Of a stretch of DNA of 64,000 nucleotides, positions 1 through 64,000 are shown one piece after another. The stretch lies in assembly GCA_031431435.1 (NCBI GenBank), contig JANPDI010000119.1:2615-66614 (forward strand), written 5' to 3'. Position numbers and translations under genes: made by a program. The DNA comes from Burkholderiales bacterium (GTDB lineage: Bacteria; Pseudomonadota; Gammaproteobacteria; Burkholderiales; Usitatibacteraceae). Every line of letters starts with the position of its first letter. The first letter of the stretch is position 1. Under the pieces are notes generated by a model that saw only the letters and a list, made by a program, of their open reading frames with translations, searched no databases and was not told the origin of the DNA.

Positions 1-512
1 TCGCGATAACCGCTGGGGGATTCGAATCCGGCATCAAGTTGTTGGTCGAGCACGTTGGTTCCTTTTGTTGTTTGGCGGACCCCTGCCAGAGCGGCACCCA
101 TACGTCGCGCGCGCGCATAGGCTTGAAAGCTCATGCCGAAATAGCGCTGAAACTGGCGTCGCGCGGTGGACGGATCAATGCCCATTGCGAGTAAGTCACC
201 TTCGCGCAGTCGCGCCGAGGGCTCGCGTTCGACCATCTCAACCAGTCGCGCCACCATGGGCGGCGGTGCGCCATGATTCATCGGCTTGCAACGCAAACAT
301 GCGCGGAAACCGGCGTACATGGCATCATCAGCGCTGGTAAAAAACTCGACATTCTCCCGCTTCGGCTTGCGCGCCGTACAGGTTGGCCGGCAGAAGATAC
401 GGGTGGATGTGACGCCGGTCAAAAATACGCCGTCGAAGGTCGCGTCGCGATCGACAAACGCACGCCACATGGCGTCGATGGGCGGCAGTGAGCGGGGCAG
501 GTTGGTATTCAT
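1..512 (-). CDS. Ada-type Zn-binding / AraC-family transcriptional regulator (3' end truncated by window edge)
   Basis: It is absent from the ORF track because it runs off the edge. My reverse-strand translation from the ATG at comp(510-512) reads MNTNLPRSLPPIDAMWRAFVDRDATFDGVFLTGVTSTRIFCRPTCTARKPKRENVEFF..RACLRCKP, an Ada-like Cys cluster. This is followed by an AraC-type HTH stretch, RRQFQRYFGMSFQAYARARRMG. Confidence 0.7.
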   Translation of the reverse strand, partial: MNTNLPRSLPPIDAMWRAFVDRDATFDGVFLTGVTSTRIFCRPTCTARKPKRENVEFFTSADDAMYAGFRACLRCKPMNHGAPPPMVARLVEMVEREPSARLREGDLLAMGIDPSTARRQFQRYFGMSFQAYARARRMGAALAGVRQTTKGTNVLDQQLDAGFESPSGYR

Positions 513-730
513 GTGGCACATCATAGCCAACTCACCAACATCGTGTCGCCGATTTTCAGGCATCAAATTTTTGCCGCCAATCCGCTCCTGGACGGCTGTC
601 AACCGCTGCCGCGCCAGTATTTGGCGGAATATGCTGTAATTCAGGTTGCAGTCACCCCCAGCGCGCCTGCAGTTTGTTTGATACACCATCACCCATCTCT
701 CGATTCGCCACACCTCACCAAGGGACGACC

Positions 731-1111
731 ATGAAAAAAACAACCGCACTGTTAACCGCCGCACTATTCGCAATGGCAACATCCACCTTCGCACAAAAGG
801 CTGAGGCCCCAAAGGCTGCGCCAGCCCCCGCTGCAAAAGCCGCACCCGCTGCCGCCCCGGCGCCTGCTGCAAAGGCAGAGCCTGCCAAAGCAGAACTCAT
901 CGATATTAATTCAGCTGACACAAAAACACTAATGACCCTCAAGGGCATTGGTGACGTCACCGCTGACAAGATCGTCAAAGGCCGACCATACGGCGGCAAA
1001 GATGATCTGGTGAAGAAAAAAATCATCACCGAAAAGGTCTACGGCGAAATCAAAGAGTTGATCGTCGCCAAACAAGCTGCGACACCGAAAAAAGAAGAAA
1101 AGAAGAAATAA
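731..1111 (+). CDS. ComEA-like periplasmic helix-hairpin-helix DNA-binding protein
   Basis: The internal ATG at 731 gives MKKTTALLTAALFAMATSTFA, a signal peptide. An Ala/Pro/Lys-rich linker and an HhH motif (INSADTKTLMTLKGIGDVTADKIVKGRPY) follow. A terminator lies immediately downstream. Confidence 0.75.
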   Translation: MKKTTALLTAALFAMATSTFAQKAEAPKAAPAPAAKAAPAAAPAPAAKAEPAKAELIDINSADTKTLMTLKGIGDVTADKIVKGRPYGGKDDLVKKKIITEKVYGEIKELIVAKQAATPKKEEKKK

Positions 1112-1129
1112 TCTCTTCTGAGCCGCACC

Positions 1130-1158
1130 AAACGGGCAGTCTGGCTGCCCGTTTTCAT
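1130..1158 (+). terminator. Rho-independent terminator after the ComEA-like gene
   Basis: The stem is aacgggcag / ctgcccgtt with a short loop, followed by a T-run (gttttcattt). Confidence 0.7.
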
Positions 1159-1211
1159 TTGAAGATCAGAAAAACGCGGCGGCTCGCGAAGGTTTGGCTG
1201 TTTTGCAGGGG

Positions 1212-1240
1212 TTGGTATTGGCGGGGTTTCCCGCTATAAT
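1212..1240 (+). promoter_or_regulatory. Candidate sigma70 promoter for tRNA-Phe
   Basis: TTGGTA (1212-1217), a 17-bp spacer and TATAAT (1235-1240) lie about 58 nt upstream of the mature tRNA 5' end. Confidence 0.5.
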
Positions 1241-1297
1241 TTGCGGCTTCGTGTTCGGTACACGAAACAGAATTTGTCCATGTTTGGAAACGAGTTT

Positions 1298-1373
1298 GGC
1301 CTGGTAGCTCAGTTGGTAGAGCAGAGGATTGAAAATCCTTGTGTCGGTGGTTCAATTCCGCCCCAGGCCACCA
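1298..1373 (+). tRNA. tRNA-Phe (anticodon GAA)
   Basis: The cloverleaf was folded manually. It has acceptor GGCCTGG/CCAGGCC, D-arm GCTC/GAGC, anticodon stem GAGGA/TCCTT with loop TTGAAAA (GAA), T-arm GGTGG-TTCAATT-CCGCC, discriminator A and an encoded CCA. It closely resembles E. coli tRNA-Phe. Confidence 0.95.
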
Positions 1374-1374
1374 A
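1360..1374 (+). repeat. attL core (direct repeat copy 1, part of the functional tRNA-Phe)
   Basis: It is identical over 15 bp to 9611-9625. Confidence 0.8.
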
Positions 1375-1408
1375 ATCAGCGTTTTAGGAAGTTCTAAGAC
1401 GTTCCAAA

Positions 1409-1443
1409 AAGCCGCTTCTCCATAGGGGAAGCGGCTTTTTTCT
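1409..1443 (+). terminator. Rho-independent terminator downstream of tRNA-Phe (island-borne)
   Basis: The stem is aagccgcttc / gaagcggctt with a 9-nt loop, followed by a T-run (ttttttc). It lies to the island side of the attL core. Confidence 0.7.
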
Positions 1444-1477
1444 TTCCTAGTACGTCCGTTTCGGTCTATTGACTTCC

Positions 1478-1536
1478 GGGGGTAACTGGGGGTAACGTCG
1501 GGGGTAATTGGCCTACCCCCAAGACCTGTTACCCCC
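1478..1536. repeat. Cluster of GGGGGTAA(C/T) motifs (3 direct, 2 inverted) between attL and int; candidate recombinase arm-type sites
   Basis: gggggtaac occurs at 1478-1486 and 1488-1496, and gggggtaat at 1500-1508. Inverted copies are taccccc at 1514-1520 and gttaccccc at 1528-1536. Confidence 0.5.
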
Positions 1537-1554
1537 AAAAGCGGAGCGGAGAGC

Positions 1555-2781
1555 ATGGCACTGACAGACACAAGCGCACGCAGCGCAAAGCCCAAAGCGA
1601 AGCCCTACAAGCTTGCAGACGGGCGCGGCATGTTTCTCCTGGTGAATCCGAACGGCGCGAAGTGGTGGCGTCTCAAATACCGGATTGACGGCCGCGAAAA
1701 ACTGCTGTCCCTCGGGGTGTATCCCGAAGTAGGGCTGAAGGACGCGCGGCAGAAACGGGACGCGGCCCGGAAGCTAATCGAGGGGGGCGTTGATCCTTCA
1801 CTAAACCGGCAGATTCAAAAGGCTGCGCGGATCGAGCGAGCTGAGAATAGTTTTGAGACCGTGGCGCGTGAGTGGTTCGCCAAAAAGTCGCCCAAGTGGG
1901 CACAGAGCCATTCGGGCAAGGTGCTGACCCGTCTGGAAAAGGACATTTTCCCGTGGATTGGTGGCCGCCCTATTGCCGATGTGACCGCACCCGAGCTGCT
2001 GGCATCACTGCGTCGGATTGAGACGCGCGGCGCAATCGAGACGGCGCACCGGGCGCACCAGTCCTGCGGGCAAATCTTCCGCTATGCCATTGCCACGGGC
2101 CGGGCAGAACGCGACATATCCGGCGATCTTCGCGGCGCTTTGCAGCCCGTGGTATCAAGGCACCACGCCTCAATCACTGACCCAAAAGAAATTGGCGCAT
2201 TGATGCGGGCGATTGCGGGCTATTCGGGCAACCTTGTGACCAAGTGCGCAATCCGACTAGCGCCCCTCGTGTTTCTGCGGCCCGGCGAGCTGCGCAATGC
2301 GGAGTGGGCGGAGATTGACCTGGATAAGGGCGAATGGCGGATACCGGCCGAAAAAATGAAGTCACGGGCTCCCCACATCGTGCCCCTTTCCAAACAAGCG
2401 AATGCGATCTTGACTGAGCTTAAGCCGTTGACTGGCGAGGGCCGGCGCGTATTCCCCGGCGAGCGGAGTATTGAGCGGCCCATGAGTGAAAACACGATAA
2501 CTGCCGCCCTTCGCCGGATGGGGTACACGAGCACGCAAATGACCGGGCACGGTTTCCGCAGCATGGCGAGCACGCTGTTAAACGAGCACGGCTGGCACCG
2601 CGACGCAATCGAAAGGCAGCTAGCCCACGGCGAGCGCGACGAAGTGCGGGCGGCGTACAACTACGCAGAGCACTTGCCTGATCGGCGGAAGATGATGCAA
2701 TGGTGGGCGGACCACTTAGACGCACTCACGGCGGGCGGCAAAGTACTCCCGCTTGGCAGAAAGCGCAGCAAAGCGGCATGA
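1555..2781 (+). CDS. int: Tyrosine-type site-specific integrase (P4-like, DUF4102 N-terminal arm-binding domain)
   Basis: This is a 408-aa ORF. Its N-terminus (LTDTSARSAKPKAKPYKLADGRGMFLLVNPNGAKWWRLKYRIDGREKLLSLGVYP) is typical of P4-family integrases. The C-terminal catalytic region contains HGFRSMAST and ..LAHGERDEVRAAYN. It is adjacent to the tRNA. Confidence 0.92.
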   Translation: MALTDTSARSAKPKAKPYKLADGRGMFLLVNPNGAKWWRLKYRIDGREKLLSLGVYPEVGLKDARQKRDAARKLIEGGVDPSLNRQIQKAARIERAENSFETVAREWFAKKSPKWAQSHSGKVLTRLEKDIFPWIGGRPIADVTAPELLASLRRIETRGAIETAHRAHQSCGQIFRYAIATGRAERDISGDLRGALQPVVSRHHASITDPKEIGALMRAIAGYSGNLVTKCAIRLAPLVFLRPGELRNAEWAEIDLDKGEWRIPAEKMKSRAPHIVPLSKQANAILTELKPLTGEGRRVFPGERSIERPMSENTITAALRRMGYTSTQMTGHGFRSMASTLLNEHGWHRDAIERQLAHGERDEVRAAYNYAEHLPDRRKMMQWWADHLDALTAGGKVLPLGRKRSKAA

Positions 2782-2804
2782 ACGACTGCGCCGATTGATT
2801 TTGA

Positions 2805-2921
2805 CTGAGGACACTGAGGACAGGCCCGCAAATAACCCATAAACCAGCGCCAACCAAGGCGCTGCGGCTTTAAAGCTGACTGAGGACAGATTGAGGACAG
2901 ACTGAGGACAAAATGAGGACA
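2805..2921 (+). repeat. Iteron array A: six copies of (C/T/A)TGAGGACA, forward orientation
   Basis: The copies lie at 2805, 2814, 2880, 2891, 2902 and 2913. The first two abut and the last four have an 11-bp period. The last copy contains the ATG of the RadC-like ORF. Confidence 0.85.
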
Positions 2922-3521
2922 CTTACTGACAGTTGTTCCGATGCTCTCCCGGCAAAGGGAAAACGACGCCCAAAGGCTGCGCATGAAATAGCCCCTTTGC
3001 TGGTGCCTCAGGTTCAAAAAAATCGCGCAGAGTTTCCCCTTCCCCCGGCCCTACTCGCAGCGGCCATCGAGGGCATGGCAGAGCACGAGCGGGCCGTGAT
3101 TGATGCGGCGCTAGCGATCCTGCGTGCCCGTCTGCGTGTGCCGGGCGGATATGCCAGCAGCCCAAGGGCCGCGCATGCGCTGGCAATACTGCACTTCGCA
3201 CATCACGAGCGCGAAGGCTTCGGGGTGATGTTTCTTGACGCGCAAAACGGCGTCATTGCCGTAGAGGAATTGTTTCGTGGCACCCTCACACAAACAAGCG
3301 TACACCCCCGAGAAGTGGTGAGAGCTGCACTGCGGCACAACGCGGCGAGCGTTATCTTCATGCATAACCACCCTGCGGGGGGCCCTGACCCGTCTGCTGC
3401 GGACATATACCTAACCCGGGCGCTGCAAGAGGCCCTTGCCCTCGTGGATGTGCAAACGAATGACCATTTGATAGTTGCAGGGGATCGGGTAACGAGTTTC
3501 GTAGAGCGCGGTTTGCTCTGA
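2913..3521 (+). CDS. radC: RadC-like JAB/MPN domain protein
   Basis: The C-terminal half contains FMHNHPAGGPDPSAADIYLTRAL, the JAMM-like HxHPxG..S..D motif of the RadC/DUF2466 family. The start is uncertain: the ATG at 2913 has a GAGGA Shine-Dalgarno, and an alternative ATG lies at 3075. Confidence 0.8.
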   Translation: MRTLTDSCSDALPAKGKRRPKAAHEIAPLLVPQVQKNRAEFPLPPALLAAAIEGMAEHERAVIDAALAILRARLRVPGGYASSPRAAHALAILHFAHHEREGFGVMFLDAQNGVIAVEELFRGTLTQTSVHPREVVRAALRHNAASVIFMHNHPAGGPDPSAADIYLTRALQEALALVDVQTNDHLIVAGDRVTSFVERGLL

Positions 3522-3618
3522 GCTAAATTCGCCCGCCTAGCTCGACGGAGCGAAAACCGGGAACCCTTCCCCGGCTGGTGTGGCGAACCTTTCGAGGGGG
3601 TGCAATGAAGGGGCGCGA

Positions 3619-4461
3619 ATGAAATCCAGCGAAGTAAAAAAAGGGCCGGCAGACAAGGCCCGCCACAATCGAAAGACACTGATTTCCCACAGCGACGTCA
3701 ACGGCAACGCCTGCCCATATGACGTGTGGCCGTACGCTGAGGCGTGGGACCGATTGATGAACAACCCTAAACCAGACGAAACCAAAGCCACGTGGCAACC
3801 TGAGTTGGGACGGCTTTTCGACGCTCACAAGAAAGCGAAACGTAAGTACAAAGGCCCGCTTATGCGAGCCCCCGACCAACAAAAATGGGCTGCTGAAGCG
3901 TGCTTAAGCCTCAAAAAGGAAATTGACGCGGGCGATGGAACGGCAGTCTTGCACGCAATTGCGCAATGTGCGGCGCACGGCTTAGTAATCCCCGCTTGGC
4001 TTGCGGTTGCGTTCACGGTGCGGCAGCAAGCCGTTGTTTATGGCGACGCGCGGGACTGGGTTGACGCTAAGAGTTTCGGTTCGCCAATGCGCAAGGGCGA
4101 GAATGTGCTTACTGTTCGAGCTGCGATGCAACTGGCGCCCTGGGCATACGATTGCGCAAAGCAACTGCTTGCGGATAACCCGACGCGTGCAATTGACGGG
4201 GGCCTATATGCCGACGTCGCAAATGAAATCGGATCAAGCTCAACGAATGTGCAGAAATGGATTAAGGGCTACCTGAGAGCATGCGACTTTTATGTACCCC
4301 TTAAGTATTTCAAGTCTCGACTTTTGGCCGGCCGCACGGCCGACGAAGCCGTAGCAGATTGGGACGCTGACCGCTTCCGCAAGTTTCATGAAGACTTGGG
4401 GATGACAGTGGAAAAAGTTGCGCCTAAGCCGCGCAAGAAATCTCAGAAAATTTCAAACTAA
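3619..4461 (+). CDS. Hypothetical protein (island cargo), possible C-terminal HTH
   Basis: The ORF track gives 3580-4461. The ATG at 3619 is preceded by gaagggg. I recognise no family. The segment LYADVANEIGSSSTNVQKWIKGY looks like a helix-turn-helix. Confidence 0.55.
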   Translation: MKSSEVKKGPADKARHNRKTLISHSDVNGNACPYDVWPYAEAWDRLMNNPKPDETKATWQPELGRLFDAHKKAKRKYKGPLMRAPDQQKWAAEACLSLKKEIDAGDGTAVLHAIAQCAAHGLVIPAWLAVAFTVRQQAVVYGDARDWVDAKSFGSPMRKGENVLTVRAAMQLAPWAYDCAKQLLADNPTRAIDGGLYADVANEIGSSSTNVQKWIKGYLRACDFYVPLKYFKSRLLAGRTADEAVADWDADRFRKFHEDLGMTVEKVAPKPRKKSQKISN

Positions 4462-4552
4462 TTGATAGCAAAATCTTCCTGAAGGAATGGGGTTACTCAA
4501 GCGGCGGACGATTGCATGATGCGTTGTGTTCAACCACAACGGAGTTACGCAA

Positions 4553-4771
4553 ATGCACCAAAGTCCGCAAACGAATACCGGCGAGCGCCTGCTACGCCTT
4601 CCCGATGTTGAAGCCCGCACCGGGCTAAAAAAGTCCGCGATCTATGCGGGCGTCAAAGGCAAGACATTTCCAGAGCCGTGCAAGCTTGGGCCGCGTGCCG
4701 TTGCATGGCCGGCGAGCGCCATTGATGCCTGGATAGCCGGAAAGATTGCCGGCCCACACGGAGCGCGGTAA
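4553..4771 (+). CDS. alpA: AlpA-family phage/island regulatory protein (excisionase-like HTH)
   Basis: LLRLPDVEARTGLKKSAIYAGVKGKTFPEPCKLGPRAVAWPASAIDAWI matches the AlpA/MerR-like Phage_AlpA motif. The ATG at 4553 is preceded by ggag. Confidence 0.85.
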   Translation: MHQSPQTNTGERLLRLPDVEARTGLKKSAIYAGVKGKTFPEPCKLGPRAVAWPASAIDAWIAGKIAGPHGAR

Positions 4772-5082
4772 TGAGCCCAACCGATTGTGGCACATCGGGT
4801 GAGCGCATTCGCCTGGAAGCCGACGAAGTGCGCAAGCTAGGCGCATGCAGCTATGTCGAAATTGCGAAGCGGCCGGCGTTATGTGCGCTGCTTCAATCTG
4901 CAATGGCAGCAATCGAAAACGCGATACCGGCGACGTTGGAGCACGAGGGCGAGACCTACTTTCTCTGCGTGCGCATCGCACAGGCAGAGCTGGGCATTCA
5001 CTCGACGCACAGCGAAGCAACGCCCCTCGTGCATGTGATGGCCGCAGGCGGGCGCTGGGCTGGGCACCGGCCGGGACACTGA
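4771..5082 (+). CDS. Hypothetical protein (island)
   Basis: This is a 103-aa ORF. Its ATG overlaps the alpA stop (TAATG), which suggests translational coupling. I recognise no family. Confidence 0.45.
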   Translation: MSPTDCGTSGERIRLEADEVRKLGACSYVEIAKRPALCALLQSAMAAIENAIPATLEHEGETYFLCVRIAQAELGIHSTHSEATPLVHVMAAGGRWAGHRPGH

Positions 5083-5093
5083 ACAGGACCGCT

Positions 5094-5381
5094 ATGACTA
5101 CTACTGAACCTCTACCAATCGACAGCCGCGAAGAGCAATGCAAGCGGGCGGCAGATTACATGGAAGAGCATCCGGGCTGCACGCTCCGCGAGCTGCTGAC
5201 TGGCGCGGACCTTGGCAGCGCATCAAAGGTAGTTTCCGAAATGGAGCGCACCTTTGGCTATCGCTTGCGGCGACAGCGGGACCGATCCCCCACGAGAGAC
5301 GGAACACATTGCCGGCGCGTGTTGCGTTATTCGCTTGAGGCCCGTCCCACCACCGCGCAAGGGGAGCTTTACCTGGAATGA
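5094..5381 (+). CDS. Hypothetical small protein, possible winged-helix DNA-binding
   Basis: An internal ATG at 5094 within ORF 4845-5381 gives MTTTEPLPIDSREEQCKRAADYMEEHPGCTLRELLTGADLGSASKVVSEMER... Its stop overlaps the primase start (ATGA). Confidence 0.45.
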   Translation: MTTTEPLPIDSREEQCKRAADYMEEHPGCTLRELLTGADLGSASKVVSEMERTFGYRLRRQRDRSPTRDGTHCRRVLRYSLEARPTTAQGELYLE

Positions 5382-8146
5382 ATCCACCAACAGTTGAAGC
5401 AATCCGCGCGGCGCTAGCATGCATCCCGGCAGACCTACCGCGCGACGAATGGGCCCGCGTGGCGATGGCCCTGAAATCGGAGCTGAGTGACGCCGGTTTT
5501 GAGTTGTTCGATACCTGGAGCAAATCTAGCGAGAGATACCAAGCAAAGGCGACGCGCGACACATGGAAGAGCGTGCGAGCGGGTGGGAGGGTGAAGATTG
5601 GCACCCTCTTCCACTTGGCGAAAGCGCACGGATACCAGCCAGAAACGGGGGCGCAGAGCACCCCCGCAAATGCGGAAGAGGTGAAGGCGCAAGCGAGTGC
5701 ACGGAGAGAGCGAGACAAACGCGAACGACTGGCGCGAGAAGCGGAACAGCAAGCGACAGCGGCGGAAGCGGTGCGCGTTTGGAATGCTGCAAGCGAGGCC
5801 GGCGCGTGCCCTTACCTGGAGCGAAAGGGCGTGCAAGCGCATGGCGTGCGCATCGCGGCCGGGGGCTGGCTACTCGTGCCGGTGCGAGACTTCGCGGGCA
5901 CATTGTGGAACGTGCAGCGCATCGCGCCGGCAAAGCCCGTTGAAGGCCCGGACAAACTTTTTTTGAAGGGTGGGCGCAAGAGCGGCTTATGTCATTGCAT
6001 AGGGGATCTGGAAGGCGCACCCGTGGTGCTCATTGCCGAGGGCTACGCGACGGCCGCGACACTTCACGAAGCAACCGGCCGGCCCGTGGTGATTGCGTTT
6101 GACGCAGGCAACCTGGAGAACGTGGCCCGAGTGATGCGAAAAGCAAACACGGGCGCATTACTGGCGATCTGTGGCGATGATGACCGCGAGACGCACGCCA
6201 AGACCGGCCGCAACCCTGGCCGCGATGCTGCTAGCGCGGCGGCGGATCGTGTGCACGGGGTGGCGATCTTTCCGGAAGGCTTGCCCGAAGGCGGAAGCGA
6301 CTTTAATGATATGGCCGCACATGTAGGTGGCGCGGCCGTGCGGGAATGCGTAGAGCGGGCAATTGAGCGGGCCGCGGCGGCCACAAAACAGAAGGACGAA
6401 GGCAAGGAGCCCAGCCCGAAAGGCGCGGGGCTCTTGGATCGTTTTGCCGTCAATGACGAAGGCGTGTGGTTTGCCGACTTTGACCAGGAGGGACGCGCCA
6501 AGTCTCCGCTTTGGGTTTGCACCCGGCTTGAGGTGCCCGCGTTGACGCGCGACGCAGACGGGCAAGGCTGGGGCTATCTGCTGGAGTTCACAGACCCGGC
6601 CGGGAATGCGCGGCAGTGGGCAATGCCGGCGCGAATGCTCGCGGGCGATGGCACTGAGTTTCGAGGCGTATTGATGGCGCAAGGGCTGCGCATTGCGGCG
6701 AGCACGCGGGCCCGCGCATTGCTCGCACAGTTCATACAGTCGCGCCAACCCGAAGAGCACGCGCGGTGCACAGACCGCATAGGGTGGCACGGGGCCGCGT
6801 TTGTATTGCCCCGCGAAACGCTAGGCGATAGCGGAGAGCGCATTGTTTTTCAGACAGACGGAACGGTAGAGAACACGTTTCGACAGCGTGGCCAACTGGA
6901 GCACTGGCGAGATCGGGTGGCGCAATACTGCGTGGGAAATTCGCGGCTTGTGTTTGCCGTCTCGTGCGCTTTTGCCGGGCCCATTTTGCGGCCGGCTGGC
7001 ATTGATAGCGGCGGGTTTCACCTTCGCGGGGACTCAAGCTGCGGGAAAACCACGGCGCTGCGAGTGGCGGCGTCTGTATACGGTGGCCCCAGCTACGTGC
7101 AGCGGTGGCGCACAACGGATAACGCACTGGAAGCTATCGCGGCGCAACACTGCGACGGGCTGTTGATACTTGATGAGCTGGCGCAAGTGGATTCCAAGAC
7201 GGCCGGCGAATGTGCCTACATGCTTGCAAATGAAAGTTCCAAGGCGCGGAGCACGAGAACAGGACAGGCCCGAGCGCGATTGACCTGGCGTCTGTTGTTT
7301 CTCAGTGCAGGCGAGATTGGACTAGCAGCGCACATGGCCGAAAGTGGCAAGCGTGCCCGGCCGGGGCAAGAGCTGCGCATGGCCGATGTGCCCGCCGATG
7401 CTGGCGCGGGGCTGGGCATCTTTGAAGAGCTGCACGGAAGCGAGAACGGCGCGACGCTAGCGCAATACTTGGCGAAGGCGAGCGAAGCACAACACGGCAT
7501 TGCTGGCCGCACGTTTCTCGATTGGCTGGTAGCCCATGCCGCCACACTGCGTGAGCGCACACGGGCCGGCATTGAGCGCCTGGCGCGGCTTTGGATAGTG
7601 GTGGGCGCTTCGGGACAAGTGCAGCGGGTGGGCCGGCGTTTTGCGGCGGTGGCGATTGCCGGCGAGCTGGCGACAGAGGCGGGGCTTACCGGATGGCCCG
7701 AAGGGGAAGCGACCGGCGCGGCCAAGGCGTGCTTTGATGCGTGGCTAGATTCACGGGGCGGCATCGGCAATGCGGAGGATCGGCAAATGTTGCGGCAAGT
7801 GCGGGCGTTTATCGAGGCGCACGGTGAAGCCCGCTTTACAAGCTGGAGCCGGGCGACAGATGACCATGCGCCAAAGACAATGCACCGCGCTGGTGTACGT
7901 AGAGCGGTAAGCGAAGCGGGCGGCGAGGTGATCGGCTGGGAGTATTTCTTTCTTGTGGAGACTTTCCGCAATGAAGTGTGCGAGGGCTTCGACTGGAAGG
8001 CCGTGCTAAAGCTCTTGAGGGATCGGGGGCACTTGGTTCCTGACAAAGGCCGGCCGTTTGACTGCAAGCCCCGCTTGCCCGGCTTTGGGCCTACTGTCTG
8101 CTATTGCGTGAAGTCCTCAATACTCGATAGCGACACAGATGATTGA
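5378..8146 (+). CDS. Primase-helicase (PriCT-2 N-terminal, Toprim, and DUF927-type P-loop NTPase domains)
   Basis: This is a 922-aa ORF. The N-terminal W..V..AL....G..LF..WS pattern (DEWARVAMALKSELSDAGFELFDTWSKSSERY) fits PriCT-2. The Toprim acidic motifs are VLIAEGYATA and ICGDDDRE. The Walker A motif is GDSSCGKTT, and a Walker B-like motif is LLILDEL. Confidence 0.85.
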   Translation: MNPPTVEAIRAALACIPADLPRDEWARVAMALKSELSDAGFELFDTWSKSSERYQAKATRDTWKSVRAGGRVKIGTLFHLAKAHGYQPETGAQSTPANAEEVKAQASARRERDKRERLAREAEQQATAAEAVRVWNAASEAGACPYLERKGVQAHGVRIAAGGWLLVPVRDFAGTLWNVQRIAPAKPVEGPDKLFLKGGRKSGLCHCIGDLEGAPVVLIAEGYATAATLHEATGRPVVIAFDAGNLENVARVMRKANTGALLAICGDDDRETHAKTGRNPGRDAASAAADRVHGVAIFPEGLPEGGSDFNDMAAHVGGAAVRECVERAIERAAAATKQKDEGKEPSPKGAGLLDRFAVNDEGVWFADFDQEGRAKSPLWVCTRLEVPALTRDADGQGWGYLLEFTDPAGNARQWAMPARMLAGDGTEFRGVLMAQGLRIAASTRARALLAQFIQSRQPEEHARCTDRIGWHGAAFVLPRETLGDSGERIVFQTDGTVENTFRQRGQLEHWRDRVAQYCVGNSRLVFAVSCAFAGPILRPAGIDSGGFHLRGDSSCGKTTALRVAASVYGGPSYVQRWRTTDNALEAIAAQHCDGLLILDELAQVDSKTAGECAYMLANESSKARSTRTGQARARLTWRLLFLSAGEIGLAAHMAESGKRARPGQELRMADVPADAGAGLGIFEELHGSENGATLAQYLAKASEAQHGIAGRTFLDWLVAHAATLRERTRAGIERLARLWIVVGASGQVQRVGRRFAAVAIAGELATEAGLTGWPEGEATGAAKACFDAWLDSRGGIGNAEDRQMLRQVRAFIEAHGEARFTSWSRATDDHAPKTMHRAGVRRAVSEAGGEVIGWEYFFLVETFRNEVCEGFDWKAVLKLLRDRGHLVPDKGRPFDCKPRLPGFGPTVCYCVKSSILDSDTDD

Positions 8147-8280
8147 GGCGCAGCCGTTGACCGGCCGGCGCGGCGGGGGCGCGGGAAGGATTCTTTTCGC
8201 GCGGCGCGTTGCGTTGTCGAGCGGTTCACCCCCAAGGAAAAAGGGGACACGTTACGTCTGCGCACCTGTGCGGACTCAGT

Positions 8281-8414
8281 TGTCCTCAGTGTCCTCAGTC
8301 GCATTGCAATGTCCTCAGTTTGCAACTGAGGACAGCATTCCCCTTATGCGGCGCGGGTTTGCGTGCGTTTCGGGGGTTTGTCCTCAGTGTCCTCAGTGTC
8401 CTCAGTGTCCTCAG
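8281..8414 (-). repeat. Iteron array B: seven copies of TGTCCTCAG (the reverse complement of array A's unit) plus one forward copy
   Basis: Reverse copies lie at 8281, 8290, 8310, 8379, 8388, 8397 and 8406. The last four are perfectly tandem with a 9-bp period. A forward copy at 8326-8334 forms a palindrome with the copy at 8310-8318 (tgtcctcag-tttgcaa-ctgaggaca). Confidence 0.85.
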
Positions 8415-8600
8415 TCGAAACGAGCTGAAGCGGGGCGCATGTCCGCGACGTTGCCCTACTCTCAGAGGCGGGCGCTAGGCAGAGAAAAAATTGCGGGTCC
8501 TTCCTGAGGTGTTTGCATGCGGCGCTTCCGACCGCAGCAATGGCCTAGTGAGTTGTGTTTGATAGTTACGCAACTGTTGCGTGCAACACGTCGCATGCAT

Positions 8601-8610
8601 GGGGGGGGGG
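8601..8610. repeat. Homopolymeric G10 tract
   Basis: Ten consecutive G residues lie in a stretch of the island with no convincing ORF. Confidence 0.9.
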
Positions 8611-9055
8611 CGGGTAAAAAGTCTGGGGTTTGCCGTTTCTATACCGGTTGGCGGACACCGCGTGCATAAGCGGGAGTTACGGTAGGGGGGTACTGGTGAG
8701 CGGCAAGGGGAGGGGCGGTTAAATCCTTGCGGCGCTCAATAAAAAGACCGTAGTAGTGACCTAATTTTTAGCGCCGCAAGTTTCGTGGGTGGGGGGTGGT
8801 AAAACACGCTGCATGATGTTTGGGTCCTTCCTGGCGTTTTTATGTATACGCATCGGAAGACCCCGAGCCGCTTTCAGAAACACGATGCGTGGTTTGGGTT
8901 AACCGGTTCAACATGTTGCATGGTGATTGGATCGAGGCGGCGAGAGTGCGGCCACACGGTAGACGCAGAATCAAATTTGTGCTATTTTGAATATGATTAA
9001 AGCCGTTAAATATGCAAAATGCGGGAAAATGCAGCATTCGGGTGTTATTTCAACT

Positions 9056-9153
9056 AGCACCACGCAAAATGCATATTTTTTACGCTAAATCATTGTCTTT
9101 ATTGAGTATTTTTCTTGCACTGTTTTAGCGCCACGCGAAACGCATATTTTTTT
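9056..9153 (+). promoter_or_regulatory. AT-rich region with two direct repeats of about 26 bp upstream of the HTH gene (candidate operators/promoter)
   Basis: agcaccacgcaaaatgcatatttttt (9056-9081) matches agcgccacgcgaaacgcatatttttt (9127-9152) with 3 transitions. Related gcaaaatgc words occur at 9013-9035. Confidence 0.4.
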
Positions 9154-9226
9154 CGGCGCGATTACAGCATAAGCAGTATCAAATAAATCGAGGGTTCTAC
9201 GCCCTCACTTTTGGAAGGGGTACACC

Positions 9227-9484
9227 ATGAATGCAGAAGAATTAAAGGCGGCGCTCCGCGCCCTTGGGTGGAAACAGGCTGACCTAGCGCGGCGCGTAGA
9301 GGTTGCGCCCACGACCGTATCACGATGGATCGATGGTGACGGCGTGCCTGGGCCCGTGGCCGCATACCTTGGCATAGCTTTGCAGCTCCAGCGGCTTTAC
9401 GCTGAGTTTGTCGCGCCGCCGGCACGCGAACGAAAGCGGCGGGAGGCGCGGCCAAAAAAAGCAGCAGCAGGCGCGGCCAAATAA
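9227..9484 (+). CDS. XRE-family helix-turn-helix protein
   Basis: This is an 85-aa ORF. LKAALRALGWKQADLARRVEVAPTTVSRWIDG is a canonical HTH_3-type motif. A gaagggg Shine-Dalgarno lies upstream. The basic Lys/Ala tail is encoded by a tandem repeat. Confidence 0.75.
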   Translation: MNAEELKAALRALGWKQADLARRVEVAPTTVSRWIDGDGVPGPVAAYLGIALQLQRLYAEFVAPPARERKRREARPKKAAAGAAK

Positions 9485-9518
9485 AGCAGCAGCAGGCGCG
9501 GCCAAAACAAAGCAGCAT
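9444..9518 (+). repeat. Three tandem copies of a 25-bp unit (aggcgcggccaaaNaaagcagcagc)
   Basis: The copies are 9444-9468, 9469-9493 and 9494-9518. The stop codon of the HTH gene (TAA, 9482-9484) lies in copy 2, where copy 1 has AAA. Confidence 0.85.
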
Positions 9519-9527
9519 GGCCGCGCT

Positions 9528-9548
9528 GGGGGTAGCTTTGGGGGTAGG
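9528..9548 (+). repeat. Two GGGGGTAG motifs next to attR (candidate arm-type sites)
   Basis: gggggtagc lies at 9528-9536 and gggggtagg at 9540-9548. The GGGGGTA core is the same as in the cluster at 1478-1536. Confidence 0.45.
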
Positions 9549-9610
9549 TTCTCCAAGTGCCCGATTCAAACGGACAACGATTCAATCACTTACCTCGTTT
9601 ATTCGAGTGA

Positions 9611-9625
9611 GCCCCAGGCCACCAA
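9611..9625 (+). repeat. attR core (direct repeat copy 2; displaced tRNA-Phe 3' fragment)
   Basis: It is identical over 15 bp to 1360-1374 and is followed by a terminator that looks like the original tRNA terminator. Confidence 0.8.
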
Positions 9626-9630
9626 GAACA

Positions 9631-9660
9631 AAAATGCCCGCCTTGCGCGGGCATTTTTGT
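9631..9660 (+). terminator. Rho-independent terminator (probable native tRNA-Phe terminator displaced by the island)
   Basis: The stem is atgcccgc / gcgggcat with loop cttgc, flanked by an A-run and a T-run (aaaaatgcccgccttgcgcgggcattttt). Confidence 0.7.
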
Positions 9661-9790
9661 TTTCGCATCAGCATCTTGCATTGAATAAACAAAACCAATA
9701 AGGACGGGCATTTTCAAGCATTTGTCCTCCAAAAGGCGCGCCAGCGTTCGCTTTTCGATTTCACGCCGGCCTACCTCGCAAACGCTGCTT

Positions 9791-9799
9791 TGCTATAAT
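9791..9799 (+). promoter_or_regulatory. Candidate extended -10 promoter element (TGcTATAAT) upstream of icd
   Basis: tgctataat lies at 9791-9799, about 58 nt upstream of the icd start. I found no convincing -35. Confidence 0.35.
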
Positions 9800-9856
9800 T
9801 TGCGGCTGATGCACCGCCGCTCATCGCCCCCCATTCACCCCACCGCAGGAATGAAC

Positions 9857-11071
9857 ATGTCAAAAATTAAAGTCAAAAACCCGGTTGTCGAAATGGATGG
9901 CGATGAAATGACCCGCATCATCTGGCAGATGATCCGCGAAAAAATGATTCTGCCGTATCTGAATATTGACCTGAAGTATTTTGATTTGGGCATGGAACAT
10001 CGTGATGCAACCGACGATAAGGTCACGGTTGAGTCGGCGATGGCCACGTTGCAGCACGGCGTTGCGGTTAAATGCGCAACCATCACGCCCGACGAGGCGC
10101 GTGTCAAAGAATTTAATCTGAAACAGATGTGGAAGTCGCCGAACGGCACCATCCGCAATATTCTCGACGGCACGATATTCCGCGAACCGATCATTTGCAA
10201 AAACGTGCCACGGCTTGTTTCGCACTGGGACAAACCGGTCGTTGTGGCGCGCCACGGTTTTGGCGACCAGTACCGCGCAACTGATTTTCAGTTTCCGAGT
10301 GCGGGCAAATTGACCGTTAAATTTGTCCCTGACGACGGGTCTGCGCCGATTGAACGTGAAGTCTTCAAGGCGCCCGGTGCCGGTATATCGCTGTCGATGT
10401 ATAACCTTGACGAGTCGATCGCCGGATTTGCCCGCGCATGTTTCAACTATGGTCTCCAGCGCAATTACGCGGTTTATCTGTCGACCAAAAATACCATTCT
10501 CAAAGTGTACGACGGACGTTTCAAAAATCTCTTCCAGGAAATTTTTGATGCTGAATTTGCGGTCAAATATGACACCGCCGGAATCACCTACGAACATCGT
10601 TTGATCGACGACATGGTCGCGTCCAACCTGAAGTGGTCGGGCGGTTATTTATGGGCGTGCAAAAACTACGACGGTGACGTGCAGTCCGATACGGTTGCGC
10701 AAGGTTACGGCTCGTTGGGTCTGATGACGTCGGTCCTGATGTCGCCGGATGGAAAAACGGTCGAGTCCGAGGCCGCACACGGCACTGTTACCCGCCACTA
10801 CCGGATGCATCAGCAGGGCAAACCAACCTCGACCAATCCGATTGCGTCGATTTACGCCTGGACGCGTGGCTTGCAGGCGCGCGGTCGCATGGACGATACG
10901 CCAGACGTGGTGAATTTTGCGCTGACGCTCGAAAAGGCGTGTGTCGATGTCGTCGAGAGCGGCAGGATGACCAAAGACTTGGCGATCCTGATTAGTCCGG
11001 ATCACCCTTATCTGACAACCGAGCAGTACATGGATGCGGTCGACGCCGAACTGAAGGCGCGCATGGCGTAG
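9857..11071 (+). CDS. icd: NADP-dependent isocitrate dehydrogenase (IDH1-like, about 404 aa type)
   Basis: [57 protein letters not shown] is the hallmark N-terminus of this family. The ATG at 9857 lies 6 nt after an AGGA. The ORF-track start at 9722 adds an implausible leader. Confidence 0.92.
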
Positions 11072-11081
11072 GCAGGCGCTT

Positions 11082-11133
11082 GCATCACCAAACACCGAGG
11101 GCTCTTGCGGGAGCCCTCGGTGTTTGGTGATGC
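11082..11133 (+). other. Perfect 23-bp-stem hairpin immediately downstream of icd
   Basis: gcatcaccaaacaccgagggctc (11082-11104), loop ttgcgg, then gagccctcggtgtttggtgatgc (11111-11133). No T-run follows. Confidence 0.8.
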
Positions 11134-11151
11134 TGCTTGCCGAAAAGACCA

Positions 11152-11165
11152 TGACATTTTTGTCA
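11152..11165. promoter_or_regulatory. Palindrome TGACA-N4-TGTCA upstream of the redoxin gene (candidate Crp/Fnr-type site)
   Basis: This is a perfect 5-N4-5 inverted repeat about 100 bp upstream of 11266. A Crp/Fnr-family regulator gene lies adjacent. Confidence 0.3.
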
Positions 11166-11265
11166 CGGGCTGAAACTTTTTGTACGTCGGACCGCTCAAA
11201 GCATCGGTTCAACAAATGATAAAATTTTCCCTAATTTCCGTCTCTCCACTCCGCTAGGATCCGCT

Positions 11266-11865
11266 ATGAAAATTGCCCTGCTTGCCGCATTGACGGCATC
11301 ACTGTTTTCCGCTGCCGCCGTTGCTTCAACAGTTGGCCAACCCGCGCCGGATTTCAGCTTGACCGACCTGTCAGGCAAAACGGTGAAATTGGCCGACTTC
11401 AAGGGTAAACATGTTGTACTCGAATGGCACAACCCGGCGTGTCCGTTTGTCGTCAAGCACTACGACTCGGGCAATATGCAAAGCCTGCAGAACAAATACG
11501 ACGTAAAAGACACGGTATGGCTGACCATTAATTCGACCAATCCGTCACACCAGGACTACATGCCTGACGGCAAACTGAAGGCCTATGTCGCCGACAAAAA
11601 GGCGACGCCGGACAGTTACTTGACGGATGCCGACGGCAAAATCGGTCGGGCCTATGCGGCAAAGACAACCCCGCATATGTATGTGATCAATCCGGCGGGC
11701 ATGTTGGTTTACGCAGGCGCCATCGACGACAAACGCGGCACCAACAAGGACGAAATCAAGACGGCAAAAAATTTCCTTGTGGCCGCACTGGATGAATCAA
11801 AAGCCGGTAAATCCGTCACGGCGGCGTCAACCACGCCATACGGTTGCAGCGTCAAGTACAAATAA
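11266..11865 (+). CDS. Secreted thioredoxin-fold (redoxin/AhpC-TSA family) protein
   Basis: It has a signal peptide (MKIALLAALTASLFSAAAVAS). The stretch GQPAPDFSLTDLSGKTVKLADFKGKHVVLEWHNPACPF is typical of redoxin-family proteins. Confidence 0.75.
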   Translation: MKIALLAALTASLFSAAAVASTVGQPAPDFSLTDLSGKTVKLADFKGKHVVLEWHNPACPFVVKHYDSGNMQSLQNKYDVKDTVWLTINSTNPSHQDYMPDGKLKAYVADKKATPDSYLTDADGKIGRAYAAKTTPHMYVINPAGMLVYAGAIDDKRGTNKDEIKTAKNFLVAALDESKAGKSVTAASTTPYGCSVKYK

Positions 11866-11903
11866 ACAACGCAAGCGGACTGGCGGCGGCGCCTTAGTCC
11901 GAC

Positions 11904-11940
11904 CCAACAAAAAACCCGCCAATGGCGGGTTTTTTGTTGG
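11904..11940. terminator. Bidirectional rho-independent terminator between convergent genes
   Basis: ccaacaaaaaacccgcc - aat - ggcgggttttttgttgg forms a 17-bp stem containing A/T runs on both sides. Confidence 0.8.
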
Positions 11941-11953
11941 CCACTGCCCGGCG

Positions 11954-12604
11954 TCAATTGATCCGCATATGTTCGTTAAGAATCGTGATCGACTTGCGGT
12001 GAACCGCGATAAAGCCGCCATCTTGCAGGTCCTGTAAGGTGCGGTTCACCATTTCGCGCGATGCACCGATCATGCTCGCCAGATCCTTTTGCGTAAATGG
12101 CTCGCCGACGACGCGGCGGCCATTCGACATAATGGCAAGTTCGAGCAAAATGCGCGCGACCCGGCTCGAAATATCATGCAGCGCGAGGTCACCAATCTTT
12201 CGATCGGCGGCACGCAACCGTCTGGCCAGCGTCACCAACACCTTGTGGGCAATATCGGGCGACGATGCGATCGCACGCTCAAATGCGCGGTAGGAAAGCA
12301 CCTGTAGATGGCAACGCTCGAGGGTGGCAACACTGGCGCTGCGGGTTTCGTGGTCAAACATTGGCAACTCACCAAAAAATTCGCCCGGCCCGAGCGTCTT
12401 CAGAATGACTTCGCGCGACTCGTCATCGGGGTCGACTGAAAACACCTTGACGTTTCCGGTGACGATCACATAAAGCGAATCGGCCGTTTCCCCTTCGCGC
12501 AGCACATATTCGCCCTTCTCAAACACGCGCAGCGACAAATGCGCGCCAATGCTGGCAAGCTGCATCTCGTTCATGTCGTGAAACAGCGGGACGGCGTTAA
12601 GCAT
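11954..12604 (-). CDS. Crp/Fnr-family transcriptional regulator
   Basis: It has a cNMP-binding-like N-terminal domain (VFEKGEYVLREGETADSLYVIVTGNVKVF..GPGEFFGE) and a C-terminal HTH (TQKDLASMIGASREMVNRTLQDL). I chose the start at M18 (12604). Confidence 0.85.
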   Translation of the reverse strand: MLNAVPLFHDMNEMQLASIGAHLSLRVFEKGEYVLREGETADSLYVIVTGNVKVFSVDPDDESREVILKTLGPGEFFGELPMFDHETRSASVATLERCHLQVLSYRAFERAIASSPDIAHKVLVTLARRLRAADRKIGDLALHDISSRVARILLELAIMSNGRRVVGEPFTQKDLASMIGASREMVNRTLQDLQDGGFIAVHRKSITILNEHMRIN

Positions 12605-12761
12605 TCTGGATTGTTTATTTGGATGATTGGCGGCCCCATACCTGGCAGCCTGCAACGTGTCGGATGATTATTAGCGCCAATATGACACAAATTGGAATTG
12701 CCCACCCGCCCTGATTGCGGGGCGGACATGGCGACCAAACCGGTATCGCGGCTTGGTGCGC

Positions 12762-13406
12762 CTATTCGGACACACCCAAATGCCGCATGGTGAGGCGCCG
12801 AACGATATGCAACCGCAAATGAAAAAAATGATCGGCATTCGGCACAACGCATACCGGGATTTCACGCGGGCGCGCCCACTTGAGTGAATCGGCCAATGGC
12901 ACCGTTTCATCGTTCTCGCCGTGGATGAGCAGGGTTGATACGGGCGGCTTGCCCCCGCCGGCGATGTTGGCCCAATGTGACATGCGCTCAAAAGCGGGTG
13001 CCACCAATACCATTTCATCTGCGGCTATTTGCGCTGAGGCGGCGAGGGTAACGGCGCCGCCAAACGAAAAACCCGCCAACCAGAGTGGTTTGCCGGGATG
13101 CGTTTGCTGCGCGTAGGCCAACACCGCCAGCAAATCATCGGTCTCTCCGCGCCCGTCGTCATGCGCGCCCTCGGTTTTTCCCACGCCGCGAAAGTTGAAA
13201 CGATAAGTTGCCGCGCCCGCATCGAACATCGCGCGCGCGAGCGTTGTGATGACCTTGTTATCCATGGTCCCGCCAAATACAGGATGCGGGTGGGCGATGA
13301 TGGCGACCGCCCGCGGCGGCGAATCGCCCGAAACATGTGCGGCGATCTCGATGGCGCCTGCGGGGCCGGCGATCAGGGATTTTTCATTCGGGAACCGGAT
13401 CGCCAT
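12762..13406 (-). CDS. Alpha/beta-fold hydrolase
   Basis: This is a 214-aa ORF. It contains AIIAHPHPVFGGTMDNKV and the nucleophile-elbow-like motif GFSFGG. Confidence 0.7.
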   Translation of the reverse strand: MAIRFPNEKSLIAGPAGAIEIAAHVSGDSPPRAVAIIAHPHPVFGGTMDNKVITTLARAMFDAGAATYRFNFRGVGKTEGAHDDGRGETDDLLAVLAYAQQTHPGKPLWLAGFSFGGAVTLAASAQIAADEMVLVAPAFERMSHWANIAGGGKPPVSTLLIHGENDETVPLADSLKWARPREIPVCVVPNADHFFHLRLHIVRRLTMRHLGVSE

Positions 13407-13714
13407 TAAATTTTCAGTCTTTCCACAATCCGCCCGTTTTGCAAATGTTCGCTGATGATTTCATCAATATCGCTGGCATCGACATAGGTGTACCAAACTT
13501 CCTCCGGATAGACGACCATTACCGGGCCTTCGGGGCACCGGTCGAGGCAACCGGCGGTGTTAATGCGAATTTGCCCCTCGCCATTCAGGCCGAGCTGTTT
13601 AATACGTTGCTTGGCATAACCGCGCATACCCTCGGCACCATTCTGGTTGCAGCATTGTTCACCCTCTTTTCGCTGGTTCGTGCAAAAAAAGACGTGGTGT
13701 TGGTAGTAACTCAT
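13406..13714 (-). CDS. Thioredoxin-like [2Fe-2S] ferredoxin domain protein
   Basis: HHVFFCTNQR..CC..............GCLDRCPEGPVMVVYPE gives the Cys pattern of this family. Confidence 0.8.
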   Translation of the reverse strand: MSYYQHHVFFCTNQRKEGEQCCNQNGAEGMRGYAKQRIKQLGLNGEGQIRINTAGCLDRCPEGPVMVVYPEEVWYTYVDASDIDEIISEHLQNGRIVERLKI

Positions 13715-14886
13715 TTTTTACCTTCCGGATCGGCGATAAGATCGCTGGTGGTGGCTTCGTCAACAACGTGAAACCGGTTTCTCATAAAAACGATGGTCAG
13801 GAATACAAATGCGGCGAGTGGCCATATTTCGTTCAACCATCTTGTCAAACTCGTAAAGTTGGTCAGCTGGCCGTAGGGCCAGTTAAAAATCCGCAGCGTT
13901 TCCTCAAGCGCAGAATACACGCTTGAAATTTTTGCCATGACGCCGCCCGCAAACACCAGTATCGTCGCCCAAAATGCACGCCAACGATAGCGTATGCGGC
14001 AAAGCGGTATAAACAAAATAATACCGGCACCAACACCAAACACCGTGGCAGGCGACAACGACGCGGCAATCAGCGGCGCCTTTAGCAGTAACGCCGCCAT
14101 CGCCAGCTTGACGAGTAATCCACCGGCCAGGATGACGCCCACTTTCGACATAAGCCGTTTTTCGCTGCGAAGCAATAACGAAACAAATAATGAAAAGGCC
14201 ATGACATTCAGTGCCACGCCGACCGTTTGCGGCAACAGGATCAACAGGTCGTAGGTGGGCTGGTCTGGCATGCCACGGGCACCATTGGCGCTGTTACCGG
14301 CAATCAGTCCTGCTTCAAAAAACGGAATCGCCGGGTTCAGCTGGGCAACAAACCAGACCGCCAGCAACAACAACCCCCAATCAATCGTCGATCCGTATGC
14401 AAATATGTGCGTGCGCCATTGGCCGAGTTGCGCGATCAGACGACGGCCCGTCGACAACGAAACAAATACCGCCCCCAATGCGCCGCCCAGCGTATTGGTC
14501 AGCAGGTCGACGGGGGACGATACCCGCCCAGGTAAAAAGGCCTGCATCAACTCAAGCGCCGCAGACAGCCCGAATCCGGCGGCGATGGCGCAACACAGCG
14601 CCAACGAGTGGACAAGCCCACTCCGCAAATGTTGGAAACGCCGGCGGATTGGTCCGACCAGCAGGGCGCCCAGCGGAATATAGGCAATGGTATTAATGGC
14701 CACGTCAAAAACTGTTAAATATTTCGGCCATAAAAACAGTGTGATTGTTTGCGGCGTTTGCCAACCCACAAACGGATTCAGGCTCGCGTAAATCAACACC
14801 AGCCCGTACACAATCAATGCAACGCGGCTCACATGCACGCGCTGTCGCGTCATATTGTTTTCTGTGAACACCGGGGCCTGCGACAT
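13711..14886 (-). CDS. VanZ-like polytopic membrane protein
   Basis: This is a 391-aa, highly hydrophobic ORF. The N-terminal region (ALIVYGLVLIYASLNPF..W) resembles the VanZ family. The family call is tentative. Confidence 0.55.
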   Translation of the reverse strand: MSQAPVFTENNMTRQRVHVSRVALIVYGLVLIYASLNPFVGWQTPQTITLFLWPKYLTVFDVAINTIAYIPLGALLVGPIRRRFQHLRSGLVHSLALCCAIAAGFGLSAALELMQAFLPGRVSSPVDLLTNTLGGALGAVFVSLSTGRRLIAQLGQWRTHIFAYGSTIDWGLLLLAVWFVAQLNPAIPFFEAGLIAGNSANGARGMPDQPTYDLLILLPQTVGVALNVMAFSLFVSLLLRSEKRLMSKVGVILAGGLLVKLAMAALLLKAPLIAASLSPATVFGVGAGIILFIPLCRIRYRWRAFWATILVFAGGVMAKISSVYSALEETLRIFNWPYGQLTNFTSLTRWLNEIWPLAAFVFLTIVFMRNRFHVVDEATTSDLIADPEGKK

Positions 14887-14916
14887 GAGGGATATTGCGC
14901 CGGTTCTGAAATGTGA

Positions 14917-15438
14917 CTAGGCGACGACAACCAATTCACGCTGATATCGTGACGCATTGTCGACGTAATGTTGCGCGATCCCGTGAATCATTGTGATTTC
15001 GTCATCACTTAACTGCCTGACGACCCTGCCCGGCGCGCCAAGTACCAACGATCCGTCCGGAATGACCTTACCCTCTGCAATCAACGATCCCGCACCGATC
15101 AGACAATTGCGTCCGATGACGGCATTGTTCAGTATCACCGCTTTGATGCCGATGAGTGAGCCCTCTTTCACAAGACAGCCATGCAGCATGACCATATGCC
15201 CGACCGAAACATTTTTCTCCAGTGTGAGCGCTACGCCCTCATCGGTATGCAGCACCGCGCCGTCCTGAATATTGACGTTTTCGCCGAGCGTGATCGTGTT
15301 ATTGTCGCCGCGGATGGTGACACCAAACCAGACGTTGGCATTTTTTTCCAGCACCACGTCACCAATGACGCTTGCATTTTCCGCCACGTAGTTGTTGCCG
15401 TGCAATTGCGGGGTCTTGTCGCCGAGCGAATAAAGCAT
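14917..15438 (-). CDS. Gamma-class carbonic anhydrase-like / hexapeptide-repeat (LbH) protein
   Basis: The ORF has YVAENASVIGDVVLEKNANVWFGVTIRGDNNTITLGENVNIQDGAVLH.. with left-handed beta-helix repeats and His ligands typical of YrdA/PaaY-like proteins. Confidence 0.85.
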   Translation of the reverse strand: MLYSLGDKTPQLHGNNYVAENASVIGDVVLEKNANVWFGVTIRGDNNTITLGENVNIQDGAVLHTDEGVALTLEKNVSVGHMVMLHGCLVKEGSLIGIKAVILNNAVIGRNCLIGAGSLIAEGKVIPDGSLVLGAPGRVVRQLSDDEITMIHGIAQHYVDNASRYQRELVVVA

Positions 15439-15781
15439 GATGTCCTCACTGATAAGCGGCCATTTTCGCCTAAATCTGCGCTAGACACCATTTATGCCTT
15501 GCGGGTTTTGAAACATGGCCTGAGGCGTCGACTGACCTGCGCCGTCTCTTTTCAGCGTTGGTTTTTCATTGCCGCCGTTCCGGGTGGCGCTGCTTCCATG
15601 CATTGCGGCCAGCCGTCACCCGGATCAGCGCTGTCAGGAATTGACCTGATGGCGTTGTTGATGCGGCTGGTCCGGCGCGTAACAGGGTCACGCCGCAACG
15701 ACTTGGTGAATGACTGGCCAGCGCAAATTTTACATTCCGTTCGGCATTACCGCCGGCGGCTGATCCGCTGACGAGGCGCCC

Positions 15782-16552
15782 CTACATCTGTTTGAACAGG
15801 TGTGAAAATGGCCTCGAGACGGTCAGATTTTCTTTGCGGCCCCTGACCTTTACCGTGGCCTGACCACGAAAGTCGCGGGTGACGGCCTCGATTGCCGCGG
15901 CTTGAACAATGGTCGAACGGTGTATCTGCCAGAATTTTTCGTTGTCGACGCCCTCAAGCAATTCTTTGATGGGCGTTTTGATCAGGGCATCAAACTCTTT
16001 GGTGGCGACCAGCGTGTATTTTTCGTCTGCCTGGAAAAACAGCACCTCGTCAATTGGAATCAAACGCAGATTCGAGCCGATGTTTGCCTTGATCCACTTC
16101 AGCTTTTCCGCGCCGGGATTGAGGCGTGCGGCCAGATGTTGCATTAGCGCCTCTAAATTCTGCGGCTGTGCGGGTACCGCCGTCAGACGTTCCTTGAGTC
16201 GTTCAACAGCCGCCTGCAATCGTTCGTCGCTATAAGGTTTAAGGACATAGTCGATCGCCCCGGTGTTGAATGCATCAACCGCGTATTGGTCGAAGGCTGT
16301 GACAAAAACAATATGGCATTTAAGCTCGCGATTTGACGCAAGACTCTTTGCGACTTCAATACCGGTCATCTCTGGCATCTGAATATCCAGAAACGCCAGC
16401 GTTGGATGATGCTCTGCAATCGCTTCCAATGCCGCCTCACCGTCACCCACATCGGCAACAATGGACAGCTCGGGCCAGAGCTTGGCGAGTTTCGCTTTTA
16501 GTTGCGCGCGGAGGATGGGTTCGTCTTCAGCGATGATGGCAGTAAATGTCAT
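15782..16552 (-). CDS. LytTR-family response regulator (pair 1)
   Basis: It has a receiver domain (IIAEDEP...FLDIQMP..G) and a C-terminal LytTR domain (..QIHRSTIV..). It lies downstream of a LytS-type kinase. Confidence 0.9.
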   Translation of the reverse strand: MTFTAIIAEDEPILRAQLKAKLAKLWPELSIVADVGDGEAALEAIAEHHPTLAFLDIQMPEMTGIEVAKSLASNRELKCHIVFVTAFDQYAVDAFNTGAIDYVLKPYSDERLQAAVERLKERLTAVPAQPQNLEALMQHLAARLNPGAEKLKWIKANIGSNLRLIPIDEVLFFQADEKYTLVATKEFDALIKTPIKELLEGVDNEKFWQIHRSTIVQAAAIEAVTRDFRGQATVKVRGRKENLTVSRPFSHLFKQM

Positions 16553-16691
16553 GGACTTATCTCAATGTTGGGTTGCTGCTTGCGACTCACGCGTGCCCTG
16601 CATGGCACTTGTGCGTTTGCGGGCGCGAAACATGTTTCGCGCATTCCCCGCACACGTGTCTTCGGCGATGATGGCAGTAAATGTCATGGTC
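16523..16691 (-). repeat. Direct duplication (34 bp, 2 mismatches) of the response-regulator start region
   Basis: The copies are 16523-16556 and 16658-16691 (gtcttcNgcgatgatggcagtaaatgtcatggNc). Between them lies the 20-bp perfect palindrome gcgcgaaacatgtttcgcgc (16623-16642). Confidence 0.85.
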
Positions 16692-16721
16692 GGCCATTGG
16701 TCACGATTCAAATAAATTAGA

Positions 16722-19046
16722 TCATGCCACGGGGGGATCGATCAATGCGGACTTCTTGCGTTTACGCCACCAGAACCAATAGATGATGAAACCAACCAAC
16801 ACAAACGGTGAAAGTACCGGGAAAACCGAGACCAGGATGAGAATCGGGATACCGATGGCCAGTCCGACAAACAAAAAGCCGAGCCCGTAAATGACCGCCA
16901 CCAGGATCAATGCCACCAGTGAGAGAACGCCAAACACGAGCATGAATACCGCGGTTCCGAGCGCCATGCCTTCCAAGCCCGAAATACGGGTATCACCGAC
17001 GCTAAGCGGGATCATATCTGTTGCAAGGCCAACCATGCTCACCAAAAATACAACGCCGAGAACAGCAACAATGGCGACAAACACTTTGACCAATATGCCA
17101 GCCCAAGCATTGTGCGTGCGCACGGCAACGTTGAGTGTTTTAGCACTCCATGATTTTGGCGTAGCCGGCTTAGCCTGAGCAGGCGACGCCGTTGGATCGC
17201 TTGCGAATGCCGTCGAACCCGCTGCCGGGGTTTCGATGGTGGCAATCACACCGTTGGGCGAATTCGACTCGAGTGTGAATTTTGCCTCGTCGCCAAACAG
17301 CGCGAGCAGGCGCTCACGCACATTCGCCAACCCAATGCCGCCGCCGGTCTGGATCGGCGAGTCTGAGAGCCCCCTGCCGGTATCCTTGACCATGATGCGA
17401 ATCGTCGGGCGCCCACCAACGTCAACTTTTTCGGCAATGACATCAATGCGGCCGCCTTCGCGTTGTGGTTCGAGTCCGTGTTTGATTGCATTTTCCACCA
17501 ACGATGGCAGCATCAGCGGCGGGAACGGCAGGTTTTCCAGTTCCGCCGGCACCTCAATGCCGAACTCAAGCCGTGTGCCCATGCGCATTTTGAGGATGTT
17601 CAGATATGCCCGCACCAACTCTATTTCCTGGCCGACTGTCGAGATGTTTTCGCGCATTTTCGGCAGCGTCGCACGCAGATATTGGATCAAATGACCCGTC
17701 ATTTTGTTTGCCTGCTGCGGGTCGACTTCGGTCAATGCCTGAACATTGGCCAACGTGTTGTAGAGGAAATGCGGCTCGACCTGCGCCTGCAATGCCATCA
17801 GTTTTGCCTCGACGATCTGACGGTTGACGTTGGCAAACTCGGCTTCCTGGGTTTTTTCGCTTGCCACTTCCAAGGCGCGGCGCGAACGCCCGATGTAAAT
17901 CTTCACAATGATCAAGATGATAAAAAGCGGAATGAAGGCAACGATCAGCGCGGCACCAATGCCGACGCGTCGAAAATCATTCGAAACTTTGCGACGGATG
18001 TCCTCACGAAATTCCGGCGGCAATGGCGGTGTGGGTGCACCGATATCAATTCCGTTTATTTGAAGCATTGATTTTTCCGGCGCACCGATGGTGATATCTC
18101 CCTTGATGCGCGTACCACCCAACATGCCGTCAATATTGACGGTATCCTCACCGCCCTTTTTGGTAATGGTGAGATCGTTTGTGTCACCCGGCTTGTCGCT
18201 GTTGCTGCTTTTTAACTTGATGCTCGATACCTTGTTTGACTTATCCTCTGCGCCACCTGACGATGTTTTGCTATCGGCAATTGTTGGCGTGATGCGCGTG
18301 GTTGGGGTCGTCGGCGTGGTCGGCGTCGTTGGCGTGGTCGGCGTTGTTTTCCCCACTTCGTCGCCTATTGGCTGGCCGGTGTTTACGCTGAACTTTCCGC
18401 TCTTGATTTTATTAAGCGTGTCATTTGCCTCGCGTTCTTTCGCCTTTGCTTCGGCGATGGCCTTGTCAAAGGCGGCGAACGCCGTCGGATCATCAAGGCC
18501 GACCCGCGCTTGTGCGGCGGCGGCTTCTTTTCGCGCGCCCTGCAGCTCCCTTATTTTTTCGCGTGCGGATTCCAAATCACCCTGCGCAGATTCACGCGCT
18601 CTTTCACGTTGCTCACGCGCGGTCTCTTTTGCCTGGCGGCGCTGCTCTTGCTCAAGTTCGCTCGCCGCCCGGCGCGCTTCTTTTGCTGCCCGGACGGAAT
18701 CAGCCTTGGCTCTTTTGGCATCGCTCTCTGCGCTCGAAAGCTCGGCCCGCGCGCCTTCAATTTCTTTCAACGCCTTGGCGAGTTCTGCTTTGCGCGCCGG
18801 ATCGGTGGTTCGTTCGCCCATGGATTTGACCACCCGCTCCGCAATGGTGAGCGCGTTATCGCCGAAGGTACGGTCGATTTCCCGTTGAATGGCGCGGTTT
18901 TCGGTAGACGACTTGCCCGAGTCTGATAGACGGATCACGTTGAACGGCACAGTGAAAAGCGCCAACATGAGGAACGTAAATAGCCCGGTGAGCGCCAATA
19001 CCCACCATGGTGTCTTGTACAAAAGATTGCCGATTGCTTTGAACAT
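16722..19046 (-). CDS. LytS/His_kinase-type sensor histidine kinase with atypical N- and C-terminal modules (pair 1)
   Basis: This is a 774-aa ORF. The core LMALQAQVEPHFLYNTLANVQAL (PF06580-type H-box) plus HATPase (LVENAIKHG..DTGRGL..GGIGLANVRERL) is flanked by a long charged/PT-rich segment and by C-terminal TM helices. Confidence 0.85.
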   Translation of the reverse strand: MFKAIGNLLYKTPWWVLALTGLFTFLMLALFTVPFNVIRLSDSGKSSTENRAIQREIDRTFGDNALTIAERVVKSMGERTTDPARKAELAKALKEIEGARAELSSAESDAKRAKADSVRAAKEARRAASELEQEQRRQAKETAREQRERARESAQGDLESAREKIRELQGARKEAAAAQARVGLDDPTAFAAFDKAIAEAKAKEREANDTLNKIKSGKFSVNTGQPIGDEVGKTTPTTPTTPTTPTTPTTRITPTIADSKTSSGGAEDKSNKVSSIKLKSSNSDKPGDTNDLTITKKGGEDTVNIDGMLGGTRIKGDITIGAPEKSMLQINGIDIGAPTPPLPPEFREDIRRKVSNDFRRVGIGAALIVAFIPLFIILIIVKIYIGRSRRALEVASEKTQEAEFANVNRQIVEAKLMALQAQVEPHFLYNTLANVQALTEVDPQQANKMTGHLIQYLRATLPKMRENISTVGQEIELVRAYLNILKMRMGTRLEFGIEVPAELENLPFPPLMLPSLVENAIKHGLEPQREGGRIDVIAEKVDVGGRPTIRIMVKDTGRGLSDSPIQTGGGIGLANVRERLLALFGDEAKFTLESNSPNGVIATIETPAAGSTAFASDPTASPAQAKPATPKSWSAKTLNVAVRTHNAWAGILVKVFVAIVAVLGVVFLVSMVGLATDMIPLSVGDTRISGLEGMALGTAVFMLVFGVLSLVALILVAVIYGLGFLFVGLAIGIPILILVSVFPVLSPFVLVGFIIYWFWWRKRKKSALIDPPVA

Positions 19047-19095
19047 ATTGTCAGTTTAAGGCGGAATGATTAATTTGCGGACTTACCAGCACCGG

Positions 19096-19215
19096 CTATT
19101 CTTCGATTACAACCCAAAGCAGCATGGTTGTGGCGATGCCGACCAACGTGACGATCCAAAGCCACGCCGGCATTTCTGCCACTTGGGAGGTGATTGCCCA
19201 AACGATTGTCATCAT
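19096..19215 (-). CDS. Possible 39-aa small membrane protein upstream of the kinase
   Basis: My own translation reads MMTIVWAITSQVAEMPAWLWIVTLVGIATTMLLWVVIEE. It is below the ORF-track size cut-off, has only a weak Shine-Dalgarno, and rests on hydrophobicity alone. Confidence 0.25.
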   Translation of the reverse strand: MMTIVWAITSQVAEMPAWLWIVTLVGIATTMLLWVVIEE

Positions 19216-19490
19216 GTGCGCCTGTATCGATTAATTCGGTATACGGCGGAGCATATTGTCTGGCCACGCGATGCTCAATCCAGATTGGGCTGGAATGCAG
19301 AAACCACCGGTCGACTTGCGGTCTGTCCGGATGGGCCACATGGCGATTTATGATGAAAACCATGGTTGCAAAGTTGTTTAAGGACGGCTTATTTCAGGCA
19401 TTTATGCCCGAAAACGATTGTCAGTAAAGGACTTTGCCTTTTCAAAGGCAGGCGCGCCTTGATTTTTCCGCGCCGGGCGTGCAACCCGGC

Positions 19491-20273
19491 TCACATTTGT
19501 TTGAACAAATGTGTGTAGTTGCGGCTGACGGTGAGTGTTTCACTGCGGCCAATGAGCTTTAGGTCGGCCTGATCGCGCAGGCCGCGAACAACCCCGGCAA
19601 TGGCGCGCGTATTGACGATTGTCGACCGGTGAATTTGCCAGAACCGGTTTGGATCGAGTTCGACAATGAGCTCTTTTATTGATTTACGAATCAGCACCTC
19701 ACTATCCGCCATCGCGACACAGGTGTATTTTTCATCTGACTGAAAGTACAAGACATCGTCGACCGGGATCAGCCGCACGGTTTGTCCAACGCTGGCTTTT
19801 ATCCACTGCAGGTAGGCAACACCGGGTTGCAGTTTTTCGCTCAGCTGCCGCAGAACGGCGTCGAGTGATTGCGTCACCGGCGCGATGTTGTCCGGTTGGA
19901 TCCGATCTTTCAGGCGCTCAATGGTTTCGCCCAATCTGCTGTTGTCATACGGCTTGAGCACGTAGTCAATCGCCCCTTGTTCAAAGGCGTCGACCGCATA
20001 TTGGTCAAACGCTGTGACAAAAACAATTTGGCACCGCTTGTCGTGCATTTTTGCAAGCGCGCTTATCTGCTTTGCAGCATCCAGGCCGGACATGAGCGGC
20101 ATATGGATATCCAGAAAAACAACATCGGGATAAAGTGATGTAAACCCACTGACGGCCTCGGCGCCATTTGTTGCCTCCAGCACAATATCAAGCGCCGGCC
20201 ACAGCCTGCCTAGCCGCAGTTTTAACTGTTCGCGCAGCAGCGGTTCATCATCGCAGATCAGTGCGGTTGGCAT
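19491..20273 (-). CDS. LytTR-family response regulator (pair 2)
   Basis: This is a 260-aa ORF. It is clearly paralogous to 15782-16552, sharing IVFVTAFDQYAVDAF..GAIDYVLKPY and ..QIHRSTIV... Confidence 0.9.
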   Translation of the reverse strand: MPTALICDDEPLLREQLKLRLGRLWPALDIVLEATNGAEAVSGFTSLYPDVVFLDIHMPLMSGLDAAKQISALAKMHDKRCQIVFVTAFDQYAVDAFEQGAIDYVLKPYDNSRLGETIERLKDRIQPDNIAPVTQSLDAVLRQLSEKLQPGVAYLQWIKASVGQTVRLIPVDDVLYFQSDEKYTCVAMADSEVLIRKSIKELIVELDPNRFWQIHRSTIVNTRAIAGVVRGLRDQADLKLIGRSETLTVSRNYTHLFKQM

Positions 20274-20276
20274 TGC

Positions 20277-21410
20277 TCAATCCTGCGCAATAGAAATGAT
20301 GGCGACCACACCGCCGGGTGCATTCTCTTCCAGCTGCAATTCGGCATATTTGCCAAATAGGGTCGTCAATCGTTCACGAATATTGGTCAGGCCGACGCCG
20401 ATACCCGTCGAGGTAGACAGCCCCCGCCCGGTGTCACGAACGCTCACGTGCAGCGAATCGCCTTCGCGCCTTGCGGAAATGCCGATGTGGCCGCCGCCTG
20501 GCATCGGGTCAATGCCGTGTTTGATCGCATTTTCGACCAAGGTGAGCAACATCATTGGCGGAAACGGCTGATGGGTCAACGCACTTGGCAAATCGACCGA
20601 AAATGCCAGCCTGGCACCCATCCGAACCGCCTGAATATCGAGGTAGGCAACGGTCATCGCAAATTCGCGGCCGAGCGTGGTGCTGTCCTCCCGCATCTGG
20701 GGAAGCGCCGCCCGCAGATAGGTAATCAGACTCTCGAGCGTCTTGCTCGCCAGCTGCGGATTGGACTCGGTCAGGTGCTGCACGTTTGCCAATGTGTTAA
20801 ACAGGAAATGCGGCTCAATCTGCGCCTGCATCAATTTTAGACGGGCCTCGAGAACTTGTTTCTCAAGCGCATGACGGGTTGCTTCGGCCTGCGCAGTATC
20901 AGCGTCTGCCCGCGCGGCACGACTACGGTAGACCAAAACAATTGCCGTCACGGCGCCAAAGCCGATACCGACTGACGTAAAAATGACCATGCCAAAAAAA
21001 ATCGGTTCAACGCCGAACATTTGCTGCAATGTTCGTCCGATGACCAAGCCCGAAACGATGGTCCCGATAATCGCACCCATTGCAACAGCGGGCATTTGTG
21101 TTGCCAACAGTGAAAATCGGCGTTTCGGCCTTGCCCGCCAAAATATTTCGGCAACAACGAACGACAACAACATCACCAGGGCAACAATAAACAGTCTGAA
21201 CCAGAGTGCGTAAAAGCGCGCCAACGGCCCCGGGCAGGTTTCGGGCGGGTACCAAATTGCCCCTGACGGCGCCTTGTTTGGTGGTGGTTCGCAACCGACC
21301 CCGCCGGAGAAATAGGGCAGGATAATCGCAGCGGCGACAGTCGTCAGCCCAACGATGAGCAACAGTTGCCACCAATTGAGGCGGCGCATTAGTGTCGACA
21401 GGAAATTCAT
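20277..21410 (-). CDS. LytS/AlgZ-type sensor histidine kinase (pair 2)
   Basis: This is a 377-aa ORF. It has N-terminal TM helices, then LMQAQIEPHFLFNTLANVQHL and an HATPase motif set (LVENAIKHG, DTGRGL, GVGLTNIRERL). Confidence 0.88.
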   Translation of the reverse strand: MNFLSTLMRRLNWWQLLLIVGLTTVAAAIILPYFSGGVGCEPPPNKAPSGAIWYPPETCPGPLARFYALWFRLFIVALVMLLSFVVAEIFWRARPKRRFSLLATQMPAVAMGAIIGTIVSGLVIGRTLQQMFGVEPIFFGMVIFTSVGIGFGAVTAIVLVYRSRAARADADTAQAEATRHALEKQVLEARLKLMQAQIEPHFLFNTLANVQHLTESNPQLASKTLESLITYLRAALPQMREDSTTLGREFAMTVAYLDIQAVRMGARLAFSVDLPSALTHQPFPPMMLLTLVENAIKHGIDPMPGGGHIGISARREGDSLHVSVRDTGRGLSTSTGIGVGLTNIRERLTTLFGKYAELQLEENAPGGVVAIISIAQD

Positions 21411-21503
21411 AGGCGCAGCTTACATTGCCGCGGCAGCTTTGCCCACGGCTTCGCGACAAAGCGCGGAAAAACGCCAGCCGGACGCCGCTCGGGAGCAAAC
21501 AGG

Positions 21504-21866
21504 CTAGCGAATAATCACAATCCGGTTCGAGGTCCTGCCAGCCGCGTGGGCAAAACCGGGACGGGCATGGCCTGACCCGCTCTTGGGCGCGTCGACCATA
21601 CGTTTGGCGACCGAAATGCGGACAACCGTAACCGGGTCCACAATGCGGCCAAATTGTCCGGCAGACTGTCGACCGGACGCGGTGATGGCTTGAATCCTGG
21701 CGGTCGTCACCGACGTTTGCCTTTCAACAGGCGTTTCAACCAATGCGGCCGGAGGCGGTTGTGTCGTCGTCGTTGCGCCCAAAATCCATTGGCGCACACA
21801 CAAAATCGCCCGCTCCGTCAAGCCAGACGATGGCAATTGCGCGATAGAAGTTGACGTTGTGATGTT
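21504..21866 (-). CDS. Hypothetical protein (about 120 aa)
   Basis: An internal ATG (MNITTSTSIAQ...) lies within ORF 21504-22052. The codon pattern looks coding, but I recognise no family and there is no clear Shine-Dalgarno. Confidence 0.3.
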   Translation of the reverse strand, partial: NITTSTSIAQLPSSGLTERAILCVRQWILGATTTTQPPPAALVETPVERQTSVTTARIQAITASGRQSAGQFGRIVDPVTVVRISVAKRMVDAPKSGSGHARPGFAHAAGRTSNRIVIIR

Positions 21867-21968
21867 CATTGACGACCTAACGAAAGAATCTTGATCTGGA
21901 TGACATACTGACAAACAATTGTGAAAATGAAATGACAATGCCATTCCTAGCTTTCGGCACGCACGGTG

Positions 21969-21998
21969 AAAAAAAACCCGGGCGTTTGACGGCCCGGG
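21969..21998 (-). terminator. Rho-independent terminator of the 77-aa gene
   Basis: The stem is cccgggc / gcccggg with an 8-nt loop. An A8 run on the plus strand gives a U-run on the minus-strand transcript. Confidence 0.7.
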
Positions 21999-22098
21999 CA
22001 AGTTAGTCGAGGGAGGCTCGACCAGGGGACTCACACAGAGACGCCAAAACAAGGTTCACATCCGTTTGATACCGGGCAACGACAGTTTGGATGTGGTT

Positions 22099-22332
22099 CT
22101 AACAAACAGCGGTTTGGCAAACCACCGTTGCGTTTGCCACCTGATTCGCATTTAACCGTGTTGCCGTGACCGTGATAATGTCGACGGGACCAACGGTAGC
22201 GGCGGTTTGAACGGTGGCGTTGTGATACGGCGTCTGACCGGTGGCGGTCGCGAATCCTGCCACCAAAACGACGGTGACAAGCAGCGAACCGAAAATGCCA
22301 ACCAGTTGTTTGGTCAAGAAATCGGATTTCAT
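22099..22332 (-). CDS. Small secreted/membrane-anchored protein (77 aa) ending in C-x4-C
   Basis: MKSDFLTKQLVGIFGSLLVTVVLVAGFATA forms a signal or anchor. The mature part is rich in Thr/Ala/Val and ends VVCQTAVC. The gene has its own terminator. Confidence 0.5.
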   Translation of the reverse strand: MKSDFLTKQLVGIFGSLLVTVVLVAGFATATGQTPYHNATVQTAATVGPVDIITVTATRLNANQVANATVVCQTAVC

Positions 22333-22504
22333 AAAGTGCTCCTGTCGGAAAATGCTTGTTCAGTCTGCAACACCATGCATGATTTGTTGCATTGACGGCA
22401 GATTAAAGTTCCCGCGCACAAATGGCGATTCGAATGCGATGAAATGCCAGAATGGCGCCGCAAACTGCAGAAAAACCGACTGGAAATCCATAAGATCGAC
22501 CGGC

Positions 22505-22536
22505 CAAAAAGAAAACGGCACCTCCCGGTGCCGTTT
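22505..22536 (-). terminator. Rho-independent terminator of the symporter gene
   Basis: The stem is aaacggcacc / ggtgccgttt with loop tccc. The upstream A-run on the plus strand gives a U-run on the minus-strand transcript. Confidence 0.75.
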
Positions 22537-22565
22537 GACGCGCTATCGACAGCACGGAGAAGTGC

Positions 22566-24029
22566 TTACGACACCAAGCGGTGCGCCGAGGCGTCGTGTG
22601 GCGCCGGATGTGCGTGGTGTTCGTGCGGCTTGGTCGCGAGTGAGCCGACAACCATCCCCAACAACGCCATGATGAAGCCGGCGAGCTGCGCAGGAAAGTC
22701 TGTGCCAAGTGGTGTCGCCAGAAAGATCAGCCAGGTCGTGATGCCCAGAATAATCGACGCCATCGCACCGTGTTTGTTGGCGCGCGGCCAGTAAAGGCCT
22801 GCAACGAGCGGCGTCAGCGCACCACAAAGTGTGACTTGATACGCCGCAGAAACCATTTCATAAATTGGTGTTCCCTTCATGGCAATCGCGTATACCAACA
22901 CCAGCGCGGTAAATACCACCAGGGCGACACGAAACGCCTGCAGCCGTTGCTTGTCGGTGATACCCGGGCGCAAATTTTTGTAGATATTCTCGACAAAACT
23001 GGTTGACGGCGCCAACAGTGTCGCCGATGCGCAGGATTTGATTGCCGACAGCAGCGCACCAAAAAACAATACCTGCGCCCAGAATGGCATATGCGTCAAG
23101 ATTAGCGTCGGCAAAATACGCTGCGGGTCATCGGCCAGCATCCGTTTGGTCTCGTCCGGCATGATCAGCACGGCGCAGGCGACGATGAACATTGGCACAA
23201 ACGCAAACGCCAAATAGGCCATGCCGCCGATGACCGCACCGCGCGAGGCGGTTTTTGAATCCTTGGCAGACATGACGCGTTGAAAAATATCCTGTTGCGG
23301 GATCGACCCCAGCATCATGGTGATGGCCGCCGCAAAAAAGAAGACAACATCGTGAAACTTGGGCTCGGGGAAAAAACGAAACCAGTCGTTGGTAAGGGCC
23401 AATTGGTAGACCTTGTCGGGACCGCCGGCCAGGTTGCCAGCCATCATGGCGATGATTGTCAACCCAATCACCAACACGATCATTTGGATGAAATCTGTCC
23501 AGGCAATGGCCAGCATGCCGCCGACCACCACGTAAATGACGACCGCAAGGGTGCCAATCACCATCCCGGTTTCGACGCTGATGGCGCCAGCCGAAACAAC
23601 GTTAAATACCAGCCCCAGCGCCGTGACCTGCGCGGCAACCCAGCCGAGATACGACAGGATGATGGCCACCGAGCAAAAAATTTCCACACCCTTGCCGTAG
23701 CGTTTGCGAAAATAGTCGCCGATGGTCAACAGCGTCATCTTGTAGAGCTTTGCCGCAAAAAATAAGCCGACAAAAATCAGGCACATCGACGCGCCGAACG
23801 GGTCTTCGACCACATTGTTTAGTCCGCCCTGGACGAACTTGGCGGAGATTCCAAGCACTGTTTCGGCGCCAAACCATGTCGCGAACGTTGTGGTGACAAT
23901 CATGATGAGTGGCAGACTGCGCCCGGCCAGGGCGAAATCGGCGGAAGTTTTGACGCGGGTACCGGCATACATACCGATGGCAAGCGTTCCCAGCAAATAC
24001 AACACGACAAAGGCGAGCAGAGCGTTCAT
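22566..24029 (-). CDS. Sodium:solute symporter (SSS) family transporter
   Basis: MNALLAFVVLYLLGTLAIGMYAGTRVKTSADFALAGRSLP..TFATWFGAETVLG is a typical SSS N-terminus. The protein is polytopic. I chose the start at M23. Confidence 0.85.
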   Translation of the reverse strand: MNALLAFVVLYLLGTLAIGMYAGTRVKTSADFALAGRSLPLIMIVTTTFATWFGAETVLGISAKFVQGGLNNVVEDPFGASMCLIFVGLFFAAKLYKMTLLTIGDYFRKRYGKGVEIFCSVAIILSYLGWVAAQVTALGLVFNVVSAGAISVETGMVIGTLAVVIYVVVGGMLAIAWTDFIQMIVLVIGLTIIAMMAGNLAGGPDKVYQLALTNDWFRFFPEPKFHDVVFFFAAAITMMLGSIPQQDIFQRVMSAKDSKTASRGAVIGGMAYLAFAFVPMFIVACAVLIMPDETKRMLADDPQRILPTLILTHMPFWAQVLFFGALLSAIKSCASATLLAPSTSFVENIYKNLRPGITDKQRLQAFRVALVVFTALVLVYAIAMKGTPIYEMVSAAYQVTLCGALTPLVAGLYWPRANKHGAMASIILGITTWLIFLATPLGTDFPAQLAGFIMALLGMVVGSLATKPHEHHAHPAPHDASAHRLVS

Positions 24030-24127
24030 GGCGTGATCAATACCGTCAGAAGAATGGTTGGTCGGGGAGTGGTATCGCGCAGCAGTCAGCCGCATACGCG
24101 GATTCTAGAATTTTCTGACCTCTCACG

Positions 24128-25681
24128 CTACATGTTCCAAAACAACAGCAGGTAGAGGTAGGCACCGGCAATCAACGCCAGAATCGCCACCAGCGAAAGC
24201 AACACGCGGCTTTGCCAGCGCTGGGTTTGATTGACACGTTCGACCGCCGCCTCGATTGCGGCAAGCCGCTCCGACGGGTTGTTTTCCAGCGCACGGTGGA
24301 TCAGTCTCGGCAGCTGCGGCAGCGTTGCCGTCCAAAGCGGGCCCTCCTTGCGAATCTGCCGGACCAATCCACGCAAGCCAATTTGTTCGTCCATCCATTT
24401 TTTCAGGATCGGCTGCGCAACGGGTCGCAAGTCGAGTTGCGGATAGAGCTGCCGGCCCAGACCTTCAACCTGAAGCAGTGTCTTTTGCAACAACACAAGT
24501 TGCGGCTGAATTTCCATCTTGAAGCGTCGCGACACGTCAAACAGCCGTAACAGCACATTGCCAAAATAAATTTCGTTTAACGGTTTGTCGAATATCGGCT
24601 CACAAACACTGCGTATGGCAGCCTCGAATTCATCGACCCGTGTGTTGCGCGGCACCCATCCGGCCTCAATATGCGCGATTGCCACCGCTTTGTAATCGCG
24701 TTCAAAAAATGCGGCGAAATTACGCGCCAAATAACTTTTGTCGGCGTCCGACAGGGTGCCCATGATGCCAAAATCCACCCCCGCGTAAATGCCATTGCGG
24801 CCGACAAAAATATTGCCGGGGTGCATATCAGCATGAAAAAAGCCATCGCGAAAAACCTGGGTAAAAAATATTTTCACGCCATCTGACGCGAGCTTGGCAA
24901 GGTCGATATTGTGCGCTGTCAACTGCGCGATGTCGTTAACCTGAATGCCATCCAACTTTTCCATCACCATCACATCGCGCGTGGTGAAATCGAAAAATAC
25001 CTCCGGCACATAAAGCAATGTGCCATCGGCAAAATTGCGCCGCAGTGTCGACGCATTTGCCGCCTCACGAACCAGGTCGAGCTCATCGTGGATCGATTTA
25101 TCGAACTCGGCAACCACCTCCCGTGGCCTGAGTCTGACGCCGTCCTCAAAGACCGTTGCAATCAAATCGGCGACCACATACAAAAGGCCGATGTCTTTGC
25201 CAATGACGTGGCGAATATTGGGGCGCAAAATCTTCACGGCAACGTCACGTCCGGCTTGTTTGCCGCTTGCGAGCGTGGCGAAATGCACCTGGGCGATTGA
25301 CGCGGATGCAACCGGCGTCATATTGAATGCCGAAAAAACGTCGCGCCACGTTTTCCCCGCATTGTCGTCGTAAGCGTGACTGAGCATTGCCAAAACATCG
25401 GCCTCACCAAACGGGGGCACCCTGTCCTGCAGGCGCGCCAGCTCATTGGCGATGTCAACCGGGACCAAGTCAGGTCGCGTGGACAGTATCTGGCCGAATT
25501 TGACAAATATCGGCCCGAGTGACTCCAACGCCCGCCGCAGCCTGACGGCGCGCGGTTCTGCAAAAGACCGCCAGAAGAAAATGCCTCTGACCAACGAACG
25601 GGTCGCCCCATCCGGAAGAAATTCATCGAGGCCGTAGCGAACCACGACTGCGCTGATTTTTAGGAAGCGGAAAAGACGCAT
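24128..25681 (-). CDS. ubiB: UbiB (ABC1/ADCK-type atypical kinase, ubiquinone biosynthesis)
   Basis: This is a 517-aa ORF. It has RLRRALESLGPIFVKFGQILSTRPDLVP..ASIAQVH..VAVKILRP..HADMHPGNIF and C-terminal TM helices. Confidence 0.9.
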   Translation of the reverse strand: MRLFRFLKISAVVVRYGLDEFLPDGATRSLVRGIFFWRSFAEPRAVRLRRALESLGPIFVKFGQILSTRPDLVPVDIANELARLQDRVPPFGEADVLAMLSHAYDDNAGKTWRDVFSAFNMTPVASASIAQVHFATLASGKQAGRDVAVKILRPNIRHVIGKDIGLLYVVADLIATVFEDGVRLRPREVVAEFDKSIHDELDLVREAANASTLRRNFADGTLLYVPEVFFDFTTRDVMVMEKLDGIQVNDIAQLTAHNIDLAKLASDGVKIFFTQVFRDGFFHADMHPGNIFVGRNGIYAGVDFGIMGTLSDADKSYLARNFAAFFERDYKAVAIAHIEAGWVPRNTRVDEFEAAIRSVCEPIFDKPLNEIYFGNVLLRLFDVSRRFKMEIQPQLVLLQKTLLQVEGLGRQLYPQLDLRPVAQPILKKWMDEQIGLRGLVRQIRKEGPLWTATLPQLPRLIHRALENNPSERLAAIEAAVERVNQTQRWQSRVLLSLVAILALIAGAYLYLLLFWNM

Positions 25682-25700
25682 TGCCGGATTTCCGCCGGGC

Positions 25701-28469
25701 CTATGCCGTTTTCAGCTTGGCGGCGGCAGGTTTTGCCTTGGCGGGCTTCTTGGCTGCCGGTTTTGCCGCGGCCGCCTTGCGTTTTGTCTTCTTGGCGGGC
25801 TTTGCGAACGCCTCTTTTTCAGCGAGCAGCTCAAGCGCTTCTTCAAGCGTGATTGACTCAACCTTGTCTTTATCCTGAATGGTGGCGTTGGTATCGCCAT
25901 GTTTTACATATGGGCCATAGCGCCCGGAATAAATGCTGATCGGGGCATCATCGTCAGGATGATTACCGAGTATGCGCAATGCACCCGCGGCAGACTTGGC
26001 CGCTTTTGCGGCCTTGCCTTTGGCTGTCTTTGGGTCGCGTTCTTCAAACTCAAAGCCAATTTTGCCATCCGGTTGTTTCACCAAAAACGCCGAAAATGGA
26101 CGGCCTTTTTTACTGATAAATTTTTCCAGCAACGGCGTCTTTCCCTTTTCAAGCAATTCAATCATTTCTTCGCGCGCAATCGCGCGCTTCAGAATGGTCC
26201 GCCCCGAGCGGAAATCACATGTTCGTGCGGCGCCCACCGCTTTTTCACACGAATAAGCATTTGGCGTTTCGTATACATTTGCGCCGCACTTGGGACACGG
26301 CCCCAGTGTCTGCTGACCGGAGAAATCGATCGGTTCATCATCATTCGCACCATCGCCCCAGGAGAATTCAATCGCGAGCTCCTTGTTTAAAATGAGATTT
26401 GCGGAGAACGCCCGTCCTTGGCGGCTGCGAAAGCCCTCGAGCGGACCAACATCTTTGGTTTCAATCAATATCTCAGCCTCGGTCGCTTCAAGCTGCCGGC
26501 CGGCGATAATTTTCCAAAAACCGAAATCGCACGTTACGCACTGGAAACGTTTGTAATTCTCGTGCACCTCCGAGCCGCATTTCGGACAGGGCACCTTGAG
26601 CGCGCCAAAGTCGCCGGGAATCGTGTCGTGTTCGAAATTTTTAGCCTGGCCGACAATGTGCTCGGTCATGTCTACAATTTCAGCCATGAACGTTTCGCGC
26701 GACATTTTTCCCTTCTGCATCAGCGCCAGTTTTTGCTCCCACTCGGCGGTGAGTTCTGGTGAATAGAGTTCGGGAATGCCCAGGCCATGCAGCGCGATCA
26801 TCAACGATGCCGCTTTGGCGGTGGGGATCAACTCCCGACCTTCACGATGAATATATTTTTCGTATAACAATCCCTCAATTGTTGCCGCACGGGTCGCCGG
26901 CGTACCGAGCCCTTTTTCTTTCATGGCCGCGCGCAACTCTTCGTCGTCAATCGCCTTGCCGGCGCCCTCCATCGCCGACAGCAGCGTTGCCTCGGAGTAG
27001 CGGGCAGGCGGCTTGGTTGTTGTGGCTTTTACCTCGACGGTTTCGGTTTTAACTTTTTCACCGGTTTTGACCGCAGCCAGATTGGTCGACGCCGTATCGT
27101 CCTCCGCGTCGCGTCCATAAACCGCAAGCCAGCCGGCGTTTACCAAGACCTTCCCCTCGGATTTAAAGGCTTCGCTGTCTACGCGCGTCACGCGGGTCGT
27201 CTGCAAAAACTCTGCCGGGGGATGGAACACAGCAAGAAAACGCTTCACAACAAAATCATACAGTTTCTGCTCGATCTCATTCAGCGCCTTGGGCGCCTGC
27301 AACGTCGGGATAATCGCGAAGTGATCGGAGATCTTTGTATTGTCAAAAATCCGCTTGTTTGGCTTTACCCAGCCATTGTCCAGGACTCTTTTCGCCGAAA
27401 CGTTGTACTCGCCCTCTTTCAACATTTCCAGCGTCTGCATAACTGTTGAAATGTAGTCCTCCGGCAACGCGCGCGCATCCGTTCGCGGGTAGGTCAAGAC
27501 CTTGTGCTTCTCGTACAAAGCCTGCGCAAGACCAAGCGTTGTTTTGGCTGAAAATCCAAACCGCGAGTTTGCTTCGCGTTGCAGTGACGTTAAATCGAAC
27601 AGCAGCGGGGAGGCTTGCGTGGTTGGCTTTGACTCTTCCTCGACGATGCCGGGTTTCCCCAGGCATTTTGTGACGATCGAACGGGCTTTTTTTTCGTCCC
27701 ACAATCGTTCGGGTTTGAGGTGCTCATCGTCGTCGGATTTTTTGAATTTTTCGTCAAACCAGCGGCCCATGTAATCGCCACCACTCGCAGAAAAATTCGC
27801 GTGAACTTCCCAGTAGTCGCGCGGCTTGAATGCCTTGATACGCTCTTCACGTTCAACCATGATGGCCAGCGTTGGCGTTTGCACGCGGCCGACCGTGGTC
27901 AATTGAAAGCCGCCCGACTTCGAATTAAATGCGGTCATCGCACGCGTACCGTTGATACCAACCAGCCAGTCGGACTCCGAGCGACAAACCGCCGCATCCG
28001 ACAGGCCCTGCATCGCCTCGCCGGTCAACAACCCCTTGAATCCTTCCCGGATTGCTGGCTGGGTCATCGACTGAAGCCAGAGGCGTTTGACCGGTTGCTT
28101 GGCTTTGGCAAACTGGGCGATGTAACGGAAAATCAACTCGCCTTCACGTCCGGCGTCGCAGGCGTTGATTAGCGTGGTGACATCTTTGCGCTTGATGAGT
28201 TTCAGCAGCACCTTCAGGCGCGGCTCCGTTTTCTCAATGGGGCGGAGGGCAAAATACGATGGGATCGCCGGCAGATGCGCGAAGGTCCATTTGCCGCGCT
28301 TTACTTCCTCCTCTTCCGGCATCGCAATCTCGACCAGATGGCCGACCGCGGACGAGAGGACGTATTCATCACTCTCAAAATATTCTGCGTGCTTGGTAAA
28401 TCCACCAATTGCCTTGGCAATATCGTTCGCAACGGAGGGCTTCTCGGCGATGATGAGACTCTTTGACAT
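25701..28469 (-). CDS. topB: DNA topoisomerase III-like type IA topoisomerase with C-terminal Zn-fingers and a Lys/Ala-rich tail
   Basis: SLIIAEKPSVANDIA gives the Toprim start. It has several CPKCG..C..C zinc ribbons and the tail KPAKKTKRKAAAAKPAAKKPAKAKPAAAKLK. It is adjacent to dprA. Confidence 0.8.
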   Translation of the reverse strand: MSKSLIIAEKPSVANDIAKAIGGFTKHAEYFESDEYVLSSAVGHLVEIAMPEEEEVKRGKWTFAHLPAIPSYFALRPIEKTEPRLKVLLKLIKRKDVTTLINACDAGREGELIFRYIAQFAKAKQPVKRLWLQSMTQPAIREGFKGLLTGEAMQGLSDAAVCRSESDWLVGINGTRAMTAFNSKSGGFQLTTVGRVQTPTLAIMVEREERIKAFKPRDYWEVHANFSASGGDYMGRWFDEKFKKSDDDEHLKPERLWDEKKARSIVTKCLGKPGIVEEESKPTTQASPLLFDLTSLQREANSRFGFSAKTTLGLAQALYEKHKVLTYPRTDARALPEDYISTVMQTLEMLKEGEYNVSAKRVLDNGWVKPNKRIFDNTKISDHFAIIPTLQAPKALNEIEQKLYDFVVKRFLAVFHPPAEFLQTTRVTRVDSEAFKSEGKVLVNAGWLAVYGRDAEDDTASTNLAAVKTGEKVKTETVEVKATTTKPPARYSEATLLSAMEGAGKAIDDEELRAAMKEKGLGTPATRAATIEGLLYEKYIHREGRELIPTAKAASLMIALHGLGIPELYSPELTAEWEQKLALMQKGKMSRETFMAEIVDMTEHIVGQAKNFEHDTIPGDFGALKVPCPKCGSEVHENYKRFQCVTCDFGFWKIIAGRQLEATEAEILIETKDVGPLEGFRSRQGRAFSANLILNKELAIEFSWGDGANDDEPIDFSGQQTLGPCPKCGANVYETPNAYSCEKAVGAARTCDFRSGRTILKRAIAREEMIELLEKGKTPLLEKFISKKGRPFSAFLVKQPDGKIGFEFEERDPKTAKGKAAKAAKSAAGALRILGNHPDDDAPISIYSGRYGPYVKHGDTNATIQDKDKVESITLEEALELLAEKEAFAKPAKKTKRKAAAAKPAAKKPAKAKPAAAKLKTA

Positions 28470-28638
28470 GCGTTGATACTTTCGTAGGTTGATTCACGCG
28501 TCCGCGACAGCCATCACAGCCGTTACGTGGGGCGCACATGATAGGCGCGGAAGTCTTGCAAAGGCAAGAGAATAATTTTTTCAATAAACAAAACAACTGG
28601 TTGGCGCGAGTCGACCCTGCGATTGCGCGGCAATACGG

Positions 28639-29769
28639 TCAGGCCAAACGCTGATACTTTCCTCCGGCGATCTGTGCGACACGACCATCCAGTTCAAGTT
28701 CGGTCAGTCTGCCGATCAACAAATGTCCTGCAATGCCGGTGCGCACCGCCAGCTCATCACTCGACACCGCATCAAAGCCCATTGCATCAAGAATTGGATC
28801 TTTGTCCGGGTTCATTTTGCCGGCAGTCGCCTCTTTGTTTTGCGCCGCAGGCAGGTTGCTCTGCCATTGCAGCTCGACCAGCACGTCGTTTGCGTCATCA
28901 ACCAACTTGGCACCTTGCTTGATGAGCTGGTGGGTGCCTTTCGACAAAGGCGAATGAATCGAGCCCGGAATCGCAAAAACGTCGCGCCCCTGTTCGGCAG
29001 CCTGTCGCGCGGTAATCAGCGACCCTGACGCAAGCGCCGCCTCAACGACCAACACGCCGCGCGAGAACCCGCTGATGATGCGATTGCGCCGCGGAAAATT
29101 GGCTGCGATGGCGGGCGTACCCAACGAAAATTCAGAGATGATCAGACCGCGTTGGGAAATTTCTTGTGCAAGACTCTTGTTGCGGGCGGGATAGACCAGA
29201 TCAAGTCCGGTGCCAACAACGGCAATTGTTGATGCACTGCCGTCGAGCCCGCCGCGATGCGCAGCGGCGTCGATTCCCAGTGCCAGTCCGGAAATAATCG
29301 CCAGGCCTGCGTTGGATAAACTTCGTGAGAATGCCTCTGCATTCTGCGCGCCGCCGGGTGTTGCATTGCGGCTGCCGACGACGGCGATGCTGGCGCTCGA
29401 CAGCAACTCACGCCGGCCTTTCAGATAAAGCATTGGCGGCGGGTCGTTGATTTCAAACAACGCGCGCGGATAGTCCGCGTCGGCCAGCGTAACAATATGA
29501 TTTGATTCGTGTTCAAGCCATTTCAGCGAATAAGCGAGTTTTGCCGGGTCCGGGCCGCTGATGATCGCATCTGCCGCCTTTGCATGCACCACGCGCAGCA
29601 GTGACGCGCGCGTTTGTGACATTACCTTTTCTGGCGTCCCGAAATCACGCAGCAACTTACGGATACTCTCCGCCCCCAGGTTCGGCAGCAGGTCGAGCGA
29701 AAGCCAGGATAAGGCGTCAAGCTCTGTGGGTGGCAGCGGCATAGATGGCGGGTGTGTGAGGGGCGACAA
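28639..29769 (-). CDS. dprA: DNA-processing protein DprA (Smf)
   Basis: It has IAVVGSRNATPGG..GLALGIDAAAHRGGL..TIAVVGTGLDLVYPARN..FPRRNRIISG and a C-terminal winged helix. Confidence 0.92.
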   Translation of the reverse strand: MSPLTHPPSMPLPPTELDALSWLSLDLLPNLGAESIRKLLRDFGTPEKVMSQTRASLLRVVHAKAADAIISGPDPAKLAYSLKWLEHESNHIVTLADADYPRALFEINDPPPMLYLKGRRELLSSASIAVVGSRNATPGGAQNAEAFSRSLSNAGLAIISGLALGIDAAAHRGGLDGSASTIAVVGTGLDLVYPARNKSLAQEISQRGLIISEFSLGTPAIAANFPRRNRIISGFSRGVLVVEAALASGSLITARQAAEQGRDVFAIPGSIHSPLSKGTHQLIKQGAKLVDDANDVLVELQWQSNLPAAQNKEATAGKMNPDKDPILDAMGFDAVSSDELAVRTGIAGHLLIGRLTELELDGRVAQIAGGKYQRLA

Positions 29770-29854
29770 AATGATCGCGCCCGAAAAACGGGGCGCACAA
29801 ACGACAAACGCGCGAACGATGTCGCGCGTTTACCAATGATCCTGCAACGGTTAA

Positions 29855-31036
29855 CTACGGTGTTTGAACGACGTCACCAACTTTAAGCGGGCGCTTTGAC
29901 GACATGACCAAAACATACGACACGCGGTCAAATACCCGAAAAACGACGGTTAGGCCATTGCGTTCCTCGGGCAATTTTACTTCCGCCGGAATGCCGTCTT
30001 TGTCACCCCGCCATGAGGCCGGAATCAGTGTTTTTAATGAATAACGCGACTCGTCCTCACCGGTATTGGTTGCAACAATCTCGCCACCGCGTTGCACGGC
30101 AAGCACGTGCCCGATCTCGATGCCGTCACGCCGCCCAAGATTGACAACAACAATTGAATACTGTGCGGTTTCTGAAACGCCGCCCACCACGGAAACGACC
30201 GCACCCTTGACCTGCGTTGCCGGCGATCGCGGACTGTATTGCGGTAACGTCGCGTCGCCTGCCGGGGTCAGTCGATCACCACGGTTAATTTCCTGGTTTG
30301 CCTTGGTGATTTCAAGGGTGGTTGGTGTCACGTTGCCGTCGCCAAATCGCGTCACGCGTGCGTCACCCAAATACTGCGCTTCAAACCCTAGAATTTCACG
30401 GGTAACCGGGTCGGTCAGCGCCTTGCCCGGACGATAGACCTGCCAGCGGGTCCCCTGTTCGGGTTTGATGCCCAATGCGTAGACGGCGTTGCCGGTGCCA
30501 ACAATGACCCGGCTTTCTTCGGAAGCAATAATGCGCGGCGCGCTGTTCAAGGCACCCTCTTCAGCAACCAGCGGCGTGGACAGGAATGGGCCGATAACCC
30601 GCGCGGGAATCGACGGAATGGCCTGACCCAGCGCTTCGGTCCGGACCCGCGGCGATAGTTTGACGGTGCCGCCAAGGCCTTCACTGCCGGCAATTGTCAA
30701 AAGCGGGCGTCCTGAGGCGTCAAACGAAAGTTTTACGACGTCGCCCGGATAAATCAAATGCGGGTTCTTGATCTGGTCGCGGTTCATGTTCCAGATTTCC
30801 GGCCAGCGCCAAGGCTCTTTCAGGAATTTGCCGGAAATATCCCAAAGCGTATCGCCTTTGACGACGGTATACATCGTTGGCGCATCGTTGGCCAACAACA
30901 GTGGGTTGTCGTTTGTTTTGGCAGATGCGGTCTTCTTGGCGGCCGGTGTCTTTGGCGCATCTTGGGCCGCTACCGTCGCGCTTGCCAGAACACCCAGGCT
31001 GACGCCAAATAAAAGGATTGCCGGGAATTTTTTCAT
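29855..31036 (-). CDS. LysM domain-containing periplasmic protein
   Basis: It has a signal peptide (MKKFPAILLFGVSLGVLASATVAA) and a LysM motif (YTVVKGDTLWDISGKFLKEPWRWPEIW). It sits in the conserved position next to dprA and opposite def. Confidence 0.85.
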   Translation of the reverse strand: MKKFPAILLFGVSLGVLASATVAAQDAPKTPAAKKTASAKTNDNPLLLANDAPTMYTVVKGDTLWDISGKFLKEPWRWPEIWNMNRDQIKNPHLIYPGDVVKLSFDASGRPLLTIAGSEGLGGTVKLSPRVRTEALGQAIPSIPARVIGPFLSTPLVAEEGALNSAPRIIASEESRVIVGTGNAVYALGIKPEQGTRWQVYRPGKALTDPVTREILGFEAQYLGDARVTRFGDGNVTPTTLEITKANQEINRGDRLTPAGDATLPQYSPRSPATQVKGAVVSVVGGVSETAQYSIVVVNLGRRDGIEIGHVLAVQRGGEIVATNTGEDESRYSLKTLIPASWRGDKDGIPAEVKLPEERNGLTVVFRVFDRVSYVLVMSSKRPLKVGDVVQTP

Positions 31037-31262
31037 GGCCAGTATTGCCCTCGCGAGGATTTTGGTGCGCCCGGGCATCACCGTGCCAATGGCTGTCGAG
31101 GCGATATCTGCCGTCGAAAACGGTTTAACGCATCAGAGCCGGTGCGCAATCAAATTTGCCTTAATTGGCGACTTCTACTACACTTGGCAGTCATTAACTC
31201 ACTGCAAACTTAATGTAACACATTAAGATTCTGCACCTAATTTATTCAATTCGCAAGCAATT

Positions 31263-31820
31263 ATGGCTATTTTAGACGTTCTCTGTTACCCCGACCCCTT
31301 GTTGCAGCGCATCGCTGAGCCGGTTAAGATTATTGACAACAAAATCAAGAAGTTAGTCGATGATATGGCTGAGACCATGTACGCCGCGCCAGGTATTGGA
31401 TTGGCGGCCACCCAAGTTGGTGAATTAAAGCGGCTCATGGTTATCGACGTGACTGAGGAAAAAAATCAACTTCGCGTGTTCATCAATCCAGAAATCATTC
31501 GCAAAGAAGGTGCCGCGGTACACGAAGAAGGTTGCTTGTCGGTACCAGGCTTTTATGACAAGGTTGAGCGCGCCGAAACCGTGATGGTCACCGCACTGGA
31601 TCGCGACGGCCAGCGTTTCACCATCAATGCGTCCGGCCTGCTCGCGGTTTGTATTCAGCATGAGATCGATCATTTGGATGGCCACGTTTTTGTCGAATAT
31701 TTGTCCCCGCTGAAATCCAACCGTATCAAAAACAAATTGATCAAGCGCCAGCGTGAGCTTGATCGCGAAGCGGAAATGGCTGCACCGCGGCGGCGCGCCT
31801 CGGTTTCTGCGCGCTTGTAA
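31263..31820 (+). CDS. def: Peptide deformylase
   Basis: The three PDF motifs are present: [17 protein letters not shown] and QHEIDHLDG. Confidence 0.95.
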
Positions 31821-31925
31821 TCGCCGGCCGGCAGCGCCACTCCGCCAAATCGGCTGCATCCATGCACTGGCGCCGACCGCAGGGTCGGCGTTTTTGTTTG
31901 TTCACGACACATGTTCACGCGCTAA

Positions 31926-32855
31926 ATGAAAATCATTTTTGCGGGCACACCACCTTTTGCCGCCGCTGCTCTTACCGCGCTTCATGCAGCGGCGCATGAC
32001 ATCGTTCTTGTCTTGTCACAACCCGACCGCCCCGCCGGGCGCGGCATGAAGTTAACGCGGTCCGCCGTTTCGATGGCGGCAGCACAACTCGGCTTGCCCA
32101 TTGAAAAGCCGGCCTCGTTAAAGACCCCCGACGCGCTGCAATTACTGCGCGCGACCGGCGCGGACATCATGGTTGTCGCCGCTTACGGTTTATTACTTCC
32201 GCAGGCAGTGCTTGACCTGCCGCGCCTCGGATGTCTCAACATCCACGGTTCGCTGTTGCCAAGATGGCGCGGCGCGGCGCCGGTACAGCGCGCGATCGAG
32301 GCGGGCGATCATGAGACCGGTATCGACATCATGCAAATGGACGCCGGCTTGGATACCGGCCCAATATTGCTCGAAAAGAAACTGGCCATATCAGCCGATG
32401 ACACCAGCGCCTCACTTTTTAGTCGGCTCACCAGTCTCGGCGCTGACACGATTGTCGAGGCATTGGAAAAATTGCCGGCGCTGTCGCCACGCCTGCAGTC
32501 GGTATCCGGTGCCGTTTATGCGCGAAAAATTGACAAATCAGAAGCGCCAATCGATTGGCACGCGCCTGCTGAAATCATTGAACGGCGGATACGGGCATTT
32601 GATCCGTTTCCAGGCTGTGAAACCACGTTGTGCAATGAAAAACTCAAGGTTTGGAGGGCGTTTCCCGCTGATAATGCTCTGAATGCCCCGCCGGGCAACG
32701 TGTTTGAAATCGCACCTGACCACTTCACAATTGCCTGCGGCAAGGGCGCCTTGCGTATCACCATCGTCCAACGCCCGGGCGGCAATCGTATTTCTGCCGC
32801 AGACTGGCTGCGCGGACGACCAACACCCATCCAACCTGGAGCGCAATGTCAATGA
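31926..32855 (+). CDS. fmt: Methionyl-tRNA formyltransferase
   Basis: It has MKIIFAGTPPFAA..QPDRPAGRG..NIHGSLLPRWRGAAPVQRAI. Confidence 0.95.
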   Translation: MKIIFAGTPPFAAAALTALHAAAHDIVLVLSQPDRPAGRGMKLTRSAVSMAAAQLGLPIEKPASLKTPDALQLLRATGADIMVVAAYGLLLPQAVLDLPRLGCLNIHGSLLPRWRGAAPVQRAIEAGDHETGIDIMQMDAGLDTGPILLEKKLAISADDTSASLFSRLTSLGADTIVEALEKLPALSPRLQSVSGAVYARKIDKSEAPIDWHAPAEIIERRIRAFDPFPGCETTLCNEKLKVWRAFPADNALNAPPGNVFEIAPDHFTIACGKGALRITIVQRPGGNRISAADWLRGRPTPIQPGAQCQ

Positions 32856-34207
32856 AACCTGAAACGTCCCCGCAGGTACTATCAACCGGCATGGTTGCGG
32901 TACAAATCGCGGCTTCCGAAATTGTCGGACGGGTGCTGGGCGGCAAGAACCTTGACCGCGAGTTGGCGGACGCCCTCGCCAAGCATCGTACGCTGTCGCC
33001 GAATGAGCGCCAGGCCGTGCACTCGATTTGTTTTGACACGCTGCGACACTACGGCCTCATCAACGCCCAACTTGATATGCTGTTGGCCGCACCGCTGAGT
33101 GACGCGCCCGTTCGCTACTTGTTACTGGTCGCATTGGCACAGTTGCAGTTCTCCCGCGTGGCGGCACATACGGTTGTCGATCACGCGGTCAATGCTGCCG
33201 TGGCCATGGGTTACGCCCGCGCCAAAGGATTGGCGAATGCCGTATTGCGCAACTATTTGCGAACACCGGACAAGTTCGCCCGTGAGCGATTCAAAGATAT
33301 GGTTGCCCGGTATGATCATCAGCGCTGGTGGATGACGCGCCTGCAGGAAGAGCAGCCGGCGGATTGGGAACGCGTCTTGCTCGCAGCGCGCGCGCGTCCA
33401 CCGATGCATCTGCGGGTCAATATTCGCAAGACCACAGTCGCCGACTACCTTGCGCTGCTGGAAAAAGCCGCTATGTCCGCCATGGCTGTTGGCAATGAGG
33501 CGATCCATCTTGAGGTTCCGGTGTCTGTGTCTGCGCTGCCGAAATTCAGCGAAGGTTGGGTATCGGTGCAAGATACGGGGGCCCAACTGGCGGTGCGGCT
33601 GCTTGATGCCAAGAACGGCATGCGCGTACTCGACGCATGTGCCGCGCCTGGTGGGAAAACCTGCCACATTCTGGAGCGGGCCAATGTCGACCTTACGGCC
33701 ATTGATACCGACAGCCACCGATTGCGGCGCGTGACGGATAACTTGGGACGATTGCATCTCAAGGCGAAACTCAAACAAGCCGATGTTGCGAACCTCGCCA
33801 TGTGGTGGACAGACGGTGAAAAGAAGCCGTTTGACCGCATTCTGTTGGACGTGCCCTGCTCGGGCTCGGGTGTCACCCGTCGCCACCCGGATATCAAATG
33901 GATTCGCCGTGAAACGGATCTGAAACGATTTGCAGAAACACAGGCGCGTCTGTTGGCCGGGGTGTGGCCGACTCTCGCAAAGGGCGGCGTATTGTTGTAT
34001 GCAACCTGTTCCGTCTTCAAAGCCGAAAATCAGGATGTCATTTCCCGCTTCCTCGAAACCGAGCCGACGGCGACCCAGCTGGCTATTCCGCCAAATGTTT
34101 TGCCGGCAGCTGACGCCGAAGCACATTCTCTTACCCCGGATTTGCTCTTTTTGCCCGATGACCAACACGACGGTTTCTATTACGCGCTTTTGCAAAAGAC
34201 GCGATAG
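32846..34207 (+). CDS. rsmB: 16S rRNA (cytosine967-C5)-methyltransferase RsmB
   Basis: It has a NusB-like N-terminal domain and a SAM methyltransferase core (VLDACAAPGGKT..DRILLDVPCSGSGVTRRHPDIKW..LLYATCS). It follows fmt. Confidence 0.92.
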   Translation: MSMKPETSPQVLSTGMVAVQIAASEIVGRVLGGKNLDRELADALAKHRTLSPNERQAVHSICFDTLRHYGLINAQLDMLLAAPLSDAPVRYLLLVALAQLQFSRVAAHTVVDHAVNAAVAMGYARAKGLANAVLRNYLRTPDKFARERFKDMVARYDHQRWWMTRLQEEQPADWERVLLAARARPPMHLRVNIRKTTVADYLALLEKAAMSAMAVGNEAIHLEVPVSVSALPKFSEGWVSVQDTGAQLAVRLLDAKNGMRVLDACAAPGGKTCHILERANVDLTAIDTDSHRLRRVTDNLGRLHLKAKLKQADVANLAMWWTDGEKKPFDRILLDVPCSGSGVTRRHPDIKWIRRETDLKRFAETQARLLAGVWPTLAKGGVLLYATCSVFKAENQDVISRFLETEPTATQLAIPPNVLPAADAEAHSLTPDLLFLPDDQHDGFYYALLQKTR

Positions 34208-34262
34208 CCTGGCCCGGCGGCCGGCGCGCGCAACGAACAACCACGGTTTGACATTTGCCTGG

Positions 34263-34855
34263 TTGAACGGATTGGTGCGTTTGCCGTCTGCGCTGGTGGT
34301 CGGGATTGTCATGTTGATTGCATCGACCTGCTGGATGCGACCCACCCATGCTGCTGAAGTACAACTTAAAGCGGTCAGCGTCGAGTCCAACGAAGAGGGC
34401 ATCCAACTTAACGCCGATTTCGAACTCGTGCTGTCAGGTGCGCTCACCGAGACCATCCGCAAGGGTGTCCCGCTCTACTTTGTTGTTGAATTTGAATTAA
34501 CCCGCGGCCGTTGGTATTGGCTTGATGATGTGCTGCTTCGCGCAACCCGCGAGCGCCGCGTGGCATATGCGCCACTCACTGAGCAATACCGGGTTACCAC
34601 TTCCGGCATTTCGCAAAACTTCACCAATGCAGACGACGTCAAGCGCGTACTTTCAAGGATTCGCTCCTGGACTATTGCCGAAAGGGGTCGGTTGAAGCCA
34701 GGTGAAAAATTTGACGCCGCTATCAGGTTCAGGCTCGACACCTCACAACTGCCAAAGCCCTTCCAGCTCGACGCCTTTGGCTCCCGCGACTGGAACCTAT
34801 CGAGCAATTGGCATCGCTGGACGATCACTGTCGGAAAAGACGGGAATATCTCGCC

Positions 34856-34859
<4 letters not shown>
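34263..34859 (+). CDS. DUF4390 domain protein
   Basis: The segment ..IQLNADFELVLSGALTETIRKGVPLYFVVEFELTRGRWYWLD.. sits in the conserved position between rsmB and the NtrY-like kinase. The start is uncertain: the TTG at 34263 gives a signal-like N-terminus, and an ATG lies at 34311. Confidence 0.6.
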
Positions 34860-37108
<2,249 letters not shown>

Positions 37109-37122
37109 ACTGCAAATAGGGA

Positions 37123-38400
37123 ATGGGTATGCCAGCAAACAATATATTGGTCGTTGACGACGAAATCGGCATTCGCGAGTTACTTTCTGAAATCCTGAAG
37201 GACGAGGGTTATTCAGTGAGGGTCGCCGAGAACGCACAAGCCGCACGAATCGCCCGCCGCGAAGCGCGGCCGGACTTGGTTTTGCTCGATATCTGGATGC
37301 CCGATACAGATGGCATATCGTTACTCAAGGAGTGGTCACAAAGCGGCCAGCTGACCATGCCGGTCGTCATGATGTCTGGCCATGGCACGATTGAGTCGGC
37401 GATCGAAGCCACGCGTATCGGCGCGTTCGATTTTCTGGAAAAGCCGATCAGCCTTCCGAAATTAATTGCAACCGTCGGCAAGGCGCTCGCGGGTGGACGG
37501 GTATTGCCAAAACCGGGCTTGTCATTTGCTCATTTGGGCCGCGCAAAGGTAATTTCGGAGTTGCGTCAGCGGCTGGACCAGGTCAGCCGGCTAAAAATGC
37601 CGCTGCTACTTTCCGGCGAGACCGGCTGCGGCTTTGAATTGATCGCCAGAATGGTACATTTGCGCAATACCCCCTGGTTGGCGCCGTCCGAGCATGCATG
37701 GCTGGCCATGAATCCTTTTGCGCCCCTGGCAGAAGCGCGTGATGGTGTGCTGTTCATAGAAGATATTGAACGGCTGAATCGTAATGAGCAGCGCGGGTTG
37801 TCACAGCTGATCACCAAACTTGAAAAATTCAATGTTCGTCTGGTGGCGGCGACGGCACATTCATTGCTGCCAATGATCGAGTCCGGCGAATTTGATTCGA
37901 ATTTGCATTCACAGCTCTCGGGAATCACACTGCGTATCCCATCCCTGCGGGAGCACGCCGAGGACATTCCCGACCTCGCCAATACGATGCTGTTGCAAAT
38001 GGTCGAGGCCAACGAGTGTGCGATGCGCAGTTTTAGCGTCGGCGCACTTAACGGACTGCGCAATCTGGAGTGGCCGGGAAATTTACCGGTGCTGCAAAAT
38101 GCAGTCAAAACCCTTGCCGTCACCAGTCTCTCGACGGAAATTTCCGCCGAGGACGTGGCGCGCGTGGCAACCGAACTCGGCCTCAATATTTCAGCCGGCG
38201 ATCTGCCGATGGGCGGCATCCCGTTTGACTTACCCTTGCGTGAAGCGCGCGAACGATTCGAGTACCAATATTTCCTGCATCATATCCGCCGCGAAGACGG
38301 GAATATGTCGCGCGTGGCCGATAAGGTCGGGCTGGAAAGGACGCACCTTTATCGCAAGCTGAAACAGCTCGGCATCCGTCCTTCCGGTAAAACGGAATAG
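37123..38400 (+). CDS. NtrX-like response regulator with a degenerate AAA+ (sigma54-interaction-like) domain and a Fis-type HTH
   Basis: It has a receiver (ILVVDDE..DLVLLDIWMPDTDG), a central domain with GETGCGFE in place of a GxxGxGK Walker A, and a C-terminal HTH (NMSRVADKVGLERTHLYRKLKQLGI). Confidence 0.8.
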   Translation: MGMPANNILVVDDEIGIRELLSEILKDEGYSVRVAENAQAARIARREARPDLVLLDIWMPDTDGISLLKEWSQSGQLTMPVVMMSGHGTIESAIEATRIGAFDFLEKPISLPKLIATVGKALAGGRVLPKPGLSFAHLGRAKVISELRQRLDQVSRLKMPLLLSGETGCGFELIARMVHLRNTPWLAPSEHAWLAMNPFAPLAEARDGVLFIEDIERLNRNEQRGLSQLITKLEKFNVRLVAATAHSLLPMIESGEFDSNLHSQLSGITLRIPSLREHAEDIPDLANTMLLQMVEANECAMRSFSVGALNGLRNLEWPGNLPVLQNAVKTLAVTSLSTEISAEDVARVATELGLNISAGDLPMGGIPFDLPLREARERFEYQYFLHHIRREDGNMSRVADKVGLERTHLYRKLKQLGIRPSGKTE

Positions 38401-38469
38401 CCGGACGGGTCATCGCCCGCGGGATGACCGGCGATACACGCTCGTCACGCAAACGCGTTGCCCGGTGCG

Positions 38470-39450
38470 TTATTGCCCCAACTGGCCGATCCGCACAACC
38501 GTCAAGCCGGGCTTAACGTGAATCAATGTCGGCATGATCAAAACACAATTGTCATATGGTGCGACAACCGGTCTGCCGTCATCGTAGGCAATCACATCAC
38601 CTTTTTTCGCGATGATATCGAGTCCCTTGGTGCCCTCGATAAATCGATAGTTGGCGCTGCCGGCGATTAACGCCTCGGTGACGCGCACAATTCTGGTCGG
38701 TGGCACGGGAGCCTTGTCAATTTGTTCATCGGCCTGCTCACGATCCACGCAGTTGGTTGCCCGCAAGAAGCGCCAGGTGGTTTGCCATGCAACATCTGCG
38801 GCTGCGCGCTCCCAATGCTGCCCGCATTCGACCAACAGCGCGTTTTTTTCAGACGCAGCGTCGCCAAAGCCTCCATAGTCGCGCATGCGTGTGCCATTGG
38901 CATGGCCACGATCACTGACGACAAATTCAGGGATGCCCACCTTCCTCGAAAACGCAATACCCTTGTCCAACGCGCCACAAATCATCACCGCCCCATGCGG
39001 GTCATGCATGGAATGGATATCCAGCAAAAAATCAACGTCATCAACAATATGCCGCATCGCGCGCGCGCGCGATAACTCAACGGACATCCTGACGCCATCG
39101 AGTGTTGCCGGCGTCCACACGCGGTTGAAGTCTTCATCAACAAACCGATTGGCATGGGGACGGGCGGCGTCCCAGCGGTGATAAGCATCGACGTTGGCAA
39201 AGGACAACGAAAGCCTTCCGGCAGTCGGACGCAAATTCATTTTGAACAAACGGTCGACCGCGATTGCGCCACAGATTTCATTGCCGTGGGTGACGGCATT
39301 AACCATCACATGCGGGCCGGGCTTACCCGAGTCGAAGGTAGTGATGTATTCAACGCCGGCGTTGCCCGCCCTGTAAGGTGAAATATCGGGCGGCGTGAGT
39401 TCGACGGCATATGGCGAGGCGCCCTTTTCAGGTTTGTTTTCAGTGGTCAT
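38470..39450 (-). CDS. Succinylglutamate desuccinylase/aspartoacylase (AstE/AspA, M14-like) family amidohydrolase
   Basis: The family Zn motif is present (VMVNAVTHGNEICGA), and later DIHSMH. I chose the start at MTTENK (39450). The upstream extension in the ORF track overlaps the previous gene. Confidence 0.75.
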   Translation of the reverse strand: MTTENKPEKGASPYAVELTPPDISPYRAGNAGVEYITTFDSGKPGPHVMVNAVTHGNEICGAIAVDRLFKMNLRPTAGRLSLSFANVDAYHRWDAARPHANRFVDEDFNRVWTPATLDGVRMSVELSRARAMRHIVDDVDFLLDIHSMHDPHGAVMICGALDKGIAFSRKVGIPEFVVSDRGHANGTRMRDYGGFGDAASEKNALLVECGQHWERAAADVAWQTTWRFLRATNCVDREQADEQIDKAPVPPTRIVRVTEALIAGSANYRFIEGTKGLDIIAKKGDVIAYDDGRPVVAPYDNCVLIMPTLIHVKPGLTVVRIGQLGQ

Positions 39451-40393
39451 GTTTGTGTCCGTGGTCGTGCTTATGGTCATGGCTGTGGTCGTGGCCACAA
39501 TCAGCGTGGTGTTGATGCGCGGGGATGTGATCATGTGCGTATGCCGCAATCTCTTCAATCAAACGCGTGATGTCTTGGTTCAGCAGCGCAAAATTTTGAT
39601 TCGTTTCGCGTGTCTCTTCGTCCATATAGAGTCTGCGGTTGACTTCGACTTGCAGAGAGTGTTTGTTGCCGGCGGGGTCGGAATACGCACGCACCAGTTC
39701 GACACCCTTGTATGGATCGTTGACCTTGACGTTGTATCCCATGTCCTTCAAGGTGATGGCGACAAATGAGGTGAACTCCGAAGAGCAGGTGGTGCCATCG
39801 CGGTCACCCAGTACAAAGTCCGCGCGCGCCACGCCAGGCCCCTCTTCGGAAATAACCGACGAGGTTGCCGGCATCGAATGGCAGTTGACATGCCACACTG
39901 CGCCATAATGTTTATGAATACTGTTCATGGTGTCCCGCAGCGCCTTGTGATAGGGCGCATAACACTTCGCAATGCGCGCCTGCACCTCTTCGACAGACAG
40001 TTTCCGGTCGTAAATTGCCTCGCCGGTGTCGAGCAGCCGCCACACCAATCCGATACCTTTTTCAGTCTTCTTGGTGATGTTGATGGGGCCCGGCCAGGCC
40101 GCGTCGAGCAGCGCCGGATCAATGTCCAGAATCGAACGGTTGGCATCAATATAGCTGCGCGGAAAATGCGCCAACAATAAGGTTGCACCCAGCGCCGGGG
40201 CTGCTGCATATAACGCGTCGACATGGGTATCTTCCGCCCGCCGCAGACTGCCATGGTCAACCACGTAACCAAAATTTTGTGGGTAGCGGGTGCCACTGTG
40301 TGGCGAGTCAAATATGACGGGCACATCATGGTCGTGGGTCGTTGTGGGCGGCGACAGGGTAAACGCGGTGCTGGGTTGAAGTATGTTGGACAT
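39440..40393 (-). CDS. N-formylglutamate amidohydrolase (FGase/HutG-like) family protein with a His-rich C-terminal tail
   Basis: The family start motif VPVIFDSPHSGTRYP is present. The last roughly 31 residues are HDHIPAHQHHADCGHDHSHDHKHDHGHKHDH. The start is at M60 (ATG comp 40391-40393). Confidence 0.7.
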   Translation of the reverse strand: MSNILQPSTAFTLSPPTTTHDHDVPVIFDSPHSGTRYPQNFGYVVDHGSLRRAEDTHVDALYAAAPALGATLLLAHFPRSYIDANRSILDIDPALLDAAWPGPINITKKTEKGIGLVWRLLDTGEAIYDRKLSVEEVQARIAKCYAPYHKALRDTMNSIHKHYGAVWHVNCHSMPATSSVISEEGPGVARADFVLGDRDGTTCSSEFTSFVAITLKDMGYNVKVNDPYKGVELVRAYSDPAGNKHSLQVEVNRRLYMDEETRETNQNFALLNQDITRLIEEIAAYAHDHIPAHQHHADCGHDHSHDHKHDHGHKHDH

Positions 40394-40418
40394 GGTGACA
40401 GCTGCTTTTCGGGTGGAT

Positions 40419-41414
40419 TTATAGATCTGAATTGAGATGGCAGGCGGCAAAACGTAGTGGTGCGATTTGTTTGAGCGGCGGCGCTGTTTCGACACACCGA
40501 CTGGTCGAATGCGGGCATCTGGGATGAAAATGGCAGCCGGATGGTGGATCGAGTGGCGATGGAATTTCACCGGTCACCGCGACAAAATCCTTCTTTCTTA
40601 CGGTGAGCGACGGGACCTCTTTCAGCAGCGCTTGTGTGTAGGGATGATTCGGCATTGCAAAGATTTCCGCGGTTGGCCCCTCTTCGACCACCCGCCCAAG
40701 GTACATGACAACGACGCGGTCAGACACGTGATGGACAACGCCAAGATCGTGGCTGATGAACAGATAGGTCAGGTTCAACTCTTCACGAAGCTGGATAAAC
40801 AGGTTCAGTACCTGCGCCTGGATAGAGACGTCGAGTGCGGCGACAGCCTCGTCACAAACAATGAACGTTGGTTTCACCGCAAGTGCACGGGCGATGCCGA
40901 TGCGTGCGCGCTGGCCGCCGGAAAACTGGTGCGGAAAACGTTTGGCGAGCCCGGCATCAAGCCCGACTGTTTGCATGATGGATGCGACGTAACCTGATTT
41001 TTCCGATGCCGGGATAATGCCGTGCACGACGGGCGCTTCACCAATAATGTCTTCGACACGAAAGCGCGGGTTCAACGACGCATACGGATCCTGGAAGATC
41101 ATTTGACCTTCCAGCTGCATGGCGCGCTTTGCGGCGGCATCCATCTCAACAACCGGTTTGCCCCGCCAGAACTTTTCGCCTGCGCTGGGTTGGTGCAGAC
41201 CGACAACAATTCTGCCCAACGTCGACTTGCCGCAGCCCGATTCGCCTACCAGCCCCACCACCTCGCCCTCGCGAACACTGAGGCTGACGTCATCAACCGC
41301 GTGAACCGTTTCATCCACCAGCTTTGCCCCTAACCGCTTCGCAATCCTGCCCGCCGCATCGAGTTTCTTCTCGAAGCGCTTGGAGACGTGTTTGAGTTCA
41401 AGTAATGGTGTCAT
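40419..41414 (-). CDS. Peptide/nickel-type ABC transporter ATP-binding protein (DppF/OppF-like)
   Basis: It has Walker A GESGCGKST, signature FSGGQRARI, Walker B FIVCDEAVAALD and a C-terminal oligopeptide-transporter extension. Confidence 0.88.
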   Translation of the reverse strand: MTPLLELKHVSKRFEKKLDAAGRIAKRLGAKLVDETVHAVDDVSLSVREGEVVGLVGESGCGKSTLGRIVVGLHQPSAGEKFWRGKPVVEMDAAAKRAMQLEGQMIFQDPYASLNPRFRVEDIIGEAPVVHGIIPASEKSGYVASIMQTVGLDAGLAKRFPHQFSGGQRARIGIARALAVKPTFIVCDEAVAALDVSIQAQVLNLFIQLREELNLTYLFISHDLGVVHHVSDRVVVMYLGRVVEEGPTAEIFAMPNHPYTQALLKEVPSLTVRKKDFVAVTGEIPSPLDPPSGCHFHPRCPHSTSRCVETAPPLKQIAPLRFAACHLNSDL

Positions 41415-41523
41415 GAGTGTTCCGGGAAAACGTCAAATTCTTTTGTGCGTTCGAATCTAAAGTCGTTTATGGGCGGCTTTTTTCAGGCAATTCAGGCCCG
41501 GGATGCGCGTGGATATTGCACTT

Positions 41524-42507
41524 TCATCTTTCAACTGTCGTTTGAAGACCCACGAATGGATGGTGGCAGCGTACGCGATGAAATGCATTATCTGTCAAGG
41601 CTGGAATGATTTCGCACGCGGGACTCCGGCTGTCGCAGCGTTCGCGAAATGCACAACCGGCGCCAATGCCCAGCAAGGATGGCGTCATGCCGCGAATCTG
41701 TTTGAGTGGCTGACCGCGCGGGTTGCACGATGGAACCGAGCACAGCAGACCGCGCGTGTACGGATGTCTCGCCCGATCCAGCACATCGGCAACACTGCCA
41801 TGCTCGACGATCTTCCCGGCGTACATCACGGCGACGTTGTCGGCCAAACCGGCAATCACGGATAGATCATGCGTAATCCAGATCAACGCGGTGCCTGTTT
41901 CGCGACATAGCTTTTGCATTTCAAACAGGATCTGCCCCTGAATGGTCACATCAAGCGCGGTGGTGGGCTCATCAGCAATGATGACATCAGGCTTGTTGAG
42001 CAAGGCAATCGCAATGGCGACGCGCTGACGCATTCCGCCGGAGAACTGATGCGGATACGCCGTGAGCCGTTCATCCGGGGATGCGATTCCAACTTTGCCG
42101 AGGGCATCGCGACAAAGGTCGCGCGCGGCGGAATGGTTCATTTTCCGGTGCGCCGTGATCGCCTCAATCATTTGTGTGTCTATCCGTAACACAGGATTAA
42201 GGGTCATCATCGGGTCTTGGAAAATCATGGCGATGCGGTTGCCCCGCAAGTTTCGCCATTCAGCGTTGTTGTAGGCCGTGACGTCGACACCGTTAAGCAC
42301 AATGCGGCCGCCGACAATTTTTCCGGGCGCATCTACCAGGCCCATCACCGAATATCCGGTCATCGATTTGCCGGAACCGGATTCGCCGACCAAACCCATC
42401 ACTTCCCCGCGTCCGACCGAAAATGAAACACCATCGACCGCCTTCACCACACCAGCCTTGGTGAAAAAGTGCGTTTGTAAATTATCGACTTGTAGGGTTG
42501 CGGTCAT
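41524..42507 (-). CDS. Peptide/nickel-type ABC transporter ATP-binding protein (DppD/OppD-like)
   Basis: It has Walker A GESGSGKS, signature FSGGMRQRV and Walker B VIIADEPTTALD. The start at M35 overlaps the permease stop. Confidence 0.88.
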   Translation of the reverse strand: MTATLQVDNLQTHFFTKAGVVKAVDGVSFSVGRGEVMGLVGESGSGKSMTGYSVMGLVDAPGKIVGGRIVLNGVDVTAYNNAEWRNLRGNRIAMIFQDPMMTLNPVLRIDTQMIEAITAHRKMNHSAARDLCRDALGKVGIASPDERLTAYPHQFSGGMRQRVAIAIALLNKPDVIIADEPTTALDVTIQGQILFEMQKLCRETGTALIWITHDLSVIAGLADNVAVMYAGKIVEHGSVADVLDRARHPYTRGLLCSVPSCNPRGQPLKQIRGMTPSLLGIGAGCAFRERCDSRSPACEIIPALTDNAFHRVRCHHPFVGLQTTVER

Positions 42508-43424
42508 TTTTTGAGCCGCGGATTCATGATATCGCGCAACTGGTCGGCGACGAGGTTGATTGACATGATCGTGACCAGCAGCGCCAACCCGGGATAGAAC
42601 GAGATCCAATATTTTCCACTCATCAGGTAAGTGAACCCGTTTGAAATCAACAGTCCCAAGGAAGGCTCGGTAATGGGCATGCCCAGCCCCAAGAAGGAGA
42701 GGGTCGCCTCAAGTGATATCGCATGCGCAACCTGCACGGTTGCGACCACGATCAACGGCGGCAGACAATTCGGCAGCATATGTCGAAACACAATCCGCGG
42801 CTTCGACAGCGCGAGCACGGTTGCCGCTTCGACATATTCCTTTTGCCGCTCCACCAGCGCCGACGCGCGCACCGTGCGGGCGTAGTACGCCCATTGGACG
42901 GTAATGAGCGCAATGATCACCTTGTCAACACCCTGGCCAAACACGGCAAGCAAAATCAGCGCGATCAAAATTGCCGGAAACGACAGCTGAATATCAACAA
43001 TACGCATGATGAGCGTATCAACCCAGCCGCCGAAATAGGCGGCAAGCATGCCGAACACCAGACCAATACTAAGCGCAAACACCGTTGACAGGACACCAAC
43101 ACCCAGCGAAATCCGCAGTCCGTAAAAAATGCCGGACAACATGTCGCGCCCCTGGTCATCGGTACCGAGGATAAACGTCTTCCCCGCCATCGATTGTTCC
43201 CCGGGCGCCAGCTTGCCGTCCATGATATCGAGTTGCGCCAAATCATATGGATTTTGCGGGGCGATAAAGGGCGCTGCAATCGCAATAACGACAACCAGAG
43301 CGAGCAACGCGAGACCAACCAGCGCCAATTTTGATTCGGCAAACTCGCTGCAAAAGCGCCGCCATGGCGTTTCAGCTGTTACGTCTTTATTGATTTCAAT
43401 GACCGGCAATTTAGTGTCCGCCAT
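42504..43424 (-). CDS. ABC transporter permease (DppC/OppC-like)
   Basis: The protein is polytopic and has a BPD_transp_1-type loop (..ALVERQKEYVEAATVLALSKPRIVFRHMLPN..). Confidence 0.85.
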   Translation of the reverse strand: MADTKLPVIEINKDVTAETPWRRFCSEFAESKLALVGLALLALVVVIAIAAPFIAPQNPYDLAQLDIMDGKLAPGEQSMAGKTFILGTDDQGRDMLSGIFYGLRISLGVGVLSTVFALSIGLVFGMLAAYFGGWVDTLIMRIVDIQLSFPAILIALILLAVFGQGVDKVIIALITVQWAYYARTVRASALVERQKEYVEAATVLALSKPRIVFRHMLPNCLPPLIVVATVQVAHAISLEATLSFLGLGMPITEPSLGLLISNGFTYLMSGKYWISFYPGLALLVTIMSINLVADQLRDIMNPRLKK

Positions 43425-44397
43425 TTGCGGCGCCCCCCAGCCGGACGCGCGGATCGAGCCATGAATAAACCAGATCAACGATAAAGTTAATCACGATGAA
43501 CAGCGAGACGATCACCATCAGGTAAGCAACAATTACCGGACGGTCCAGCTGATTGATCGAGTCAATCAATAGTTTGCCGGTGCCGGGCCAGGCAAAAATT
43601 GATTCGGTGACGATGGCAAATGCAATCACCGAGCCAAACTCGAGTCCGATGATGGTGACAATGGGAATCATGATATTTTTCAGCACATGCACGCCAATGA
43701 CACGCGATTGCGTCAAGCCTTTGGCGCGGGCAAATTTCACATAGTCCTGCAACACCGTTTCACGCACCTGCGCGCGGGTCAGACGAATCAACAGCGACAG
43801 TTTGAATAACGCCAGATTCAATGCCGGCAGGAATAAATGCGACATGCCGTCGATACTCAAAAAGCTGACAGGCACGCCAAACAGCAGGGTGGTTTCGCCG
43901 CGCCCGTTTGACGGTAACCAGCCAAGCTGCACGGCAAAAAACATGATGAGCACCAGTCCCACCCAGAATGTTGGCAATGAGAAACCGACAATCGACAACG
44001 CCATGATGCTGCGGCCAACAAATGATTCCGGTTTTAGTCCGGCGACCAACCCAAGCGGGATACCGACCACCACCGCGAACAACATCGCAAACAGTGCCAG
44101 CTCAATCGTGGCCGGCATTTTCGACAGAATCAGTTCCAACGCCGGCACACCAAACACAAATGACTTGCCAAGGTCACCCGTTACCGCACCCTTGAGAAAC
44201 ACCCAGTACTGTTGGTAAATTGTTTTGTCGAGGCCAAGCGCGACGGTCGCGCGCGCGCGCTCGATCTCATCGGCCTGCGGATTGACCAGCAACTCGATTG
44301 GATTGCCGATCGCATACACGCCCAAAAAAACGATGAGCGACATCACCACCAACACAAACAGGGATTGGCTTAAACGGCGAAGGAGATAGGCAAGCAT
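43411..44397 (-). CDS. ABC transporter permease (DppB/OppB-like)
   Basis: MLAYLLRRLSQSLFVLVVMSLIVF is the canonical DppB/OppB N-terminus. It also has the EAA-type loop ..VLQDYVKFARAKGLTQSRVIGVHVLKN.. Confidence 0.88.
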   Translation of the reverse strand: MLAYLLRRLSQSLFVLVVMSLIVFLGVYAIGNPIELLVNPQADEIERARATVALGLDKTIYQQYWVFLKGAVTGDLGKSFVFGVPALELILSKMPATIELALFAMLFAVVVGIPLGLVAGLKPESFVGRSIMALSIVGFSLPTFWVGLVLIMFFAVQLGWLPSNGRGETTLLFGVPVSFLSIDGMSHLFLPALNLALFKLSLLIRLTRAQVRETVLQDYVKFARAKGLTQSRVIGVHVLKNIMIPIVTIIGLEFGSVIAFAIVTESIFAWPGTGKLLIDSINQLDRPVIVAYLMVIVSLFIVINFIVDLVYSWLDPRVRLGGAANGGH

Positions 44398-44456
44398 GCA
44401 GGGGCACAAGACCGGCAACGCGTTGCGTCGCGCTGCCGGTCAATTGATTTAATGCG

Positions 44457-46049
44457 CTATTTTGTCGGCTTCAAGCTCATTGCCAGCGTGTATTGATCTG
44501 TGCGGGCAGTGTATTTAAGTCCCTTGACGGTCGCCCATGTTGACACCTCGTAGTGCAATGGAATCAGCCCCACATCGTCCATCACCATCTCGGCAGCCTT
44601 GACAATGGCCACTTCTCGCTTTTTGTCGTCCATCGTCACCAGTGCCTCGGAAAGGAGCGTGTCAAACGCCGGGTTTGAATAGCGCCCGCGATTTGTCACA
44701 CCCATACCCTTGGCCGTGTCAAACGTTGCAAGCAACGAGCGCATGGCGGAGCCCTGCTCGCCGGACTCGGTTCCCCAGCCGAGCACCATATAGCCGAACT
44801 CGAGCTTGGTCGCGCGCGTGAAATAAACCGCAGAAGGCATGGTTTCAACCTTGGTGTCAATGCCGATACGTGTGTACATCTGGGCGAGCGCCTGCGCAAC
44901 CCCGGCGTCGTTAATGTAGCGGTTGTTGGGTCCGTGAATGGTCATGGCAAACCCATTGGGGTACCCGGCTTCGGCGAGCAGTTTTTTTGCACCATCGACA
45001 TCGAACTTCATTGGCTTTAATTTTTTGCTGGTGCCATAAAAAATATCCGGCAGCAACTGTGCAGCGGATTGCGCCTTGCCTTCCATCACCCGCGACACAA
45101 TCGCGTCGCGATTGATCGCCATCGACAGCGCCTTTCGCACACGCACGTCACGAAACGGGTTTTTGTCCAACGGTTTACCATCTTTGGCAAATACGAATGG
45201 CGGCGACTTTTCAGTGCTTTGGTTAAGATGCACGTAAATCACACGATTTGAAATCTTGTCGGTCAGACCATATTTCGGGTCCTTGCCAAGTTTCGCGATA
45301 TCGGCCGTCGGTACCGTTTCAATCATTTGCACATCGCCGGACAGCAGGGCGGCAACACGCGCCGCCGGATTGGTCAACATTTTGAATGTGACCACATCCC
45401 ATGGTTCTTCGCCGCCCCAATAGCCGTAGTTCGCCTTGAGAACGATGCGCTGATTCGGAATGTATTCCTGAAATTTATAGGGCCCGGTGCCGATCGCGGC
45501 CCTTCCGGCGTTGTAATCTTCCGTTGTGGCTTTTTCGCCGACTTTTTTAGAGACAATCCGCACTGCCGATAAATCAGACGGCAGCAATACGTGCGGCGTG
45601 GCTGTTTTGAAAATGATCGTGTGCGGATCAACTATCTTGACATCGACGATCGACCGGGTAAATGTGCCAAACGACGACGGACTGTTTGGAACCGTTGGCG
45701 CGCGTTTTATGGTGAACGCAACATCCTCCGCGGTGAAGGCTGATCCGTCATGCCATCGGACGTTTTTTCGCAGCTTGAATTCCCACGTGAGGTCGTCTGT
45801 TGTCCGCCATGAGGTGGCAAGTCCAGGGGTAAATTTCTGGTTCTCATCGGTTTTCACCAGCGACTCAAAGACATGCCGTAACATGGCGTTGTTGGGTCCG
45901 ATGTTATGGTAATGAGGGTCCATCGATGTAATCGCGGCCTGCAAACCGATGGACACGTCACGCGCTTTGGCTTGTGCAAACGCACTTTGGCTTTGAGTTC
46001 CCATCAGGACGGCGGCGACGACGACGGGTGCGGCTAGCGCTCTGAGCAT
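44457..46049 (-). CDS. ABC transporter substrate-binding protein, family 5 (peptide/opine/nickel type)
   Basis: A start at M88 gives a signal peptide (MLRALAAPVVVAAVLMGTQSQSAFA). The SBP_bac_5-like body contains ..LVKTDENQKFTPGLATSWRTTDDLTWEFKLRKNVRWHDG. Confidence 0.85.
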   Translation of the reverse strand: MLRALAAPVVVAAVLMGTQSQSAFAQAKARDVSIGLQAAITSMDPHYHNIGPNNAMLRHVFESLVKTDENQKFTPGLATSWRTTDDLTWEFKLRKNVRWHDGSAFTAEDVAFTIKRAPTVPNSPSSFGTFTRSIVDVKIVDPHTIIFKTATPHVLLPSDLSAVRIVSKKVGEKATTEDYNAGRAAIGTGPYKFQEYIPNQRIVLKANYGYWGGEEPWDVVTFKMLTNPAARVAALLSGDVQMIETVPTADIAKLGKDPKYGLTDKISNRVIYVHLNQSTEKSPPFVFAKDGKPLDKNPFRDVRVRKALSMAINRDAIVSRVMEGKAQSAAQLLPDIFYGTSKKLKPMKFDVDGAKKLLAEAGYPNGFAMTIHGPNNRYINDAGVAQALAQMYTRIGIDTKVETMPSAVYFTRATKLEFGYMVLGWGTESGEQGSAMRSLLATFDTAKGMGVTNRGRYSNPAFDTLLSEALVTMDDKKREVAIVKAAEMVMDDVGLIPLHYEVSTWATVKGLKYTARTDQYTLAMSLKPTK

Positions 46050-46126
46050 ATTGACTCCGGACTGAAATTTAGGTTGGCGACCGTTGATAATAGCTGAAAC
46101 TAGTTGAACCGGCGGGGGTTTGCAGC

Positions 46127-46438
46127 GTGGGAATGATTGAAAATTTTGAAGCGATGCTGGCTGCCGGCAAAGACACGCCGCTGTTGCGCTTTTCGCTCGG
46201 CAATGCCTACCTGCAGCTGGGGGATCACCCGCATGCAATCGCCCATCTGAGCGCGGCCGTGCAACTCGATACCGGCTATTCGGCGGCATGGAAACTGTTG
46301 GGAAAGGCATATGCGGGAAATGGCGATATTGACGGCGCGATCGCGGCCTACGAAAACGGTCTGACGGCTGCGATAGGCAAAGGGGATAAACAGGCGGCCA
46401 AGGAAATGTCGGTGTTTCTCAAGCGTCTGGTACGTTGA
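46127..46438 (+). CDS. Small tetratricopeptide-repeat protein
   Basis: This is a 103-aa ORF. LGNAYLQLGDHPHAIAHLSAAVQLDTGYSAAWKLLGKAYAGNGDIDGAIAAYENGL reads as two TPR units. Confidence 0.65.
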   Translation: MGMIENFEAMLAAGKDTPLLRFSLGNAYLQLGDHPHAIAHLSAAVQLDTGYSAAWKLLGKAYAGNGDIDGAIAAYENGLTAAIGKGDKQAAKEMSVFLKRLVR

Positions 46439-46515
46439 CGATGCTGACGGAATGGCCGCTCCAAAGCGTCACGCTAATGCGAATGTGTCAGCCGATAGAC
46501 GAGTCCAACAAACAG

Positions 46516-47640
46516 TTATTGATTTGTGGCAAGGAAATTGCGAATGGCACGCCGGTCAATGCCGCCGTCAACACGTGACTTGCCTAGCGCGTCAAGCAGG
46601 ATCAGGCGGATGACACCGTCTTCATTTTTCTTGTCCCGCGACATATGGTCGAGCATAACCTCCGACCCGATTGGCGGCATTTTCACCGGCAGTCCGGCCC
46701 GCTCAATCATGGCGATGATGCGGTTACCCGTCGCCGCGTCGATTTGACCCAACGCTAGTGAAAACCTTGTCGCCATTGCCATTCCGCATCCGACTGCTTC
46801 GCCATGCAGCCAGACGCCATAACCCAGCGCCGTCTCAATGGCGTGGCCAAACGTGTGGCCAAAATTCAACAGCGCCCGGCCGCCGTTGGTTTCGTATTCG
46901 TCGGCGGCGACAACCGCCGCCTTGATTTCGCAGGATCGGCGGATGGCGGTAGCAAGCACGCTTGGGTCACGCTGATTCAACAGGTTGAGATTGGCCTCGA
47001 TCCAGTCGAAAAATTCCGCGTCCAACGCGACGCCATATTTGATGATCTCCGCCATGCCCGACCGGTATTCGCGTGCCGGCAAAGTTGCAAGTGTATTGGT
47101 ATCGATCATCACCATCCGTGGCTGATAGAACGCGCCAATCATATTCTTTCCCAACGGATGGTTGATTGCGGTCTTGCCGCCGACCGACGAATCGACCTGT
47201 GCCAGCAGGGTTGTCGGCACCTGGATAAACGGCACGCCGCGCTGGTAGGTCGCGGCAGCAAAGCCAACCATATCGCCGATCACCCCGCCGCCTAACGCAA
47301 CCAGCAGGGTCTTTCGGTCACAGGCGCGCGCGAGCAAGGCGTCAAAAATGATATTCAACGTATGCCAATCTTTATGCACCTCGCCATCGGGTAAATCAAT
47401 CCGGACCACGTCGGCACCGGCTTTGCTGAGCCGTTGAGCGAGATCGTCGCCATACAAAGGGGAAACCAGCGTGTTTGACACAACCACAATGCGTGAGCCG
47501 GCAGCCAGCCGCAGAATCGCCGAGACATCACCCAGCAGTCCCGCGCCGATCGCGATGTCATAACTTCGCCCGCCAAGCTGGACTTGCAGCCTGGCTTCTG
47601 CCGCGGGCACCGTGGGATGGCTGGGGTTCGGCTGGTTCAT
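46516..47640 (-). CDS. aroB: 3-dehydroquinate synthase
   Basis: It has GGGVIGDMVGFAAATYQRGVPFIQVPTTLLAQVDSSVGGKTAINH..GHTFGHAIE. Confidence 0.95.
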   Translation of the reverse strand: MNQPNPSHPTVPAAEARLQVQLGGRSYDIAIGAGLLGDVSAILRLAAGSRIVVVSNTLVSPLYGDDLAQRLSKAGADVVRIDLPDGEVHKDWHTLNIIFDALLARACDRKTLLVALGGGVIGDMVGFAAATYQRGVPFIQVPTTLLAQVDSSVGGKTAINHPLGKNMIGAFYQPRMVMIDTNTLATLPAREYRSGMAEIIKYGVALDAEFFDWIEANLNLLNQRDPSVLATAIRRSCEIKAAVVAADEYETNGGRALLNFGHTFGHAIETALGYGVWLHGEAVGCGMAMATRFSLALGQIDAATGNRIIAMIERAGLPVKMPPIGSEVMLDHMSRDKKNEDGVIRLILLDALGKSRVDGGIDRRAIRNFLATNQ

Positions 47641-48230
47641 GCCTTTTTTACCGAGTTGTGCGTTGTATTTTTGGCCGCCGCCAAATCATTACCGGTCGCG
47701 GTGACGCGGGCAATTTCATCAGCTAATTCCTGCAAAAACTTCGACCGGTTGGTCTGGTTTGCATTCACCGTAATGTCGGCAATTTCATTGTATAGCGGTT
47801 CGCGCACAGCCAGCAGGTCGGCAAGCCGTTTGCGCACATCCGTATTTTCCAACAAAGGGCGTTTTTTGCGTTTGCCGGCGTCTTGTGATGTGCGTTGTAC
47901 CAGCACATCCAAGTCTGCCTTGAGATAAACAACAAGACCGCGAGACACCAGCGCGTTGCGGTTGTCGCCATTTAAAATCGCACCGCCGCCGGTGGCCATC
48001 ACGATTCCGGCCTGACGGGTCAGCTCGGCGATGATTGCCGACTCACGTTGGCGAAAGCCGGCCTCACCCTCGATTTCAAAAATGGTCGCAATACCAACGC
48101 CGTTGCGACTGACAATTTCATCGTCACTGTCGACAAATGGCAACCCGAGCAATTTTGCCAGCGCCTTGCCGACGGTACTTTTTCCGGCACCGGGCATGCC
48201 AATGAGAAAAATATTCTGATGTTGGGACAT
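47637..48230 (-). CDS. aroK: Shikimate kinase
   Basis: A start at M31 gives MSQHQNIFLIGMPGAGKSTVGKALAKLLGLPFVDSD. It overlaps the aroB start. Confidence 0.92.
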   Translation of the reverse strand: MSQHQNIFLIGMPGAGKSTVGKALAKLLGLPFVDSDDEIVSRNGVGIATIFEIEGEAGFRQRESAIIAELTRQAGIVMATGGGAILNGDNRNALVSRGLVVYLKADLDVLVQRTSQDAGKRKKRPLLENTDVRKRLADLLAVREPLYNEIADITVNANQTNRSKFLQELADEIARVTATGNDLAAAKNTTHNSVKKA

Positions 48231-48335
48231 ATTGGAAAAGCGATTCTGGCATCCCTCTGGCCGCCAACAGATTTGACCGGAAAATGAAACGGGGCACCGC
48301 AGGTGCCCCGTCAATTGCAAAGTGCGCGGCGCCCG

Positions 48336-50465
48336 CTAACGAACGTTTAGCTGGTCCTTGATGATTCGCGGCGTGATAAAAATTAGCAGCTCGGTTTTCT
48401 CGTCGCGTTTGCGTGTCGACTTGAATAGATTTCCCAGAATTGGAATATCACCAATCAATGGCACCTTGGTCACGTCGGTTCTTGTCGTCTGCTCGTAGAT
48501 TCCGCCCAATACGATTGTCTCACCATTCTCGGCAAGCACCTGCGTCTTGAGTGTGCGGGTATCGATTGACGGGATACCACCAAATGACGCACCGACGGCA
48601 TCCTTCTTGATTTCAATATCCATGATGACCTTGTCATCTGGCGTGATTTGCGGCGTGACGTCCAGCGACAAGACGGCAGGTTTAAATTGGGTCGTGGTTC
48701 CGCCGCTGGCCGCCTGGGTCTGGAATGGAATCTCGGTACCTTGGGTAATGGTCGCCTTGCGCTTGTCAGCAGTGACAATTCGGGGATTCGATACGATCTT
48801 GCCCCTGTTGTCGGCTTCCAATGCGGAAAGTTCGAGGTTAACCACATTGCCATTACCCAAATTCAGAAAGGTCAGGCCGAGTGCGCCACCACCGGCAATC
48901 GGGAGATTCAAGTTGAGATCGCCCAGTGACGCCGCACTGGTTGAGGTGCCGCGGGCGATACTGTTTGATTGGCCAATGTTGCCACCAACACCAATGTTTC
49001 GACCACTGGCGGTTGCGCCGGCGCCGGTGCCAAAACGCGCACCCAATTCGCGCCGGAAGTTGTCGTCAGCCGTGACGATTCGCGCCTCAATCAGCACTTG
49101 CCGCACCGGGATATCGAGTTGGGCAAGCAGGCGGCGAACATCATCAAGACGTGACGGCACGTCTTGCACAAACATTGTGTTTGTTCGCGGGTCAACTGTT
49201 GCCGAGCCCCGCTTGGACAGAATCTTCTGCTGGCCGTCGCTCAACAGTGAACGAACGTCGCTTGCCTTGGCGTACGACAGGACAAAGCTTTCGGTGCGAA
49301 GCGGTTCAAGTTCGGTGGTTTGCTGGGCAATTTCGAGGGCAAGTTTTTCCTGGGTTGCCAATTCATCCGACGGCGCAATCAGCACCACGTTTCCGTTTTT
49401 GCGCTTGGATAAACCCTTCGACTGCAGGATGATGTCGAGCGCCTGATCCCAAGGCACGTCTTTTAACCGCAGCGTCAAACTGCCGCCAACCGTATCGCGG
49501 GTAATGATGTTCAGTCCTGTGAAATCCGCGATCACCTGCAATACCGCGCGAACTTCAATGTTCTGGAAATTCAGCGAGAGCTTCTCGCCGTTATAGCCGG
49601 TTCCCTGCACCAGTTTGTTTGGATCATCCTTCAGTTGCTTGATCTCAACAATAAACTGGGTGTCGGTTTGGTACGCAGAGTATTCCCAATTTCCACGCGG
49701 CTCGATCATCATGCGGGTGTTGGCACCCTGATCGATCAAATCAACGGTACGCACCGGCGTCGCAAAATCAAGCACATCAAGACGGCGAATCAGGTTGCGC
49801 GGCGCGGTTGTATTGACAAAATCGACGATGACTAGTTTTCCCTGCTGGCGGATGTCGATCCCGGTCGTCGCTGACGACAAGTCAACAATCACGCGGCCCT
49901 CGCCATTGCTGCCGCGACGAAAATCAACATCGCGAATAGCAAAACGGGTGGATGTTGTCGTCGGTGTTGGTTCGGCAAAACGCGTGACCTGCGCGGTCTC
50001 TTTTAACGCGCTCTGGCTAATTCCATCGATGGCAAGCACCAGTGAATTACCCTCAAGCGTTGGCGCATACGACAATGCCCTTGAAAGATTAATGACAAGT
50101 CTGGTGCGGTTGCCCGCCTCAACCACATTTACGGTTCGAACATCGCCCTGGCTGATGTCAACCACGGTTTTTCCGGAGCCGTTGGTCACGTTGGGCAGGT
50201 CGATTGCGATACGCGCCGGGTTTGTGACTGTGAAGCCGTTTGGAATTGCGTCCAACGGCGACTTGAAGTTAACGCGAACCACAACCTTTCCCCCCTGCTG
50301 GGTGGAGGCGGTAATGGATTCGAGTGCATTCTTATCCTGCGCGTTGACTTGCGCGCTCAGCGGCATAAGCAGCAACAGGCCTGCGACGGCGCGCACCATT
50401 GCAGATTTGATGAAACTCATCAATACCGGCAATCGGAACGTGGATAAAATCGATTTGGCATGCAT
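48336..50465 (-). CDS. pilQ: Type IV pilus secretin PilQ
   Basis: It has AMIN-like N-terminal repeats and a secretin C-terminal domain (..IVLGGIYEQ...T..KVPLIGDIPILGNLFK......ELLIFITPRII). It is the last gene of the pilMNOPQ order. The start could instead be M16 (50420). Confidence 0.92.
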   Translation of the reverse strand: MHAKSILSTFRLPVLMSFIKSAMVRAVAGLLLLMPLSAQVNAQDKNALESITASTQQGGKVVVRVNFKSPLDAIPNGFTVTNPARIAIDLPNVTNGSGKTVVDISQGDVRTVNVVEAGNRTRLVINLSRALSYAPTLEGNSLVLAIDGISQSALKETAQVTRFAEPTPTTTSTRFAIRDVDFRRGSNGEGRVIVDLSSATTGIDIRQQGKLVIVDFVNTTAPRNLIRRLDVLDFATPVRTVDLIDQGANTRMMIEPRGNWEYSAYQTDTQFIVEIKQLKDDPNKLVQGTGYNGEKLSLNFQNIEVRAVLQVIADFTGLNIITRDTVGGSLTLRLKDVPWDQALDIILQSKGLSKRKNGNVVLIAPSDELATQEKLALEIAQQTTELEPLRTESFVLSYAKASDVRSLLSDGQQKILSKRGSATVDPRTNTMFVQDVPSRLDDVRRLLAQLDIPVRQVLIEARIVTADDNFRRELGARFGTGAGATASGRNIGVGGNIGQSNSIARGTSTSAASLGDLNLNLPIAGGGALGLTFLNLGNGNVVNLELSALEADNRGKIVSNPRIVTADKRKATITQGTEIPFQTQAASGGTTTQFKPAVLSLDVTPQITPDDKVIMDIEIKKDAVGASFGGIPSIDTRTLKTQVLAENGETIVLGGIYEQTTRTDVTKVPLIGDIPILGNLFKSTRKRDEKTELLIFITPRIIKDQLNVR

Positions 50466-50467
50466 AA

Positions 50468-51001
50468 CTATTTTCCTCCCGGCGCAGGGCCTTCGAGCAA
50501 CGGCAGTACGCTTTCGCGTTCCGCCCAGTCGCCCGCCGTGTCTTGCACGATTTCTTTAAGTTTGATTTCGGAATCTGTTATATCGACGATCAAGCCAAAG
50601 TTCTGACCGAGGTAATTGCCTTTTTTAACCCGATAAACGGTCTTTTCAGCGCGCACAAGTGCATAAGTGGAACCAGCTTGTGTCAATGTGCCAACAAACT
50701 TCAGTTGCTCCAGCGAGAAAACTTCCAGCGGCTCTTTGCGCCGGTTCAAATCCGGTGCGTTGGCGCCGGCGTTGTCTTGCTTGATTGCCAATTTGCGCGG
50801 CTTAAAGGGGTCCGGCAGGTCAAAACCCTCATAGGCAAAAGGCGTGAATGGTTTGACCTGCGGCAGCGCCTCGATCTTGCGCGGAACATTTTTTTCTGAC
50901 TCTTTGACAAAGGTCCTCAAGTCTGAAAACCCCTCGCCGCAACCGGCCAGAATCAAAAGCGGCAAAAATGAAAAGAATAATCTTGCGAACGGGATGCGCA
51001 T
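50468..51001 (-). CDS. pilP: Type IV pilus lipoprotein PilP
   Basis: It has a lipobox (LILAGC) and the conserved segment ..LEQLKFVGTLTQAGSTYALVRAEKTVYRVKKGNYLGQNFG.I..I. Confidence 0.85.
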   Translation of the reverse strand: MRIPFARLFFSFLPLLILAGCGEGFSDLRTFVKESEKNVPRKIEALPQVKPFTPFAYEGFDLPDPFKPRKLAIKQDNAGANAPDLNRRKEPLEVFSLEQLKFVGTLTQAGSTYALVRAEKTVYRVKKGNYLGQNFGLIVDITDSEIKLKEIVQDTAGDWAERESVLPLLEGPAPGGK

Positions 51002-51003
51002 AT

Positions 51004-51669
51004 TTATTTGCCCCCCGGTTTCGCCGCACCGCCGGCTTTGGCACCCGCGGCGGTCTTGCGTTGCGACGCGATTTCTTCCGGATCGAGGTAGCGATAGGTC
51101 TTCGCTTTGGCTTCCATCGACAATAAACCGTCGCGAATATTTTCGATTTTTAAATCATTGAGCAGCACGATACGTGGCAGTTTCGACACGTCGCTGGCGA
51201 ATGCCCCAAGATCGTGATAATTGCCAGTCACCTTGAGGTCGACCGGCTTCTCTGCGTAGAACTCGGTAAATACCTCATTTTGCGCCGGCTTAAAAAGCTC
51301 GAATTGCAACCCACGCCCCAACCCGGCAGAGTTGATATCGATGATGAGCGCCTCGATCTCGGACTTGGTCGGCAATTGTTTCAACAGCGCGCCAAACGAC
51401 TGCTCGATATCGGCCCTTTGCTGCTGGTATGCCTCGAGATTAACCGCGAGTTTCTTCTTTTCCAGGAACGTCGTCTTAAGGTCGGTTTCTTTTTTCTCTT
51501 CTTTGTCGAGCTCGGCGCGTTGTGCGTCAAACAGCAAAAACCATGCGCCGACAAAAATACCCGCAAATAGGAGAATAAAAGCGCCTACCTTAAACAGCCA
51601 GGGCCAGTTACCTGGATTTTTGGGGTCAAGCTGTTTGAGTTCCTCAATCCATTTATTCAGCGCGTTCAT
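51004..51669 (-). CDS. pilO: Type IV pilus assembly protein PilO
   Basis: It has a single TM (PWLFKVGAFILLFAGIFVGAWFLLF), a coiled coil and a ferredoxin-like C-terminus. Its position lies between pilN and pilP. Confidence 0.85.
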   Translation of the reverse strand: MNALNKWIEELKQLDPKNPGNWPWLFKVGAFILLFAGIFVGAWFLLFDAQRAELDKEEKKETDLKTTFLEKKKLAVNLEAYQQQRADIEQSFGALLKQLPTKSEIEALIIDINSAGLGRGLQFELFKPAQNEVFTEFYAEKPVDLKVTGNYHDLGAFASDVSKLPRIVLLNDLKIENIRDGLLSMEAKAKTYRYLDPEEIASQRKTAAGAKAGGAAKPGGK

Positions 51670-52286
51670 GCTTTTTTCTCCGCGGCCTTGGCCGGCCCGC
51701 CTGGCGCGGCTTTTCCAGGCACGCCGCCCTTGGCGCCATCCGCCTTGGCGCGTTTGACGAAGAAATCGAGGTTGAACTCGTTGGCACGAACCTGATTTAC
51801 CATCACGGCTTTGATCTCAATCAGGTTGGGGTTTTCCAGAAATGGCGACGCTTCAATGTTGCGCATAAAAGCGGATACGCGCGCCTGTGATTGTGTGTAC
51901 CCGGTCACATTTATCTTGTTACCGGTTTGCTTGATTGACTTCAAATACAGGCCCTCTGGAAGCTGCCGAAGCATTTGATCCAGTAGCTGGACTGGTTCTG
52001 AACGATTCAGCTGGAGCCCTTCAACGACCTGCTTTTTGGCCAGCAATGATGCTGTTTCTTCACGGATCTTCCGAATCTCTTCAATTTGTTTGTCCAGTTT
52101 TGCAATCTCGTCGCCCAAATAGCGGTTTCGGCCTTTCTGGTTGTCGACTTGCGCGGCAAACACCGTCCAAAGTAAACCGACGATGGCGAGCGCCAGCACC
52201 GCGGTAACCCCGGCAAGTATGGCGAACTGCTGTTGTCGCGCCTTACGGCGGACTTCGCGGTGGGGGAGTAGGTTAACGCGAATCAT
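51666..52286 (-). CDS. pilN: Type IV pilus assembly protein PilN
   Basis: MIRVNLLPHREVRRKARQQQF is the canonical PilN N-terminus, followed by a TM. Confidence 0.9.
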   Translation of the reverse strand: MIRVNLLPHREVRRKARQQQFAILAGVTAVLALAIVGLLWTVFAAQVDNQKGRNRYLGDEIAKLDKQIEEIRKIREETASLLAKKQVVEGLQLNRSEPVQLLDQMLRQLPEGLYLKSIKQTGNKINVTGYTQSQARVSAFMRNIEASPFLENPNLIEIKAVMVNQVRANEFNLDFFVKRAKADGAKGGVPGKAAPGGPAKAAEKKA

Positions 52287-53380
52287 GAAGGGTCAAACCT
52301 CCGCATCGCCAGGCCGCAGGCGATCATCAACGCGGGCGCATCAACCGTCAATTGGCGCGGCTTTATTTTTGGCGATAGCGCCATATTGGCAAACGGGTTT
52401 GCCACCACGGTGTGAACCTGGGTGCGTTGGGCAACCATGTCCTCCAGGCCGTCAAGCATCGCACAACCACCACATAAAACAATATGATCGACCTTGTTGA
52501 ACTGGGTCGATGTAAAGAAGAATTGCAGCGCCCGCGAAATTTCCAGAACGATTTTTTCGTTGAACGGATGCAGCACATCGGGGCCATAGTTTTCCGGCAG
52601 TCCGCCGGCTTTTTTGGCGACCTCGGCCTCTTCGACCGGCATCCCGAATTGACGGGAAATATCCTGGGTCAATTGATATCCGCCAAGTTGCTGCTCACGC
52701 GAATAGACTTGCTGGTCTTCGGCCATCACCGTCACGCGGGTGGTCTGCGCACCAATGTCGATAATCGCCGTAACGTCCTTGTCTTTGATACCGGTTGCAT
52801 TGCCCTTGATCATGTCAAAGGCGGCAAGTGAAGCGTAAGACTCCACATCCATGACGGTTGTTTTTAATCCGGCCGCCTCGGCAACAGCAACTCGATCTTC
52901 GATTTTTTCTTTTCTTGACGCCGCAATCAGCACTTCAACCTCGGTTTCGCTGTTGGGCGCGGGTCCGATGACCTGAAAGTCAAGATTGACTTCATCAAGA
53001 CTGAAAGGGATGTACTGGTTGGCTTCGGACTGAACCTGAAACTCCATATCCTCTTCACGCTGATTGGCCGCCAGTAACACCTTCTTGGTAATTACCGCTG
53101 CCGACGGCAGCGCCAGCGCGATGTTCTTTATCCGCGTGCCCAGTTGCTTGTGGGCGCGTTTCATCACCTCACCGGCAGCTTCAATATTGGCAATGTTGCC
53201 GTCCGAAACAGTATCGCGGGGCAACGGCTCGATCACGTATCGTTCGACGCGATACAGCCCCTTTCCGGCTTCGACAATTTCAACCATCTTGATAAACGAC
53301 GAACTGATGTCGACCCCGACCAGCGGCGGCGTCTTTGCCCGAAGGAATTCAAACTGATCCGCCAGTTTTTCTTTAAGCAT
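52283..53380 (-). CDS. pilM: Type IV pilus assembly ATPase-fold protein PilM
   Basis: It has an actin-like fold (LVGVDISSSFIKMVEI..IIDIGAQTT..LCGGCA) and heads the pilMNOPQ operon. Confidence 0.92.
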   Translation of the reverse strand: MLKEKLADQFEFLRAKTPPLVGVDISSSFIKMVEIVEAGKGLYRVERYVIEPLPRDTVSDGNIANIEAAGEVMKRAHKQLGTRIKNIALALPSAAVITKKVLLAANQREEDMEFQVQSEANQYIPFSLDEVNLDFQVIGPAPNSETEVEVLIAASRKEKIEDRVAVAEAAGLKTTVMDVESYASLAAFDMIKGNATGIKDKDVTAIIDIGAQTTRVTVMAEDQQVYSREQQLGGYQLTQDISRQFGMPVEEAEVAKKAGGLPENYGPDVLHPFNEKIVLEISRALQFFFTSTQFNKVDHIVLCGGCAMLDGLEDMVAQRTQVHTVVANPFANMALSPKIKPRQLTVDAPALMIACGLAMRRFDPS

Positions 53381-53806
53381 GGAAGGTTACGCCTTCGAGT
53401 GGACGCGGGTTTCACCCCGACGCTAAACAGTCTATTTAGAACTTTTTGTATTGCGTTGCCAAGGACATGCTGGAAAAAACATACCCCAAAACACATACCA
53501 AACATTAAATCAGTGCACTAAACCGGCTTCATTACAAACAACTTTATACAATTTACATTAAATCCTAGCAACAAGTAACGGACGTGTAAAGCATTTTTTT
53601 GAAATCCGCCCCTTTTGCGACATGCCAAAATATACGCTGTTGACCCCATTTTCGGCAAGGTTTGTTCGTGTCATGCCTATGATAGACCCATCCCAGCTGC
53701 CCCAATCTTGCCACTTTTGGCCGACTTCTGACCATTTCGACTTGGGGGGTGCCGATATAATCAACCCGCCAACACGATGATTGGCGTTTCCTGGATTCGA
53801 GTACAC

Positions 53807-56143
53807 ATGGTGCTTCGCTGGTGGTTTTATCCCCTTATTTTGCTGGGCTCTCTCATTTTGGCGGCGGTTGGCGTGGTGGCTCTAACGCTGGCACTGCTGT
53901 ATCCGAACCTGCCTTCGATTGATGCTGTCACCGACTACCGTCCCAAATTGCCGCTCAAGGTGTTCACCGCGGAAGGGGATTTAATCGGCGAGTTTGGCGA
54001 GGAAAAACGCTCTTTTGTGAAGGTTGGCGATTTCCCTGAGGTGATGAAGCAGGCTATTTTGGCTGCCGAAGACGAGCGCTTTTACCAGCACGGTGGCGTC
54101 GACTATATCGGCCTGACAAGGGCGGCAACGGCGATCTTGGCATCTGGAAAGATCAAGGGTGGCGCATCTACCATCACCCAACAGGTGGCGAGAAATTTCT
54201 TTCTGACCAACGAACAAACTCCCACGCGCAAAATGTCGGAGTGGTTGCTCGCTTATAAGATTGAGGCCAATCTCTCTAAGGATCAGATTTTTGAAATCTA
54301 TCTGAATCATATTTTTCTGGGCAATCGCGCACATGGGTTTGCGGCGGCCAGCCGGGTCTATTACAACAAGGATGTCAGTCAGATTAGCGCGGCCGAGGCG
54401 GCCATGCTGGCCGGTCTACCCAAGGCACCTTCGTTATATAACCCATTTAATAATCTCAAGCGGGCGACCCTCCGGCAACAGTACGTGCTCCGACGGATGG
54501 GCGAACTCAATTTCCTTGATGAGGCCAAGCTTGCCGCTGCGCGTGCCGAAATATTGAAATTCAACCGGGACCGCACGATGTACCCCGTCAATGCGGAATA
54601 TGTTGCCGAAATGGCGCGCCAAGAGGTCTTTGAACAATATGGGGAAAAGGCGTACGTGAGCGGGATTCGTGTCTATACGACGATTCGGCGCGCAGACCAA
54701 GAGTCTGCAACATCAGGATTGCGCAAAGGTGTGCTTGAGTATGACCGTCGGCACGGATACCGCGGGCCGGAAGGGTATGTCAACCTGCCTGACGCCAAGA
54801 ACAATCGGGATGAAATTGACGAGGCCATCGAAGAGGCGCTATCGACCAAGGACATTGTCGGCGAACTGATGCCGGCGGTGATTACCGACATCGACGCGAA
54901 ACAAGTGATCGCACTGACGAAGCGCGCTGAAACCATTTCCCTCACCGGCGATGCGCTCAAGTTCGCGGTTCGCGCAATGGCGGAAAAAGCCGGACCTGTC
55001 AAACTGAAACGGGGCTCGATAATCCGCATCGGCCAGGATGAGAAGGGTGCACCGGCAATCGCCCAATTGCCAAAAGTCGAGGCGGGGTTTGTATCGATCG
55101 ATCCGCTTGATGGTGGTGTCAGGGCGCTCGCGGGCGGGTTTGATTTCACGGCGAACAAATTCAACCATGTCACACAGGCGATGAGGCAGCCGGGTTCGTC
55201 GTTCAAGCCGTTTGTTTATTCTGCGGCGCTCGAGAAGGGCTTTACGCCGGCGACCATCATCAACGATGCGCCAATTGTTTTTGATCCCGGTCGCAATGGC
55301 GGACAAATTTGGGAGCCCAAGAACTACGACGGGAAGTATGAGGGCCCCATGCGTTTGCGGCAGGCGCTGGCAAAGTCCAAAAACATGGTGTCGATTCGAA
55401 TTTTGCAAGCCATCACACCGCAATATGCTCAGGACTACATCACGCGTTTCGGATTTGATGCAAAACAGCACCCGGCGTATCTCACAATGGCGCTGGGGGC
55501 CGGCTCGACCACACCACTGCAAATGGCCGGCGCGTACAGCGTGTTTATCAATGGCGGTTTCCGGATCAAACCCTATTTCATCACCAAGATTACCGACGAC
55601 AAGGGTGCCGTCTTGTTTACCGCGCTGCCTGAACGCGCCACCACCGACGAGTCCGCCGTCAAAACCGCCGAACGCGTGATCGACCCCCGCAACGCCTTCA
55701 TCATGACATCACTGATGCGTGACGTCGTGCGATACGGGACCGGCGCGCGCGCCATGAGTTTGGGGCGCAATGATTTGGGTGGCAAGACCGGTACGACCAA
55801 CGACCATTACGATGCGTGGTTTGCCGGTTTCAGTTCGACCCAGGTGGGCATTGCCTGGATCGGCTTTGACAACCCGGCGGACCTCGGAAACAACGAAACT
55901 GGCGGACAGGCAGCATTGCCAATCTGGATGCACTACATGGCACGTTCAATGAAAGGCGTAAAACAAAACGACTTTGTGCCGCCAGACGGAATTGTCAACG
56001 TCGCCATTGGCGGTGAAGGTAAAGATGGCGCGCCTCTCAGTGAGTTTGTTTATGCCGAAAATGCCGGCAATGTTGGCAATGCCCCGGCAGCACTGCGTGA
56101 AGCCAACAAGCCGTCAGAAGAAGTCAAGAATCAGATTTTCTAA
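53807..56143 (+). CDS. mrcA: Penicillin-binding protein 1A (bifunctional glycosyltransferase/transpeptidase)
   Basis: It has the GT51 motifs (AAEDERFYQHGGVD, GASTITQQVARN, RKMSEWLLAYKIE) and the TPase motifs SSFKP, SKN and KTGTTN. It is divergent from pilM, as in many proteobacteria. Confidence 0.93.
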   Translation: MVLRWWFYPLILLGSLILAAVGVVALTLALLYPNLPSIDAVTDYRPKLPLKVFTAEGDLIGEFGEEKRSFVKVGDFPEVMKQAILAAEDERFYQHGGVDYIGLTRAATAILASGKIKGGASTITQQVARNFFLTNEQTPTRKMSEWLLAYKIEANLSKDQIFEIYLNHIFLGNRAHGFAAASRVYYNKDVSQISAAEAAMLAGLPKAPSLYNPFNNLKRATLRQQYVLRRMGELNFLDEAKLAAARAEILKFNRDRTMYPVNAEYVAEMARQEVFEQYGEKAYVSGIRVYTTIRRADQESATSGLRKGVLEYDRRHGYRGPEGYVNLPDAKNNRDEIDEAIEEALSTKDIVGELMPAVITDIDAKQVIALTKRAETISLTGDALKFAVRAMAEKAGPVKLKRGSIIRIGQDEKGAPAIAQLPKVEAGFVSIDPLDGGVRALAGGFDFTANKFNHVTQAMRQPGSSFKPFVYSAALEKGFTPATIINDAPIVFDPGRNGGQIWEPKNYDGKYEGPMRLRQALAKSKNMVSIRILQAITPQYAQDYITRFGFDAKQHPAYLTMALGAGSTTPLQMAGAYSVFINGGFRIKPYFITKITDDKGAVLFTALPERATTDESAVKTAERVIDPRNAFIMTSLMRDVVRYGTGARAMSLGRNDLGGKTGTTNDHYDAWFAGFSSTQVGIAWIGFDNPADLGNNETGGQAALPIWMHYMARSMKGVKQNDFVPPDGIVNVAIGGEGKDGAPLSEFVYAENAGNVGNAPAALREANKPSEEVKNQIF

Positions 56144-56150
56144 CCGCATC

Positions 56151-56966
56151 ATGCCAGCACATCCAACCCGGCGGCGCCGCGCGACAACTGCAACATCATT
56201 GCCCATTGACATGTGGACGGCCCCGACTGAACCGGCACCCGCACCGAATGCGCCTGCCGCGCGGCGCCCGGAAAAAAGTGCTGTGCACGGCAACGAAACG
56301 CTGCGCCGGGCCATTGCGCGGCAGGCGGCACGGCTGATCGACGAAGGCCAGATTGATTACCACGCTGCCAAAGTCAAGGCGGCAAAGGCGCTGGGGGCCG
56401 AGTCAACGGGACACAACGCGCTACCGGACAATGCCGAAATCGAGGCGGCGCTGCGTGAACATCAGGCGCTGTTTGCCGGGGAGACGCAGCGACAGGCGCT
56501 GAATGCGCTGCGCAAGGTTGCCTGCCAGAGCATGCGGTGGCTGGCTGATTTTGAGCCGTGGCTGACCGGCGGGGTGCTCAACGGCTCTGCCAATGAATAC
56601 AGTGCGGTCGAATTGGAATTGATCGGCGTTGAGGCAAAGTCGTTCGAGTTATTTTTGCTCGGCGAGGACCTCGATTTTGATATTCGCCCGCATCAGGCAC
56701 ACCGTGCTAGCCGCCGCGAACGTCATTCGCGCAAACGCAGCGTTAAGCCGCGGGATGTGGTCTCAGCCTATGCATACGAATTTTTCTTCGACGATGCGCC
56801 GGTTGAAATCACAATTTACGACAGTCATGCAGATCGCCAGGCAAAACACCCGCACAGCAGCGTCAAACACGAACGCGCTCAACTCAAAGAGGTCCTAAGG
56901 CGATTTGACGGCAATGAAAGAAAAACAGAAAGTCTAATTTCTGCGGTGCAATTGGGGCAGAAATGA
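56151..56966 (+). CDS. Conserved hypothetical protein
   Basis: An ATG at 56151 lies within ORF 55974-56966, just after the mrcA stop. This gives 271 aa. I recognise no family. Confidence 0.5.
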   Translation: MPAHPTRRRRATTATSLPIDMWTAPTEPAPAPNAPAARRPEKSAVHGNETLRRAIARQAARLIDEGQIDYHAAKVKAAKALGAESTGHNALPDNAEIEAALREHQALFAGETQRQALNALRKVACQSMRWLADFEPWLTGGVLNGSANEYSAVELELIGVEAKSFELFLLGEDLDFDIRPHQAHRASRRERHSRKRSVKPRDVVSAYAYEFFFDDAPVEITIYDSHADRQAKHPHSSVKHERAQLKEVLRRFDGNERKTESLISAVQLGQK

Positions 56967-57012
56967 CTGGTGAAGCCCGCGGATACTAGACTTTCATCGG
57001 TGCGGCATCGAG

Positions 57013-57036
57013 CCGGCCGTGGGCGCCGGTTTTTTT
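57013..57036 (+). terminator. Candidate rho-independent terminator
   Basis: A short GC stem (ccggc / gccgg) is followed by T7. Confidence 0.5.
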
Positions 57037-57073
57037 CACCCGCTTCAACAAGCTAAAGAGTAATCACCTGTCA

Positions 57074-57754
57074 GGTGGAAAATTTCACGTCCACAGACCA
57101 CACGACCATGCCCTCGAACACGTCTCGCATGGCGATAAGGGCGGCAATCGGCTCACACAATATGTGGCTGTTTTCACCGCCATTCTGGCCACCATTGGCG
57201 CCATCGTCAGTTAACAAGGCGGACATACCCAGAACGAGGCGCGTCTGTACAAGAATGAAGCGGTGCCTAGAAAGACAGATGCAGCCAATCATTGGTCCTA
57301 CTATCAGGGCAAGAGCACGAAACAAAATCCTGCGGAACTTGCCGAGTCCCTCACGGGCAATTCGCAACAAACAACCAAACATACAGCCGAAATTGTGCGG
57401 TACAAGGAGGAGAAAGCCGTCATCAAAAGATGAGGCGGAGAAATTTGAGCAACGTTCAAAGGATGCCGACAAAAAGTCAGACGGCGCGGCAAATCCGCAC
57501 GACAAACTCGCCCAGGCAATGACCCTCATTCAAATTGCCATTTCACTCGCGGCATTTGCGTAATTACGCAACGGCGCTGGTTATTCGGCCTGGCCGGATT
57601 GGCGGCTGCCGGTGGACTCGCATTTTGGATTTTGGCGTTTTTCAGTCACGGCGTGTCGTGTCATGATGACATTTCCAAGCGAGCCGCCAATCGGTTGAAT
57701 TGGCCGTCAAATTGGCGATTATTTGGTGCATCCGCCGCTGTCGATGATCGCTAG
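57074..57754 (+). pseudogene. Disrupted DUF4337-like membrane protein gene
   Basis: Reading across frames gives GKFHVHRPHDHALEH..AVFTAILATIGAIVS*QGGHTQNEARLYKNEAV..HWSYYQGKSTKQN.. (in-frame TAA at 57212-57214). The sequence then shifts frame near the A-run at 57425-57428 (..DEAEKFEQRSKDADKKSD..HDKLAQAMTLIQIAISLAA) and shifts back near 57550-57556 (ITQRRWLFGLAGLAAAGGLAFWILAFF). No start codon is evident. Confidence 0.6.
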
Positions 57755-57780
57755 TATTCACCTACGCAATTTTGCGTACG

Positions 57781-58701
57781 ATGCGCTTCGAGCGAACTAC
57801 CAACGCCATGCATGCCTCTCAAGTCCATTCCGCCACAGAGCCGACCATCGCTTTTGCCGGCAACGTCACGCCAGAAGGCATTGAGCTCGAGCTCGAGGCC
57901 GAGCGCATTGCGCGTGAATTAAAGTTGCCGCCCTGTCCGGCGCTGCTCGACCAATTCCACAAGGCGATCAACGATGATGAAGCCGACCAGAACAAGCTGG
58001 TTCAGCTCGTCAGCGGCGATCTCGCCATGAGCGCGGCGGTTCTGAAGACGGTCAACTCGCCGGCCTACGGGCTTTCACGCACCACCAGCAGCATTCAGCA
58101 GGCATTAACCATCATCGGCTTGCGCGCCACCTCAAACCTGCTGTCAAGACTGCTATTTCGACAGGCATTTCCGGAAGGTTCGGGAACGGTGATGCGCAAG
58201 TTTTGGGAGGAATCGTCACGCTTGACGGAAACAGCCGCGGAAATTGCCCGGCGTGTGTCCGGCCTGAATGCCGATGAAGCCACGACCTACATGGTGTTTC
58301 GCGATTGCGGCATGGCGGTGATGATCAACCGTTTTCCAGATTATGCCGCGGTCTGGCAGGCGCACAGTGAGGGCCGCGCCTACGAGGCGCTGAAGCTTGA
58401 ACAGCAGCAACATCAAACCAACCACGCCCATGTCGGTTACGCGCTGGCAAAGGAGTGGCGCGTGCCCGAATCCCTCGCCATCGCGATTCTCTGCCACCAT
58501 GAGATTGCCAAGCCATCCGGCGAGCCGCTGATGTTGCGTGGTTCACCGGTCAAACTGGCCGCCTTTGGCCTGCTGATTGATCAAATTGTGGCGCTGCGAG
58601 CCGGTCGCGGCATTACTGCGGATTGGGAGATTGCCGAGGCGTTTGCACTGAGCAAGCTTGGGGTGAGCGCCGATGACATGGTCAAGCTCATTGAGCCTTA
58701 A
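57781..58701 (+). CDS. HDOD domain protein
   Basis: LPPCPALLDQFHKAINDDEADQNKLVQLVSGDLAMSAAVLKTVNSPAYGLSRTTSSIQQALTIIG is the typical HDOD signature. The start is uncertain (TTG at 57772, ATG at 57781 or 57808). Confidence 0.8.
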   Translation: MRFERTTNAMHASQVHSATEPTIAFAGNVTPEGIELELEAERIARELKLPPCPALLDQFHKAINDDEADQNKLVQLVSGDLAMSAAVLKTVNSPAYGLSRTTSSIQQALTIIGLRATSNLLSRLLFRQAFPEGSGTVMRKFWEESSRLTETAAEIARRVSGLNADEATTYMVFRDCGMAVMINRFPDYAAVWQAHSEGRAYEALKLEQQQHQTNHAHVGYALAKEWRVPESLAIAILCHHEIAKPSGEPLMLRGSPVKLAAFGLLIDQIVALRAGRGITADWEIAEAFALSKLGVSADDMVKLIEP

Positions 58702-58716
58702 CTGTCCTCTTGTGCG

Positions 58717-59928
58717 CTATTGAAAATACGATAGGTCAATAAACCATTTGCGAGCGGATTCATGGCCGACAATCGTGTCCGCCCCACCGTGCCCCATTGA
58801 CCGCGCCAGATCAATTTCTTTCGGCGCAATGTACTGATTTCGCTTGGTGTCAAAAATCACTTTCACTTTTGGCTTGAGCAGGTCGTTCGCGTTGTGCTCG
58901 GTCACAATCGCCAGGCGCTGACTTTCCAGACGCACCAGTGTCCCGACCGGGTAAATGCCGATACAACGCACAAAGGACTGCGTAAAGTAGGGGCTCAGAT
59001 GGCACTTGCTCCATTCCATCAATTTGCGCAGCCCGTCAGCCGGTGGTATTGCCAAGTGATAACAACGGTCGGCCGTAATCGCGTCGTAAACATCAACAAT
59101 CGCCGCCATCTGGGCGACCCGCTCGATTTCAGCGCCGCCCAGATTAAATGGATAGCCGCTGCCATCCATACGTTCGTGATGCTGCAACGCGATGATCAGC
59201 GGCATCGGGCCGATCGTGTTGTTCGCCGAAAGTATGGCGTGTCCGTCCTCGGGGTGACGGCGCATGATTGCAAACTCCTCGTTGGTATATCGTCCGGGTT
59301 TGTTCAACAGCGCGTTTGACATGCGCGTTTTGCCGATATCGTGCAACAGACCGCCCAGTCCGGCTTGATGAACCGCATCGTCATCCATGCCCTCATGGCG
59401 GCAAAATGCGACCATCAACGTACAAACTGCGACGGAGTGTTGAAAGGTATATAGATCCTTGTCCTTGATGCCGACCAACCCGATCAGTGCGCCGCTATTG
59501 CGCAAAATCGACGAGGTCACATTCGCGACAACCGGCTCAACCGCGTCGATTAACAGCGCTTTGCCCAGTCGAACGTCACGCATCGCCAGTATCACCGCTT
59601 GTTCGGCCTGATGCTTGATATTGCGGGCGCGTTCAATCTCCTCGCCTTGGCTGACCCGTTGGGGCGCGCAAGGTGCGGCCGCCAGCGCGACCAGGTCGCT
59701 TTGGATTTGCTGCCCGACTTCGTCGTTGGTCGGCGCATGCACAGCGTCAAGCCCGCGGTCGGTATCGATATAGATCTCACGAATGCCGGCCGACGCAATC
59801 TTGCTGATTTCGCCATCGTCCCCCACCTTGAACTTGCTCCACGCGAACGGATGTGCCATCCAATCACAATTGAGATCATGGATGTACATACCGACCTTGA
59901 GGTCATTTGTAGGAATGAGTTTGATCAT
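58717..59928 (-). CDS. HD-GYP domain c-di-GMP phosphodiesterase (DUF3391-type N-terminus)
   Basis: It has HSVAV..GLLHDIGK..HHERMDGSGYP and the N-terminus MIKLIPTNDLKVGMYIHDLNCDW. I chose the start at M13. Confidence 0.88.
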   Translation of the reverse strand: MIKLIPTNDLKVGMYIHDLNCDWMAHPFAWSKFKVGDDGEISKIASAGIREIYIDTDRGLDAVHAPTNDEVGQQIQSDLVALAAAPCAPQRVSQGEEIERARNIKHQAEQAVILAMRDVRLGKALLIDAVEPVVANVTSSILRNSGALIGLVGIKDKDLYTFQHSVAVCTLMVAFCRHEGMDDDAVHQAGLGGLLHDIGKTRMSNALLNKPGRYTNEEFAIMRRHPEDGHAILSANNTIGPMPLIIALQHHERMDGSGYPFNLGGAEIERVAQMAAIVDVYDAITADRCYHLAIPPADGLRKLMEWSKCHLSPYFTQSFVRCIGIYPVGTLVRLESQRLAIVTEHNANDLLKPKVKVIFDTKRNQYIAPKEIDLARSMGHGGADTIVGHESARKWFIDLSYFQ

Positions 59929-60078
59929 GGCAAACACCGATATCGGCACGGCAGACAATGCCACGCTACGAACGGTTCACCTGTCATTTCGGCGCGCCGG
60001 ATGATAACTTGAACGCGCGTATCGCTGTTTGATCGGATTCCTCAACGGTTTGTGGTAATGCCGGCACCTTCTGTGTTG

Positions 60079-60492
60079 CTATTTTGCGATCAACGCCGCC
60101 GGTCCAATCAAATCCCATTTGTTGCCATAGAGATCTTCAAAAACCGCCACCGTACCGTATGCCTCTGCAACTGGCGGTCGCACCCAATTCACGCCCCGGC
60201 CACTCAGGTGCTGGTAGTCGCGCCAAAAATCATCCGTATTGAGGAACAAGAAGACCCGGCCTCCGGCTTGATTGCCAATGCTTCGAATTTGGTCGGGCCC
60301 GACCGCTTTTACCAGCAAGAAACAGGTCTCGGTTGCCCCTTTTGGTCGCACGCGCACCCAGCGCTTGCCCGGCTGGCTGGCAGAGAGGTCGGCATTTTCG
60401 ATCAGATCGAAATTTAATGTCGATGTGTAATATTCGATCGCCTCGTCATAGTCTCGCACCACCAGCGCGATTGCCGCAAGGTGTTGGCGCAT
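60079..60492 (-). CDS. VOC (glyoxalase/bleomycin-resistance/dioxygenase) family protein
   Basis: This is a 137-aa ORF. It has LAAIALVVRDYDEAIEYY...L.F.......G.R.V...P and ..DLYGNKWDL. Confidence 0.75.
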   Translation of the reverse strand: MRQHLAAIALVVRDYDEAIEYYTSTLNFDLIENADLSASQPGKRWVRVRPKGATETCFLLVKAVGPDQIRSIGNQAGGRVFLFLNTDDFWRDYQHLSGRGVNWVRPPVAEAYGTVAVFEDLYGNKWDLIGPAALIAK

Positions 60493-60494
60493 GA

Positions 60495-61544
<1,050 letters not shown>

Positions 61545-61687
61545 TTAATACTTTTTTCCGCCATGTCAACCAAGCCTGAAATCCATCACGCAGTTGAACT
61601 TTCACCACGAGCCAGAATCTATGTTGATGAAGCGCTTGCGCTTCCCCGCTTCACCTCCCTGAGCGGGGCCTTTCAAAAGAGGCTTTC

Positions 61688-61730
61688 GGGGCATAGGTTA
61701 ACCCCTTTTCCTATGCCCCATTTTCTTTTT
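61688..61730 (+). terminator. Terminator-like hairpin oriented for the plus strand in the hemB-engB spacer
   Basis: ggggcatagg (61688-61697) pairs with cctatgcccc (61710-61719) and is followed by attttcttttt. A second hairpin (ccccgct / agcgggg) lies about 40 nt upstream. Confidence 0.45.
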
Positions 61731-61746
61731 CCGATTATCAATCCGC

Positions 61747-62337
61747 TTAGCCGAGCATCTTGGCGATCTGCTTTTCGGCTTCCTCCACGCCGGTCCTTTT
61801 CAACGCAGAAAATAATTGTGCCGTCGCGTTTCGATTGGCGAGCCGCAATTGATCACGAACCAGCTTCAGCGTTTGCGACTGCTCGCTCTTTGTCAGCTTG
61901 TCCGCTTTGGTGAGCAGGCAATGCACCGGCTTGTTGGTGGGCGCATACCAATCCAGCAGACGTTCGTCGGCCGGCTTAAGTGGATGCCGCGCATCCATGA
62001 TGAGCACCAGCCCTCTTAACGCTTCGCGGCCGGACACGTAGCTTGCAAGGGTTTGTTCCCAGTGTGCTTTCACCTCGGGGGGCACCTTGGCATAACCATA
62101 ACCGGGCAAATCCACCAACGATTTACCCGCACTCAACGCGAAAAAATTGATCAATTGTGTGCGCCCCGGTGTTTTTGACACAAACGCCAGTCTGTTGTGA
62201 TTGGCCAGCGTATTGATCGCGGACGATTTTCCTGAGTTGGAGCGGCCGACAAAGGCGATTTCCGCCCCGATATCCGGCGGAAGCTGCTCTAGATCATGGG
62301 CGGAGGCGGTATAGACGACATTGGCAAACAGTTTCAC
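61747..62337 (-). CDS. engB: Ribosome-biogenesis GTPase YihA/EngB
   Basis: I chose the GTG start at 62337 (VKLFANVVYTASAHDLEQLP). The G1 motif is GRSNSGKSS, followed by KTPGRTQ and DLPGYG. The 290-aa ORF-track version has an implausible leader. Confidence 0.88.
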   Translation of the reverse strand: MKLFANVVYTASAHDLEQLPPDIGAEIAFVGRSNSGKSSAINTLANHNRLAFVSKTPGRTQLINFFALSAGKSLVDLPGYGYAKVPPEVKAHWEQTLASYVSGREALRGLVLIMDARHPLKPADERLLDWYAPTNKPVHCLLTKADKLTKSEQSQTLKLVRDQLRLANRNATAQLFSALKRTGVEEAEKQIAKMLG

Positions 62338-62433
62338 TGGGCGCTCGATCCGGTTTATTCGATTTGGTTTTCTCTTTGCACGTGATGGGCTAAAATGGCG
62401 CCTATCGTGCAAAGAGCGTAAAAAGGGTTGGAA

Positions 62434-63141
62434 ATGAAAAATTGGGCAATCTGGGTAAGAATTTTGGCTTCTGCCGCGACGGTGGTCGGTTCGACCGTAT
62501 TTGCAGCCGCTGCCGAGCCTGCAAAATCCGAGGCAAAGGCACCTGCCCCCGCACCTACCCACGCCGAACGTCTGGATCGTGGCAAACAAATCGCCGGTAC
62601 CGTATGTGTCGCGTGCCACGGCTTGGACGGTTACAGCCCGATTTCAGCGAATCCAAATATCGCCGGGATGCCAGCCGAGTATATCGCCAAGCAACTCGAT
62701 TTATACAGGTCGGGCGGACGCGCAAACGTCATTATGCAGGGTATGGCCGCCAATCTGTCGCCAGGCGACATGAAGGCGCTTGGAACGTACTATTACGCAC
62801 AACGCGGTAACACCAATGCGGTTGCACGCGACAAGACAATTGCCGAACGCGGCCAGATGATCTACCGCGCCGGCATTGCAGAGGCAAAGGTGCCGTCATG
62901 CGCGGGCTGTCACGGTGGGCTCGGCGCCGGTATTCCCGCGCTATACCCAAAACTTGCCGGGCAATGGCCTGAATATTCGATTGCGCAACTCAAGGCGTAT
63001 GCAACTGGCGAACGCAAGAACACACAAATGAACGCCATCGCAAGCAGGATGAAGGAAAGCGATCTGGTCGCGGTGGCTGAATACATGGCCGGCATGAGGC
63101 CAGCAAGTACATCTGCAGCCAAAATTATTGCCGCGAAGTAG
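62434..63141 (+). CDS. Dihaem cytochrome c4
   Basis: It has a signal peptide and two CxxCH motifs (CVACHG, CAGCHG), each followed by a distal Met context. It is divergent from engB, as in many beta- and gammaproteobacteria. Confidence 0.88.
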   Translation: MKNWAIWVRILASAATVVGSTVFAAAAEPAKSEAKAPAPAPTHAERLDRGKQIAGTVCVACHGLDGYSPISANPNIAGMPAEYIAKQLDLYRSGGRANVIMQGMAANLSPGDMKALGTYYYAQRGNTNAVARDKTIAERGQMIYRAGIAEAKVPSCAGCHGGLGAGIPALYPKLAGQWPEYSIAQLKAYATGERKNTQMNAIASRMKESDLVAVAEYMAGMRPASTSAAKIIAAK

Positions 63142-63175
63142 AGTTGCCCGGCGCTTTACCTGCCGGACAGATTCC

Positions 63176-63213
63176 GCAACAAAATGCCGCACACTGATGC
63201 GGCATTTTGTTGC
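63176..63213. terminator. Bidirectional rho-independent terminator between convergent genes
   Basis: gcaacaaaatgccgca - cactga - tgcggcattttgttgc forms a 16-bp perfect stem with internal A/T runs. Confidence 0.8.
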
Positions 63214-63222
63214 CCGCGACAG

Positions 63223-63918
63223 TCAGACTCCGGTGCGCATGGCTTTCTCGAAAACGCACACGCGGTTGCGTCCCGCGCGTTTTGCGGCGTACATCGCGAT
63301 ATCGGCACACTTCATCAACACCTCGCGATCATCGCCGTGCGCAGGGAAAAAACTCACGCCAATACTAACCGTCACCTGCGCCTCGCCGCCCCTGATCGAG
63401 AATGGTTTGGCAATGCTCTCAACCAGTTTGTTTGCCACCAAGCCAGCTGTTTCTTGATCCGAGAGTTGCGGCACAACCACCAGAAACTCGTCACCGCCAA
63501 GCCTTGCAATAAAGTCTGAGTCACGCAATACGGCGATTGCGCGTTGCGCGACGATTTTCAACAATTCATCGCCGGCATCATGACCCATTCCGTCGTTTAC
63601 CGCCTTGAACCCGTCGAGATCAAGCAACATGATCGTAAAGCCGCCAAGCGCGCGCTGTGTTGCGGCATCAGCCAATCTGGCATCTAGATGCTCAATGGCC
63701 GCCGGTCGATTTGGTAATCTGGTCAATGAGTCGTGCATGGCGTAGTAGGCGATTTTTTCACGTGCGGCAATTTGATCATTTGATAACCTGCGCACAACAC
63801 CGTGAAAAAACACCAGTACCAGCGCAGAACTTGATATTAACGCGACAATCCACTGCTGTGTACATTCAGCCAGCGCGACCTGCTGACGTTCAATCCCCCA
63901 ACAAATCCCGAGCGTCAA
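63223..63918 (-). CDS. GGDEF-domain diguanylate cyclase with a short membrane-anchored N-terminus
   Basis: It has YYAMHDSLTRLPNR, RLGGDEFLVV and ADIAMYAAKRAGRNRV. Only non-ATG starts are available (TTG at 63918), and an upstream in-frame stop lies at 63934-63936. Confidence 0.8.
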   Translation of the reverse strand: MTLGICWGIERQQVALAECTQQWIVALISSSALVLVFFHGVVRRLSNDQIAAREKIAYYAMHDSLTRLPNRPAAIEHLDARLADAATQRALGGFTIMLLDLDGFKAVNDGMGHDAGDELLKIVAQRAIAVLRDSDFIARLGGDEFLVVVPQLSDQETAGLVANKLVESIAKPFSIRGGEAQVTVSIGVSFFPAHGDDREVLMKCADIAMYAAKRAGRNRVCVFEKAMRTGV

Positions 63919-64000
63919 GCAGGATGCCGCGCGTCAATATGATAGCGTCTTACCGCAAAGTTAGGCCTGCTCGCTCTCGAATCAGTTTCTTCGCCGCTTC

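Follow-up and report, generated by a model that had tools for sequence, protein, structure and literature searches.

Two inverted repeat arrays around the cargo and replication genes of a tRNA-Phe island suggest a two-part origin for its own primase-helicase

Within the 64 kb window, the whole stretch of DNA analysed here, an island of ~8.25 kb occupies a tRNA-Phe (GAA) gene found by ARAGORN (1298-1373, forward strand). The 3' end of this integration target holds the attL core GCCCCAGGCCACCAA (1360-1374), which recurs as a direct repeat (D9) at attR (9611-9625). All genes named below lie on the forward strand. The int gene (1555-2781) encodes a P4-family tyrosine integrase with the Pfam domains Arm-DNA-bind_3, Phage_int_M and Phage_integrase. 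Five GGGGGTA repeats (three forward, two reverse) stand between attL and int (1478-1536) and two forward ones just inside attR (9528-9546); these seven near the att ends belong to nine copies in the window, against 2.55 expected. Analogous TGCCCCC clusters are found at both island ends in relatives, which include 80 genome loci encoding homologues of the island's primase-helicase, Pri-Rep (52-72% identity), and the GGGGGTA repeats near attL and attR are probably Int arm-type sites, distinct from the iterons described below. The cargo consists of a RadC-like JAB protein (2913-3521; Pfam, NCBIfam) and a 293-aa ORF (3580-4461) with homologues in only 2 of the 80 loci and no match in Pfam, PHROGs, PADLOC or NCBIfam. 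These are followed by an AlpA-family regulator/excisionase (4526-4771; Pfam Phage_AlpA), a 103-aa ORF (4771-5082) whose start overlaps the alpA stop and which is an independently called gene on the P0001 and P0002 contigs, and a 95-aa winged-helix protein (HTH_39; 5094-5381) coupled by an ATGA overlap to pri-rep. Pri-Rep itself (5378-8146; 922 aa, Pfam) fuses a PriCT_2 and Toprim_3 primase to a DUF927 helicase of the SaPI-Rep/Cch type and ends in a winged-helix-like domain. An XRE-type HTH protein (9227-9484; Pfam HTH_3) precedes attR; in most relatives that have a homologue, it follows array A instead.

The 9-mer CTGAGGACA has 12 exact matches in the window, all of them within two arrays, A and B, while dinucleotide-preserving shuffles average 0.24 and never exceed 1. 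Two further copies in array A, each with one mismatch, are in register (TTGAGGACA at 2891 and ATGAGGACA at 2913), and the 14 copies of the original prediction are therefore 12 exact and two degenerate ones. The predicted layout was also confirmed, as was the confinement of the 9-mer to these arrays. Array A (2805-2921, forward strand) comprises an abutting doublet (copies at 2805 and 2814, ending at 2822), a 57-nt spacer and four copies phased at 11 bp (2880, 2891, 2902 and 2913; 2880-2921), all six forward. Array B (8281-8414, reverse strand), the putative origin proper, comprises a proximal set of three reverse copies (8281, 8290, 8310) and one forward copy (8326), a 44-nt spacer, and a distal set of four reverse copies in perfect 9-bp tandem (8379-8414); the copy at 8310-8318 forms with the forward copy the dyad tgtcctcag-N7-ctgaggaca. 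Array A begins 24 bp past the int stop and array B 135 bp past that of pri-rep. With the att cores at 1360-1374 and 9611-9625, a distance of 1.2-1.4 kb, neither array adjoins an att core, as had been proposed. The start of radC is built into array A: its ATG (2913-2915) does fall in the sixth, degenerate copy, as predicted, but its GAGGA Shine-Dalgarno (2904-2908), which had been ascribed to that same copy, is part of the fifth. The start codon lies inside the last iteron, as its xTG and in frame with the RadC homology, in three diverged islands, this one (ATG), L004 (TTG) and L061 (GTG), and only the TGAGGACA group shows it. The vicinity of array A yielded no sigma-70-like promoter.

Whether orthologous islands carry their own paired arrays, covarying with the C-terminus of the protein, was the check proposed with the original prediction, and both parts of it came out in its favour. 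The same two arrays are present in at least 30-35 of the 80 orthologous islands, typically with 6+6 copies, and their repeats are built on no fewer than 15 distinct 8-mer cores (consensus YGNGRRCA). Array A lies 40-300 bp after int, with two abutting copies and four at 11 bp phasing, in at least 30 relatives, and its substructure of a doublet, a spacer of ~47 nt and further copies is kept in nearly all of them, whatever gene comes next. Array B lies downstream of pri-rep with the layout ---+--, also seen in a B. pseudomallei island. When the motif was called independently in array A, 30 of 35 loci had one downstream cluster with at least four copies of it. Although the islands occupy different tRNAs, the arrays keep their place with respect to int and pri-rep, and two adjacent islands on one contig each carry their own motif. 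Distant E. coli and Burkholderia relatives also retain two origin-like arrays. There are departures from this plan: some relatives place array B 1-6 kb beyond pri-rep, one with an 89% identical protein has two distal B copies instead of four, a Salmonella relative has a single array, and in two loci (L009, L038) arrays A and B differ by one base, so that A need not match B strictly.

The sequence of the repeats tracks that of the Pri-Rep tail. Four iteron positions vary, and the Pri-Rep column (of ~900) that covaries best with each falls within residues 887-907 (VPDKGRPFDCKPRLPGFGPTV; 8036-8098, forward strand): C896/P888 for position 1 (z 6.8), V907 for position 3 (z 5.2), P898 for position 5 (z 6.7) and P905 for position 6 (z 10.2). 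Covariation of Int and AlpA with the iterons is weaker, with scattered maxima (z <= 3.9 for AlpA). A tree of the N-terminal 850 residues requires 8-11 changes of iteron state, and the nearest neighbours of the N/M905 proteins carry other residues and other iterons; on these two counts, the association of iteron and tail is independent of phylogeny. Residue-to-base rules were then applied to 36 deduplicated metagenome islands, a test set that is only partly independent because test and training proteins are related. The rules D895→T and T/S895→C held in 32 of 36 (Fisher p 6.5e-6), R/W907→G in 34 (p 4e-4), N/M905→G in 33 (p 1e-3) and Q/H898→A in 31 (p 8e-3). The rules are thus imperfect, with 2-5 misses per 36, and no determinant was found for CGGGAACA versus CGGGGACA.

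In PDB profile searches, the helicase core of Pri-Rep matched SaPIbov1 Rep (8tch, E 1.6e-19) and Cch (5dgk, 8e-9). In an AlphaFold2 model of residues 775-922 (pLDDT 84), residues 887-907 lie in the strand/turn region past the helix 873-882; compared with PDB folds, the model again came closest to 8tch (probability 1.0; TM 0.54, query-normalised, with a modest Foldseek E-value of 3e-3), with a winged-helix/oriT complex in second place. Identity to P4 alpha is 34% in the Toprim part, but the C-terminal domains of the two proteins show no detectable homology (hhalign probability 0.1%). These comparisons assign the helicase and DNA-binding parts of Pri-Rep to the SaPI-Rep/DUF927 lineage and not to P4 alpha. 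In SaPI Reps, the C-terminal winged-helix domain recognises iterons immediately 3' of rep (PMC9371898), and pri-rep-ori of a Gram-negative PICI drives plasmid replication (PMC6092414).

The likeness to P4, offered in the original prediction as an analogy to its split ori/crr arrangement, goes further than that. The annotated P4 genome runs ori – alpA-like – … – alpha – crr – attP – int, and the island shares its circular order of iteron site, alpA-like gene, small genes, primase-helicase, iteron site, attP and int. P4 has two separated iteron regions bound by the C-terminus of one primase-helicase, as would be the case here, and its ori has the same ---+-- layout as array B. Int has the same three domains in both elements, an AlpA family member is present in each (ORF88 in P4), and the small gene cnr directly upstream of the P4 primase-helicase has its positional counterpart in the 95-aa winged-helix protein. 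By contrast, the helicase is of the DUF927/SaPI-Rep type in the island and D5_N/DUF5906/Pox_D5 in P4, the array with the ori-like layout occupies the place of crr, cargo lies between array A and alpA, and the island is without psu, delta, sid, epsilon and cos.

Taken together, these results show that the repeats are non-random, that their pairing, layout and position are conserved, that their sequence covaries with Pri-Rep residues 887-907, and that the island combines SaPI Rep homology with P4 synteny. We conclude, with a probability of about 0.7, that the arrays are iterons bound by the island's own Pri-Rep and form a two-part origin as in P4, in a replicon of the PICI/SaPI type. Relatives that exist as circles (pHS87b and an E. 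coli element, described below) add support; counting against this reading are the array B spacer, which is not AT-rich, the missing sigma-70-like promoter near A, the misses of the residue-to-base rules, the modest fold-match E-value of the tail and the departures from the common plan in some relatives. What we infer is that Pri-Rep physically binds the arrays, that B fires, that A has the role given below, that looping occurs and that this island replicates autonomously. The small winged-helix-like domain at the extreme C-terminus of Pri-Rep would read both arrays. At array B, the presumed origin proper of the SaPI/PICI type, the self-loading helicase would assemble and melt the DNA. Array A, all-direct with its 2+4 copies and heading the co-oriented radC…alpA…pri-rep string, would be a second Pri-Rep locus that cooperates with B as do the two iteron regions of P4, ori and crr; Pri-Rep on both sites may bridge A and B, and initiation would thereby be licensed or limited. 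Because array A covers the radC ribosome-binding site and start codon, protein bound there could also limit how much transcription reaches the cargo and replication genes. Excision from tRNA-Phe mediated by Int and AlpA would produce an 8.25 kb circle (pri-rep – B – xre – attP – int – A – cargo – alpA – pri-rep), replicating as an integrative plasmid or a minimal satellite.

The weight given to array A is where this interpretation meets its main competitor, possible though rather doubtful, in which only B is an origin and A is an operator or roadblock without part in initiation. Pri-Rep on the four phased copies would then act as a repressor or insulator against transcription running from int into radC, cargo, alpA and pri-rep, an autoregulation with copy control as in iteron plasmids. 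The all-direct copies of A, which lie in phase on the same side of the helix and precede a run of co-oriented genes, suit such a function, as do the radC overlap in three diverged islands, the one-base mismatch of A and B in L009 and L038, the single array of the Salmonella relative, and the single ori, 3' of rep, that SaPI and PICI replicons need. However, the overlap is limited to one iteron group, whereas the origin-like substructure of A recurs in nearly all relatives regardless of the next gene; the distant E. coli and Burkholderia relatives keep two such arrays; and the second site of P4 is needed in cis, its record annotating crr as 'cis required region for replication'. An operator function of A and a two-part origin are not exclusive and can both hold.

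It is unlikely that another island protein (the 95-aa winged-helix, XRE, 293-aa or AlpA protein) binds the arrays in place of Pri-Rep. These candidates are, or may be, DNA-binding, and the small winged-helix protein is apparently associated with iteron type across 19 loci, but it is not conserved across the islands: at least three unrelated families supply the gene upstream of pri-rep, and islands of one iteron type can differ in which of them they carry. The XRE protein and the orphan HTH-like protein, both put forward originally as binders, are disfavoured by their distribution (XRE detectable in 20 of the 80 loci, the 293-aa protein in 2), AlpA is universal yet covaries weakly, and the Pri-Rep tail holds the highest-scoring column for every one of the four iteron positions. 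Integrase arm-type sites, or recombination enhancers of an extended attP, are a still less probable identity for the arrays: they do flank attP and int on the excised circle, array A always comes after int, and Int has an arm-binding domain, but the core is 1.2-1.4 kb away, GGGGGTA (TGCCCCC in relatives) fills the expected arm positions at both att ends, covariation of Int with the iterons is not focused, and each of the two adjacent islands on one contig has its own motif. Least credible of all are terminal repeats of a nested transposon-like element, also among the original suggestions, or host-factor sites such as those for DnaA. Inverted multi-copy ends are reminiscent of Tn7 or Mu, and inverted similarity reaches weakly into the array spacers (repeat I1, 48 nt, 77%), but no transposase lies between the arrays and their placement relative to int and pri-rep is constant in islands at different tRNAs. 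A constant host factor is ruled out because fifteen specificities occur within one bacterial order.

Two repeat clusters served by one initiator are familiar from P1 (incC/incA), F (incB/incC) and EBV oriP (dyad element and family of repeats). In iteron plasmids and EBV oriP, the dyad-type cluster fires, and the direct-repeat cluster regulates or enhances it via looping or handcuffing. The initiator families are unrelated to that of the island, in which the initiator itself is helicase and primase, and arrays of the island type are 5-11 kb apart across variable cargo.

SaPI/PICI replicons share with the island, beside the Rep homology, short iterons past the gene, in two sets around a spacer and with at least one inverted. 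Gram-negative PICIs have the same unidirectional order int … alpA … pri-rep, and PriRep5 of SaPI5 is likewise a fusion of primase and helicase. The island differs in its second conserved array, kilobases off beside int, in its iteron length (8-9 nt versus 5-6), and in an array B spacer that is not AT-rich (GC 0.64 versus 0.57 locally; the mean for relatives' spacers is 0.48 versus 0.62); no packaging, capsid-remodelling or interference genes were recognised in it. The PICMI of Vibrionaceae, minimalist int-alpA-prim satellites, resemble the island in their small size (6-11 kb), in a gene set of int, AlpA-like regulator and primase or primase-helicase, and in having no packaging module, but, unlike the island, integrate next to fis. 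In pHS87b, an integrative plasmid of P. aeruginosa, the split Toprim/DUF927 homologue is ~38% identical over 70% of Pri-Rep, and the circle of this plasmid, ~2-fold more abundant, coexists with the tRNA-Thr-integrated form (PMC4739549). A capsid gene is part of pHS87b, as seen from the homologous vB_Pae_U10 record (10.2 kb), in which no iteron arrays of the island's type were found. Finally, an E. coli TOPRIM-DUF927 element with two mirror-image iteron arrays was assembled in one strain both integrated and as a 12,152-bp circle.

The element at tRNA-Phe (1298-1373) is an 8.25 kb island bounded by the tRNA, whose 3' end recurs as a 15-bp direct repeat (1360-1374 and 9611-9625), with all genes on the + strand. 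In order, these encode a P4-family integrase (int, 1555-2781), a RadC-like protein (2913-3521), a 293-aa ORF without family match (3580-4461), AlpA (4526-4771), a 103-aa ORF (4771-5082), a 95-aa winged-helix protein (HTH_39; 5094-5381, with its true start at 5094), the 922-aa PriCT_2/Toprim_3/DUF927 primase-helicase, hereafter Pri-Rep (5378-8146), whose start overlaps the preceding stop in an ATGA, and an XRE-type protein (9227-9484). Independent gene calls on the contigs of 97%- and 89%-identical proteins return the same 103/95/922/85-aa set. PADLOC gave no match on the cargo genes, and no terS, capsid or interference genes were recognised among the island proteins. Small islands that have int, alpA and a primase but lack recognisable genes for transfer or packaging are very frequent, and most of them are unclassified.

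The iteron word CTGAGGACA has 12 exact matches in the 64 kb window, all confined to two clusters, versus a mean of 0.24 and a maximum of 1 in dinucleotide-preserving shuffles; allowing one mismatch adds two in-register copies, TTGAGGACA at 2891 and ATGAGGACA at 2913. Array A (2805-2921), to which both belong, is all forward: a doublet is followed, after a 57-nt spacer, by four copies at 11-bp phasing. In array B (8281-8414), three reverse copies precede a forward one that makes the dyad tgtcctcag-N7-ctgaggaca; a further four, reverse and in 9-bp tandem, lie beyond a 44-nt spacer. Its start-to-start spacings are 9, 20, 16, 53 and 9, and its orientation order is ---+--(--). Counting in the window thus re-found the copies and the layout that the original prediction had described for both arrays. 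It had also drawn the Shine-Dalgarno and the ATG of the RadC-like ORF from the last array A copy: both do lie inside iterons, but GAGGA belongs to the fifth copy and only the ATG to the sixth. A promoter scan around both arrays found nothing. The distal set of array B (8379-8414) holds four 9-bp units, and an 89%-identical relative (4210-4226 in its locus) has the canonical two copies, as most of the family does, indicating that the tandem was expanded in our island; the difference looks like a copy-number change by slippage.

A different repeat, GGGGGTA, clusters at both att ends (five copies at 1478-1536, two at 9528-9546), and relatives carry 3-8 copies of TGCCCCC/GGGGGCA at their island att ends, for example at -11807..-11775 and +842..+885 relative to the primase stop in L041. 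These clusters are probably integrase arm-type sites. The same role was rejected for arrays A and B, which lie 1.2-1.4 kb from the cores while GGGGGTA holds the expected arm positions, arm-type repeats being expected on either side of the core at no more than a few hundred bp.

Pri-Rep has 1,932 homologues at E <= 1e-20, mostly from Burkholderiales. We fetched 80 genome loci (Pri-Rep identity 52-72%) and sought arrays with a k-mer scan and then a generic pattern scan. Where the flanking DNA was long enough, most loci had both arrays, composed of another 8/9-mer, as anticipated for orthologous islands, each with its own pair in the same two positions. The words differ: 15 cores were seen, among them TGAGGACA, TGGGAACA, CGGGGACA, TGGGGACA, TGGGGGCA, CGGAGACA, CGGGAGCA, TGCGGACA and TGTGGGCA, with the consensus A-N-[T/C]-G-N-G-[G/A]-[A/G/C]-C-A. 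Array A is always found 40-300 bp 3' of int; in it, about 47 nt separate a doublet from three or four further copies at 11-bp phasing. For array B, which is 3' of pri-rep and has the layout ---+--, the distance is mostly +130 to +700 bp, with 1-6 kb in some loci. A typical island has 6+6 copies. When called independently, the array A motif was found again at least four times within a single downstream cluster in 30 of the 35 loci. The islands sit at different tRNAs, and int either adjoins the tRNA or lies at the far end of the island, yet the order on the excised circle is constant: pri-rep – B – attP – int – A.

Some loci depart from this pattern. In two of them, arrays A and B are one base apart (TGGGAACA and TGGGGACA in L009, where Q898 of Pri-Rep matches the A-array word; GGGGACA and GGGGGCA in L038), suggesting either that one mismatch is tolerated, strict identity being unneeded, or that int-A and rep-B modules recombine. 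In L020 and L052, the iteron itself is TGGGGGCA, identical to the word used elsewhere as an arm-like repeat. A 7880-bp Rhodoferax MAG contig (L034; 3536-3602 and 5880-5985) carries two different islands abreast, without a tRNA between them: the first has pri-rep and array B with TGCGGACA, the second int and array A with AGGGGACA. Each of the two keeps its own iteron word, and a circularly permuted single element, which the contig at first suggested, was rejected. No terminal overlaps, as expected of excised circles, were found among full-length contigs.

Which protein reads the repeats was addressed by computing permutation bias-corrected mutual information between about 900 Pri-Rep columns and the four variable iteron positions. 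For each position, the top column falls in Pri-Rep residues 887-907: C896/P888 for position 1 (z 6.8), V907 for position 3 (z 5.2), P898 for position 5 (z 6.7) and P905 for position 6 (z 10.2), as expected from the proposal that the repeat sequence covaries with the Pri-Rep C-terminus. For Int and AlpA, which are the only other proteins present throughout, the maxima were weaker and scattered. In the sorted alignment, T at position 1 accompanies …PDK-GRxFD(895)C…, and CC accompanies …TVKE-xxRY(S/T)V…. Proteins with N or M after RLPGxG have GGGCA. At residue 907, R or W is found with G at iteron position 3, and T, A, V or N with A or C. Among close relatives of the P898/GGGGACA proteins, those with Q or H at 898 have GGGAACA. 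Iteron type does not track the protein tree: on a tree of the N-terminal 850 residues, every variable position switches state 8-11 times. The nearest N-terminal neighbours of the N/M905 proteins have other residues and other iterons, implying at least five independent associations. Sliding-window distance correlations (30-40 aa) between protein and iteron divergence were weak for every protein (r <= 0.24), because specificity appears to hang on few residues and not on the protein tree. A close-pair statistic (residues differ/iterons differ) recovered the position-1 columns; as it does not suit many-to-one codes, it gave way to parsimony counts and nearest-neighbour comparisons.

A further 80 metagenome loci yielded 36 deduplicated islands whose C-termini are identical to none in the first set. 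Here, the position-1 rule (D895 to T; T/S895 to C) was right in 32/36 islands (Fisher p 6.5e-6), R/W907 to G in 34/36 (p 4e-4), Q/H898 to A in 31/36 (p 8e-3) and N/M905 to G in 33/36 (p 1e-3), a result that is supportive and not fully independent, since both sets share ancestry. Other readers fared poorly. The XRE protein and the 293-aa protein, named in the original prediction as alternative binders, have detectable homologues in just 20/80 and 2/80 loci, and both were set aside. The 95-aa winged-helix protein shows an apparent association with the iteron in 19 loci; its slot holds at least three unrelated families, with identical iterons alongside each, and it was rejected as the determinant. 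A constant host factor is excluded as well, because a single bacterial order shows fifteen specificities. Taken together, these comparisons of sequence indicate that the repeats are real, conserved and co-evolving with the Pri-Rep tail.

The helicase of Pri-Rep, and in a fold model its tail, resemble those of staphylococcal island initiators. In the helicase core, a profile of 24 homologues matches SaPIbov1 Rep (8tch; E 1.6e-19, profile 448-671 versus chain 120-346) and the SCCmec helicase Cch (5dgk; E 8e-9). Pfam DUF927 is found in Pri-Rep at 2.8e-92, the NCBIfam Cch1 model matches it below threshold, and most phage matches span the PriCT_2/Toprim part only. By these profile and Pfam matches, Pri-Rep falls with the AAA+ self-loading Rep-family helicases that serve as SaPI/PICI initiators. 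An AlphaFold model of residues 775-922 (pLDDT 84, pTM 0.75) has helices up to 873-882, then a strand/turn region that holds residues 887-907. Its best PDB match is again 8tch, with probability 1.0, a modest E of 3e-3 and a query-normalised TM of 0.54 over 136 columns; the winged-helix TcpK-oriT complex and PriRep1 with DNA come next, and the viral matches are Cch-like and DUF927 proteins. No P4 alpha structure is among the Foldseek matches listed for the tail.

SaPI Reps, which are self-loading helicases, recognise an origin directly 3' of rep through a C-terminal winged-helix domain; this origin contains 6-12 iterons, oriented both ways about an AT-rich centre (PMC9371898). Array B is alike in its position 3' of rep, its two sets and its one inverted copy. 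By contrast, its spacer is not AT-rich (GC 0.64); in the relatives, spacers average 0.48 versus a locus mean of 0.62. The second conserved array also sets the family apart from the single SaPI/PICI ori. In Gram-negative PICIs, int–alpA–pri-rep–ori all run in one direction, and the pri-rep-ori part can sustain a plasmid (PMC6092414). The island is like PICI/PICMI elements in carrying int, alpA and pri-rep in one direction, in its 8.25 kb and in its specific att site, tRNA-Phe. PIME elements (repA, trbJ/L) belong to a different family.

The second array finds its counterpart in P4, to whose ori/crr arrangement the array layout had originally been likened; the P4 record bears this out. Read in the alpha sense, it runs ori – ORF88 (Phage_AlpA) – cI – epsilon – ORF151 – ORF106 – alpha – terminator, then crr – attP – int – non-essential genes – cos – psu/delta/sid – ori, and the island circle would read A – cargo – alpA – two small genes – pri-rep – B – (xre) – attP – int – A. 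Both thus have one iteron region 3' of the primase-helicase, by attP-int, and one at the alpA side. The six TGTTCACC repeats of the P4 ori follow the order ---+-- with start-to-start spacings of 10, 11, 22, 43 and 10, and array B shares this order. In this the island differs from P4: its array of ori-like layout is the one in the crr slot. P4 alpha residues 131-314 are 34% identical to the Toprim region of Pri-Rep (BLASTP, 200 aa, E 3e-17), the two integrases have all three domains in common, and Phage_AlpA occurs in both elements. However, P4 alpha is composed of Zn_Ribbon_Prim, D5_N, DUF5906 and Pox_D5, whereas Pri-Rep has PriCT_2 and DUF927. Homology between the Pri-Rep C-terminal domain and the origin-binding domain of alpha was not detectable, hhalign of a 59-sequence C-terminal profile against the C-terminal 154 residues of alpha giving a probability of 0.1%. 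P4-like satellites are defined by core psu, delta, sid, epsilon and an alpha with Pox_D5 (PF03288) (PMC8628076); psu, delta, sid and epsilon are absent among the island protein families, and since neither these core genes nor a Pox_D5-type alpha were found, the island is not a P4-like satellite by this definition. Judged from gene order and protein matches, the island is like P4 in its two-site design and appears to share part of its ancestry.

The 95-aa gene, translationally coupled to pri-rep, occupies the slot of P4 cnr (ORF106, directly upstream of alpha). Cnr modulates DNA binding by P4 alpha. We found no homology of the 95-aa winged-helix protein to the cnr product, and many relatives have unrelated genes in its place.

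Two roles for array A, which are not mutually exclusive, fit these data. As a crr-like partner of the origin, it would be needed for replication itself: the doublet-spacer-quadruplet form is kept whatever gene comes next, and the P4 record labels the second site of P4 as required in cis. As an operator or copy-control site, it would act on the genes that follow: the copies of array A are all direct and in helical phase, and the array stands at the head of the co-oriented genes. The RadC frame starts at the xTG of the last iteron in our island (ATG) and in two relatives (TTG in L004, GTG in L061), in frame with the RadC homology, so that a bound protein would sit on the 5' end of the transcription unit.

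We conclude that the island is most likely a SaPI/PICI-type Rep-iteron replicon with a P4-like split origin, a minimal integrative element for which we infer binding of the arrays, origin firing and autonomous replication. Replicons of the Rep-iteron kind are already known; what stands out here is the conserved second array and a readable residue-to-base pattern. The element links two replicon types, its primase part and gene order being like P4 and its helicase and DNA-binding parts like SaPI Rep. A bolder proposal, to which we give roughly one chance in four, is that Toprim-DUF927 mobile elements, from Burkholderiales islands to E. coli PICI-like circles, share a general and obligatory two-site origin. 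Inverted arrays would straddle attP-int on the excised circle, initiation would need both to be bridged by one self-loading primase-helicase, and about one C-terminal wing residue per base (895, 898, 905, 907) would form a compact, re-writable code. If true, this would let many compatible elements coexist, even side by side at one site.

To our knowledge, it has never been established why P4 requires crr, its second iteron region at a distance; the family offers a natural experiment on it, as its two sites vary jointly across dozens of natural variants. A large Burkholderiales family with a putative complete cis/trans replication module also makes its lifestyle testable, as integrative plasmids or minimal satellites. 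As about four residues appear to set iteron specificity, specificity swaps, incompatibility predictions for co-resident islands and orthogonal replicons come within reach.

Related elements are on record as circles. In E. coli, a closed circular 12,152-bp TOPRIM-DUF927 element (L085, NZ_CP148430.1), also chromosomal in the same strain, encodes PerC, Icd-like, AntA/B and int, and its TGAACCAAC arrays (6540-6650 and 8436-8556) are mirror images 1.9 kb apart; the PICI study PMC6092414 describes the ori 3' of rep only. An island-like segment on a 271-kb conjugative plasmid of B. pseudomallei (L086, NZ_CP009155.1), with a Pri-Rep homologue 42% identical, carries TTGGAGATA arrays at 15019-15121 and 4768-4880 of the locus, one 3' of the gene (---+--), the other (++ -- ++) 10 kb upstream, before parA. 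A 7-kb Salmonella record has one array only. P. aeruginosa pHS87b (11.2 kb, NZ_KR106191.1) occurs in two forms, one integrated at tRNA-Thr and one circular, the circle being about twofold more abundant (PMC4739549). It encodes a P4-family int, and its Toprim/DUF927 protein is split, with about 38% identity to Pri-Rep over 70% of the latter. This 10-11 kb Pseudomonas element is on deposit twice, as plasmid pHS87b and as 'phage' vB_Pae_U10 (L084, 10,183 bp). The latter has int, AlpA-like genes, the split Toprim and DUF927 pair and a GpN-type capsid gene, and no family-type iterons were seen in it; the element looks like a satellite or an integrative plasmid.

Other repeats accompany the islands. 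Downstream of the primase stop, a 6-bp GCCTAC unit occurs 8 and then 5 times in L010 (+110..+345), CATTGC about 20 times in L053 (+427..+545), and the 8-bp tandem GGTGAACA, the reverse complement of the P4 type-1 iteron TGTTCACC, in L066 (+629 and +1135..+1153). The xre gene lies 3' of array B in our island and 3' of array A in most xre-bearing relatives. Within 9055-9155 and 9426-9510 of the window, the AT-rich DNA upstream of xre holds a pair of 30-bp direct repeats (TAGCRCCACGCRAAAYGCATATTTTTT), and a 25-bp unit in three tandem copies overlaps its 3' end.
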